This document shows positions 1-64,000 of a stretch of DNA of 64,000 nucleotides, in pieces (position 1 is the first letter of the stretch; the number at the start of each line of letters is the position of its first letter). The notes under the pieces are model-generated. The model was given only the letters and a program-made list of their open reading frames with translations. It ran no database searches and was not told the DNA's origin. Source of the stretch: Mytilus edulis (lineage: Eukaryota); assembly GCF_963676685.1 (NCBI RefSeq), contig NC_092349.1, positions 69,130,001 through 69,194,000 of the forward strand. Direction: 5' to 3'. The position numbers and the translations under genes were made by a program.

Positions 1-1668
1 GAAAGGTTTCTTATTCATATTACAACAACTTAATAAAATCTATAACATGCTGTTTTCATAGCATTGGAAATAAATATTAAAGTAAGAACACTGCACATTT
101 GTAAATCACTTATGTCATATGATGAACTAAAGCTAAATATTATATCACGAAAATCGTGATGATGAATGTCTTTGTCATTTTGAACCTTAATTATTTCCCA
201 CTGTTAGCTGATAACATCTATTTAGGAAACGCATTAGGATAGGAGAAGCAATTTCTGGAACATCGCATCAGCTGAGAGATATGTAGTCTATATGTATGCA
301 TTGCAAGAATGTTTCTAAACAGAACGACGCTAGTTCGTTTGTTTTCAACCGACTATCTATGTCAACTTTTAGATGTAAGTTAAAATTAGAGAATGAATGA
401 TCTGTATCGGTTTTATCCTTTATTCAAAGTTCGATTAGATATGTTCAACGTAGTCACCAAAATTTGAATAATTCAGTGAAAGGACACAATATAAATAGCC
501 AAACGAGAAGTTAAAAGAACGTTCTAGCTTTTTCTCTTTCCCACTAAGAGACTTCTGCACAAAGTAAATGTCATTTAAATAAAGAAACAAATCGGCAAGA
601 AGAGATGCACGGTTTGTTTAGATGGGAATGCAGACTGGTTGTTGAAATGCATATTGTTGCATCAGTGTTTCTGTTGTGTCGTTCTTTTTCTCTTATAGTT
701 GATGTTTTTATCTCAGTTTTAGTTTGTAACCCGGATTTATTTTTTTCCAATCGATTTATGACTTTCGAACAGCGGTATGATACTGTTGCCTTTTTTAGTA
801 AGCAACCTTAGACATTTCGTTTGTTGTTATTTCAAGAAGTTTTTGATTTTTATCTCGCTGCAATTGATTCTATTTGAAAGTTACTTTGTACTAGAGATGT
901 TCATTTCAACGAAGTTAATATTGACGAAAAGGATCGTAGAAGTCACCAGAAATACTGGAACTAATCACCCTTAAAAACGAAAATAGCTTTCCAATATCAC
1001 AGCTAATTAATTAAATAAGTACTGTTCTAAAATAACTGCAAATGGTTCGCTAAAGCTTACCCTAACATTGTAAATTATGTTTCGACTTGTTCTGTTCATA
1101 CATTTCCCCGTTTAGATATTTTTTTTTTGCAAAAAAAAAAAGAATTGGTGTTTCAAATCCCTGTAAAACAATATACATAAAACAATGGTTATGAAACACA
1201 AAATTGACTCAATGTAGGTGATACTTTCCTGTATATCTAATCGATTGTCGTCACATGCCCGTATGATATATAATCTCGTTGTTTATTGTCTTGAAATGCG
1301 AACAAACATTCCTTAAGCATTGTGTCCTTCTTCATAAACAAAAGTATCAGCTTTTTACGGTTATAAGATATAAGATATAAACATCAATATATGTTACGTA
1401 GTATGTAATTGTTATATCTACGATGATGTATTGACTTTGTCTCGTTCTCTTAAATGTCCTTAAAAGTACAGTATTTAGTAATCATATTTTCCCTATTCGA
1501 TTTAGTTATCTGCTGTCTGTTTTCATTTTACTCAGGAGAAATGGAAAACAGCATTTCTATATAAAACATTTGTCAGAATGAAATTGTCAATAGGTGTTTG
1601 CCCGTTTATTAAATATCATTTGGCATATAGACAAACAGAATCATAAACAAAAGACAGTGATTTACATA

Positions 1669-2048
1669 CACAGCTACTTTTGCAAAGGTACTATTTCTGT
1701 ACCAAAAATCTAAAGGACTGGGAATGTACTTTTAATATTCAGTACTATTTTGTTACTTTTAATTCTTCTAATATTTAGGTGTCTGTATATTACAGAACTT
1801 TATTTGTAATTTTAATTCAAGTGCTACAGATTTTTGGTCACACCGTTACATTTTCAGCATTTTGAAGGTTTGTCTATTTCATATTTCTTAATTTTATTTT
1901 TTTTTGATTTTCAAATATTGAATATTGTGATCACTGTTGGTATTATTTCTGTTCCAAATTTTGGAGTATTAATCAACCACTGTAAAAGGTACCTTAATAT
2001 TACAATAATTTTTAGTACAGAAATAGTACCTATGCAGAAGCAGCAGTG
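1669..2048. mobile_element. Non-autonomous DNA transposon (MITE) with CAC termini, ~41-bp imperfect TIRs and TA flanks; CACTA/EnSpm-like
   Basis: Left end cacagctacttttgcaaaggtactatttctgtaccaaaaat matches the reverse complement of the right end (cactgctgcttctgcataggtactatttctgtactaaaaat). TA lies on both sides (1667-68, 2049-50). No coding capacity. Confidence 0.75.
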
Positions 2049-2544
2049 TAGATAAGTTAACGTGAGAACAGTTTATTTTATACAGTCGAAAAAAATGTTC
2101 ACTTTTTTACTAAGACTATTAATATGTCATCTGGTTTGTGTTAGATGACATGTGTTTAGAAAATATTTGCTGATAAGATCACTAACAATGAGATTTGTAG
2201 AACAATCTGACATTCAAGTTTGAATGCATATAAAAATGTGTCATGCATTAGATTAATGATGTTGTCCTTATACAATAAAAGACGATCACAATTTGATTTT
2301 ACAAGTTAAAAAATATATAACTGATATAATTTATCAATTATTTCCTTCTGTCACACGATCAAATGAAATATTAATAAATGTATTAACTTCACAAAAGCAA
2401 TGCCAATATAGGTTTGACAACAACGCCTACTAAGGAAGGTACAATGATGTTTTTGTAATTATAGGAAATACAAAATAAACATATCAGATATTGTTCTTAT
2501 AGCATGTCTAGTTTCTTTTAATACAAAAGTAAAATACAATTAAC

Positions 2545-2745
2545 CGTTTCATGTTATATTTGTTACTCTCATCGGATTTTGTCTAAATTAAATGCTTAGT
2601 TCGTTTCTGTGTGTGTTACATTTTAATGTTGTGTCGTCGTTCTCCTCTAATATTTAATGCGTTTCCCTTGGTTTTGGTTTGTTACCAGGATTTTTTTTTT
2701 GTATCGATTTATGAGTTTTGAACATCGGTATACTACTATTTTATT
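2545..2745. repeat. Dispersed repeat family C (copies also at ~660-795, ~39953-40270 reverse, ~51890-52080, ~59565-59610 reverse)
   Basis: Shared string ...tcgatttatgagttttgaacatcggtatactactgttgcctttatt recurs in both orientations. Boundaries approximate. Confidence 0.7.
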
Positions 2746-3899
2746 CATAATCGGATGCATCATGGAAAATATTTTCAAAAGCGTACATCAAAACGTTGTG
2801 ATTGGCTTATTACAACCTGCACACTTGAAATTCAACTAATGATGTGAGATTATTGTCATTCAAGGACACAGCCAATGACATTATCCATGGTTCTTTAGAC
2901 TCTCTATCACCATACTAGAACTGCATAGACGTTATGCGAACGATAGCATGATGAAAAAGCTATAAAAACCAAGATTTATGATGAAAATGTGTTTGCAATC
3001 ATCCCAAGCCCAAATCCCCCAAAAATAAAAAAAAAAATAAAAAATCATTAGGATCATCACAACAATTTTAAACACTGAACAACCATGAAATAATTTCGAA
3101 ATGCCGTCTAAAGGCATGAAGATCTTGAAAATCTAGATAGGTGACCAAAAATCGAAGATGAAAAAATATCGGGATACAAAAGACACACAACATAAAAAAA
3201 TATTATTCAATAGGGACATGTCCCTAATTAGAGCAATACATTATTAAACAGCCATATATATACTTGATTTTATGATGGTTCCTTCCTCGTGTCACCAAAG
3301 GCTGTAAAAGCTTACCACAACAACACTATGAGCATCCCTCTTATTTCATAGAGTAGTCACGCAAGCATTTCTTTTTAAATCAACAGACGTTAATATGTTT
3401 GTAATGAACACCATATCGAATGACTGATTAAGTACTTGCGTGAAGGGTCGTAGAACTTTGGCATTTCACGGATGTTGAAGCATTAAACTAGCTTAGTGTA
3501 GCTGCCTTCATAGACACTAGGTAATCAGTGCCTCTTTTGTCGGTATACACCGGATTTGTTTTAATGTGTTTAATTTACACGGATGTCTTACATTCCTAAA
3601 TGATTTATACAACAGGTTAATATCCAATATATTAATATACATGTTATGTATCTTTCGACACCTGCAAACCTCTTCCCCTCTCCATCCAGTACTCATAAAT
3701 GGTGTAACTCACATGCGGGCATTTTCCAGTTCACAAATTTTTTGTATATTTCATCGTGAACCTTTCATAAAAACGTTGACAAATTTGAAGCGGCATATTA
3801 TTTTATACAATTTTTGTGAACATATACTAAATGAAATGATAAATGCATAATATATATTTATATATGGAGACATATACTACCCTCAAAACATATTGCAAC

Positions 3900-4866
3900 C
3901 AACTCTATAATGAATGTTAAACATATACAACTCTATAATGAATGTTGAACACATACAACTCTATAATGAATGTTGAAACACATACAACTCTATAATGAAT
4001 GTTGAAACACATATCACTCTATAATGAATGTTGAACACATACAACTCTATAATGAATGTTGAAACACATATCACTCTTTAATGAATGTTGAACACATACA
4101 ACTCTATAATGAATGTTGAACACATACAACTCTATAATGAATGTTGAAACACATACAACTCTATAATGAATGTTGAAACACATACAACTCTATAATGAAT
4201 GTTGACCACATACAACTCTATAATGAATGTTGAAACACATACAACTCTATAATGAATGTTGAACACATACAACTCTATAATGAATGTTGACCACATACAA
4301 CTCTATAATGAATGTTGAAACACATACAACTCTATAATGAATGTTGAACACATACAACTCTATAATGAATGTTGAAACACATACAACTCTATAATGAATG
4401 TTGAAACACATACAACTCTATAATGAATGTTGAAACACATACAACTCTATAATGAATGTTGACCACATACAACTCTATAATGAATGTTGAAACACATACA
4501 ACTCTATAATGAATGTTGAAACACATACAAGTCTATAATGAATGTTGACCACATACAACTCTATAATGAATGTTGAAACACATACAACTCTATAATGAAT
4601 GTTGAAACACATACAACTCTATAATGAATGTTGAAACACATACAACTCTATAATGAATGTTGAAACACATACAACTCTATAATGAATGTTGAACACATAC
4701 AACTCTATAATGAATGTTGAACACATACAACTCTATAATGAATGTTGACCACATACAACTCTATAATGAATGTTGAAACACATACAAGTCTATAATGAAT
4801 GTTGAACACATACAACTCTATAATGAATGTTGAACACATATCACTCTATAATGAATGTTGAAACAC
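3900..4866. repeat. Minisatellite, 28/29-bp unit ACAACTCTATAATGAATGTTGA(A)ACACAT, about 34 copies
   Basis: Direct head-to-tail repeats with no unique spacers. Unit variants end gaaacacat, gaacacat or gaccacat. Confidence 0.97.
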
Positions 4867-7800
4867 AGACATGGGATGCATGATCTGCATACTCTTCCAG
4901 AGCAAATGCAATCATTCATTTTTTTTGTGAAGTATGTGTTACTCTGTCTTAAAGTTTATTTGATGTAATTTGGTCTTTACGTTCGTATTTTGACATTGCG
5001 TTTTCAGAATTTAATCAACTTATACATTTGTTTGTGTGAGTGTGATTTCTCCATTAATGGAAATAAAATGTATATTTCAAAATTCGAAATTTGCTCTACA
5101 TCAGTGATAAAGTAGTTCTTATCACAGATATTTTCAAATAGTATTAAAAATAAAAGTTAGAAAATAGGTTGGAAGAGATTTCTCTCATAACACAGAAATG
5201 AGGAATATTTATCATATTTTGCTAGAGTCAGCTGCTTTAATATACATAAAAAACACATATACTTTTAGCAGAATCACAGATGTTTTCCATTGGTGAGGTT
5301 AACTTTTCATTGTGATATAGATATCTCTATTAGATAAGATGCGACAAACACAGATTGATTAAAGTTTTTTTCTGTGATTGAATAATGATAATCTTGTCAA
5401 TGCAGCATTTTTTTTTTGTATAAATAGTACTTTTTTTTAAATAAAAAAAAATTGAATTCAGGCATATCTCTATTGAATTATGATTCAACATTAAAATGAT
5501 CTAAAATGTTTTGTGGCCAATCAAAATGACAGTTTATATGACAGTATTACAACACAGAGATACGTTTCCATACTCAAATTAAGTTTTAATAGAGTCAACA
5601 TAAAGCCTTTTGAGAGACTACCTGTCTTGTAAAATGAATACATCATGTACATGTTTGATATAAAGACGTCTACAAGCTTTTAACATAATTATGTAATTAT
5701 ATCCTGTTAAAAGTAATATCACAAAAAAATACCGAACTTCGAGGAAAATTCAAAACCGAAAGTCCCTAATAAAATGGTAAAATATCAAGCTATAACACAT
5801 CAAACAAATACATAACAGCTGCCATATTCCTGACTTGGAACAAGCATTTTTGTAAGGAATTTATCCATCTGTCATTATATGATAGAATGCAACCAGATGC
5901 CCATGTTTTTCCCTATGGATGTATAATTCAAATACAATGCGTGGACATCAACTTTCTCGTAAAGGACATATGATTTGCTTGGTTTGCATTAAAGGTTACA
6001 CTCAATTATGTTCTGTCCACAGGTCTTATTAATATCAATCTTGCTATACGGATTCAGCTGCCGATTTCTCATCACTTACATCACTTTCCAACTAGATCTA
6101 GTGAGTCATTTACAAACTGCTAACAATACCATTGTTCCAGCATCTTACTGACACGCACAAAACATATTGTGTCTTTCAGTAAAATCACCAGAAATTGTAG
6201 TCAACTCATAGATTGAAAATAAAAATGACACTGCCATGGCTAAAAAAAACAAATAGTTGTACACAAGACACATTATAGAAAACTCAAAACTTAGCAATAC
6301 AAACCTCACTAAAACTGGGGTGATTTCAGGTGCTCAGGAAGGTTAAGCTGATCCTGCTCCACATGTGAAACCAATCGTAAGAGGGGATCTACATTTATAT
6401 CAGATTGTGCAATTGCATCCCTTATTTCAGTTTAACAAGGTTTGTATGCCTGTGACTAAGTACGTTTAAACTTTTTCCCGAGTAAAAAATGCCATGCTTT
6501 TTTTTTAAAATTAATGGCATAATTTATAAATAAATGTATACAGTATAAATAGTATGAATGTCAATATTGTATACCAGTTGACAGCCACTTCCTTAAACAT
6601 TGAACCATACTTGAACCAAGGCCAGGTAAACTACATGTTTCACTTTGTAAATACAATTGTTTCTTATACCACGCCTCTTTTTGGGAGGTATATAAGATAT
6701 AGATAATTTAATTTGATTACGCACTGGTTCCCAGCTATGATCTCTATATTTATTTCATAGAGTGATAATCTTGGACTGTTACCAGTTTAAAACACATAGT
6801 GTTGCGGTGAAAATTAAATTCTCAAGTAGGCACAAAGACGAGGTACAAAAAAAAATGTAGGGGTAATGCAGAATTTTAGTATAAGTTTAAACCCTAACAA
6901 GTTCGGGGCATATACATGTTTAAAAAATACTGCGCAACCCTATATTTTGACCTTTGAATATAATGGTAGTGCATGTCAACTTTCCATTCTAGAAATTCTG
7001 TTTCGAAACTTTATGTACAAATGATCTTGGAATCGATATACATATTCGTATATTATTCCACCGAACGAATCGAAATGATAATTTACTAATGGGGTGGTAA
7101 TTCAACTGAACGAAATGAAATTTCTTGTACGTTTCATTACCATTTACCACCGTTAACACAATCACTACACTATAACTGTAATTTACAGCACGGGAGTCAC
7201 ATTAACAAGTATATCTATGATGGAAGACCGTAAAACTATCGTCTACGCCGTAAATATATCATTTGTTTAGGGCTATCACAATGCACATTAATCCTTTATA
7301 ATCAACTGTGGTTGACTTTATCATTATTTCTGTTAAAATTCATATAAACAGTTAGTCAATTTAAAACCAAACCAAAATTCAGCTATAAAACTATTTGAAT
7401 CTACACTCAATGAAACATATGCTACGATGCTTATTTTATCAGAAAATTGAAAAAAAAAACTTATGTTTAAACTGGTAGGAATCTGCAATTAAATATTCAA
7501 AAGTTGTATGGCATATCAAAAATTTACAACTAATTTTACACAGTTGAACATGCAACCTTTACCTATCATAAACACTTTTATTATAAAAACATATTATTTT
7601 GACAGTTTAAATGTTATCTTGATAATTTGGAATAGAATGCATATGTTTATTTCGAATGTATTTAATCAAACGTATATATCAGGATTGAAAGTGATAGTAT
7701 ATCGAAGTATTCGAAGTGTTTGTTAACAGATGATACCGTGCAAGGATTAAGAGTGGTTGTTAAAGCTTTCTTTTGATAAAAATAAAAAAAATAAAACCAT

Positions 7801-10099
7801 AAAAACACATATTTAATATCACCCCTAGTGGATAATTCAAGGCGACCGTAATTTACCGTCGTTCAAATCGTGAAAATAGCATATGAAAATTGAAGGATAA
7901 ATTTCAAAAGGAGACCGATCTGTTGCGTCAGCATGATAAGCATTGCTTGTTGTACATTCATCATCCACCATGCGAGTTCACAATTAGCGTCATAAGAATA
8001 ATGATACAAACCGTAAAACCATAGATCCCATCGATTACTATATACTGGTTTTAATATATACAAAGACAACGAAAACATGTTTCTTGTGATAAAGACACCG
8101 AGACGTAGTATCGGTCAACCAATGGATAATGGTAAATGTTAAACGACTGAAGTGTCGATTTCAGTCGTTCTCCGCAATCACATTGTATTGATAATTCTTT
8201 AGGTTTTATAAACGCAGTCCTTTTTTATCAAGTTCGTAAGGTGTGGACCTGCACGAACATAACGCATCAATTGATATCTGCAAACGCCATACACCATAGC
8301 AAAGGTTTTTTTCACTCCTGAGTAATGGAATGTTGACAATTTGAAAGTGGTTGTTCATTATGTTTAGCACATACTCAAGTTTTAGGCCGTTCATCTGTTC
8401 CAAACCTTCTGCTTTAGGTAGTCTCGTTTAGATAATGAAATGGAAGCACTTATTAAAGTCTCAGTTATTAACCACGGAAAAAAATCACCAAACCTGAAGT
8501 CTTATAGAACTTCACAAGGCGCTTTTTCTTTCATTGTCTTCTATCAGGTTTTGTATGAATTCTGCTGCATTTGACTACACAAACAAGTGGGCCAGTAGTA
8601 GTGCACTGTTAGTATACTTGTGTACCTATCATAATAGAGAACGAATGCTATTGTTAACGAACAACCTTACATGTACATAGGTACGTAGGAGGTAAAGTAG
8701 GTTCAACTCAACCACATGATGTCACAATATTCACATAAGTGGAACTAATGTCAGGTTGTATCTTTTTAATTTAAACCCTAAACGAATAAATTTAAAATGA
8801 AAATGTCTAATCGTCAATTTATGATATAAAACAAATTTAACCCAAATAATTATTTTCACACTCTAATTATGATTTTCATTTAATGCGAAAGTAATTTGAC
8901 GAGAAATTACAAGTCTCAGTCACGATTAAAACAACGTACAGTGTTCAAGTGTTTTTTGTTATCAATTTTAAAGTATGTTAGATTCGACATCACTTTAAAT
9001 CAATGATCAAATTAACAATAACACCATCAAAACATAATAAGATAATGTATTGTATGCGACTGTTGGTGTTTAGCTGGCTACTAAACCAGGTTTAATTCAC
9101 TGTTTTAATACATTCTGGATTAAATAAACTACCAATTTTACAACGTTACCAAATTGTTTTATATATGCTATTTCGTTTTTTTTTAAGCAATCAATGTGGT
9201 AAGATTTTTCGTGTAGTTGAAGACAGAACGATGAAATATTATTGCTAAATCTCCGCGTAATTTTATCCTTTATGAGGATTTGCCTCATTTGGAATCATAC
9301 CATATGTTCTTTCTTTTAGACCTAGATGCTTGATATAAACGTAGGACTACAGTTCACAATTTTGCCCTTCGGATGTAGAACATGAATTAAGTATTGTTTT
9401 AAGATTGTATCCAATGGGTCAAAATCTCTGCTAGTGGACAATCCATCCTCGATGACATCATCAGCTCAGTTGTCAGAACTGCAGTACCGACATGTTTTAT
9501 ATTTACCCTCCCAAAATTGTCTTTTGATTGAAATACAATAACATGTTTGCAACTCTACCAAAGTTGACGCTAGATGGATTTAAGAATTTCCTCATTTTTT
9601 AACTATTTTTTTTTAGTCATATTGTTCCTTATCTTTTTTCATTTTATATATTATTGGTTTTAAGATAGTCGGCTTTGAGTGTTCTTGTTCAAGGTTAATA
9701 TAGAACAGCATATCGATTTCAAATATGTGCGGTGGATGCACTTTTTTGATTTCAATGTGATCAGGAATTCTCCAAACTAAATATTTGAAATAAGATTTTT
9801 AATGTAAATATGATTATTTGACATGACGGGGTCTGATTAATTTTCCTTGACCTTTTCTTAAAACTCATTAGGAATCATGATTGAGGATAATGAATTTGGT
9901 TCATCAAATCATTTATTATATGGTAACCAGATGTGAAATATGTCAAAAGTGGCACAAAATCAATTGCTAGATAATCAGATTTGGAGAAAATCTTGACCTT
10001 GTCTTATCTGTATTGAATACGTGACAATGAAATATCCATGCAGTGTCATTGTCCTTTGTACTTAATAGATTAAACACCAATTTTACGCTTTACAGTTTT

Positions 10100-10101
<2 letters not shown>

Positions 10102-10172
<71 letters not shown>
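10102..10172. repeat. (AT)n microsatellite, ~35 units
   Basis: Pure alternating AT run. Confidence 0.99.
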
Positions 10173-10175
<3 letters not shown>

Positions 10176-13100
10176 GACCAACCAGAAATGCAATTAGAAT
10201 ACAGTAAAAACTATATGTTTATCAGTATTTGCTGTAATACCCTTGTACATGAGGCAATCAGCGGCAACATTAGTCTACACGTACATATTCTTAAAATCCC
10301 ATTAGCCAATTAATATATTTACACTCTTGGTATATTACTCAGAAAGACATTATATCTGACCCAAAATAAACTTATGTCGTCGAGGAACAACCACTTATGA
10401 AATATGACATCATTTAGTTCAAAATTGAGATGAGAAAGTTTACTGGAATCAATGTAGTGGAACTTAAATCACTGGTGAATCGCATTTGATAAAAAGAAAA
10501 GCAAAACGTATGCGTCTTCCGTTTCGAATTTTCTCGGAGTTCTTTTAGTTTTTTTTTTTTTTTTCTATTTTTAACTTTTTGCTGTTTTCAGCAAACAAAA
10601 ATTGAATCGATACATACAGTTAAAGTGTCACGTCTGGAGTAGAACACAACTGGTAAAATCACGATTCTTGCAATATCTATTTGTATCGAAAGACTTAGAA
10701 AATATGGTTCTAGCTAATTAAGACACAGATACATCAAACCAGACAACCTATTCGTATTGACGACCGTAAATTATATGAAGTGTTAAAACAATTGCAACGT
10801 TTTTGTATTCTTTCTTGAAAATATTACCCAGACTGCATTAGATTCTAAAACAGTGAATTTAATAGAGGATATGTGTATGCTGAATAATATGAAGTTGATA
10901 ACTAGAAGAAAAGGCGACATTAATACAAATATTGTTAAATACCTTTGTTTAAGACTTTTATTTTTTTTAAGGATTAGTACATTTGTTAGGCTAATTAATG
11001 TATGACTGTATTTGAAAAGTAGCTTTGAACCTTCATAATGTTGAGTATACCTGAATATTAGATCGTTCGTTGAGAAAGGGAGAAAGCTTCTTCTGTACTT
11101 ACTCAGACATAACATGTACTTATAAAAGATTGGCAAGATCACTTGACATATATATCCTTTTATGAAACATATAGCTTTAAGGAAAAATGATTCATAATAC
11201 AGATACTTTTAGATCATAATTTTGTTGTTTTTACAATCCAATAAGACATAGTGCGAATAGACAGGTCTTTAGTTCGGAAAGTTCATCTTTGTTATCAAAT
11301 AATCACAAGATTGAAAAATGTACAAGTGGTTTTCTTTGGTTCGTATTTTGTTTTTTTTTTCTTAAATTGTATTGTTATTAATATGGCTCTAAATGTTTGC
11401 GTTTGAACTCGTTCATATTTATCGTGTAATGGCCTTTTAACAGTGACTATAAGGCATGGGCTTTCTTGTGGTTCAAGACAGTAAGATGGCCTATATCCAA
11501 GTCATTTTATCTCTGGGGGATTTTATTTTGATACGTTTTGAACATATCATATGATGGTCATGGGTTTTATTTAACGAATATAAAATTTACAGTTAGAAGG
11601 ATACATTTTCTGTCAATGTAAAGTGTAATTGCTCCCTTCAGCTGTATACAGTATATGCATTAAATATACAGTTTTATAAGCCATAATTAATGACTTGGAT
11701 GTCGTATGTTGTTCTTTTGAGTAGTCAGCAGATTTATATTGATCATGGTCTAAACTTTTGATATGATGGCATATTTCACTTACAAAGGAGTAAATCGATA
11801 ACATGATTTTGAGTGTGGTTTTACAATGTGGACTTCAGTCATACTGCAAGTGCATGCAACGTGTTTGGTTTGCGATTTATCAAGATTATAGTCATGTGGT
11901 AACTTTTTTTCTATCATTAACAAATTGAAATTAGAAATATCAGGACATTTTTTGTATTATATAGATAACATAAGTCGACTTCTAAATACTGTCAAAATAA
12001 CACACCCTTATCTACAGTAGTAAGTGAAAATAACATCCAGTTTTAATAAATTCACTGCCTCTGATATAAAATCATCACTTGTGTATGTAAAATTAGTTAT
12101 AGTTTAAATCATGAGTTCAGAAATAAAAACAAAAAATAAGTTCATTTATTTTCGGATACTATTGTGTACTATTCCTAAAACAATATAACTCATTAATGTA
12201 TATGCATCAGCCCAACTTGGCAGTAGATGGCACATAGATTGTCAAATAATAGCGCTTTTTTTCCCTTCCCAAATTAAGATTTTTTTCATATATGCACGTG
12301 ATTGTAGTGACGTCTCAGATTCAGCGAGCGTAATTCGTTCAATACTATCTTTAGATCACGCATAAGTAAATGGTCATCAAAATTTGTTATAGTGATGTAA
12401 ATAATGATAACCTGTAGGTGTTTTAGCACTCTATGGAGTTATTAGAAAGAAGATTGTTATTTACGCTAAGCAGCGGTCTGAAAAACTATCATATTTTTTT
12501 CGCAAAGTTTCAATTCTCAACATGCGTTATATTTATGCGTGCTTTCATATTTAGTGTTCAGTTCATCTTATGGCGTTGATGCTAAATAGTTTCTGGTTTA
12601 CGCTCCGATGTGACGTATTTAGAACTTGACATATAGTAGTTTACTTACACTTTTTCTGGTATTCTCAAAATCATGTGTTTGACAAATGCCTGTTTTTCCT
12701 TTTAATGTAACCTGTTAGATGAAATCATAAAAGTTGTATGGCTGTAACTTTGTATCAGTGACTAGCTTCTATGTTGAAATATAATATTATGACACAAAGG
12801 TCGAATTTAAGCCACATATAAAATGTGCGTAAACTTTAATGAGATTGCAGACAAAAATATGAAGGTAATGATAACAAAAAGATTCAAATACATATGGATA
12901 CATTTCGAAATATGTTGTTAAAGTATTTTTTAATGGACTGACTTAGTTGAAAAAACATAAAGACCGCTTTTTAATAAATACAAACCAAAATTTATTTCTA
13001 GCAAATAACTTGTACAAAGAAATAATATTTCTTATTAGTAAACTGTTGTTATTGTTTTGGTAAAAAAAACAAGAACAAACCGACAAACAAAAACATAATA

Positions 13101-15897
13101 AAAAACCCATTCCGCATTCAAGAAAGATTTCAATGCGCCTTGAGATACATGTATTTGGAATCTGGACATTTTGGATGTAAACTTCACTGAAAAAATAAAA
13201 AGCATTTAACCTATCTAGTAAATAGGCATTCGATATAGAAAGGAAGATAACTCCGACGCTTCCCAAGCTGCATAAATCAGTTGTCATGTCAAAAAATTGG
13301 GTAAATATGGTGCTACATATCATACGTTTGAACCTAACATAGTAAATGAGCAAATTTATGTTTTTTATATTGTTAAACGTATAGCAAACTTCAAGGTTTT
13401 ATATGAACAGAAATTTAAAGCTATTCAATAAAACAAAAGATTGAAAGATACCATAGTAACATTCTACTTAAGACTGAGCAACACGAACCCCATAAAAAAA
13501 CTAGACAATGATAGAAAGGGATAGTAATGAAATATTAAAAAAGCAAGAACTATATGTCTTGAATTCCTTTTAGTCTTTCTCCCGTCAATTAAATGTTGTA
13601 TCAACAACAAAAAAAGGTTGCTAATAATATACTGACAATCATATCACTGTGAAATAATTAACCTATCTCACACTGACCGTCATTGCGTTATATATTACAA
13701 ATATTACTAGGACTGACAAGCAGGCTATACACTGCACGTGAAAAAAATATATATGTCTATCTTTCGACGGCACGTGATGGTATGACCAGTTAACTTTGAA
13801 GACATACAACAAAGTTGATAACTTGTGTTGTGTTTGTATTAGTGTTCCTTGTGAATGTAAATCAAGAACAGCGCGCTGAATGCACGAACTTTATTAAGCG
13901 TTGTTTTCATATCCTTTCATCTCTTTCTTTAAATGTATCGATAGAGATATAAATTTTATTAAATAACTACATGTTAAGCTTAAAAATACGCAAGGATTAT
14001 ATGTTGTACTTTTAAATACAGCTGTTTCTCAAACCACGCCTCTCTTGGGGAGATGTATCATAGTCATAGATAATTAATTTTGTCTATGTACTGGTTCATA
14101 GTTTTGAATTCTATATTTCCTATCGTAGAGCATAACTTGGGAATGCTACCGGCAAATAAAGTTAAGGTAGGGGTTGTGTAGAACCTTAGTGTAGGTTTAA
14201 ACTCTTAGAAGTTTTGGGCATATAAACATTCAAATTATATCGAACAGCCCTATATTTTTTCTTTGACACAAAAAGTAGAGCATATGAACTTTCCATTCTA
14301 GAATGATTTTTTTTTCAAAACGTCATAGTAAAAATGGTACAGTTTTTGTCGTAGAAGAAGTTCCTATGGGACATATGGGAAATTGTATTGTCGATATTAA
14401 CAGAAGTACAATCGATTCAGTGTTTGAAAGAGCCTTTTTTATACCACATTTTAGATTATTATGAACATGTGTACACTAATTTATAGTTTCTATCATAAAA
14501 TTGTTTGTTGTAAATTGCTTTCCGTATGGAATGTTCTTGACGTCTAATAGTATTATATCCTCGAATTTTGTTCACGACGTTGCTTTATGAAATCTTCTAT
14601 GAAATACTTCAATCGATATCGAGTGCAGTGCGGCTTGATTTCCTTTCGGCAGGTTCGGTACTATGTGCTTTGTTTCAGTAAGTTGTGATACAGTGTATAT
14701 TGATATTTCTGTTAAGTTTTGCATCGTGGTTTATCGTTCACTGATTTAACTGTAATGAATGTACATGTAAAGTATGATATATCAAATACAGGAATAACAA
14801 AGAAATCTTCATCCCATGTTATTTCTATGTATGTTTTGGTCATCTTCTGAGATAGTTAAACGCGCCTAGCTAAGGCAATATACCTCTTAAATTTGCCTTC
14901 AGTGATTTCGTATGTTATATATAATTTTCTTTCGTTAGTTTTTAAATAATGAGACTTCCCAGAACGTTCCTGTATGCTTTATTTACATTTTGGTAGGTGC
15001 AGGATGAATTTTTTACCCACATCGTGCCAATATAATTGAAATGTTATGAGACTGTTATACAAGTGAAAGGTTAAGCTACATGTAGCTATAAAACCAGATT
15101 TAATTCAGCATTTCTTACAAGAGAAAATGCCTGTACCAAGCCAATACTTTGAAAGTTGTTATCCATGCGCTTGATTTGTTTGAGGTTTTGATTTAGCCAT
15201 TTGATTACGGACTTTCCGTTTTGAATTTCCTCTCAGTTTAGTATTATTGTTATTCAACTCTTTAAAGCTGGATAATTTGTACATGTAGATAAACATTCTA
15301 TCCCAAGATACTACGTTTTGTCCTCTATATATATTGCTTAGGCATACCCTTATCTTCCTATTTCTTTATTTGTATTATGTATTTGTACTGTTTATACGAA
15401 AACCTTGTCACGTAAGAATCTGACCATTATGCTTTTCATGATTATTCGGTTTTGGTTTACAAGGTCGAAAAGTGCATTCCATGATAAGAACTATAAAAAT
15501 AAATTGCATTCTATATATAGAATGAGTCCTATCTAAATCAATAGCTATGAAAACAATTTATAGTACGAAGTGCTGTTATATCTGCTGAATTGTCACCTTT
15601 TGTGACATAAACTGCAGATAAATCCCCATTTACATATAACAATAGAAAATTATTTCCTACTAAACGAAATGTAATGATCATTGTTTCTTCCTCTTAGATG
15701 TAGTTATAAAAGAAACTTGGTGAAACATTCAGTTCGTTGCTAAAAGAAGATATGAAAGTCCATATATTTCTGTATAGTGCAAATATTTATATTCTATTTT
15801 TTCTAGAGAACATCATATCAAATCATATGTATGGTTTTAACGTGTAAAACGTGTATAGAGTTCGCATTTTCACACAAAACCCCTTTTATCTTATTTT

Positions 15898-16620
15898 ATT
15901 CGAGCGTCACTTCGGTGTTGACATGAATATCAATAATGTGGTCATTTTTTTAAATTTCCTGTTTACAAAAATTTTTAATTTTTCGAAAAACTAAGGATTT
16001 TCTTATCCCAAGCATAGATAACCTTAACCGTATTTGGCACAACTTTTTGGAATTTTGGATCCTCAATGCTCTTCAACTTTGTACTTGTTTGGCTTTATAA
16101 TATTTTGTTAAGAGCGTCAATGATGAGTCTTATGTAGACGAAACGCGCGTCTGGCCTACTAAATTATAATCCTGGTACCTTTGATAACTATTTACACCAC
16201 TGGGTCGATGCCACTGCTGGTGGACGTTTCGTCCCCGAGGGTATCACCAGCCCAGTAGCCAACACTTCGGTGTTGACAATAATATCAATAATGTGGTCAT
16301 TTTTATAAATTTCCTGTTTACAAAACATTTTAATTTTTCGAAAAACTAAGGATTTCTTATCCCAGGCATAGATAACCTTACCCGTTTTTGGCACAATTTT
16401 TTGGAATTTTTTATCCTTAATGCTCTTCAACTTTGTACTTGTTTGGCTTTATAATATTTTGATATGAGCGTCACTGATGAGTCTTATGTAGACGAAACGC
16501 GCGTCTGGCGTACTAAATTATAATCCTGGTACCTTTGATAACTATTGATGCGTCTTTTGTAGACAAAACGTGCGTCTCTCGTAAATATAAAATGTCAATC
16601 CTGGTATCTTGTTGAGTTTA
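15898..16620 (+). mobile_element. Tandem retrozyme / Penelope-type pLTR-like repeat (354-bp period) carrying type I hammerhead ribozymes
   Basis: Near-identical units with ribozyme cores 354 bp apart (tgatgag at 16121 and 16475). The first core has C3->A; the second is canonical. The array is flanked by the two halves of a third hammerhead. Confidence 0.85.
16466..16510 (+). ncRNA. Minimal type I hammerhead ribozyme (intact core)
   Basis: cgtca-CTGATGA-gtct(tatgt)agac-GAAA-c(gcgc)g-TC^-tggcg. It has the conserved core, a 4-bp stem II, a palindromic 2-bp stem III, a GUC cleavage triplet (cut after 16505), and stem I cgtca/tggcg. Confidence 0.88.
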
Positions 16621-16969
16621 TGTAATAATTACATCAAAACGAGACAATATGTGAAAACGAGTAGATATATATGTATGCTTCACAAACATATATTTACATT
16701 CAGAACTGATTATTAAAAATGATGACACAGATAAAAGATGAAAACGTGTGTGAAAAAAAAAATATTAATTTTTTCATAAATAATTATAGTATCACTAGAA
16801 TAATGTTACATCTGATGTTATCGGTTGTTTTATATTCTAATATGAGTCGCTTCATTTGCTTTGTAAAAAGTATAATAAGGACACCGAATTTCAAGGTAAA
16901 TTGTAAAAGCAGAAGTACATGTACATAAACTGACAAAACGAAACGTTATCAATCTATATATCGACATAG

Positions 16970-17245
16970 ACATTTTTACCTATTGTTTTTGTTGTTTTGT
17001 TCACACATCGTTGTCAATATAATGGAATTTGATGCCACTGTCATAGAAGTGAGAGGTTTAGCTAGCTTTAAAACCAGGTTCAATCCACCATTTTCTACAT
17101 TAGAAAATGCCTGTACCAAGTCAGGAATATAATAGTTTTTATCCATTCGTTTGATGTGTTTGAACTTTTGATTTTGCCATTTGATTGGGAACTTTCCTTT
17201 TTGAATTTTCCTTGGAGTTCAGTATTTTTGTGATTTTACTTTTTT
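16970..17245. repeat. Dispersed repeat family B (copies also at ~5708-5850 reverse, ~15000-15260, ~23400-23510 reverse, ~45250-45527, ~51760-52262, ~55870-55980 reverse)
   Basis: Shared string gaaaatgcctgtaccaagtcaggaatat...gaattttcct..gagttcagtatttttgtgattttacttt. Boundaries approximate. Confidence 0.75.
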
Positions 17246-20200
17246 CGACTGAAAAACAACTGTGAAATGATTGACTATGTACAAGCAACTATTGAAGAAA
17301 ATGGTTGGTGTTATAGCTAGATTATTATACATGTATAAACCTCCTACTTGTATGTCAAAATTAGTTGAGCAATCCAAACAGACAGAATAGGAAAATATGA
17401 CAATAAATTGGATCTAGTAGAAAGACATCTGTTGCTGATCACTTGTGCTTCTGTGTAGCACGTTTTTATTTTTTGGAACAAAATATGCAGACTAATATAA
17501 TTAAAAGCACAACAAAAAGAGTTAAGAAAACAAAAATGAAACTAACTTTTTTTTGATTTCAGTAGGTCAACATTGCGATTCTTATTTTCTCACATAAGGG
17601 CTTTATAAAAGAGATACCAAGAGCCATTCATGACTCTTAAAAATTGAGATAAAGGTCAAGACTATGACCAGAAATGCCCTCTTCCCTTTCCTAAAAAAAG
17701 TACGACAAAAAGAAAAACGATTCCGCAAATCACCATAAAGCTACTAGTATATAAATGTCAAATTAACTGTCGTTTATAATGATATTTCAGGCGTCAGCTA
17801 AGAATAACGTTTGTGTTAAATTAGGATATGCGTGTCTATTAAATTCCATTAGGAGGACAAAAAAGCAGTTAACATTATTAATCTGAAATTCAGTTGCGAT
17901 GTAAGGGAAATGCATTGGCAGAGCTTAAAATACATTTTTATGCAAGTAATTTAATTTTTGATTTCCTACATTTGGTCCTTGAGTATCAAAGCTTCACTAA
18001 CACATATATTGAATATGTAAAAAGAATGTATAATTCATGCATTTGATTTATATATTTTTACAATCTACGAATAACTTATTCAGAACATGTACGTTGTAAA
18101 ATTTGAGATAATTTTTAATGCAAAAATTCATAATAACACAGACTCTATTTTATAACTTTTCGTTATTTCTTATTTAATGAATAACATAAAACTGGATAAT
18201 ATAGATTTGAATTAAAGTATACAGCTCAACAAATGACATCAACTATTAACATCCATAAAACAAACTAAAATATATCGTACTACGAGTACGATACCTGTAC
18301 ACAATAAATTAATAATATATACGCCTAAAAATATACAAAACAACAACAATATATATTTGATATACGGGTCAGTGAAACATCAGTTCTTATTTCACTTTTA
18401 CAGATCAGTCTATCGCGTGGTTCTGTTATGTATGTTGACTGTATTTAAATTATCTGGATATCAAACTTTTACTAAGTTGCAAAATTTAACTGTCCCTCTG
18501 GTATCTTTTGCCCTTCTTTTAAACACGAGGTTAGAAGACACGGGTTTGGAAACAGGGCACATATTCTTGTTGTAACATTTTTTTAATCATCCGCATATTT
18601 GTTAACTTTTTCAAAGTTATTACAATCGAAATATACATTTAAAGGTGAAACACAAAGGATCTGGTATTCTCAAATTTTACTAAAAAAACATTAATGATTA
18701 AAATTGAATAAAATTGACATAGTTTAAGGAAGAACTACATGCTCTATATATTGTAAAAATAGAAAAAATGAAGAAGTATTAGCATAATCCAAATGTAATT
18801 AAAACAAAACAGAGAATAATTTGAATTGCGTGTCCAAACTCAAACTTAGTGTTCATTATGCTTGACAAACGTATTTCTCCAATTGATATCAGATATCCTT
18901 AGGCTAAAAATAATCCCAATCCTTTTTCAATTTTTCATATAAGAAATGATTTATAATCGAGACTTGCATTGTCCTTGAATTGAAAGCAATTTAATATCAA
19001 AACAGTAATGCTTAAATAGTGAATATTCAAATATTCAATTATTCAAATAAAGTTAGCAATTCATCCAAAGTAGGTGATCTGTGCAACGTGAATATTAGAG
19101 CATTCACTATATTGAAGCGTAATCAGACTTGACTTTGTGTTATGTAATACTAACTGATATTGTACTACTAGAAAGCGTCAAAATGTCAAAACCTACCAGC
19201 TGTTCTCGTCTGAGTTCCAATTCACTTAATGTTAACTATAAGTTTGACTGTCCCTTTGGTATCTTTCGTTGATCCCTCTCTTAATGGATTAGGAACTTCA
19301 GTTTTTTTAATTTAAAAAATGTAAAATCTAAATATTTTACAATTTGGTATATTATACTTGTATGTATCTATCATGTCTATGGTGAATGGTACTCTGTATA
19401 ATAAAAATACATACGAAATTAATAACAACAACATATATGTACATTAAAGAAGTAAAATATAAATATATCAAACAAATATTTTGCGAGAGACACGTTGTTT
19501 ATAAACAATAATACACACTGTTGATGTCTTACAAAGATTTTTTAGTAAGTTTTAAAACTAAATTGATTAAAAAATCAATATCACAAAAAACGTAATGATA
19601 TTTGTTTTTTTTTCAGTTTTGCCGGTAAAATCGCAATAAGTCTGTTAGAAGTCAACAAATACACTTTAATCAAAGTATATAGTAATTACTTCCTTGTTTT
19701 TGGTTATCTGCGCTGTCTAAGGATTGAAATTGAAATTAGTGAAAGGTCATTGTTTTATCATTTACTCTTTAATGGCTATACACACGGAAAACTCTATAAC
19801 AGGAAACGTTATAGTGTTCGTAATGATTTATTACCAAAATAATCACCAAATGATTTTCTAAAGACAATTTGACTATACTGAGATTTGAACAAACTATTAC
19901 AAATTTGATAGAAATAGTTACCTTCCCCAAAATCGTATATATATGCACATGCAAAAGAGTTATGAAATAATGATATAGCATGAACAAATGAAAAAGACAG
20001 AGCCTATCACCACAAATGAAAAGGAGTTAAACAATGTAAAATAGTGGCCTTGTGATAACTAGTAAAATACTTAAAATGACTATAATTCTCGGTGAAAAAA
20101 AAACTACCTATTCGTCCGAAGACGAATGTTATAGCAACCATTGCGTCTTATTATGTCGCTTCTAGGAGGTCACAATTAGTATAACTATACCGAACTAGAA

Positions 20201-21269
20201 GTGAAAAGGGCATTTTGAACCATTAAAAAACAGTCACCTAACAGGCACAAGTTAGTGTTTGAAAATAAATGTGTGTCTTAGATTTTCTCTTATACACTTA
20301 ACAAAGGCAGACTTTTTTTGTAAGCTATTGAAGGCCACAAAAAGGACCATTGATAAGAGATATAATGGGCATAAGATGCATAAGACATAAGACATAAGGC
20401 ATAACATACATATCAGGTCATGCACACATACAATTAATCATAAGCAATAAAGAGTTCAGATCAATAATATGACTTGCAACACAAAAGTTTTTTGTCCAAA
20501 GTATTTTTTCCTTCACACCCAACGGACTTTCTGTAACTTCAACATTGTCATTGTTTTTAAACTTAAGTCTGTCACGTCATATTCATCGAATATAAATCGT
20601 GGGCAAATGTAGAATAAAATGTCAAACAAATGAAGTGTTTTCTATAACTACTGCTTAAACTTCTGCTTGTCTGACGTTGTTCATCGTCTAAGATCCACAA
20701 GCGACTTATTTCAAAATTTATCAAAAGTTAGTTGTTTGGTGATAAAGAAATAGACGTGAATACAGTGCTGACAGGTTGATAAAATAATTAAAAGTTCTTA
20801 TATGCAATAATCAGTAAACATAATTTTTCACAAAAAGTGCAGACCTTTCTAAGATATAGTCCTCCTTTTTTATTGCTTTTTGTATGATAATTATGTCTTT
20901 AGTTCGGTATTTGTTCTTGCCCTCAAAGTCAACTCTTCCTTTTTAAAAACATGTGATCCACTAAACTGTGGTGTGATCAATCACATCAAGGTTAAAACAG
21001 TACATCTTAAAATAGTTTTCCTTCACAAATACGTAAGTTATTCGTACTTATTTTCACTTAATCACACCAGTTATAGAATTCCTTATTTTGATGTGCTCAA
21101 TGGCAAGCCTTGCAAAAATAAATGAGATTTCCTAAATATACAGACAATCTTTAAGCGAAAAATGACAAAACAGGAAACTTGATCAATTATTGACTAAATT
21201 TTAGGAAGCTAGACATTTTTATTCCATTTATTTTCTCTTGTAGACAAAAAAAACATAATGCAGACAATA

Positions 21270-21487
21270 CTGTAAACCAACTTAATTTCGCGGATACTTT
21301 ATTTCGCGTTTTACTTATTCTTGTTAACTTCGCGGCTATTTAATTTCGCGATCTTCTTATTTATTTGGTGTAGTTTAATAAGGAGAGATACAAATTTTAA
21401 ATATTCGCGACGATTTATATTCGCGTATTTTTTATACTCGCGAAATTCGCGAAAATAAATCGCTCGCGAAAATAAGTTGATTTACAG
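21270..21487. mobile_element. Tc1/mariner-type MITE with TA target duplication and internal TTCGCG repeats
   Basis: TA|ctgtaaaccaacttaatttcgcg ... cgcgaaaataagttgatttacag|TA. Many (t)tcgcg motifs lie inside. Confidence 0.85.
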
Positions 21488-23538
21488 TATTGACATTTAC
21501 AACTGAAATAGGATCCTTCATCAGTACGGTAAATCAGAAAATCGTAGCAATCAACACGTCTGCAATACCTTATTATGTTTGATAGTATATGACTGTCATT
21601 TGACATGATAATCTGATGAAAGAAAACCATCTACACAATATATACAGTCATTGCATACCTGTTTGAATCTGCATGTTTAAGTACTATTAAAAAAAAAACT
21701 ATTGCATTCATCAAACTAATTTCAATACTGAATGTTGCATGATGTTTGGATTAACATCTTTGGGCTATTAAACAAATAATAATTTGAGTTTTGGATTGAC
21801 CAAATATTCATAGAATTAAACCAAAACCATATTCTTTTTTCAATAGCAAAACAAAAGGAGAACAACAAGTTTGTTGCAAAATATTCAACAGTACAAGAAT
21901 AAATTTGAGCCTTTTCCTAATTTTCCTTTTTTTCAATGTTATTGTTAGCTTGTTTCCGATTCATAAGTTTGAATATCTCTTTACTATCCGTCGCCTCTCT
22001 GGTAATATGCTTAGCGTGAAAACATGACGTAGATTATCTCTCTGAGTAAGGTTTAAGGACATGGGCTCGTTAATGTAAATCATACATGATTAAAGGCATG
22101 GATATGGGAACACTTTTGCTACATCTTGCTCCAAAGACCAACATTGTTGCTTGGGACCTTTACTACGCCAATTATAAATTAAATGTTTTCTTCCCAGATA
22201 AAATCAAAACAATTTCTTTTTTTGGTTTTTTTTTGTTGTTTTTAGAAATACACTGCTTAAAGCAAGCATAGTCATAATAATTTTAGAGACCCTTATTGAA
22301 AAAACATATATTGTCGTTTAAGAAAAAGGTGCAGTTCCTCTTTCATATTTTAAATCTAAAGGAAGAAAATTGTGGATAGTAGCATGCACCAATGAGAAAA
22401 AACAAATAGATATAAGAAGATGTGGTATGAGTGCCATTGAGACAACTTTCCATTTAAGTCACATTTTATAAAATTAAACCATGAACAGATTAAAAATGAT
22501 AAATTATATACAAAAGAGAAATCATTGTGAATCAATTAATCAATTGCAAAAGGCTTCACTCTTCGAATTTAAGAATTTAAAACTATCGAAAAATAAGTGC
22601 CGTTAAAGTGTATCATGGTATTCAGAAAACATTCGTTTAAAATCAAGGGCAGATTGGAATATCGAATTCTTTCCTCCTATATAAGTTAAAAAATGTAATT
22701 GTGATTGTAATCTGTGATCTGTCACCCCAGCATTTATTTTGAATCTATTAAGTATATTGACCTACAAATCTTTCACAGAAGGTTAAGAAAATATATCGTC
22801 GAACATTAAGCAACCCCTAGCTAACTTAATAAAATGCATGTTTGTTTCAGAAATGTTTAACATGTATTTGAAGGCAGTTAGTTTTACCGAAATTGTTTGC
22901 AATAGGATATAGGTAGGGAAAGATTGGTATTTTGTTTCAAAAGTATTATTCGAAATGAATACAGAACTTTTCATTAGAACTTAGTCTTCAATTATTGACA
23001 AAAAGCAATGTTCATTATGAAAATATTGAAATAAAGTACTTTAACAACATTAGAACTAAAACAACAACAAAAACAAAACGAACACGAAATAAAGTGTAAG
23101 AACATCAGGACCAATTTCACATTCGCGATACCCTAGAACATGTTCTTTAAATGATTAATCAAAGTAGGTAGCATTGGTACAATTGTCTTCCATTTATATG
23201 CCTTTATCATCAGAAACGTTACCTTAGATGTATCCTATATCGTCATGACTCTCTTTCTAAAAGTTTATACTGTAATGTCAGTCTTCGTTCAAAGCTGAAA
23301 AAGTAATCAGTTGATATGTGATATTTTTAATCTATTATTAAATGGCATACGGAGGGGGTTGTTTATCCTCATTATTATTCTTTTCATGGTAATAAAAAGT
23401 TAGTTCTAAAAAAAAAGAACTCTGAGGAATATTCAAAATGGAAAATCCCTAATCAAATGACAAAGTTTAAGTCTCAAACACATCAAACGAATGGAAAACA
23501 ACTGTCATTATTTTTTTTCCCGTTTAATATAAGATAAT

Positions 23539-26500
23539 GGTCAGTGTAACACTTATCAATTCAAAGTTTTAAAAAGTTTTGAAATTTTGGATTTTTGGAA
23601 TTTTGATCAAAGTTTTAAAATATCAAAATTTCAAATTGTGTAAAAGTTTTGAAATTTTGAAATTTTAACCAAATTATTAAAATATTAAAATTCTAAATAT
23701 CGTTTTTAAATTTGATAGTTTAGGAATTTGATCAAAATTTCAAAATACTAAACCTTACGTGCAATTTTGATTATTTCACTTTTTGAATGTTTGATTTTGT
23801 AAATTTTTGATTAAAATATCAAAAATAGAAAAGGGGCAAAAAGAGGGGTACCTGTAAAAAGCGAAACGAAATAAAAGCGGAACGAAACGAAACAATATGA
23901 ATTATTTTAATTATATTTATTTATAGTGGAATGGGAAACAAGTTTTGCAACTTATATTACTCCCTTTCCACTTTGCGTGTGCAAGTGCTGACTTGTAGCG
24001 GCATTAGCCTACTCTTTTTCGAAATCTACAAGGGTGTCTTTAACGTGCAAGAGATATGGCTCTCTCTTAACACGGGTCAGCCATTTATCGTCTCCTTCCG
24101 ACGGACTATCATCGTTTCCTCAAGACCATACTCGCAGATGGTGTCAAGGGAGAGCCGAAAATTGAATTCCTGAAATTTTCATCCCAAACGGGAATCGAAC
24201 CCGGAACCTTTGTGTTAGTAGTCCGATGCACTTTTTTTTTTATCTTTAAGTAGTCCGATGCACTAACCACTACACCACGGCTCTCATAACAATATGAATT
24301 GAAAACATATTGATACTTAAAAGTTAATGTACGAAATAAAACCACAGACAGACAGTTGTTATAAGCGGTGAAAAATTGGATGATAGAATAAATATTTCTC
24401 AAAAGAAGAGAATTCCTTTCAAAACAAGACGACGGCTCTGATATTGGCCATTTTACTTGCTGGTTTTTCTAGCACCCATATTTAAGGAGAAACAGGAGTA
24501 ACAATAAAAACTGAACAACTCGCATTAGGTCAAATAGTATGGTTAGGATGAGCATGTATATATATTTTCTACTCAACTCTAAGCAATAAAAAGGCTCAAT
24601 ACTCGGTGTATTATCGCTTCTGATTTCAAATTTTTCTGTTTTGCTCTGCGACTTCTTACTTTCTGCAATCATGTTGGCTAAAGAATATATCATTCCATGT
24701 ACATTATGAACGATCATTTTTAACGTTTAAATCTGTTCTTTGTAAGTTGTTGGCCCTAAATATTCAGCTTTGAGCGTTCCCTAAGAATGTCGATCCAGAA
24801 AAGCGCTTCGGTCGTAACTTTTAACGTTATGTTTTCATTTTCATCGGTTGTATGACGATCATAATTATATTGCCTTGTATCAATGATTTTAGTTAATGTT
24901 TTTTTGGTACGGTAGGAAAACTGAATGCATGGTGTCCTAATTAAGGTTGTACTAGTCAACAATGTGGGAGGTTTTTGATATATATATCTTATTTACGCTG
25001 AAAAGAGTACTAAGATCAAATATTAGTAGATTGGAGCCAAGATACTGTTACAAGATATCTAAGGAAAATTGTCGGTTTTTGCACCAGACGCGCGTTTTGT
25101 CTACAAAAGACTTATCAGTGACGCTCGAATCAAATTAAGTTAAAAAGGCAAATAAATTCAAATAAAAATAAAAAGGCCAAATAAAGTAAACGTTTATATC
25201 CAACTTATAGCTCTGGTTTTGTAAAAGTTGAAACCATTCATATCATATATAAACGTATACCATAAACATTATTTTCAGCATTCATATTTATGTAATAGTT
25301 GCCGCTGTACTACATTAAGCGGCCATTTAGGTACGTGTCGGCATTTTGTAGGTGTCGGCATTTTGAAAATTGAAAATTCTTTTCAAAAGTTTATTTCAGC
25401 GATAAATGGTAATCTTTTGTGGAATCCAATATACAGATAGTCACTGTCTTTACTTTGATACTTCCACGAGGGGCTTCGATAATGGTACATTAAAATATTC
25501 TGATCCCCAATTTGATGAAAAAGTAATATTCTGTGCAAGCAGAGGACAAAAGAAACATTCTGAATCCAAATTTCCTCCATGCATTATAGTGTTAAATTTT
25601 GAACCAGATAATTTGATTATAGCGATGAAAAACTTAATAAAATTGTTAGCGCTTCGACAAAACAACAACACCCCCCTTTTAAAGTTGTATGGTTGCTCCC
25701 TTATAGACATACAACGTTTGGACTGGTTATCATATACGTAGCTCCATCATGGGTTCTACATCAACCACTGTTTTTAAATACTAGTAATAAATAAAAGGAA
25801 AGGGATTTTTTTGTATTAAGGGGTTTTATTGTTCCGTATTTGCATTTTGTTATTTTAGAATTTTTAAGTTATCGTACGACAATCGACTTTGAGGAAACTA
25901 AAAGAGCACAGGTACATCCAGTCAGAATGGGGCGTGAAAAGAGAAGCCACACTGTCAGCTGCATGATGGATTTTTCCATTGTTGGCCATACACCGATGTT
26001 GCTCTCGAAACACCAGTACAATGCAAAACGCAGAATTTTAAGTAAAGAATTCACCTACGGAACGCTGAAAACTGAAATTTCAAAGTTAAGAAAAATAAGA
26101 ACCGAAACAATTGAAGAGGTGTTTGGCCAAAGTGAAGTTAAAACATATCAAAATCTATATATATCCTATTCTGACATATGACTTGTATTTCCTTTCCAAG
26201 TGCGTTTTACTGTTCGTATTACTGTGTGTTTTTCATTCTTTATTGGCTAGAGGTATAGGGGAGGGTTGTGATCTCACGAAACATGTTGAACCCCGCCGCA
26301 CTTGTGCACCTGTACCAATCCAGGAGCCTCTGTCCTTTTAAGTCTTGTATGATTTTAATTTTAGTTCATTGTTATATTTCGGGGTTTCAGTCTATAATCA
26401 CTGAACCAGTACACTTTTTTGTCTAGGGGCCAGCTGAAACACGCCTAGCAGAACGTTCATTGCGACGCTATACATTAAGTATTCCTTCCGTATTATTTCT

Positions 26501-27269
26501 TGAAACTGAAATAAGTCATAAAAGACAATATATTATCGTCATGTAATCGATACAAAAGAAAACAAAACGTTTAAAGTTGCATGCGACCGAATAATACTAT
26601 TTAGTTTACTGCGAGTTTTCACTGTGACTTCTAAATGTTGGGCACTAGGAACACCAAATAGCTTTGAATTATTTATCTCAAACGCTAACCTTATATAAGA
26701 GATTTAAATCAACTTATTTCATTCCGGTTTTAATAGGTTTAAATAATTATTTTTTTTTGATAGATACACAACCTTAAAATTTCTGGATACTGTTATCCCA
26801 TGTGATGACTAATATCATGAATATGTTTTAAGAAAAAGAAAACGACTTTTCTTTTCATTATTTATTTGTAATTAAAAATGATTTGATATATTTCGTGCTA
26901 TTTATTCATAACTCAGAATGATTGCTATCGGAGTCGTTTTTACATCAGTGTTTACAGGTACCCCTCTTTTCGTCCCTTTTCTATTTTTGAAATTTTAATC
27001 AAACATTTAAAAAATAAACTTTCAAAAAGTGAAATAATCAAAATTGCAAGTAAGGTTTAATATTTTAGAATTTTGATCAAATTCCTAAACTATCAAATTT
27101 ATAAATGACCTTTAGAATTTTAGTATTTTAATAATTTGGTTAAAATTTCAAAATTTTAAAACTTTTACACAATTTGAAATTTTGATATTTTAAAACTTTG
27201 ATAAAAATTCCAAAAATCTAAAATTTCAAAACTTTTTAAAACTTTGAATTGATAAGTGTTACACGGACC
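23539..27269. mobile_element. 3.7-kb DNA transposon with ~320-bp TIRs and 6-bp TSD (GATAAT); superfamily unassigned
   Basis: 23539-23858 is the reverse complement of 26951-27269 (termini GGTC(A/C)GTGTAACACTTATCAATTCAAAGT). GATAAT directly flanks both ends (23533-38, 27270-75). Confidence 0.9.
23904..24287 (-). mobile_element. tRNA-derived SINE, probably Deu/Nin-domain type, nested in the DNA transposon
   Basis: The minus strand starts gagagccgTGGTGTAGTGGttagtgc (A box) and contains GGTTCGATTCC (B box). The body ...cggaaggagacgataaa...gcacgttaaagacaccc...ttcgaaaaagagtagg resembles the Deu/Nin domain, and the tail is AT-rich. 13-bp TSD aacaatatgaatt at 23891-23903 and 24288-24300. Confidence 0.85.
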
Positions 27270-27456
27270 GATAATGCATATATGTTTATAACTATAAATT
27301 AACTGTTAACAAAACTTATAATTTTTGAAGAACTAAGTCTTTTCGACCTCAGGAATAGATTACCTTAGTTGTATTTGGCAAAACTTTTAGGAATTTGTGG
27401 TCCTCAATGCTCTTCAAGTTCGTACTTTATTTAGCCTTTTATAACATTTTTGATTC

Positions 27457-27500
27457 GAGCGTCACTGATGAGTCTTTTAAAGACGAAACGCGCGTCTGCC
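27457..27500 (+). ncRNA. Minimal type I hammerhead ribozyme in a retrozyme fragment (~27285-27540)
   Basis: gagcgtca-CTGATGA-gtc(ttttaaa)gac-GAAA-cgcgcg-TC-tgcc. Core intact, stem I weakened. Confidence 0.7.
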
Positions 27501-29194
27501 ATAAATATGAAATTTTGTTCTTGGTATCTATGATGAGTTTAATTGGTAGGTTTTTCTTGTCATAGAACACACAAAGGGGTGTCAGGATTGTTCAAATGAA
27601 AGTCTTTCTTTGGGCAATCCTTACACAACGAGGTGGGTTCTACGACAAGAAAAACCTTAAAATATGCATTATCTTACTTTTACGGCAAAATATATTTTGT
27701 TTTATAAAGATTTGCAAAATTTGCATCCTATTTAACCTACCACACTAAAGTGGGATAGTCCTTTCTAATGCGTTCAGGTTTTGATACGCCATACGGCGCA
27801 TTCAGAATGTGAAATAAAACTCACTAATTAATCTAGATATGAACCTTAGAAATTATTATCCATACACATGTCTGCTCTATGGTCGGGTTGTTGTCTCTTT
27901 GACACATTCCCCATTTCCATTCTCAATTTTACAATACAAATATTACTGTAACTGCATGAAGGAAGACACAAATGAATTTGCTACCATCCGATAACGATGT
28001 ATAAAAAATACAAGACGCTTTGTGAGTAGTTTATTGTACCAACTTAGTTTATGGAAAGAGGGTGTTATGTTGTTGGTTTTTTTTCTATATGCAATGACAT
28101 TTATATAACGAAAAGTGGTTTTTTCAACCATTTTAATTGAATTGAATGAAATATTAAGAATACTTTTGAATAGCAATATATATTTTTAACAGATAATCAG
28201 GATCTGACTCTATACATCCTCCCAACCCCCCATCCCCTGACCCCATTACGAGTTATGTGAATGTTATTCAATAGAATATAAGATTATGTCATTAGTTGTT
28301 CATTTGATAGAGTAAAAGGTATACATCAATAATAAAAAGTTTAAGAACTGACAAGAAGGGAGCACGAAATTTAATACAAGTGCATATAACATGAAAACGA
28401 ATATCAATACATGTAGGTCACAATATGAATTTTATTCAGTGTAAATCAATATCAAAATCTTACACACGAAAATGTTAAATCTGGATTTTTTTAAGCATAT
28501 GGAAAGGTTCACATTTAGAATTTATCTCACATATATGATAATGTCTCTGTATAATATTGTAGCGATACATTACCATAACTTCACATTATTTGTTTCTAAA
28601 ATTAAAAAGCGGGCAATGACGATTATTTTTACACCTATCAAAGATTGAACTTTAAAAAATATGTTTCCCAAAATCATATGACATGTCACTTTTGGTGTGA
28701 TACTGATATCTAAATATTATTCAAATGTTAAAAGTATCAAATAATATTTAACTGGTGTATCACGTTTTATGTAATAATCCTGTATAACACGGAAGCGGTT
28801 GATATTTTTGCTAATATCAATAAATTTACAAAGTAAAAGGTATGTTATCTATTACAATTATTAGTTAAACTAATGAATGAAAATACAAATAGATAAACTG
28901 TAATTGCTTAAACAATCCTTTTTCTCAAGTGTAAAACGAAAAGAAAAGAAGAAAAAAAAATAAAAACAATTTTGTTGCGTTCAAATTACTTTTTCTGAAT
29001 TTACCTTTCATTTTGTAATTAAGAAAGCTCAATTCCAAAAATTGAAAGCCAATAATGAGTTACTATAGACCAACTTAATGAACTATAAGATCAACACTCA
29101 CAAAAGGACCAGAATCAATGTAAGAACAAAATATGGTAAAGTTATTAGTGAATAAAAGTTAGTCAGTTGCAGATAATCTAATTATTGGAAGTTC

Positions 29195-30400
29195 TTTTTA
29201 GCTCACCTGGCCCGGAGGGGCAAAGTAAGCTTTTCTAATCGCTTGGCGTCCGTCGTCTGTCGTCCGTCGTTAACTTTTACAAAAATCTTCTCCTCTGAAA
29301 CTACTGAGCCAAATTTAACCAAACTTGGTCACAATCATCATTCGGGTATTTGGTTTAAAAATATGGTAAAAATAGAACAAAGGGGTAAAATCTAGATTTT
29401 GGCTCATAACTCTGAAATTAAAGCATTTAGAGCAAATCTCACTGGGTAATATTGCTAATCAGGTTAAGATCTATCTGCCCTGAAATTTTCAGATGAATCA
29501 GACAACCTGTTGTTAGGTTGCTGCCCTTGAATTGGTAATTAATTTTAAGGAAATTTTGCGTTTATAGTTATTATCCTGAATACTATAATAGATAGAAATA
29601 AACTGTAAACATCAATAATGTTCAGCAAAGTAAGATCTACAAATAAGTGAGCATGACCAAAATAGTCAGTTGACCCCTTAAGAAGTAATTGCCCTTTATA
29701 GTCAATTTTAACAATTTTTCATAAATATTTGTTATCTCTTACAAAAATCTCCTCCTCTGAATCTACTAAGACAAATCTAACCAAACTTGTTTACAATCAT
29801 TAAATAGGGTATCTAGTTTTAAAATTGTGTCAGATGACCCCCGCCTGCAAACTAAGATGTTTGACAAGGCTAAAACAGTACATATGGTAAAATGCCGTTT
29901 TTTGGTGATATCTCTGAAACCAAAGCATTTAGAGCAAATCTGACTTGTTCCTCAGGTGAAGATCTATCTATCCTGTATTTTCAGATTTTTTCATGGTAAT
30001 TTTAAGAAAATTTTGCAGCTTTTGGTTTTTATCTGGAATATTATTTTAGATAGAGATAAACCGTAAACCGCAATAATTCACAGAAAGTAATTCCTAAAAA
30101 TAATTCAACTGAACAAAAATGGTCAATTGACCCCTTAAAGAGTTATTGCCCTTTATAGTCAATTTTTAACAATTTTCATAAATTTGGTAAACTTTTACAA
30201 AATATTCTCACTGTAACTACTGGGTCAAGTTCATTATAAATAGAGATAATTGTAAGCAGCAAGACTGTTCAGTAAAGTAATATCTACAAATACATCACCA
30301 TCACCAAAAGACAGTTTTGTCATGAATCCATCTGTGTACTTCGTTTAATATGCCTATAGACCAAGGTGTGTGACGCATGCTCTTTAGAGCCTCTAGTTTT
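29195..30400 (+). mobile_element. Helentron-associated non-autonomous element (HINE/pearl-like) with an internal ~460-bp tandem repeat
   Basis: Starts with 5' ttttagctcacctgg sub-TIR, then a (cgtc)n-like microsatellite. Internal repeats restart at acaaaa(a)t(c/a)ttctc...gaaactact near 29279, 29741 and 30197. Ends with a degenerate sub-TIR aaggtgtgtga, a gctc-ttta-gagc hairpin and a T run. Confidence 0.8.
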
Positions 30401-30641
30401 GTCCTGCTTACACTTTGTGGAAGGCTTGATCAATAAACAATACCGTTAAATGTATCATTTGTAGTTTACACATATTTTAAACCAATTGTTTCACATCAGA
30501 AGATGTTTTACGTTCATTCATTCATTTCTTTATTTCCTTTATAAAGGGATTAAATGAGAAATTTTATGCAATAATATTATTTGTTTTTTTTTACAAATGT
30601 TTGTAAAATATGATAACACAATGTTATATTATCAGATTATT

Positions 30642-31379
30642 ACATGGCATTTTTCATATCGCATGTATTATCAGCCCTAGGTTCAATATCAGCCCAAGAG
30701 CCGCATGGCTCGAGGGCTGATATTGACCGAGGGCTGATAATACATGCGATATGAAAAATGACATGTTATGATCTTTTTATCATATGCTTCAACAATTGAG
30801 AAAAATAACAGTTTCATATATTGATCCTTTTACGTGGTTCCCAAATAGAAGTTCAAAGATTGAAAAGTTCACGGACGTCGGACCCAAATTTAGTACATTC
30901 GATATCAAATCTTTCTACCATATGCCTCAACAGAGGAGAAAACATTTTTAATATGGACGACTCGACAAACCAAAAAAAAAAAAAAAAAACCAACAATATA
31001 CATAATGAACACTGTTTGGAAAAGTCAACCTTTTCAAAGTAACTTTCTAAATTATGCATTTATTTAATAATTTGTTTGTTTGTTTGTTATTATTTACACA
31101 ATATACTTTTCAGTATCTAAATAATTGTTTTGTACACTATTTCGTAATGTTTTTCACTGAAAACGTAGCATTGAGGTGTATTTTCCGGAATTTGCCGAGT
31201 ATCACCGGAATACCATGTGATAACGTTACGGAAAGGCATGTGATAACAATCGAAGCATGTGATAAACTTTTCATATCAGCCCGCTAAGCACCAATTCGAA
31301 AAATATGGAATTTACGTTAATTTAATGCTATTATCATACAGTAAAAATCAAATGTTTTATAGTCTAAGTATATGATAAA
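30642..31379. mobile_element. Non-autonomous element: ~125-bp hairpin plus short IR pair
   Basis: Hairpin 30642-30766 (acatggcatttttcatatcgcatgtattatcagccct ... agggctgataatacatgcgatatgaaaaatgacatgt). tttatcatatgctt (30776-89) is inverted to aagtatatgataaa (31366-79). Confidence 0.7.
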
Positions 31380-32460
31380 TAACAATATTTACAATATTTA
31401 TATAATTATGTAATTATATCTTACAAAAGTGCATTTAAGAAAACGGCTCTCACTAAGCATAATACGTTAACGCAACGTCGTTTTCGTTCATCTGCTATCA
31501 GCAGATACACAATGTACACACCTTTACAAATATAGAATAGAAATTATGTTATAAAAATAAATGTTTAAGATTTCTTTGGATTTTTTTGCATGATTCAGAA
31601 CTTTCCAGAATTCTGGAACCCTAATCGATATTTGAATATTTGAAAATCGGCAAAAGTTATTGTCATTCAGTTTGTACTGTGTCTACGGTATTTTTCACTT
31701 AAAATTTATTTGGAAAAGCTCCCTCTCGCAAAAAAGTCTAGCATATGCACATGAAGGCGATATCTATACAAAATATCCATTATATTTAGAATGATATTAG
31801 CGTTCATTGTCAATAACATAAGAATAAAGGACACAAGAAATATATCTTTTATTGGTTATCAATATTACAAATATCTGTAATAAATACAACTTTTAAATCT
31901 CAATTTAACCTTCTCGTAAGATATAAAAAAAAGTCTGTTTGCCAAAACGGGAAACAATTTTCAAACAGAGTTGTTAAATATCCATAACAATGTACACGAA
32001 CAACATACGTTATTCCAATATATCATTATCAAATATTAGAAATAATTTAATTGTACTGTATCTGCGGTTGATTAATGAGTGATTTATGTATCGGTATACA
32101 TGATAAATTTGTAAAACTAAGGTTTCTTAACCATGACTTGAATTCTATTTCAATGTTTTGTTTGGTTCTATCGTCACTGATTAGTCTAAGACCTGGTAAC
32201 TTTGTTAGGGTTTTATATTTCTTAAGGTATACTTAATCAATTGAGAAATTGCAATCAATTACGGCTGGTTTACAATTGCAAAAACCCAAAACCTGTATAT
32301 CTATCGAATTATAGTAAAAGATCGTTGAGCAATGTTTTTTTATAGTGCAGTGACCTTGAATTTGGCATTTGGTAAACTTTGTTGGTTTATACCAGTCAGA
32401 CATGTCAGATTTGCATTATCAATAAAATCATATTTACTTTTATTATTTTCTTTGTAGATT

Positions 32461-32652
32461 ATGTCTCAATGCATTATATCTTTGATTTTACTAAGCTTTG
32501 TTGCATGCAATGTCTTTGTTGGAGCCTACCAATGTTACCATCATGGTCATGCAAATGGGTGTAGCATTGAAGTGAAGGGAAAAAGCTTGCCTTATTTCTA
32601 CAAGAGAAAATTTACACCATCCTGCAACAAGCATGATATTTGCTACTCATGT
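32461..32652 (+). CDS. Secreted conodipine-like phospholipase A2 (group IX / Phospholip_A2_3-like), first coding exon
   Basis: Acceptor ttttctttgtag| at 32457 and ATG at 32461. Encodes a hydrophobic signal peptide MSQCIISLILLSFVACNVFVGA, an NGCS motif, and catalytic F-x-P-x-C-x-x-H-D-x-C-Y-x-C (FTPSCNKHDICYSC). Phase-0 donor TGT|gtgagt at 32653. Confidence 0.9.
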
Positions 32653-32709
32653 GTGAGTATATTTGTAGTTCGTTGATGAAAATAAGATGATGTGGTATGA
32701 CTGCAAAAA

Positions 32710-33415
32710 AGTACCGAAAATCGTTGAAGAGCTCTATATCAAAAATACCTAAAATAAATAGCCAAATTCATCTAAAGCCAACTTTACCTGAGGGAGTTGA
32801 AACCTTAGTTTCGTAATAATTTCAAAATTTATAAAAGGACAATTTTAGTAAAGTTTGTTAAATCATGTCAGTACCAAAGCACTGACTACTGAGCTGATGA
32901 TACCCTCGGGGACTGATAGTCCACCAGCAGAGGTATCGACCCAGTGATGTTAAAAATGGAAAACAACACGTTTAGCAAGTTATTGCGTCCGAAGCGCTTT
33001 TCTGAATTTACCTTCATCAGAAACGCTCAAAGCCAAACATTTGAAATCCGAAGATGTATATGTACCGAAAATTGTTGAAGAGCTATATGTCAAAAATACC
33101 CAAAATAAATAGCCAAATTCATCTAGAGCCAACTTTGCCTGAGGGAGTTGAAACATCAGTTTCGTAATAATTTCAAAATTTATAAACGGACAATTTTTAG
33201 TAAAGTTTGTTAAATCATGTCGGTACCGAAGCACTGACTACTGAGCTGATGATACCCTCGGGGACTGATAGTCCACCAGCAGAGGCATCGACCCAGTGAT
33301 GTAAAAAATGTAAAACAACACGTTTAGTAATTGATTGCGTCTGAAGCGCGTTTCTGGATTTACCATAATCAGGAACGCTCAAAGCCAAACATTTGAAATC
33401 CGAAGATGTTCAAGT
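32710..33415 (-). mobile_element. Tandem retrozyme array (352-bp period), second hammerhead variant, antisense within the PLA2 intron
   Basis: Two near-identical units. The minus strand reads gcgtt(t/c)-CTGATGA-aggtaaatt/ccca-GAAA-agcgc-TTC-ggacgc at 32985-33027; the copy at 33337-33378 has the mutated core CTGATTA. The body is related to the 15.9-16.6 kb array (gtccccgagggtatca). Confidence 0.85.
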
Positions 33416-34204
33416 ACAAATGAGCCTACTTTTTTGGTACCAGAATTTAATTGACATGGATGTAAACATTTATACGTAACCATACGGCATTCAATAACAA
33501 CGTAAAAAAGTTGTACTGTATAGTCAGATAAAAAACGATTAAATATAAAAAAAAAATTTGAAGCAATTCGAAAGAGTAGATCAACGGCTTCACTTATATT
33601 AAAGTAATTTATGAAGAGAAAAAAACAAATATGACATGAAGTAACACTGAATTTCATACTTCTGATTTGTGACAGGTACATTAAAGAATGATACATGGTT
33701 AAACATGTCCGTGGACGCAAAATCTTCTCATTGCGTAGGATAGATGTAGCAATTAAAAAAGCCTTTAAAAAATCAGTTGCAACAGCTTTCACTGAATAGA
33801 TTAGTACAAAGTACAACTACAACGTACATAAAAAAAAAAAATAGGCATAAAACACTTATATTTCAGAACTCTTTGTTACATTCAGCTAGTTTAGAGTCCG
33901 TTAATACATAAACCATGGTCTCCAAGGTTAAAGTATAAAGCTTTGGCAATACAACAAATTATATCCATGGAGGAATTCTGAGCATTTTGTAATAAGTGTG
34001 TGTATACTAAAACGAATATCCTGTTCATTATTGTTCAACAGGATTTCCCAAAGTTCGATTGTTTTTTGTGTTTAAGATTTGGTAATTGTGTATCGTTGTA
34101 CTTTTTCTTGTTTGGTTTAGAGAAGGAGTTTGTTTTGTAACAAGTAATATGAAAGACGTTAGACGGGTAATATGTTTTCATGTTTGTAAAGGTATTTATA
34201 TTTA

Positions 34205-34539
34205 GGAGATAACTGTATTGTATTTGAAGCTCCGACGGCATCAATTGGGGATTTGATGGTCGCAAATTAAGTTTACTGGCGACGCGTTAGCGGAGACAGA
34301 AAACGGGTATTTGCGACCATCAAATCTCAAATTGATGCCGTCTGAGCTTAAAATACAATATTGTTATCTCCATTCTAATGAAACTGACAGAAAGCAACCT
34401 TAAAACATGCATTTAAAATCTGTCATATGCCGTCTGCGCTTGCGCGTACGTCCCATAGCATCAATTGTCAATTGATGCCATGTAAGAAAATGACGTTATC
34501 CAATCAAAATGAACGTTACAAACGTTGTTGCATTAGAAT
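34205..34539. mobile_element. Non-autonomous element: ~165-bp hairpin plus short IR pair, in the PLA2 intron
   Basis: Hairpin ggagataac...gacggcatcaatt..gatttgatggtcgcaaat / atttgcgaccatcaaatc..aattgatgccgtc...gttatctcc (34205-34371). attctaatgaaac (34372-84) is inverted to gttgcattagaat (34527-39). Confidence 0.75.
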
Positions 34540-34598
34540 TTGGAATGATACCAATTCTTATGTATGAATATATAAACATTGATTGTCTTCTTTTCTAG

Positions 34599-34799
34599 GC
34601 GAACACCTACCACCTCCATCGTTTATATTGTGATAGAAAGTTTTACTATAACATGATGAAGGCATGCAAAAACAATTACGTTTGTAAACTGTTTCCTCTC
34701 GACTATTACATAGCAGTAAGAGCATTCGGAAAAAGCCATTTTCCGGCCAAATCACCTAGTTGGTGTCGTAATTACTGGGTAAAATATTGTTTGTATTAG
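34599..34799 (+). CDS. Conodipine-like phospholipase A2, last coding exon (not in ORF track)
   Basis: Acceptor cttcttttctag| at 34598, phase 0. Encodes ANTYHLHRLYCDRKFYYNMMKACKNNYVCKLFPLDYYIAVRAFGKSHFPAKSPSWCRNYWVKYCLY*, containing the family motifs R-x-x-C-D-x-x-F-x-x-N-M-x-x-x-C and Y-Y-x-A-V-R-x-F-G. AATAAA follows at 34826 and 34834. Confidence 0.9.
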   Translation, partial: ANTYHLHRLYCDRKFYYNMMKACKNNYVCKLFPLDYYIAVRAFGKSHFPAKSPSWCRNYWVKYCLY

Positions 34800-35341
34800 A
34801 GAGGAGTAAAGTTATCTTTTAAGTTAATAAACAAATAAACATTAGAATTATCGTTTTGTTTTTAACCCAAACGACCTCCCTTATATTTACATCATAAGAT
34901 AATACGATGTCCCTTCTCAGACTGAAAAATCAAATAATCGAAATACTGGATTTGTTATTTAGAGCACAAACCTTGCACACATAGTATTAATTAACGTTTT
35001 ATGACCGAAAAACCTTGGATAGAGAAACTAATCGTCTCTATCCATATGTCTTCGTTGAATACATTAGGGAAACCTACATACGTCTAGCATGATAATGAAA
35101 CCATTGCATCAACTTACTCAACTTATTCAAGTGTGTAAGATGTATCAGGAAATTAAAAGATATTTGATTGTTTTCACTCAGATTTGATCATATAATATGT
35201 AGCATGTATGAAACAGATACGTATTAATATAAGAAACAATAAAAAATCTTAATGTAACAAAAACAGAAAAAGTTAACACCAGTGTAAAAAAAAATATCAT
35301 CAACACAAAACTTTATAAAAAACACTTGAAAACAAATAATA

Positions 35342-35654
35342 ATAATTTGATTTTGGATGTGACGCGTCTTCTGATTGGCTGACGTTACTTTGTTATCATT
35401 TGTTATTTTGTTATAGACATAATTTAGTCATGTGACCGTGACGTCATCAACGTTTTTTCAAGGTTTTCTACGGTTTAAAATGGAATTTAGAATTAAATTA
35501 TAAGAAATGACTGTAATATTTTTTCTGTCTATTCGAAATAACATAAAAAATGTGGTGCACACTGTTAAATAACCCGCTACGCGTGTTATTCAGTGTGCAC
35601 CAAATTATATGTTATTTCTTCATAGACAGAACAAAATATTAAAGTCATTCCTTA
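35342..35654. mobile_element. Non-autonomous element: short IR pair plus ~155-bp hairpin
   Basis: ataatttgatttt (35342) is inverted to agaattaaattat (35489-501). Hairpin taagaaatgactgtaatatt..ctgtctat..ggtgcacactg / cagtgtgcacc..atagacag..aatattaaagtcattcctta (35501-35654). Confidence 0.7.
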
Positions 35655-35750
35655 AAGAAATATTACAGTCATTCCTTAAAGAAATATTACAGTCATTCCT
35701 TAATGAAATATTATAGTCATTCCTTAAAGAAATATTACAGTCATTCCTTA
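35655..35750. repeat. 24-bp tandem repeat x4 derived from the hairpin terminus
   Basis: aagaaatattacagtcattcctta is repeated head-to-tail directly after the same sequence at the element end. Confidence 0.95.
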
Positions 35751-35794
35751 ATGAAAAAAAAAATTGAAAGATTGACTGATGCTACATACAGAGG

Positions 35795-36028
35795 AAAAAC
35801 TAAGAGTGCGGAACACTACCTCAGAAGAACAGTAAAAACTAAGAATGCGGAACACTACCTCAGAAGAACAGTAAAAACTAAGAGTGCGGAACACTACCTC
35901 AGAAGAACAGTAAAAACTAAGAGTGTGGAACACTACCTCAGAAGAACAATAAAAACTAAGAGTGCGGAACACTACCTCAGAAGAACAGTAAAAACTAAGA
36001 GTGCGGAACACTACCTCAGAAGAACAGT
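35795..36028. repeat. 39-bp minisatellite x6
   Basis: aaaaactaagagtgcggaacactacctcagaagaacagt x6 with a few single substitutions. Confidence 0.97.
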
Positions 36029-36469
36029 AAATACTTACAACGACAGCCCGAAAACAAAGTCTAAAGAGCCATGTGACATTTGGAAGTACCAACTAAAAGA
36101 GGGGAATTGTAAAAGTTGATAATTCAATTCCAGTTTAACTTTAAATGAGTACATGTACAGTGTGACATTTTCAGTTTAGTTTTACAGCAGCTTATTTCAT
36201 TATTGAAAAGAAAATATTCACCCCGGAAAAAATGTCTGTTTATTTTTTATACAACAAAAATCATTCTTTGTCGTATTTTAACACTCAATCGGTGTGTCCG
36301 TCTATCAATTGTCTGTCTGCCTGTCCGACAAGTTTTTTTTTGTAATACTTCAAACTTTTTTTTCTGAGTTGGAATAAAGTCATGAATACTATTCAGTAGA
36401 TGTCGTTCAGAGATGGTTTTGGTAGTTGGTCGACGGAAATTGGTAAAATATGCCAATGTTTTTAGGTCG

Positions 36470-36762
36470 TCATTGCTCCTCAAGTTTATACTTATTTGGA
36501 TTTGTTAAATATTTTGATCTGAGAGTCACGGATAATAGTTATCAAAGGTACCAATATATATTTATTACGCAATACGCGCATTTCGACTACTCAGTTTTAA
36601 ATAGTTATTAAGTCAAAGTACAAGGTGAAGAGCATTAAAGACCAAACATTTCAAAAAGTTGTAACAAATACAGCTAAGGTAAACTATGCCTTGGATGAGT
36701 CTTATGAAACGAAAAGCGCGTCTGGTGTATCAAATTATAAGCCTGGTACGTTTGATAACTAT
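36470..36762. mobile_element. Retrozyme fragment (+) whose hammerhead is split by an inverted retrozyme fragment (36534-36692)
   Basis: gagagtcacggat | aatagttatcaaaggtacc...aaactatgcctt | ggatgagtcttatgaaacgaaaagcgcgtctggtg. Confidence 0.7.
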
Positions 36763-37111
36763 TCGTTTATGGTCTATATTGCTTCAATTTAAAGGTTAGA
36801 TATTTAACTGATGGTTATATCAAAAGAAATTATCGATCAAAATTTAGTGTTATGAATGTTGGACGATTATTGATGGACGTTGTTGCTCTAAGAGTTCGAA
36901 AATTACAAGAGATACAAATTATTTGATTAATAGTTATTTCATAGAACTTTACACACCACATTTGTATGTCGATGCAATAGAGATTTCTGAAAAGTTTTGA
37001 CCCTAGGCAAATAAAAATTGCTCCAAAACATTGGTTTTCCGTGCTCATTATGTGATAATTGATTCAATCTAATGTCCGAGAAGAAAGGAGATGAACTCTT
37101 TTCTTATAAAA

Positions 37112-37192
37112 GTAAAAACGTTTATAGGAGGTACCACGACCTTGTTGATAAATATATCATATCAATTTCACAATTAATACACAATGGTCTTG
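37112..37192 (+). pseudogene. Penelope-like element RT C-terminal relic
   Basis: Translates KNVYRRYHDLVDKYIISISQLIHNGL, resembling the K-F-Y-x-R-H-H-D-L-V-x-x-Y-x-I-S-V-S-Q end of PLE RTs. Confidence 0.6.
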
Positions 37193-40100
37193 AAGTACAG
37201 ATTCTGGGTACTGACGTTGTAGAATGTGTTATAGTATTATTGTATTTGTCTAGTATACAGTTATTACATTAACTGATTAGTCTTTTTTGATGATATTTAT
37301 TTGACGTGGATCTGTTCTTATAAATACCGTCAGTGTTTTACTGTTTTATAATAACTTTTGTATTATTGTCTTTCATTTTTGCTAATATGCTTTGTTTATA
37401 TGTCTTTTTGCGTTTCATTGTTCTATATGAACTATCTCTGTACTGTATACAGCTTGGATTTAAAAAACAAATGTTGCAAATATCCATTTATCTAGCTCCG
37501 CGTCGCTATGTAAACTCATTTTGCGACGGTAAAGTTTAAGTTTTTAAAGGCGAAGCTTAGAATACAACACTATTATCTCCTTTGTCTGAAAATGAAGCAA
37601 ACAATATCAAAATGACTTTGCCAAAAAATAAATTGAAAACAAATCCAAATAGAAATCATAAAAATGATCACGTTGTCAATTATAGTACAAATGCATTGAT
37701 TTTACCGTAAGTTTTGAATAAAACATACAATGTTATTAAAACAGATACACAATACGTAACACATATACACATAGATCTAATTACAATTTTAATGTATGTC
37801 ATGTTACTCTTTGGAATGTATATAATAAAGTAAGACCTGATTCATAAATATGAGGTCATAATTTGCCATAATGTTAATGACGATATCACCAATATTTCAA
37901 CTTATGAATTTGCATTTCCCTTTTGGTATCGTTCGCCCTTCTTCCGGTTCCGGATTATTTCATACCTTAGTAGCTTACCTTATCGAAAGAACCATTCATT
38001 GTGGTTATTGTCGATCTTCAGTCATCTGATAATGTATTTTGCTTAAAAAAACGACTATTAATGCACATCATTCCTGCAAAATTTTGCTCAAATATCGACA
38101 AACTTGTATTAAAAAATGTGAAAATTTGATATTTTATAAGGTCTAATCAATGTTAGAGAGCCAAGCCGGCGGAGGTTCCAATGCATCAATTACTATAAAT
38201 TGGAGAGGGTTTTTGCAATGCAGTAACTAAGGAGAAAACATGAAAAAAGCAATAAGAGAATTACCGCTAGTGTTTTTAATTTGCCTGACCGGGAAATCAA
38301 ATCTGGCAAGTTTGGTTCAGTGTTATCCAGGTTTTTCTGTGGCAAATATGATTTTTGTTAATGTAATTTCAATTCGATCAAATACGGTATGTGTAACGTT
38401 CCAGATAATGAAATTTATCAAACAAACCTATAAGAGTAAAGGATTCGAAAAAGAGTTCTACATATAAATTATGATCAGATAAACGCTTCTTTATGAACTT
38501 TATATAAACAAGAATATGTGGTATCATGAGACAACTATCCACTTCAGACCAAATGACACAGAAATTGATAATAACAGGTCACCGTATGGCCTTCAACACT
38601 GAGCACAGTTCATACTGTATAGTCAGTTTTAAAGGCCCAGATATGACAAATGTAAAACAATTCAAACGAGAAACCTACCGGCCTAATTTATGTACAAAAT
38701 AATGAACGAGAAACAAATATGTAACACTGCAACAAACGGCAACTACTAAATTACAGGTTCATGTCTTAGGACAGACACATACAGAATATGGCGAAATTTT
38801 CTTATTGCGGATGACCAACCCTCACCACAATTCTGTAATAGTGCTATAAAATTTAGTTGAGAAATGCTTAACTCATCAGATGGATACAAATTGAATACAT
38901 CTATCAAAAGCATAAAGTAGACTTTGACAGGTACTTGTACATTCCAACAACAAAAAGACACTCTCAGTTACTGACAGTTAGTTCAAAGCCAGTAACAAAT
39001 AATAAAAACATTATGCATCTAACAAGACTTACTATACGACATGTTAACAAAAACATCCACAACAGGAGGAAACGCACTATAAGAAACATGTTGTACACCT
39101 ATGGACTTGTTTAATATTAATAATACTTATGTGAACATGATCTTTTTTTGTGTTTGCTTTATAATTGTGTGTATGCTTTTTCTACTTGTGTGATTTTTTC
39201 TGCTCTTGTTTTTCTTAAAAGCATACTATAAGGCTATATATACATCTAAATAAAATTTGGAAACGCCTACTACTTTTTAAATGAATGTTTAAGTTGAATA
39301 TGGGACACACTTACTTTTAAATTGTTTTGATTCATAAACAATTATGTCTCTTACATATATATATTATTTTAACTTCATATTTTCTATGGACTTGCATAAG
39401 GTGACGTCATAATTGTGCCACATTATTATTTTAACAGTTAATAACATTTTAGATGGCATGAAGTTATGGATAGAGGGCGTTCTTTGACAACCGACAACGG
39501 CTTGCGGAATGCTTCATGCAGGTCTGTCAGCACATGTTGTTAAATACCCCAATCACCATTTCAAGAAGGTCCGAAAAAAAAGTTCCACGTTGCCCCTTAA
39601 CCAGACGTCATAAAAGGTTGGGTTTGGAGTGGTGCAGATGATTTTCCATGAAAAGCACATCAGAGAGGAAACGTTTTCTTCTCAGATGAATATAGATTTA
39701 ATCTTAAGTTTAATAATGGTCTATCCGTGTTTATCTTGGTCTTACACTTCACCAATGTGACCTCATGTCCATTTGGCACCGGGTTTACGATAATTGGGGC
39801 AGGTGTTAGATTCGAAAGAATAATCCAACTGTATGTGGTGAATTGTAATTTGATTGCACAAACGTAAATCAATGAGGATTTGGGACCGCATATCTTACCA
39901 TTTTGAAAAATTGCCCAAAAGAAATTTAACTTGATCTTGCTGCATGTCCGATAAATAAAGGCAACAGTAGTATACCGCTGTTCAAAACTCATAAATCTAT
40001 GGACAAAAAACACAATCGGGGTAACAAACTTAAACTAAGGGAAACGCATTAAATATTAGAGGAGAACAACGACACAACATTAAAATGTAACACACACAGC

Positions 40101-40548
40101 AACGGACTAAACATTAGACAAAATCCGATGAGAATAACCAATATAACATCAAAACCAAATACAGGAATTTGGGATAGAAAAGTGACACGCCTTATAGTAA
40201 TGTGAATTCACACTCAAATATAGGAGAAAATAAACGACACAACGGAAACACAACGTAAAAATGTTACAGCAGGAGAAATGTAGTAGTAAGAGCAAAGATT
40301 GGTGCGTTTAGAGTCAGAATAAAGTTTCAAGGTAAAGTGAAATAGCTTCCTGTTAACTTTTCACATTTAAAGTAGCACTTTAAACATACTATTCAGTATG
40401 TCGGTATACTTCAATGCAGTATTGCTATTAATTTTATATTATAAAAAGATGCTTACGTCCTGAATATGTATATATATATTTGCCCCTTAACATCAGGCAG
40501 CCATCCATTGTCATTATCTTCAGAAATTAAAAAAATAGCAAGGATTTC

Positions 40549-40755
40549 TCCGCCTCATATTTGGACTTATACCTCGAATTTGACAATAACAGTTATCTCA
40601 GTACCAGGATCTAAGGGATTAGACTTTTGAAATTATAAATTTCCCCTACCTTATCAGCAATATATCAACTTGACCTGCATATGGGATATGGATTTCCCAA
40701 CGTATGCGGTATTCAAGAGCTTGCACATGCTACTTGAACTTTATCAAAGGTCACC
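40549..40755 (+). pseudogene. Penelope-like element reverse transcriptase relic (stops and frameshift)
   Basis: SASYLDLYLEFDNNSYLSTRI* then FEIINFPYLISNIST*PAYGIWISQRMRYSRAC. This matches the PLE RT pattern SASYLDL...LYDKRDDFNF.IVNFP.L.SNIP..PAYGVYISQLIRY.RAC. A more decayed echo follows at ~40785-40880. Confidence 0.8.
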
Positions 40756-41594
40756 TGTACGACTCTTATTTAACATAAGTAGGTATCTCAGGAACAGAAT
40801 CTAAAATAATTTGAATTTTTAAATTGTTAATCCCCCTCACCTAAGCAGCAATGTATCTACGTTGATTGAATATGGGATACAAAAAGAACTTGCTAATACA
40901 AGCTAGAAATCTGCTAAGAATTTTAGCGTTTATTCTTTCTTGTGTTGCCGGAGTAAACAATCTTGCATCATATTATTAGCGTCAATTGAAACAACAAAAA
41001 ATGTAATGCAAACAAATGTAGAAGAATGAAACAATTACTTCATTCCTTTACATGCACAATTTAACAAACGTATGGACACAGTGGAATAACAGCAGTAAAT
41101 AATTTTTAATTTTGTATCCTTTTCCATGCGGTTATTTCATGTTTTTATTGAAATTTTGCATATCTTTTGATTCTTTTTTCGAAATTGATTACTTACTTGG
41201 CTATTCCATTAATTTTGAAAAGTAAAGATTCTTTTTATGTACTGATGTACATATAATACATTGTGGTATGATTTCCAATAAGTCAAATCTCCGCCAATAA
41301 CAAATGACATAGAAGTTTACAATTTGTGGAAGTTGTCTCATTTGCAATCATTACACATCTTCTTTTCTACATATGTCACTACGCGGCCTTCAACAATAAG
41401 CAAAGCGTACAGAATATTTGAGATAAAGTATGTTCCGAAAGCCATAATCACTTTTTCAAGATATGAGTTTCGCCAAACTTTTAGAACTTGTTGAGATTAA
41501 ACTTATTCTGAGACATATACTTTAATATTTCAATTGACCTTGTAGCATTATGTCCTTCTTGTATGATCTTTATGATTTAATAAATCTAGATTAT

Positions 41595-41857
41595 ATAAAA
41601 AAGAAGATGTGGTATGATTGCCAATGAGACAACTATCCACAAAAGACCAAAATGACACAGAAATTAACATCTATAGGTCACCGTACGGCCTTCAACAATG
41701 AGCAAAGCCCATACCACATAGTCAGCTATAAAAGGCCCCGATAAGACAATGTAAAACAATTCAAACGAGAAAACTAACGGCCTTATTTATGTAACAAAAG
41801 TGAACGAGAAACAAATATGTAACACATAAACAAACGACAACCACTGAAATACAGGTT
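41595..41857. repeat. Dispersed repeat family A (copies also at ~22410-22480, ~38505-38790, ~45975-46070 reverse, ~52743-52915, ~54615-54785 reverse, ~59980-60090, ~63570-63680)
   Basis: Shared start aagaagatgtggtatgattgccaatgagacaact...ataggtcaccgtacggccttcaacaatgagc. Boundaries approximate. Confidence 0.8.
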
Positions 41858-43168
41858 CATCGGACACAGGAAATTGATAAAAGCTTGGTTTCATCTTACA
41901 CCATCTAACGATGATTACGTTATAGTAAAGATTCACATACCTATAAAACCCTTTAAAAATGAAGTTTTATATTTAAAGGAGGCCTGGTCGATCCATTCTT
42001 CAAGTTGGTATACACTTTTTCTAATTCTTCCCTGTCTCATATTTTCCCTACCAGTTAATTATTTTTTCAACAACGTGATCTCAGTTCTTTTTCATGTTTA
42101 TTGGTCGAAATCCAATTATGATTGTTTATTTCTTTCAAAATGCTACTGTGACGTCATAACCGATGACGATATATGCCAGTGTTCATGCAATATAATTCTT
42201 TTTGTTCAAAATCAAAAAGCTTGGCAATCTTAGCGTTGAAAATTTGACTATTTCGAATGAAGGCATTACGTATCACACTTTATGAAATGGTAAATTCTGT
42301 CTCTGTATTTTTCATGGGAAGAACAAAAATTCTCTGTCACAAATTAGAAGATTTCAAACTGTTGTACTGTGATAATTTATGTGAATGTATTGCCGTTTAC
42401 AACTCAAATATTTTCATAATTTTCAAAATTAAAAATAGATCGTTATCGCATTATGAAATTTGGACATTTTTAAATTTTGTGATTTCCTTTAGATATAAAG
42501 ATTCAACCCACATTGACGATAATCGACTAGATATACCTGTATCAGTCTATTATATGTTGGTCAACAAGATCGAGTAAACTGTAAGTTATTTATATGGGCA
42601 TGAAATTTCTGATCACAATTTAACATTTAACGTTACTCTATTCTAATTGTTGTCACAAAATTTATTTTTTTTAATTTCGATTTTTTAATTACAAATACCA
42701 AAGGCAACATAATGGTTTGATCAGAATGATATTATTTTAATATATAGACATAGGTGTGCAAAACAAACCCGATATATCAAATAAAAAACTTGATTTTCTT
42801 TTGAGAGAACCATGGTTTATAATGAAAAAATATATATGTATATGTACGACTCTCAATCACGATGATACTCCGAACTGGAAAGGAAACGCTAAGTTTCAAT
42901 GATTGGACGTTAAAATTGGTTTTGGATCACGCCGAAGGGCAATTGTGGCAATGTGACGCTATGTCCTTGGTCCTCAATGCTCTCCAACTTCGTACTTTAT
43001 TTGACCTTTTTAACATTTAACATCGATCGTGACTGATGAGTCTTTGTAAATAAAACGAGCGTCTGGAGTAAATATAAAATTTCAATCTTGGTATTTATGA
43101 TCAGTTTATTTATCAAACTGCAGTGCGTTGGTGGTTATGTCGTCGTGCAAAGGATTACATAAACCTTA

Positions 43169-43450
43169 TTATTGTATATCAATATAATATTTCCCACAGA
43201 AAGTAACCAAAAGTTCAACGTGCAATAAATTCAAATATTGCACTAGCGCAATAAATCTTCAAAATTCATGACGTCATCAACGACAAAATCTTAGTTTAAA
43301 CCAATTTTCACTTTCAAATATTATATTGCTATACAATAAACGGGTTATTGCATGAATATTGTCCCTCGTAGAACATATATTGCACTCGCAAGCTCGTGCA
43401 ATATAAAATTCTACTCGGGACAATATTCCCCAATATTCATGCAATAACCC
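43169..43450. mobile_element. Non-autonomous element: 24-bp IR pair plus ~110-bp hairpin
   Basis: ttattgtatatcaatataatattt (43169-92) is inverted to aaatattatattgctatacaataa (43316-39). Hairpin gggttattgcatgaatatt..tattgcac(tcgcaagctc)gtgcaata..aatattcatgcaataaccc (43342-43450). Confidence 0.75.
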
Positions 43451-44501
43451 TATATTATCAATGATTTGCATGATCAGATGTTGGTGAAGAAGTCTATGTG
43501 TTCTTTTAAGAAGCATCTCAAGTTTTAAAGTTTTTTTTTATAAAAAGTCGAAATTTTCAAGAAAAATTAGAACAGATTGATTTCTCCTTATGACACTGTA
43601 AGGAGAGACATACGTGAAATGAATAAATTGTTCTATTTCATATACTGCAAACGCAGTTTAAAAAGATGTAAAATAAGAAATAATAATCAGTCAAAAACAG
43701 CATGGGTGACATAAAATTACATTCCTCTTGATTTTATTATCGAAAAAATATTATGAAAATATCAAATATATGTGTAATGCTTTAGTCTTCCTTCTACAAT
43801 ACCAATTTGTTAACCAATACAAAATCAATAATAAACTTATTCATATATTAAACATTAAAAATACAGTGTTTGTCGTATATAAATCGTCCGGGACCTTGGA
43901 TAAGAATATAGGAAATTTTCAATAAAAATAGATCTCTTTCACCTTACAACCTGACCCATTTATATATACGTTTGTGTATTTCAAACTTTATCATTTAATC
44001 TAAATATATCATAATATTGGGGATATGCCGAATATATCATGTATATGGTACAGACATTTATCTATAATATAATTTTCTGTAAAAGTGAAATAAATAGTCT
44101 TCATTATTATTTTTCTTGATTACAAATGCATCTTATTTATTTTTTGAGGTTTAATATTGTGTTTTTATATTTGTAATTGGAAATAACAAATAAGTTTTAC
44201 CATTCTACCAATCACCTGAAGTACAAACGAAAGCAAAAAATAATAAAGCATATACAACAACATATAATAAACAAATATGTTTCACCCATATGCTTTAAAA
44301 AGTGATAATAATATTATTTATCTAATTGTATATTTGAACTTATTTCGTTCAGGAATAGCCACAGGTTCGAATGATTAATAGCGGTAAACTGAAGACTTCA
44401 TGTAGGAATTTCGAAGTGAAATAAGACATCAAATGTTCATAAGCTGTCTTGTTGTTATCAACCATACATGATTGTTATCAGCCATGCATGTTACATACGA
44501 T

Positions 44502-44539
44502 TGATTTTTTAACTCTGTATGCGTACATTGCCTATAAAA

Positions 44540-44570
<31 letters not shown>

Positions 44571-45230
44571 TTTGTATGCACTTTGAACAACAAATTTATG
44601 TGACGTATATAATTTTTCTAACGTCAGACACTCAAATCAATCCATGTGTTCTTAGACTGTAGATGTTATTGTGTCCTGTTAAATTGTTCCCTTTAAAAAG
44701 TTTTGGATTCTCATATATTCTATGTATAATTTTTGGACTAGTTTGAATCTCGGTCTATTTCTGTAATTTATTCTTACATACTTTTGATTTTTTAACCCTG
44801 TATGCGTACATTGCCTATGTAAATTTTAAAATTGTTTGTATGCACATTGAACGACAAATTTATGTGACGTGTATAATTTTTCTGACGTCGGACACTCAAG
44901 TAGATCCATGTGTTCGTGGATAGGTTTTTGTGTCCTGTTAAATTGTTCCTTTTAAAAGTTTTGGATTCTCATAAATTCTATGTATAACTTTTGGACTAGT
45001 TCGATTTCTGTAATTTATTCTTACATACTTTTGATTTTTTAACCCTGTCTGCGCTCATTGCCTATGTAAAATTTAAAATTGTTTATAATCCAGGTACTTT
45101 TGATAACTATTGTATGCACATTGAACGACAAATTTATGTGACGTATATAATTTTTCTGACGTCAGACACTCAAATCAATCCATGTGTTCGTAGATAGTAG
45201 ATGTTGTTGTGTCCTGTTAAATTGTTATAC
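44502..45230. repeat. Tandem repeat of a ~250-280-bp unit (~2.7 copies) running into a family B element
   Basis: Units restart at tgattttttaac(t/c)ctgt(a/c)tgcg near 44502, 44784 and 45031. Confidence 0.85.
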
Positions 45231-46217
45231 GATGATGACTGATGTTCCCATATTTTGACTATTTTATTGATTGTGACTGTTTATTTAACGCATCATGTAA
45301 ATGTAACGGAATTTGATGAGACTGTTATTAAAGTGAGAGGGTTAGCGCTATAGAACCAGGTTTAATCCACCATTTTCTACATTTGAAAATGCCTGTACCA
45401 AGTCAGGAATATGACAGTTCTTGTCCATTCGTTTTTGATGCGTTTTGTTTTTTGATTTTGCCATGTGATTATGGACTTTCCAAATTGATTTTCCTCTGAG
45501 TTCAGTATTTTTGTGATTTTACTTTTTGTTTATATCTAAAACAAACTAATGTCACCATTCAAACTGTGAAAATAACGACCTGGACTTAAGCTTTTGGCAT
45601 ATTCATTTTACATTTATTGTTAAGTTTTATAACCTGCAGATTGAATTGTTACCAATATTTCTAGATACGGAGGGCGAAGATGATTGGTTGATATCAGTCG
45701 ATATGTGTACTTAATCAGCAAACATCAGTTTGAATATTTTTACATTTGTCATTTCGGAGATTTTTCATCATAAATTTATTTCATAGAAGAACAAATATAA
45801 TGAGAATGTAGATTATATATTATAATTATTTTTTTTGATAACAAAACGGTATGATAAAATAACACAATATAATGCATTGCCAGTACTGCTACAAATGATA
45901 TTGAAAATTAATGATAAAACAGTTTGTATACGTCTGATATAATGGTTATGTTGACCAAATAAACAGAACCTTGTATTTCAGTGGTTGTCGTTTGCTTAAG
46001 TGTTACATATTTGTTTTTCGTTCATTTTTTAAATGTTAATAAGGCCATTTGTTTTCTCGTTTGAATTATTTTTATCGACATAAAAGTATTATTGTATACT
46101 CAAATTGTTATGGATAGATAAACAATATAAACTGCATGTGTTTTTTATAAATATAATTATTATTTGTTTTGCAGTTCTACTGTTAATAAAAACAAAATAC
46201 AAAATAAAAAAGATAAT

Positions 46218-46250
46218 ATGGGAGGATGTATTTCCAAGAACAACTATATG
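46218..46250 (+). CDS. Probable first coding exon of the cGLR gene (MGGCISKNNYM)
   Basis: Strong acceptor tatttgttttgcag| at 46174. The ATG is in good context (aatATGG). Donor ATG|gtataa at 46251 is phase 0, matching the phase-0 acceptor at 47694. The peptide fits M-G-x-x-x-S-K. Confidence 0.65.
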
Positions 46251-46922
46251 GTATAATATGATAATTATATACATCTATAGATGCATCATATAGTTCCGAT
46301 ATAATTTATTTCTTAAACGCAAGTTTCGTAATCGTTAGAGCCTATGCTTGTGTTTTAGATCACTAACAAATGAAATAAAAAGATTTTTTAGTTCATACAA
46401 TTAGTTTGAATATGAGCATGAATAGTATTTTACAACCTGTTAAGTTCAATAAAATCATCATCTTCATCAACCATGAAAACTCATATGATAGACGTGTATG
46501 TTTGTATAGCACACAAACAATTTCTGATCAGCACTTTATATTGAATAGTATGAAAAAAAACTTTCAAATTTCAGACAGCGACTCCGACTGATCACATTAC
46601 GGACTAGTGAGACGTACATGAACATACGCCAGAAACAAGCCTTTTTTGTTTTGTTTTCCTCAATTACATTACTTGAAGTACAGAAAAAAACATATCCAAG
46701 CGTAAATTCGAGGAGAATTACGTTATTTTATCATACATGTTCATTTATTAAAGTAGACAAAATTAACAATTTAATTATATATAAATTAAAATGTAATTAC
46801 ACAATCTCATCTCAACGCATTTTTACAGTCAATGATTGCAAAATATATTTTATAGTCATGGGAAAATTGTATTACAATTGTAGAAATATTTTACCTCTTT
46901 TGTCTTTAAACTATTTTGATCT

Positions 46923-46967
46923 GAGCGTCACTGATGAGTCGTAGGAAGACGAAACGGGCGTATGGCG
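46923..46967 (+). ncRNA. Minimal type I hammerhead ribozyme, sense strand inside the predicted cGLR intron
   Basis: cgtca-CTGATGA-gtc(gtaggaa)gac-GAAA-c(gggc)g-TA^-tggcg. Core intact, GUA triplet. Confidence 0.72.
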
Positions 46968-47450
46968 AATTAAATTATAAGCCTGGTACCTTTGATGACT
47001 ATAGTAATTACAAATGCAGGCATTACCATAGAAATATAATCTAAGCTTACAAGTCAAGAATGTTTCATCTTTATTTACCTAATTTTACCTGGGCAATTGT
47101 GTATCAAACAATTCAAAAGTGACTATCTGTTTTCCGTGAGATATACACGTGCTATTTGTTTTTCAAATTGACATTATTACAATACATGTGTACATTTCAA
47201 TAGGCAATTAACTACTTCGGATTAAAGAACTGATATTAGAAAGCAGGATCAAAAAATAGGAACGCTAGATGCACATTTCGTCAACAATGATTCATCAAAG
47301 ACGCTTGAATTCAAAACGTTAGAAAGGCCAACATAAAAGGAAGTTTACGTTGTACACTGAATAAAATTGTAATCATGACAATATCAATGGTTATTCATGT
47401 CAACATAGAAGTGCTGACTTCTTTGCCTTGCTTTCCCCTTATTATCACAT

Positions 47451-47592
47451 CTGGACTTGAAATCATAAAACTTTACTCAATGCTTAGAGCACAGAAATCA
47501 TGCTTGCAATATGAAATCCAACATTTTGATTGGTTGATTTTGGAGTATGAGAACAAAAAACTGAATCTAAAGTTTTATGACTTGAAGGCCTG
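47451..47592. mobile_element. Short MITE with ~24-bp imperfect TIRs in the cGLR intron
   Basis: ctggacttgaaatcataaaacttt versus reverse complement of the right end, caggccttcaagtcataaaacttt. Confidence 0.6.
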
Positions 47593-47694
47593 AACTGCCA
47601 TATGGTTATTGGCATCGCAGTAAGTACCCTTTTATCAACTGACGAATAAGATATTTATAAATAGCCTTTGTTTATAAGTCTTATTATTTTAAAG

Positions 47695-48954
47695 GGAGGT
47701 AATAACGTAAAACGTCGGTCAAGGAAAAACATTCTTCCATTACAAAGATGCATCAATGATATACACGTCTGGATAACACCAGATATAGAATTAGAGGAAT
47801 TCAATGACATCGTTCGATCAGCATATAGCATGTTGTATCTTTTAGCGACAAATATAGCTCAGTTCGATAAAAGATTTCAACATGATAAAATCATAGGTGT
47901 TGGAAGTGCGTTCGATGGAACGAAAATAAAAGAGCTGAACGAAATGGACTTTGTTTTACATGTAAACGTTCCAACTGATAGTACAATACTTGTCGCTGGT
48001 GACGATCCATGCCGAGCTCACATTTCAGTCAGTGAAGGTTCAAAAGAACAATGGAAAGATATGTGTGACTTTTCCGGTTATTTGAGTGATAACTTGTTGA
48101 TTCCTTTTAAAGTGTTATGTGTTCTTAGGAGTTTATTGATAAAAGCTATAGAAGAAATTAATTCAAATACAGATAAACAAAAGATAATCCGCGACTCTGG
48201 GGAACTAAGTTTGGCGTCAAACCAAATTGACGGATCTGGACCTAATGAAATAGTCTACATGCAGTGGATGTCAGCTAATTCTAAAAAAGTCACACAAATA
48301 TCTATTGATATAGTATTTGCTTTTAGGTGCGATAAAGAAATACTTCTTGACATTCGGGATAATATCCGCAAAGATGTTTGGGAGTTTATTTGGACAGAAT
48401 CAGAAGGAGTCGGCTTAGTTACTCCATCACGCGGTAGTAATAAGCGTTGTAGGTTATGTTCAAAGAGGGTGTGTCCTTGTTGGGTTTTCCAGTTCTCAGA
48501 TATTGAATGCAAAATGGTAAATAAAACAATACAAAACAATCACTGGAAATGCTATCGGGTACTAAAATATATATGCCAATCTGATTTTGCAATAAAGAAT
48601 CACACAACCCTTAAATGTCTCAGTTCCAATATGATTAAAAACATAGTTCTAGAACATGATCACACATGCTTTGGAAAGAATACACAGGAGTGTTTCATTG
48701 ATATTGTCAATCGTTTATATTCAGGAGCTATTGATTGTTTTTTACCGAAGTTCATACTACCCAAAACAAACATTTGGTGTTTTGATGAGGAGACATTATG
48801 TCCTAAACCACCAGATCAGATCATTTCCAACCTTTTTGAATTTGTTCACCGACTCAAGGCATCGGATATAAAACACTATAGTTTAACACAAGAACTTCAG
48901 TTCATTCAACGTCATTTACATATCAAGTTTGGGCAAATAGATCAGTCCTATTGA
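47695..48954 (+). CDS. Mab-21 family / cGAS-like receptor (cGLR) nucleotidyltransferase, main exon
   Basis: This is the only long ORF in the window. It has the pol-beta-type NTase signature VGSAFDGTKIKELNEMDFVL (hGS...E-h-D-h) and the third acid in ISIDIVFAF. Mab-21 C-terminal motifs are W..QFSDIE, CYRVLKYI, LSSNMIKNIVL and FLPKFILPKTNI. The track's TTG start lies in a pyrimidine tract ending ttattattttaaag| at 47694. AATAAA at 49047. Confidence 0.92.
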   Translation, partial: GGNNVKRRSRKNILPLQRCINDIHVWITPDIELEEFNDIVRSAYSMLYLLATNIAQFDKRFQHDKIIGVGSAFDGTKIKELNEMDFVLHVNVPTDSTILVAGDDPCRAHISVSEGSKEQWKDMCDFSGYLSDNLLIPFKVLCVLRSLLIKAIEEINSNTDKQKIIRDSGELSLASNQIDGSGPNEIVYMQWMSANSKKVTQISIDIVFAFRCDKEILLDIRDNIRKDVWEFIWTESEGVGLVTPSRGSNKRCRLCSKRVCPCWVFQFSDIECKMVNKTIQNNHWKCYRVLKYICQSDFAIKNHTTLKCLSSNMIKNIVLEHDHTCFGKNTQECFIDIVNRLYSGAIDCFLPKFILPKTNIWCFDEETLCPKPPDQIISNLFEFVHRLKASDIKHYSLTQELQFIQRHLHIKFGQIDQSY

Positions 48955-49202
48955 CCAGAATTTATCGTACTTATTTATCATTTCTCCTTGTTTTATATTC
49001 TGGTTTACATTTTTCATATATGATGGCTATTTATACATAATGTAAAAATAAAAATTTCTTACATCAATAGTTATAGAAACTTTTCAACTTTTGAAACTGA
49101 TACTGTGCAATTCAAATTCAACCACAACATATACAATAGTTTGTATTGAATACCTAGGAATACTTTTGATGTTGATATGTATCTATTTTGTTTACTTAAC
49201 TA

Positions 49203-49314
49203 CTGTGGATTTAATTATTTTCGTGGACAATAATTTTTGTGAATTAAGGAAAACTTACCTCTATCTACGACAGCCACGAAAATTGGTATCCAACGAATAA
49301 TAATAAAACCACAG
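49203..49314. mobile_element. Internally deleted Tc1/mariner-type MITE with TA flanks
   Basis: TA|ctgtggatttaattattttcgtgga ... tccaacgaataataataaaaccacag|TA. Confidence 0.7.
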
Positions 49315-50094
49315 TAATGATATATTCTTTAGTGTGTCGCTGGTTGTTTTTTGTTTGCGTTTCTGCTTCGTTTTTTTCTGTACGTGTTTTTTTATTGTTT
49401 GTTTGTTTGTCTTAGTAGTACACGTTTGCTATATTTTTTTGTCATATTATCTAAAAGTCAATATTTTGACTACAACAAAGTAGCGTATTGTTGTCACCGG
49501 GGATGTCGATTTTACTGTTACTACAAGGGTGAAAGCATTAGGGTCAACAAAAATGTTCAGAACAATATAATTTAATTATGATAAATGATCAAGGAAATAA
49601 CACCCCTTTTTTACTTACCTACCTGAACAACAAGAAATGATTAATTGTGACTTGAAATCGAGTCTATAACAATATTTTTGTGAATAGAAGAGAAAGTCAA
49701 ATGACTAGTTTTCTGAAAAGGGACTAAGATTGAACGAACAAAAACAGTGAGAGCTTTATAGAAATTGGATTTACAAAGATACCTGACATATCACATGCCA
49801 AATGATGTTATTCGTGACAAAAATAAAAGGTATCATAAACATAGACTTGTATTTTTATAGTATGATTATAGACTTTAATTGTGCGTTAACTATTAGTTTC
49901 TTCCAAGTTTATTTACTTCTTCCGGTTAATACCACATGCCAATCCTTAATTTTATCTCAAGTCATTTCGTCGGTAATCGGCAAATACCTCAATTTATAGA
50001 AAAAGAAGATATAGTAAAATTACCAATAAGACAAATCTTTACAAGAGACCATATGACATTGAAATTAACAAATATAGATCACGGTACGGCCTTC

Positions 50095-50570
50095 AACAGG
50101 GAACTAATAGTTCACCAGCAGTGGTATCGACCCAGTGATGTAAAGAAAGGAAAACAACACGTTTAATAATTTAATGCGCCCGAAGCGCTTTTCTGGATTT
50201 ACCTTCATCAGGAACGCTCAAAGCCAAACATTTGAAATCCGAAGATGTACAAGTACCGAAACCGTTGTAGAGCTGTATGTCAAAAATACCTAAAATAAAT
50301 AGCCAAACTCATCTTAAGCCAACTTTGCCTGAGGAAGTTGAAACCTTAGTTTCTTAATAATTTCAAAATTCATAAACGGACAATTTTAGTTAAGTTTGTG
50401 AAATCATGCCAGTACCGAAGTACTGACTTCTTGGCTCGGGGACTGATTGTCCACCAGCAGAGGTATCGACCCAGTGATGTAAAAATAAAATTGAAAACAA
50501 CACGTTTAATAATTTCTTGCGTCCGAAGCGCTTTTCTGGATCTACCTTCATCAGGAACGCTCAAAGCCGA
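50095..50570 (-). mobile_element. Tandem retrozyme array (343-bp period) with two variant-2 hammerheads
   Basis: Minus strand gagcgttc-CTGATGA-aggta(a/g)atcca-GAAA-agcgc-TTC-gg(g/a)cgc at 50176-50218 and 50519-50562. Same family as 32710-33415. Confidence 0.85.
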
Positions 50571-53276
50571 ACATAAGTGTTATATCTTTAAAAAGGATCA
50601 GTACATTTGGGCATTTCACTTATAGATATATGTGATTTATAATTGAATTCAAAATTTATTGCGAGGTTTTTATTAATGCAAATAACACGACTGGGTGAGT
50701 ATCGCATTTATAAAAAAATCGCATTATGATATCTGATACATATAACTATTTGCAGATTTTCCTGAAATAATAATGATAAATGGACGAAATAATTTCTGAA
50801 CTTATGTTATTTTTTAATGGTAAAATTTGAGTTCAAATATATTTTTGGTGAGAAAAAGTGTTAGTTTTTAAAGGATATTTTCCTAAGTCGAAGTATATGA
50901 TGAACAGATATCTTTTACTAATGCCCTAACAAAGAGCTTATAAAACATCTTATATACAAACTATCAGAAAATTTTCTATTAATATAGTCTATAGTAATCG
51001 AAAGAAAACGGAAAGTATGAAATTTATTTTACTTATACATACTAGTACTTGTTTACACTGTATTAAATCTAAATATTTCAAATATTTTTCGTTCTGCAAA
51101 AAAATCGTTTTCAATGCCGGGAAACCTTTATAAAATTTAAACGGATGTACTAATGGTATGAGGTTGATATCTACAGAAGTGCCTTTTGTAGAACGCAACT
51201 GATTTAGAACGACAAGAAACGATTTAGTTAATATTTCCTATCGTTTATCAATGACAACTAGAAACGATCAAACAAATTGTTTTAAGGCTCAAAATAGATT
51301 TAAATTATAGAATTATCCATTATTTTTATTTTACAGAAAGCTAAATGCACTTTTAAAGTACATTAGCACAAAGTAACATGTATTTGTTAAAATAACATTC
51401 CTTATCACAAAACCACAACCAATAAATGCATCCAAGACTTAACCTTGCATCATTTATGTTTTTTTAAATATCCATCTAAGAATATAAATAGTTTACACAG
51501 TTTTTTTTTTGCAATGGAAAATCATTTGTTGCTTAATTAAAATAACGGAACTAGTAAATTTGGTTATTTTAATGACACTTAGGTTTTTTTTAGGCAATAC
51601 TACATGTACCTTTAGCCAATATTCTCTTTGTCTGCATTCTCACATCATACAGCAGTGGTATATTCTCACAAACCAATCTCACTTTGAAAAAAAATGTGTT
51701 TTTGTGTTTCCTTAATTTGTTGACAATTTTTGTGATTGTGATTAAAAATAAAACAATGTTGACTGGTTTACCCCTATTTTCTACATTTTTCCCTCTTTTT
51801 TTTTGTTTTTGTTTTGTTCACACGTTGTTGTCAATATAATGGAATGGTATGCGACTGTCATTCAATGAGAGCTATGTTATGTTCATGTATTTAGTTTATT
51901 TGTTATTCGCATCGGACTTTGTCTAATTCTAAGTTCGTTTCTGTGTGTTTTACATTTTAATGTTGGCCGTCATTTTCTTGTATTTAATGCGTTTCCCTCG
52001 GTTTTGGTTTATGACCCGGATTTGTTTTTGTCTATCGATTTATGAGTTTTGAACATCGGTATACTACTGTTGCCTTTATTTAACCTTGCTATACAACCTG
52101 GTTTAATCCACCATTTTCTACAAAACAAGATGACTGTACAAAATCAGGAATATGAAAGTTGTTGTCCATTCGTTTGATGTGGTTAAGCTTTTGTTTGCCA
52201 TTTTTCAAGGAATTTCCGTTCTGAATTTTCCTCAGAGTTCAGGTTTTTGTGATTTGACTTCTTCTTAACTTATCAGCATGCAAATAAGGTTCTACATCCT
52301 TTTTTTATTAACTAACTGTTCGTATGTTAAACAAGTGGATCTTTATGCTGATTGCTGTAGAATATGTATGTATCAGAATTCGATAATTTTAGTACATCTT
52401 TTTCTTGTTTCTTAATTATCACCGAATGAGACTTCCCACCAACTTATCACGAGTAATATAATTAATTATTATATTACCATCAATCTTCGAGATAGCAAAT
52501 GTTTAGTAAATTACCAGTTTATATCGCATTTGTTGTTGTTAAAACTGAACTACACAATTAACAACAATGCTTATGCTATACATGTATGTTGCATATTTAT
52601 ATATATATAATTATATATATATATACCTTTCATTGCTTTATGCCGTTTCATATATTAAAATCGTTAGCTTTAAAAATCAAAGTTAGAGCAAACCTAGATA
52701 CAAAGCACACAGCAGTCGCTAACAGAGTGAGAAGTATTGATCATATAAAAAAGAAGATGTGGTATGATTGCCAAAGAGACAACTGTCCACAAGAGACCAA
52801 AATGACACAGACATTAACAACTATAGGTCATCGTACGGCCTTCACCAATTAACAAAGCCCATGCCGCATAGTCAGCTATAAAAGGCCCTGATATAACCAA
52901 ACGAGAAAACTAACGTCTCTTGTTCTTTTTTGGTATCCTTGTTTTAATTTAGACATTGAGGTGGTCCTATGTTAATACAAAATTTCTAGAATTCAAATAT
53001 TTGTTCCATAATATTAATTTCAGATATTTTTCCAACAAACATTGTATGACCATCACATTGAGGATGATCAGTGAAGAAACAATAAATTGTTTTATTTTCA
53101 GTATATATTAACAATATTTATTCATCAACCACTATTATAATACATTTTATTTTGTACTTGTTTTTCTGTGAATCGAAAATAATTATAAATATTGTCATGG
53201 TAATTGTGTTCCATCTCTATTACTTCGTCGGTATCCTATTACCTTTCAAGATACATTTTTTTCTGTTATATTTACA

Positions 53277-53458
53277 AAAGAGGGACGAAAAATACCAGAG
53301 GGACAGTCAAACTCATAAATCGAAAATAACCTGACAACGCTATGGCTAAAAATAAAAAGTACAAACAGACAATCAATAGTACACACAAAACAACATAGAA
53401 AACTTAAGAATACACAACACGAACCCCGCCAAAAACTAGGGGTGATCTCAGGTGTTCT
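53277..53458. repeat. Dispersed repeat family D (also ~6180-6380; fragments at ~13435-13500, ~18480-18520 reverse, ~19240-19270 reverse)
   Basis: Shared aagagggacgaaa(g/a)ataccagagggacagtcaaactcata...aaaact(a/g)ggggtgat(c/t)tcaggtg. Confidence 0.65.
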
Positions 53459-54039
53459 AAATCTCAAACAATTTTATTTTTACAATATTATTGACTGGAA
53501 TATGCATGCTCTGTTGACGAGAATGTCGCTTCGACTCCAGAACACTTTGACAAAAAAAAAGCAATGCGGGAAACCAAAGAGCTCAGATATTCTCATTTAT
53601 TAGGTGCATGTTAAATGGCGCAGTTTTTACTTATTAGAACATAACCTGGTTATCTAGTGTCGGGATTAAAAAAACATATGTTTATTTTGTTAGATATAAT
53701 GCAAGCAGTTGATTGATAATAGAACAATGAGGTTTTAAGAAATAATATCTTTTTTTTTTGTTATTGTAATATAAACTATGGAGTAGATTAAAAAAGAGAA
53801 CAAAAAAGTGTAATACGTTTGTGTTTAGACAAATATAAAGTTTGCATATATAATGAATATTCTTTTTTAACATCTTCCTGAAATTCATTTCTCTAGACGA
53901 TTTACAATATGTTACTTTCGAAACATTAACAATTTAAGTCAGCACTCTATATTGATATGGTTACACACATTAAACTGAGTCATTAGGTATTGCATGCATG
54001 TATAGGAAGAAGAAGTCGTATTCTTCTAACAAAGAAATA

Positions 54040-54610
54040 TCAATAAAAAAACAAGGTAAATTTAGGAAAAATTGAATACTAAATTGCAAGGGAAGCTTAC
54101 TAAGGATGATTTATTCTACGGCGGATTTAATTGAAGTTGTTCTTTACTAATTATAGAATATGCTAGTCAATGATATTGATGTGCTGTCGTTAAAAATATA
54201 ATTGTAAACTGCGGAAGATATAATTTTTATTTCAATTTAAATATTTTGGTATGAAGTACTCCAGGGAAGTTCAGTAAATATATTACTTCCATAGTTACTC
54301 TATATTTAGTAACTGTTTACTAATTTTAGATTAGTGACCCGTCAGTTGTCAGAATTAGAAGATATCATTCCATTTCTTTAATTAAATTTCCTGATAACAG
54401 GACAAGGAACATCCTTATGAGAATTACTGATGTAATAAAACGAATTGATTGTCTCTTCAATTTGTAGATGTCCATCCTGGTTTCTATGTTGTATTATAGT
54501 AAAATGACAGACCAGTTAAGACCCTGATATTTAATCCTTATATGAATACGACTGAGACAAGTTCCTGTTAGCATTTGTTTAAAATGTCTAACAATGTCAT
54601 CGTTTTGAAT
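54040..54610. repeat. Third, more diverged partial copy of the 58.3-64 kb duplicated segment
   Basis: gtactccagggaagttcagtaaa...atagttactctatatttagtaactgtttactaatt...ggaacatccttatgaga...actgagacaagtt also occurs at ~59095-59415 and ~63045-63365. Confidence 0.85.
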
Positions 54611-55032
54611 AGTTTGAATTGTTTTACATTGTCATATCGGACCCTTTTATAGCTGACTATGCGGTATGGGCTTAACTAATTGTTGAAGGCCGTACTGTAA
54701 CCTATAGTTGTTCATGTCTGTGTCATTTTGGTCTCTTTTGGACAGTTGTCTCATTGACAATCATACCACATCTTCTTTTTTCATATATTAACTTTTTATG
54801 TTTTAAATATTTTATAATTTTTCTTGTCATATCTTTTTCTTTTGAGACTGCTGATGGAAAATGGCAAAAGACTAGACGGTTACAAAATAACCACTAAACC
54901 TATGTTTCCTAAATTCGTTAAAGTAAATCAAATACAAATCAATATGAAATATCACAAAAAATTAATATAGATAAACCTTTAGAATATTATCGAAGAAAAA
55001 AAACTACAAAAAAGCCTATGACATACGCTGTA

Positions 55033-55699
55033 TAGTCAGCACTTTTTGTGCTGACATGAATTATTATTGATATGATTATATTTCTGAATTAACTGTTTAC
55101 AAAATTTTTTTTGTAAATACTAAGGCTTGTCTACCTCAGGCATAAATTACCCTAGCTGTAAAACTTTTAGGAATTTTGGTCCTCAATGCTCTTCAACTTC
55201 GTACTTTATTTGGACTTATTAACTTTTTTGGGTTCGGGCGTCACTGATGAGTCTTTTGTAGTCGAAACGCGCGTCTGGCGTATGTACAAAATTTAGTCCT
55301 GGTATCTATGATCAGTTTATTTGAATATGTTCCTGAATTATTTAATAGAAATGAAAGGCAACACTGACTTTTTGATTATGAATACCGATCCAGAATAAGC
55401 ACTTATATTAGGTAAATAGTAATCAAAGGTACCAGGATTATAATTGAGTATGCCAGACGCGCGTTTCGTCTACATAAGACTCATTAGTGACGTTCATATC
55501 AAAATATTTATAAAGCCAAACAAGTACAAAGTTGAAGAGCATTGAGGATCCAAAATTCCAAAAAGGTTGGACCAAACACGACTAAGGCAATCTATTGTGG
55601 GATAAGAAAATACTCATTTTGTTCGAAAAATTCAAAATTTAGTTAACAGGAAATTTATAAAAATGACCACATTATTCATATTCATGTCAAGACAGAAGT
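55033..55699. mobile_element. Two retrozyme units in tail-to-tail inverted arrangement
   Basis: The + copy (~55033-55322) has hammerhead core CTGATGA at 55244. The - copy (~55414-55699) has the mutated core CTAATGA at 55481-87. Confidence 0.8.
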
Positions 55700-58324
55700 A
55701 TAAATCATACATCATGTGCCATTTTTTTTTTTGTTTTCCACGGACAATAGACTGTTAAAAAATGTTTCACAGAATTCTATGCATATTTGGTCTGAAGATA
55801 CAAAGTGTATATATATTTAAATACAACCAATTATTCAATAACATATCTACCGTGTCAGATCAAAACGAAAAAACGCAAAGAAATTCAATACGGAAAGTCC
55901 CCAATTAAACGACAAAATAAAAAGCTCACAAACATCAAATGAAAGGAAAAGAACTGTTATATTTCTGACTTGGTACATGGAGTTGTGACATAACATTTGA
56001 AAAAGGTTCATTACTGTGCTTATACTTTTTAGTTTATAAAGATTCAACGATATGATATCATTTTCCAAAATAAGTTATTTGCATTCCATCGCCACAATAT
56101 AAAAAGAAGATGTCTGCAATCAATAAAATATGAAATGAAGCAATATCATCATACAAATTTTAAGTCTCAAATTATTCATCGTCTTATTATTTCAAAATAA
56201 GGTATGATAATAGATATTTGAAAACAGAAATATTATTATGCAAAAACCTTGATATACTGGCCTTGCAATGTCGGATACTAACTAAAATTTTCTACAAAAT
56301 TACGACCGGTAATGAAATTGACAAAAGTTCTATTATTTCTGTAGTCTATTTTCAAAAAACATTTTGTATTTGTCATGTTTTCGAAGTTCAATTTATATCC
56401 ATTCAAAAGTATATTGATGGTTTTCAATTTGTAAGTAAATTTAAATTATGTAAAAAGAAAATAGCTTATAATTGATTCTGAATTAAAAAAAAAGTTCGAA
56501 AGGACACAAAGCTATTAAAACAAAGAGTAAATTAAAATTACCTTTAAGGGTAATATAGATACTGAAACAGTAAGACCATCACATACAGAAGGTTTTAATG
56601 AGTTATATAATAATAAATCTAACTAATTGATAAAGTTTACTTTTCTTTAATTTCAGTAAATATATCTGAGTTATGCTTCTAGTAACTATTCCAACCTGTA
56701 CACACTTACTTCTGTTGTGCTTTGCTCCTATTTGTTGATATTTTTATCGTTTTATTATGTTTTCCCGGGGTGTATGTTGTTATACATTTCGTTTGTTCAC
56801 ACCTCTCTTCATGTTTTAACTCTTCCTTAGAAAAAATAGTGTGTATGCATGATACATAGATAGTCGTTACGAATCATTAACACATTGTCAAAGAACCCTG
56901 TTTAACTCACTCATAGCATTAGGGTTGTTCATTTTTTGGTTATCTTATTACTCATTTAAGCATGTTGTGCACTTTTCAAATCTACCCCCAAAAAAAATAA
57001 AACCAACGGTATCATAATAACAAGGTGAAACGTTAAGAAAAATATAATTGTTGGTTAAGTTTGGTTTTTCTTTGCAAAAAAAAAGTATCTGGTCATCCTT
57101 AATATAATGAGCCAAAATTCACGACTGAGTTGCTGAATTTTAACACAAAATGATTATAAAAATAATCATCTTGTTTTTCTTACAAATAAGTTTGAATTAT
57201 TTGAGAAAAAATTTCTTCACTTTACTATTACATTTTGTATAACAGCTTCAATATGAAGTTGAAAGTTTAGTACCTGATAAAAGAAAAACTGACGGCATTC
57301 CATACAAATGGGAACTCGTCATTCTTTTGAAAAATTGTATTACTGTATTAAAAGCGCAGAAGTCCTGTGATTTATATTGACAAGGTGTCACGTTTCATTA
57401 CTAAAACGTTCATTTATAGCATATGAAACAATATATCTTCATTTAGCTCTATAGAAGTTTGAAGTTACATGAACTTTTATACGTTTTATTTCAAGTCTAA
57501 ATGTTGTTTTTTGTTTTCTTCAATGTAAACATTTTCAGAATTTTAACCGTTTACAGAAAGAAAAGTACATTCTGTTATTGTGGAATTTAACTACAAACCA
57601 TTTATTTAGTACACATTAGATAATTTATTGTATATATAAGGTGTCACAAATTTGAAACAATGATTTGCTCAGAAATTAGACTATACAAAATTGTATAAAA
57701 AAAAATTGACGAAAGAATGCACTAAACTTATACAATATGATATACACCGTTTCCGTAAAGCTTTACAAAATGAAACCAAAACATTACAAATTGCACGCGT
57801 CCTAAGCGCTTTTCTGAATTAACCTTGAACAGAAATACTCAAAGCCAATTATTTCAAAGCCAAGGTTGTAAGAGAACCTGCACTTTTGAGGAACTTAACA
57901 ACTAATGCAAAAAGAACCTTAAAAAAATAGTGTAATCCATCAATTTTGCCCAGGGAAGTTGTTGTATATAAGTTTCTCACATTCTTTCGACAAAAAACAC
58001 TTGACTGATTTGTTTATTTATAAACATACATTGTTTCTAGTGTTAATGAGAAAGCATTTTTAACAGACATTTTGGGAGTCAGATGCACACTTCATATGCT
58101 TTGATAATCGAAAATAAGTAGATGAATTTTGATTAGACTTTCGATTGGAAACATACAAAATAATATCTAACAATTACACCTTTTTCGATAGTTTGATGTG
58201 CATTCTAAATGATCTATCCTTATCGCTAGGGTTTTTGGCCTTTTCTAAACAGTTGTAAAATTAGTAAAACTCAAATCAATTTGAAAAGTCATGATATGTT
58301 TTAGGTTCTGCTTCTTTTTGTGAG

Positions 58325-61300
58325 TGATTGATAAATTACAGAATACAGATTACACCACTTACGTTATTTCAGAGTTTAACGTTGCCAAGCGCACACGTCC
58401 AAGCAGAACATTCAATGACAAATCAGTATGCCAACGTACGAGCAATTTGTTTATTGAACTATTGACCAAGGTAATATTCCTATTGACTCTTGACTAGAAT
58501 ATGATAAAAAAAAATGTCTGTTTTAAAAAAAAAAGTACTTATTGCAAGTCTTTACACTGGCTGATCCATGCATATTATTCAATTTTAATTATTAAGAAAA
58601 TGATGCCAATCATGGATCCTAGAGTAACAACATAACCTTTTCTGTTTCTGCTTCCAAAGCTTATACGAATAATATTTTTGCCTGACAATGCACACTGCTT
58701 GATTTTTGGTTATTGCTTTTTTTGCGCGTACAGCTTACCAAAAACAACGAATTCCGAGTTAAAAAAAAAATGAATGATACGATTTAAAAGTTTTCAGTCA
58801 AATTCAGCAAGGGACATCACATCCATTTAGCAATAAAACATATTGTGTGTGCAATCTAACAAACATAACCAATTATAAGGTAAATTATAAAAAAAATATA
58901 TTCATGAATTCCAAATAAAATTGAGAAAGGAAATGGGGAATGTTTCAAAGCGACAACTTAAATCATTGCCAATCATATAATATGCTGCTCAATAGTAAAT
59001 AGTATTAATATGAAATTTTATTGTCTGCAAATATAATTGAACATATTCATGATATTAGATGATCTACTTTTTTAGATTTAATCGTTTGATTTGAAGGTAC
59101 TTCAGGGAAGTTTAGTAAAGATATTTCTTCATTAGTTACTCTATATTTAGTAACTGTTTACTAATTATAGGTTATTGACTCTTCAGTTGTCAGATCTAGC
59201 ATATATCATTCCATATCTTTAATTAAACTTCCTGATAGCAGCACATGGAACATCCTTATGAGAGCTACTGGGGTAATAAAAAAGTTGTTGTCTCTTCAAT
59301 TATAAAACTTCCATCCTATTTCCAACTTGGTGAATTAAATTAAAAAACAGACTAATAAAAAACAAGATGTTTTTAAATTCCTATCAAAACCGACATAAAT
59401 AACTGAGACAAGTTCTTCTTAGCATGTGTTTCATATGTCGTACAATGTTATTGTTTTGGTTGGTAAAAAATGCTGTTTTCGTATCTCGTAACACATTGTT
59501 AAATAAGTTTATTAATTTTAAAGAGGATTTTTTTGTATCCTGTAGTCTACCACATTGCCATAATAATAGGCAATAGTACTATACCGCTGCTCGAAAGTCA
59601 ATAAATCTATGATTCAGACTATTTTGCTTTACTTTGTTTTCCTTTCAGTATGCTTTTAAGTGACAACAAATGAAAAATTGTAAGAATAAAAAAGAAATTA
59701 TAAAAACCTCTGAATTATATATTTTTATTTATTTTTTTCTTCAGAATTACACAAGTATTTATATATGATTGGCTTTTTAATTGGTTAGTTTGAGCGTTCT
59801 TCATGCAGGCTAATCAGAAAAATCGATCAGAACGCATGGCTATAACAAGGAGTTTTTATCCATTTAAAACACGACATAAAGAATTCAAAAGTGTAGTATG
59901 CTAGATTTGTGTTAAATTTTCTTGACAGACTAGAGATCGTAAACAAATACGTTTGCAGTCATTTGTATATAATGTAGAAGTAAGAAGATGTGGTATGAGT
60001 GCCAATGAAAAAAATCTCCATCCAAGTCAAAATTTGTATAAGAACACCATTACTAGTATTTGTCAAAGTACGGTGTTTAACACGGATCATATTTGGTTAC
60101 AGGAAAGCGCAATGTAATTAAATCTGAAAAACAACGAATTATTAAAGTAAGATTAACATGATGTATGTCGTCATTCCTACTCAAATTGCACGAGATAAAA
60201 ATTAATTTTTTAGTGTCTTCCTACTTAACAGTTTAAATCAAAGCCAACAGATGATAGCATTTTTGAAAAATTGCAAGCTTCCTCATTTTCAATGCATGTT
60301 TTTCATTCTGATTTATTGATTAATGTGTACTAAATTTTCGTGAACTTCATCAAAATATATCAAATAAGATGATGTCATTATTCAAATCTCTGGTTTTAAA
60401 TAATATATTATTCAATACTCTATCAATGGGGGATTGATGATATAACATAGATATTGAAAACTTTATTCAGAAACATATGGATGTGTATCTGAAGTCTAAA
60501 CAACTTCAATGCAAAGTTTGATCTTAAATAAGATAAACAAAAAAACTTGATTGTTTGGATGTTGTTTGCCTTACACCTTGTGAAAAATATTCATTCAGAT
60601 TAAGGATTAACAATAACAATGTACATATAATAAGAATGATTTGCAATAACGGTTCACTGCATGCAGGATATCAAGAATGCTACTGACAAATCCGTGTACA
60701 TTTGATGAGGAAAGGTCACCTACCGACTTGTAAAGAGTATTTGTAAAAGGAATTAATGTTCTGTTAGCAAAGTACTTATTCTCATAATTAATTAATTGTA
60801 GTCCTAATTCTGACCAGATCCTACTGAAAATGTATATATCATGCACAATGAAACGGACGCCCTAATTTGGCCAGGGTAAAAGAGCTGGCCAGGGTAAAAC
60901 AGCTGGCCAGAGAAAGACAAAATGATGATTATTTATCTATATCCAAGTCAACAAAGAAGTTATTCAAAAAGGAAGAGATGGTCATTATCATACTGCATAG
61001 TCAAAAGTGCCTTTTTTTTTATCGAAGACTACGGCTTATTTTGATTTTCCGCTCAAAAGTCTAGGCATCCCTTATAGGTGTAATATCACCATTGATTTTC
61101 CCCTATTAGTCTTTGTTAAATTTGCACTTTTCAAAAAAATGTGCAGAATTTATCTGTGTTTCAAATAAAGAAATACTTGGCATGAGTAAAGTTTTATCCT
61201 GTCCAGTACTATAGAAAAAATTTCACATAACATTTCATTGCATATAAGAAAATAACCATCATTGGAAGTTAACCAATCAAATTCCTCCCCTTAATTGATC

Positions 61301-63989
61301 TGTGTACAAGGTTTAGTCACCATGTAACAAGATTACAAAATTTTCTATAGAAATCCCAAAATAAAAAATAATGGTGTTTTGAAATACCCAAGACATATGT
61401 TTATGACACAGAAATGTTTTTACTGCAATAAAATGTAGGATTAATTACCTACAACTGTCAAATCAAGGGAATATTTTTCTAGACCTACTTTCGTATACAA
61501 CCGGATGTGACGTACCATGATTTGGTGGTGATTTGGTGGTATTATACCTATATAACGATCTCAAATTCACGTTCAAGCTTCTGAATTTTTATTAAAACTG
61601 AGGAGAAATAATCCCATATCATCTTTTACAATTTGATTTTTCATTGATATATTTTTCTCTTTTTTCCCTGTACTATTTTATCAGCTTACGCACTTACGAT
61701 TTAAGTACCTACTTACAGTGACCAACATATAGGGTTATAGCAGGCAATACATACACATATTCACCGGTTAAGAGTGTACTAACACATTTGTTGTCTATGA
61801 GGTACCGACTATTGTTTAAAGCGAGCTCGATGGGAATATTTGGTATCAAAGGACGACAGAAAACTTGTAATTATATTCATAACCAGTCATTTAGTGTTGT
61901 TATTAAACCGAATAAAACCCCTTTCAAACTACTACATACAGAACCCGAAAAAAAATAGTTACATACACATGCACAAGATGAACTATCTTGAGTTTTATTT
62001 GCCTATGTGGTGTTTTTCAGTATTGTGTTTACTTTTATCAAGATCAAGTATCTTGATTTAGAAATTCATGTGCATATAATATTATATGATTTAAAATATA
62101 TTGTCCTGCATACATCAAGCAATGCCAGATATTGATGACGACTATGGAACACTACCATAAATGTTTTCTGTATTCAAAATACATTGTATGTCATGATTTT
62201 CTTCATCTTTTTAATTGCTTTTGATAAAAAATTGATAAATTACAGAATACAGATTACACCGCTAACGTTATTTCAAAGTTTAACGTTGCCAAGCGCACAC
62301 GTCCGAGCAGAACATTCAATGACAAATCGATATGCTAAAGTACGGGAAATTTTTTTATTGAACTATTGACCGAGGTAATAGTCCTTGAAACTATGGACTG
62401 TTGACTGGAACAAGATTAAAAAATGTCTGTTTTTTTAAAATACTTTTTGCAAGATATTACACTGGCTGGCTGATCCGTGCATATTATTCGATTTTAATTA
62501 TCAATGAAAATGATGCCAATCATGGATCCCAGAGTAACAACATACACTTTTCTGTTTCTGCTTCCAAAGCTTATACAAATGATATAGGTACCTGACAATG
62601 CACACTGCTTGCTTTTGGGTTGTTGCTTTTTTGTGCGTGCAGCTTACCAAAAACAACGAATTCCGAGGTAAACAAAAATGAATTATTTAATTTGAATATT
62701 TTTCAGGTAAGTTCAGCTAGGAACATTACAGCCATTTAGTAATAACACATATTATGTGAGCAATTTAACAAAAATAATCAATTCTAAGGTAAAATATACA
62801 AAAAAAAACCCATGAATTTCAATCTTATGTTCTGAAAGTATTCTATTGAAGTTCACTTAGACAATGGCTTATTTCTATTAAGTATATGGCTTACCTATAT
62901 AATGTAATCATTGCCAAACATATAATATGCTTCTCAATAGTATTAATATGAAGTTTTATGGTCTTCAAATATAATTGTACACTGCAGAACATATTCATGA
63001 TATTAGATGATCTACTTTTTGCAATTCAATCGTTTGATTTGATGGTACTCCAGGGAAGTTCAGTAAAGATATTTCTTCCATAGTTACTCTATATTTAGTA
63101 ACTGTTTACTAATTATAGATTAGTAACTCTTCAGTTGGCAATAGCAGAATATATCATTGCATATCTTTAATTAGACTTCCTGATAACAGCACATGGAACA
63201 TCCTTATGAGAGTTACTGGGGTGATAAAAAATAATTATTGTCTCTTGAATTCAATAACTTTCATCCTTTTTTCCAAATTTGGTTGATTATATTAAAAGGC
63301 AGACTAATAAAGAACAAGATATTTGATTATTATCAAAATACGACATAAATAACTGAGACAAGTTTCTATCAGCCTGTGCTTCAAATGTCGTACAATGTTA
63401 TTGTTTGGTCGGTTAAAAATACTATTTTCGTATCTTATAACACATTGTTAAAAAAGTTTATTAATTCCAAAGAGAAAAATTGGTTTTTAACTAGTAGTCT
63501 ACATCAATGCTATAAAACTTATGATTCGGTATTATTTTGCTTTGCTCTGTTTTGCTTTTATTATTTTAATAAGAAGATGCGGTATGAGTGCCAATGAAAC
63601 AAATCTCCATCCGATTCATCATTTGTAAAAGTACACCTTAAAAGGTCAAAGTATGGTCTTTAAACAAGAATCATATTTGGTTACAGAAAGGCAATGTAAA
63701 TAAATTTGAAATACAACGAATTATTAAAGTAAGATTAACATGATGTATGTCTTAATGCCACGTTAAATTACACGAGATACAAATTTATTTTTGAGTGTTC
63801 CTACTTTACAATTTAAATCAAAGCAAACAGACGATAGCATTTTAAAGCTTTTTCATTTTCAAGGTATTTTTTTATTCTTATTCATTAAACAATGTATACT
63901 CTATTTTCGTCTAGTTCATCCACAAAATATCAAATGAGACGATGTCAATATTCATATCTGTCCTTTTTAATAATAAATTATTGAATACT
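58325..63989. repeat. Local direct segmental duplication: ~58325-60419 versus ~62232-63989
   Basis: Collinear similarity runs from attgataaattacagaatacagattacacc to gatgtca(t/a)tattca(a/t)atct...tatt(c/g)aatact. Copy 1 carries extra repeat insertions. Confidence 0.92.
61073..61552. mobile_element. MITE with ~19-bp TIRs in a TA/TATA context
   Basis: tataggtgtaatatcacca ... tggtggtattatacctata. Confidence 0.7.
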
Positions 63990-64000
63990 TGGTCAAAGAT

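Follow-up and report, generated by a model that had tools for sequence, protein, structure and literature searches.

The window analysed here, a 64,000-nt stretch of the Mytilus edulis genome, carries a gene for a cGAS-like receptor (cGLR) whose N-terminus comes from a 76-nt micro-exon and resembles a lipid anchor. The micro-exon is real and the gene model is already public; anchoring itself is only a prediction from sequence. Overall, the best explanation is probably that the gene encodes a lipid-anchored, membrane-sited and active Mytilus cGLR. The gene is organised as follows.

46175..46250, + strand: exon 2 (micro-exon, 76 nt, internal, with its own acceptor), from the sequence and X1 contig record 5
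46175-46217, + strand: 5'UTR part of exon 2, from the sequence
46218-46220, + strand: start codon in exon 2, from the sequence; residues 1-11 (MGGCISKNNYM) are encoded from here onward
46251..47694, + strand: intron of 1444 nt, GT..AG, joint in X1 and X2 contigs
47695..48954, + strand: coding part of exon 3, residues 12-430 and stop TGA (48952-48954), by translation; equals residues 12-430 of P0004
48955..49092, + strand: 3'UTR, AATAAA at 49047; RNA contigs (records 7, 15 and 22) end between 49024 and 49092

The coordinates, peptide and phase proposed for the 76-nt exon were all verified. Exon 2 is flanked by TTTTGCAG before 46175 and by GTATAA after 46250, and its reading frame from the ATG at 46218 ends in phase 0 at 46250. 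Directly 5' of the start of exon 3 at 47695 lies TTTTAAAG. The frame of exon 3 is closed by a stop (TAG, 47662-47664) 30 nt upstream of 47695, and its first in-frame ATG is at 47830, 45 codons in. Therefore, exon 3 cannot itself supply a usable start codon, which bears out the original prediction of a cGLR ORF beginning at a splice acceptor. A genome-wide search found exon 2 in one copy in the 1.37-Gb genome, which rules out exon shuffling or a transposon as the source of the micro-exon. Ten neighbouring ORFs gave no Pfam matches.

The predicted junction 46250/47695 was found exactly in RNA-derived contigs on the window from two separate studies (one contig in X1 and one in X2), as a joint 46249->47694 that skips 1444 nt with GT..AG borders, the cut being at +1. 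RNA-contig depth in the intron was zero except for repeats, and the X1 and X2 contigs therefore represent spliced RNA. The gene was weakly expressed (word depth about 7), and depth across it was zero in the raw RNA run X21. A repeat in the intron (approximately 46849-47045) was highly transcribed and had no Rfam match at E up to 0.01. Record 5 of X1 (1313 nt) aligns to 46175-46249, continues at 47694-48861, and carries 70 further nt 5' of 46175. The gene has at least three exons, namely a further 5' exon of at least 70 nt, the 76-nt exon and one large enzyme exon.

The peptides of exons 2 and 3 correspond, residue for residue, to residues 1-11 and 12-430 of the database entry P0004, i.e. XP_071178053.1, a Mytilus edulis RefSeq protein of 430 aa named "uncharacterized protein". 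The spliced 430-aa product anticipated in the original prediction is thus identical to a public one. This full-length entry was used for alignment and folding, while the exons were searched separately. The start MGGCISKNNYM is also annotated in M. galloprovincialis. The exon had been described as hidden, a description that does not hold because three public annotations, including RefSeq for two Mytilus species, already use it.

Translation might instead start further 5', in the upstream exon, which would make Gly2 internal and myristoylation impossible. There is no in-frame stop in exon 2 from 46176 to the ATG at 46218, and the X1 contig continues for its 70 nt 5' of this exon. Because the frame is open over this interval, an in-frame start upstream of 46218 is excluded only indirectly, via the public models. 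However, MGGC is the start in two RefSeq models and in a third, independent annotation (XP_076107088.1 and CAG2230827.1 share the start of XP_071178053.1), and the ATG at 46218 has a strong context (GATAATATGG, with A at -3 and G at +4). A script found no ATG 5' of it inside exon 2. If the upstream exon resembles the window (about 30% G+C), it would be AT-rich and therefore likely to contain stops. We consider an upstream start highly improbable; the confirmed splice, the three annotations and the ATG context would put the Gly directly after the initiator Met, although the frame is open upstream of the ATG.

The N-terminal tag comprises two elements.

46221..46238, + strand: codons of Gly2-Gly3-Cys4-Ile5-Ser6-Lys7, matching the N-myristoylation pattern by script; Cys4 is a candidate S-palmitoylation site
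47710..47727, + strand: basic cluster K17 R18 R19 S20 R21 K22 (KRRSRK), preceding the first helix of the fold (26-37)

By pattern match, MGGCISK conforms to the N-myristoylation rule; position 4 is a Cys and a basic cluster lies nearby, as had been proposed. The sequence GGCISK fits the PROSITE pattern G-{EDRKHPFYW}-x(2)-[STAGCN]-{P} and has the favoured Ser6 and Lys7. Second signals of the SH4 type (Cys4, K7 and K17-K22) are all present within residues 1-25, which have low pLDDT in the AlphaFold model and were read as disordered. The genome encodes NMT. Tethering by myristoyl and palmitoyl groups is plausible and appears rather likely. Since the large exon lacks an early ATG, whereas at least 30 paralogues start translation inside theirs, the micro-exon exists essentially to supply the acylation-like tag.

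Src-family kinases, G-alpha-i and plant BIK1 are examples of dual acylation of the SH4 type. The mussel tag resembles such signals in its Met-Gly start, a Cys within residues 3-6, Ser/Thr at position 6 and basic residues after it. The carriers of SH4-type signals are G proteins and signalling kinases, and the likeness is one of motif only. For plant CDPKs, starts with MGGC are listed in a table (PMC5509701).

Conservation of the motif, which the original prediction had proposed to check in orthologues and paralogues, was seen in annotations of close Mytilus species and not among paralogues. The close-species versions differ at 5-9 of 430 aa, and conservation of the tag is known solely among such very close species. 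In M. coruscus, the copies keep a basic run at the position of the cluster (KPRLRR); the models from this species are truncated, and in P0084 the same exon 3 start is preceded by another upstream peptide, which is unverified. The genome contains at least 94 Mab-21 loci according to a genome-wide family search, and the supplement of PMC9980059 gives 218 cGLRs for M. galloprovincialis. The N-myristoylation motif was present at none of 38 paralogue loci. Among 66 distant homologues, the N-myristoylation pattern occurred at the annotated start of two (about one expected), with two more doubtful cases, so that family-wide enrichment of the pattern was not clearly above chance. MGGC-type starts in the same supplement, among the matches listed, belonged to bacterial CD-NTases only (PMC9980059). 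No orthologue was found outside Mytilus, the best identity to any non-Mytilus protein was 30% or less, and the branch of the gene is very long (1.6 changes per site). The notion of a subfamily was therefore not supported, as the exon is single-copy, its start is not shared by paralogues and orthologues were found only in Mytilus. The tag belongs to one Mytilus gene, and in the 66 distant homologues it turns up about as rarely as chance would predict. The gene is an expressed, annotated, fast-evolving and lineage-specific Mytilus cGAS-like receptor.

These counts bear on whether the tag is a chance look-alike, that is, a real MGGC start with absent or weak acylation on a cGLR as soluble as its paralogues. 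With about 200 cGLRs in Mytilus, chance alone should yield a few bare MG-x3-[ST] starts, and both the frequency in distant homologues and the restriction of known conservation to sibling species agree with such a reading. On the other hand, Gly2, Cys4, Ser6, Lys7 and a basic run occur together far less often than the bare pattern (about 4e-5 per protein by our own estimate), and function is also favoured by the fact that a whole coding exon is devoted to the tag and contributes nothing more. In plant CDPKs, moreover, starts of the MGGC type are the usual sites at which dual acylation is predicted (PMC5509701). A chance look-alike thus seems unlikely, and we favour a functional anchor.

The enzyme portion is encoded by exon 3 and contains the following elements.

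47911..48336, + strand: Mab-21 nucleotidyltransferase (NTase) domain (Pfam PF03281), 37.5 bits against a cut-off of 24.1, E 3.3e-9; the genome-wide family search gives the same span
47902..47907, + strand: G81 S82, GS of the NTase active site, in near-invariant alignment columns; vGSfyEgTkI aligned with tGSyYEhvkI of cGAS
47941..47949, + strand: E94-M95-D96, metal-binding acidic pair, from the family alignment and profile
48307..48309, + strand: D216, third catalytic acid (ISIDIV, strand 210-224), from the family alignment, profile and model

Pfam, the alignment, Foldseek and the family profile agree on the cGLR identity and the intact GS, E-x-D and D that had been claimed. G81, S82, E94, D96 and D216 hardly vary in the family alignment. 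The family profile matched cGAS with E 1.8e-32 over profile positions 30-365 with the catalytic motifs aligned, and homology (Mab-21, Mab-21_C and the profile against cGAS) extends from the NTase core through the C-terminal helix bundle. The AlphaFold model (pLDDT 84.2, pTM 0.86) had its best Foldseek matches in cGAS (E 3e-14), Tribolium cGLR 7lt2 and oyster Cv-cGLR1 8gjw (both about 1e-12), with TM 0.55-0.70 overall and 0.63-0.70 for 7lt2, at about 14-16% identity to the solved structures. A single-sequence phmmer search of PDB gave no match, a single-sequence word-index search returned only the cluster of the gene itself (its representative being the unspliced ORF), and a profile word-index search gave three matches only. 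Criteria for cGLRs were taken from Li et al. 2023, who define the active-site motif as h[QT]GS-X8-20-[DE]h[DE]h-X50-90-h[DE]h (PMC9980059). GS, E-M-D-F (11 residues after GS) and I-D-I are present; the literal expression is unmatched, with V in place of Q/T and a second spacer of 117. The clade shares this deviation (V in 46/69 sequences, median spacing 123). To judge from its sequence and model, the protein is a genuine cGAS-like receptor by domain, fold and catalytic residues.

An anchored protein could also be something other than a ligand-activated cyclic-dinucleotide synthase feeding STING, i.e. a regulator, a scaffold or the maker of another product. The very long branch and the low identity to non-Mytilus proteins are compatible with this, as is Mab-21_C, which scored below the Pfam cut-off (17.9 vs 24.1 bits, E 0.0035). 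Other membrane-bound Mab-21 proteins, such as MiD49/51, are not known to be synthases. However, all five catalytic positions are kept and the fold matches active cGAS and cGLR structures across both lobes. We regard loss of the synthase role as distinctly unlikely and favour an active enzyme; the genome encodes a STING ligand-binding domain.

Like the animal cGLRs cGAS, Drosophila and Tribolium cGLRs and oyster Cv-cGLR1, which include its best structural matches, the mussel protein has a Mab-21 NTase core, a helical lobe and the GS, E-x-D and D residues, and it is part of the bivalve cGLR radiation. It differs in its N-terminus, which bears an acylation motif and is encoded by a separate micro-exon; such an N-terminus was not found in any described cGLR in the literature searched. 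A cGAS-type zinc thumb was considered and rejected: the Cys cluster at 264-275 (CxxCx4CxC) precedes the strand WVFQF, whereas the cGAS insertion follows the next helix, and the cluster thus lies in a different loop.

The view that these sensors are soluble needs qualifying. Human OAS2 is N-myristoylated and OAS1 p46 is C-terminally prenylated, and G2A abolishes both the Golgi location and the antiviral activity of OAS2 (PMC13372824). These enzymes are nucleic-acid-sensing nucleotidyltransferases of the sister family that a lipid places on endomembranes, and in this they resemble the predicted mussel anchor protein; unlike it, they belong to the OAS family and act through 2'-5' oligoadenylate and RNase L. 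In OAS2 the only lipid is myristate, and neither a nearby Cys nor a polybasic signal accompanies it. The N-terminus of cGAS attaches to phosphoinositide of the plasma membrane (Barnett et al. 2019, as cited in PMC8085147), and its disordered basic tail, which holds the enzyme at the plasma membrane, is similar to the mussel tail. In contrast, cGAS binds PI(4,5)P2 electrostatically via about 160 residues with no covalent lipid.

In the mussel protein, the initiator Met would be removed and N-myristoyltransferase would acylate Gly2 during translation. Cys4 would then be S-palmitoylated at the membrane, and electrostatic attraction of the KRRSRK cluster to acidic lipids may contribute further binding. 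A disordered tail, about 25 residues long, would tether the NTase core to the cytosolic side of the membrane, where the enzyme may detect its ligand and synthesise a cyclic di- or oligonucleotide destined for STING, a membrane protein. As for OAS2 and OAS1 p46, the likely benefit would be a sensor sited at membranes of viral replication or entry; alternatively, anchoring may keep self nucleic acid out of the enzyme's reach, a benefit also suggested for cGAS. More tentatively, covalent lipid anchoring may be a recurrent, undescribed form of cGLR diversification in invertebrate radiations, with the Mytilus enzyme active, myristoylated, palmitoylated and membrane-sensing, and other clades independently gaining MGN-type starts (P0046, P0066, P0073 and P0036) or hydrophobic C-terminal tails (P0087).

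Among animal pattern-recognition receptors, the cGLRs form a large family in which ligands and sites of action are known for a minority. If the tag is inert, the gene is one more annotated bivalve cGLR. G2A and C4S provide a simple handle on one member of a 200-gene mussel repertoire. If a cGLR is covalently tethered to membranes, its sensing site would be encoded in its sequence and could be changed by the gain of one tiny exon, in parallel with the recently found role of lipidation in determining what can be detected by OAS1 and OAS2.

The cGAS-like receptor (cGLR) gene, in a window with a G+C content of about 30% located 69.13 Mb along a chromosome-scale contig (assembly size, 1.37 Gb), was modeled from the sequence with the following features.

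46175-46250, + strand: exon 2, a 76-nt micro-exon (acceptor, polypyrimidine/CAG; donor, GTATAA), phase 0 at its 3′ end
ATG 46218, + strand: start codon, first codon of MGGCISKNNYM
From 47695, + strand: coding part of exon 3, 1260 nt, with TTTTAAAG directly upstream

We consider this gene model right with high confidence. The micro-exon, the encoded peptide MGGCISKNNYM and the matching phase are all present in the sequence, as originally predicted. The exon 3 frame is shut by TAG at 47662-47664 and its first internal ATG lies 45 codons in, where a start would delete the first helices of the fold. Therefore, exon 3 cannot start alone. The predicted junction 46250/47695 was seen as a joint 46249->47694 (skipping 1444 nt, GT..AG, cut +1) in one contig each of the RNA contig sets X1 and X2, which come from two studies. 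Record 5 of X1 (1313 nt) covered 46175-46249 and continued at 47694-48861. Contig depth in the intron was nil except in repeats and depth in the acceptor bin fit coverage starting at 47694, indicating that the contigs represent spliced RNA. In contig set X3, exon 3 alone was covered. The raw RNA run X21 had zero reads on the gene, whose expression is therefore low. The predicted 430-aa spliced product is identical to M. edulis protein P0004 (XP_071178053.1, "uncharacterized protein"), which joins the exon 2 and exon 3 peptides of the window with 0 differences. The micro-exon is thus real, as the RNA junction indicates, but not hidden as first described, being already part of three public models with the same exon structure (P0002, P0003, and P0004). 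At 90% identity, the large ORF clusters with proteins of Mytilus edulis and M. galloprovincialis. Among database entries, the 90% cluster of protein P0001 also holds unrelated 48-54-aa peptides (P0006, P0007, P0012, and P0013), and the label 'TRHDE' of CAG2230827.1 is ill-suited to a Mab-21 protein.

In X1 record 5, 70 nt located 5′ of 46175 had no match anywhere in 43500-49400, which implies at least one further 5′ exon. As this exon lies outside 43500-49400 and the coding frame is stop-free from 46176 up to ATG 46218, an upstream in-frame start is excluded only indirectly. Two RefSeq models and an annotation made independently of them start at MGGC, and ATG 46218 is the first ATG of the exon, with A at position -3 and G at position +4. 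An N-terminal extension from an upstream start is very improbable.

Transcribed repeats were observed in and near the intron. RNA contig depth over the intron repeat (46849-47045) was 114-1058, versus about 7 for the cGLR gene. At about 46930-46960, this repeat contains CTGATGAG...CGAAAC, the conserved hammerhead ribozyme core; an Rfam search of the repeat gave zero matches at E up to 0.01. Its reads showed "goes back" and cross-repeat joints (46940->45083 and 45519->46911), a lead toward a retrozyme-like tandem or circular repeat RNA, for which such joints are expected. The upstream repeat family (45076-45666 and 45864-46060) had the top RNA depth of the stretch (up to about 3400), and all four runs showed numerous variant letters and loose ends there. 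This family is a dispersed, abundantly transcribed element outside the cGLR gene.

The mussel protein is almost certainly a cGLR-fold enzyme with the predicted GS, E-x-D and D residues intact. In Pfam, Mab-21 NTase scored 37.5 bits (cut-off, 24.1) and Mab-21_C 17.9 bits, which is below the cut-off. Scanned in full with HMMER, 1.84 billion representatives yielded 68 relatives, of which the sole close one was a truncated M. coruscus model (85%); the others were at most 30% identical, the named ones being chiton "cyclic GMP-AMP synthase-like receptor". P0016 and P0084, two M. coruscus models, are both cut short at about 190 aa. In the 69-sequence alignment, G81, S82, E94, D96 and D216 were nearly invariant. 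The family profile matched cGAS chains (E 1.8e-32), placing vGSfyEgTkI...pnEFDf over tGSyYEhvkI...pnEFDv and eIsVDl over EISVDI. The AlphaFold model (pLDDT 84.2, pTM 0.86) matched mouse, human and pig cGAS, Tribolium cGLR (7lt2) and oyster Cv-cGLR1 (8gjw) at E 1e-14 to 1e-12 and TM 0.55-0.70. Taken literally, the active-site expression given by Li et al. (PMC9980059) is unmatched by the mussel cGLR, which has V for Q/T and a spacer of 117. V occupies that position in 46 of the 69 clade sequences and the median clade spacer is 123; judged from the alignment, these departures are typical for the whole clade. A Cys cluster (C-x2-C-x4-C-x-C, residues 264-275; 48448-48483), located in a loop of medium confidence ahead of strand 274-277, may bind zinc, at a position different from the zinc thumb of cGAS.

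The AlphaFold model is of low confidence over residues 1-25, and the fold begins with helix 26-37. Consistent with the predicted lipid anchor, GGCISK matches the PROSITE N-myristoylation pattern and a basic cluster, KRRSRK, follows at residues 17-22; M. coruscus copies have the basic run KPRLRR there. Ser6 and Lys7 are favored by N-myristoyltransferase (NMT), and Cys4 is the palmitate-carrying position in dual-acylated proteins. A gene for NMT and a STING ligand-binding domain are both present in the genome. From these sequence features, the mussel cGLR is probably N-myristoylated and membrane-associated; that it would in addition be an active cyclic-nucleotide synthase is a more tentative proposal, somewhat short of an even chance.

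The strongest case for a role of the tag comes from paralogues. Most have an ATG within the large exon, a few residues ahead of the conserved first helix; the large exon of the mussel cGLR has no such ATG, and a separate micro-exon, single-copy in the genome, contributes the tag alone. The lipid-anchored subfamily originally proposed was not borne out: no large ORF at 38 paralogue loci had a tag-like start, and the myristoylation pattern occurred at the annotated start of 2 of 66 distant homologues (P0046 and P0066), near chance expectation, so that no subfamily is claimed. Two further homologues are doubtful (P0073, with MGNGHSK internal, and P0036, with Pro at position 7). All four belong to a clade other than that of the Mytilus gene, whose branch within the molluscan radiation is long, at 1.6 changes per site. 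Independent gains of acylation-type starts among cGLRs are possible. In one clade (P0046, P0066, P0073, P0036, P0039, and P0042), several starts are MGN-x2-[ST] or Cys-rich (MACCAP..., MCVKMRC...), and these may form a second group of acylated cGLR-like proteins, independent of the mussel one. In one cluster of distant cGLR-like homologues (P0087/P0038, ENA/Logan proteins), the last ~22 residues are strongly hydrophobic, possibly a tail anchor providing another route to a membrane-bound cGLR. Across the genome, at least 94 Mab-21 matches were counted. On the chromosome of the window, 11.5 Mb away, at least 10 Mab-21 ORFs, some shortened, form a dense tandem array in about 64 kb (G000:C6:80716557-80780365; loci L011, L012, L014-L016, L018-L021, and L034).

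None of the papers searched deals with a myristoylated cGLR. The closest functional precedents for the lipid tag are in OAS, the sister family of cGLRs: OAS2 is N-myristoylated, its G2A mutation removing Golgi location and antiviral activity, and OAS1 p46 requires prenylation (PMC13372824). In cGAS, binding to plasma-membrane phosphoinositide is through the basic N-terminus (PMC8085147, citing Barnett 2019). Membrane placement of this sensor class is therefore established. MGGC starts of plant CDPKs have been tabulated as predicted myristoyl/palmitoyl sites (PMC5509701). If a cGLR does carry a covalent dual-acylation tag, this would be a new variant. The finding provides a testable hypothesis on one member of the very large cGLR family, with clear precedents elsewhere.
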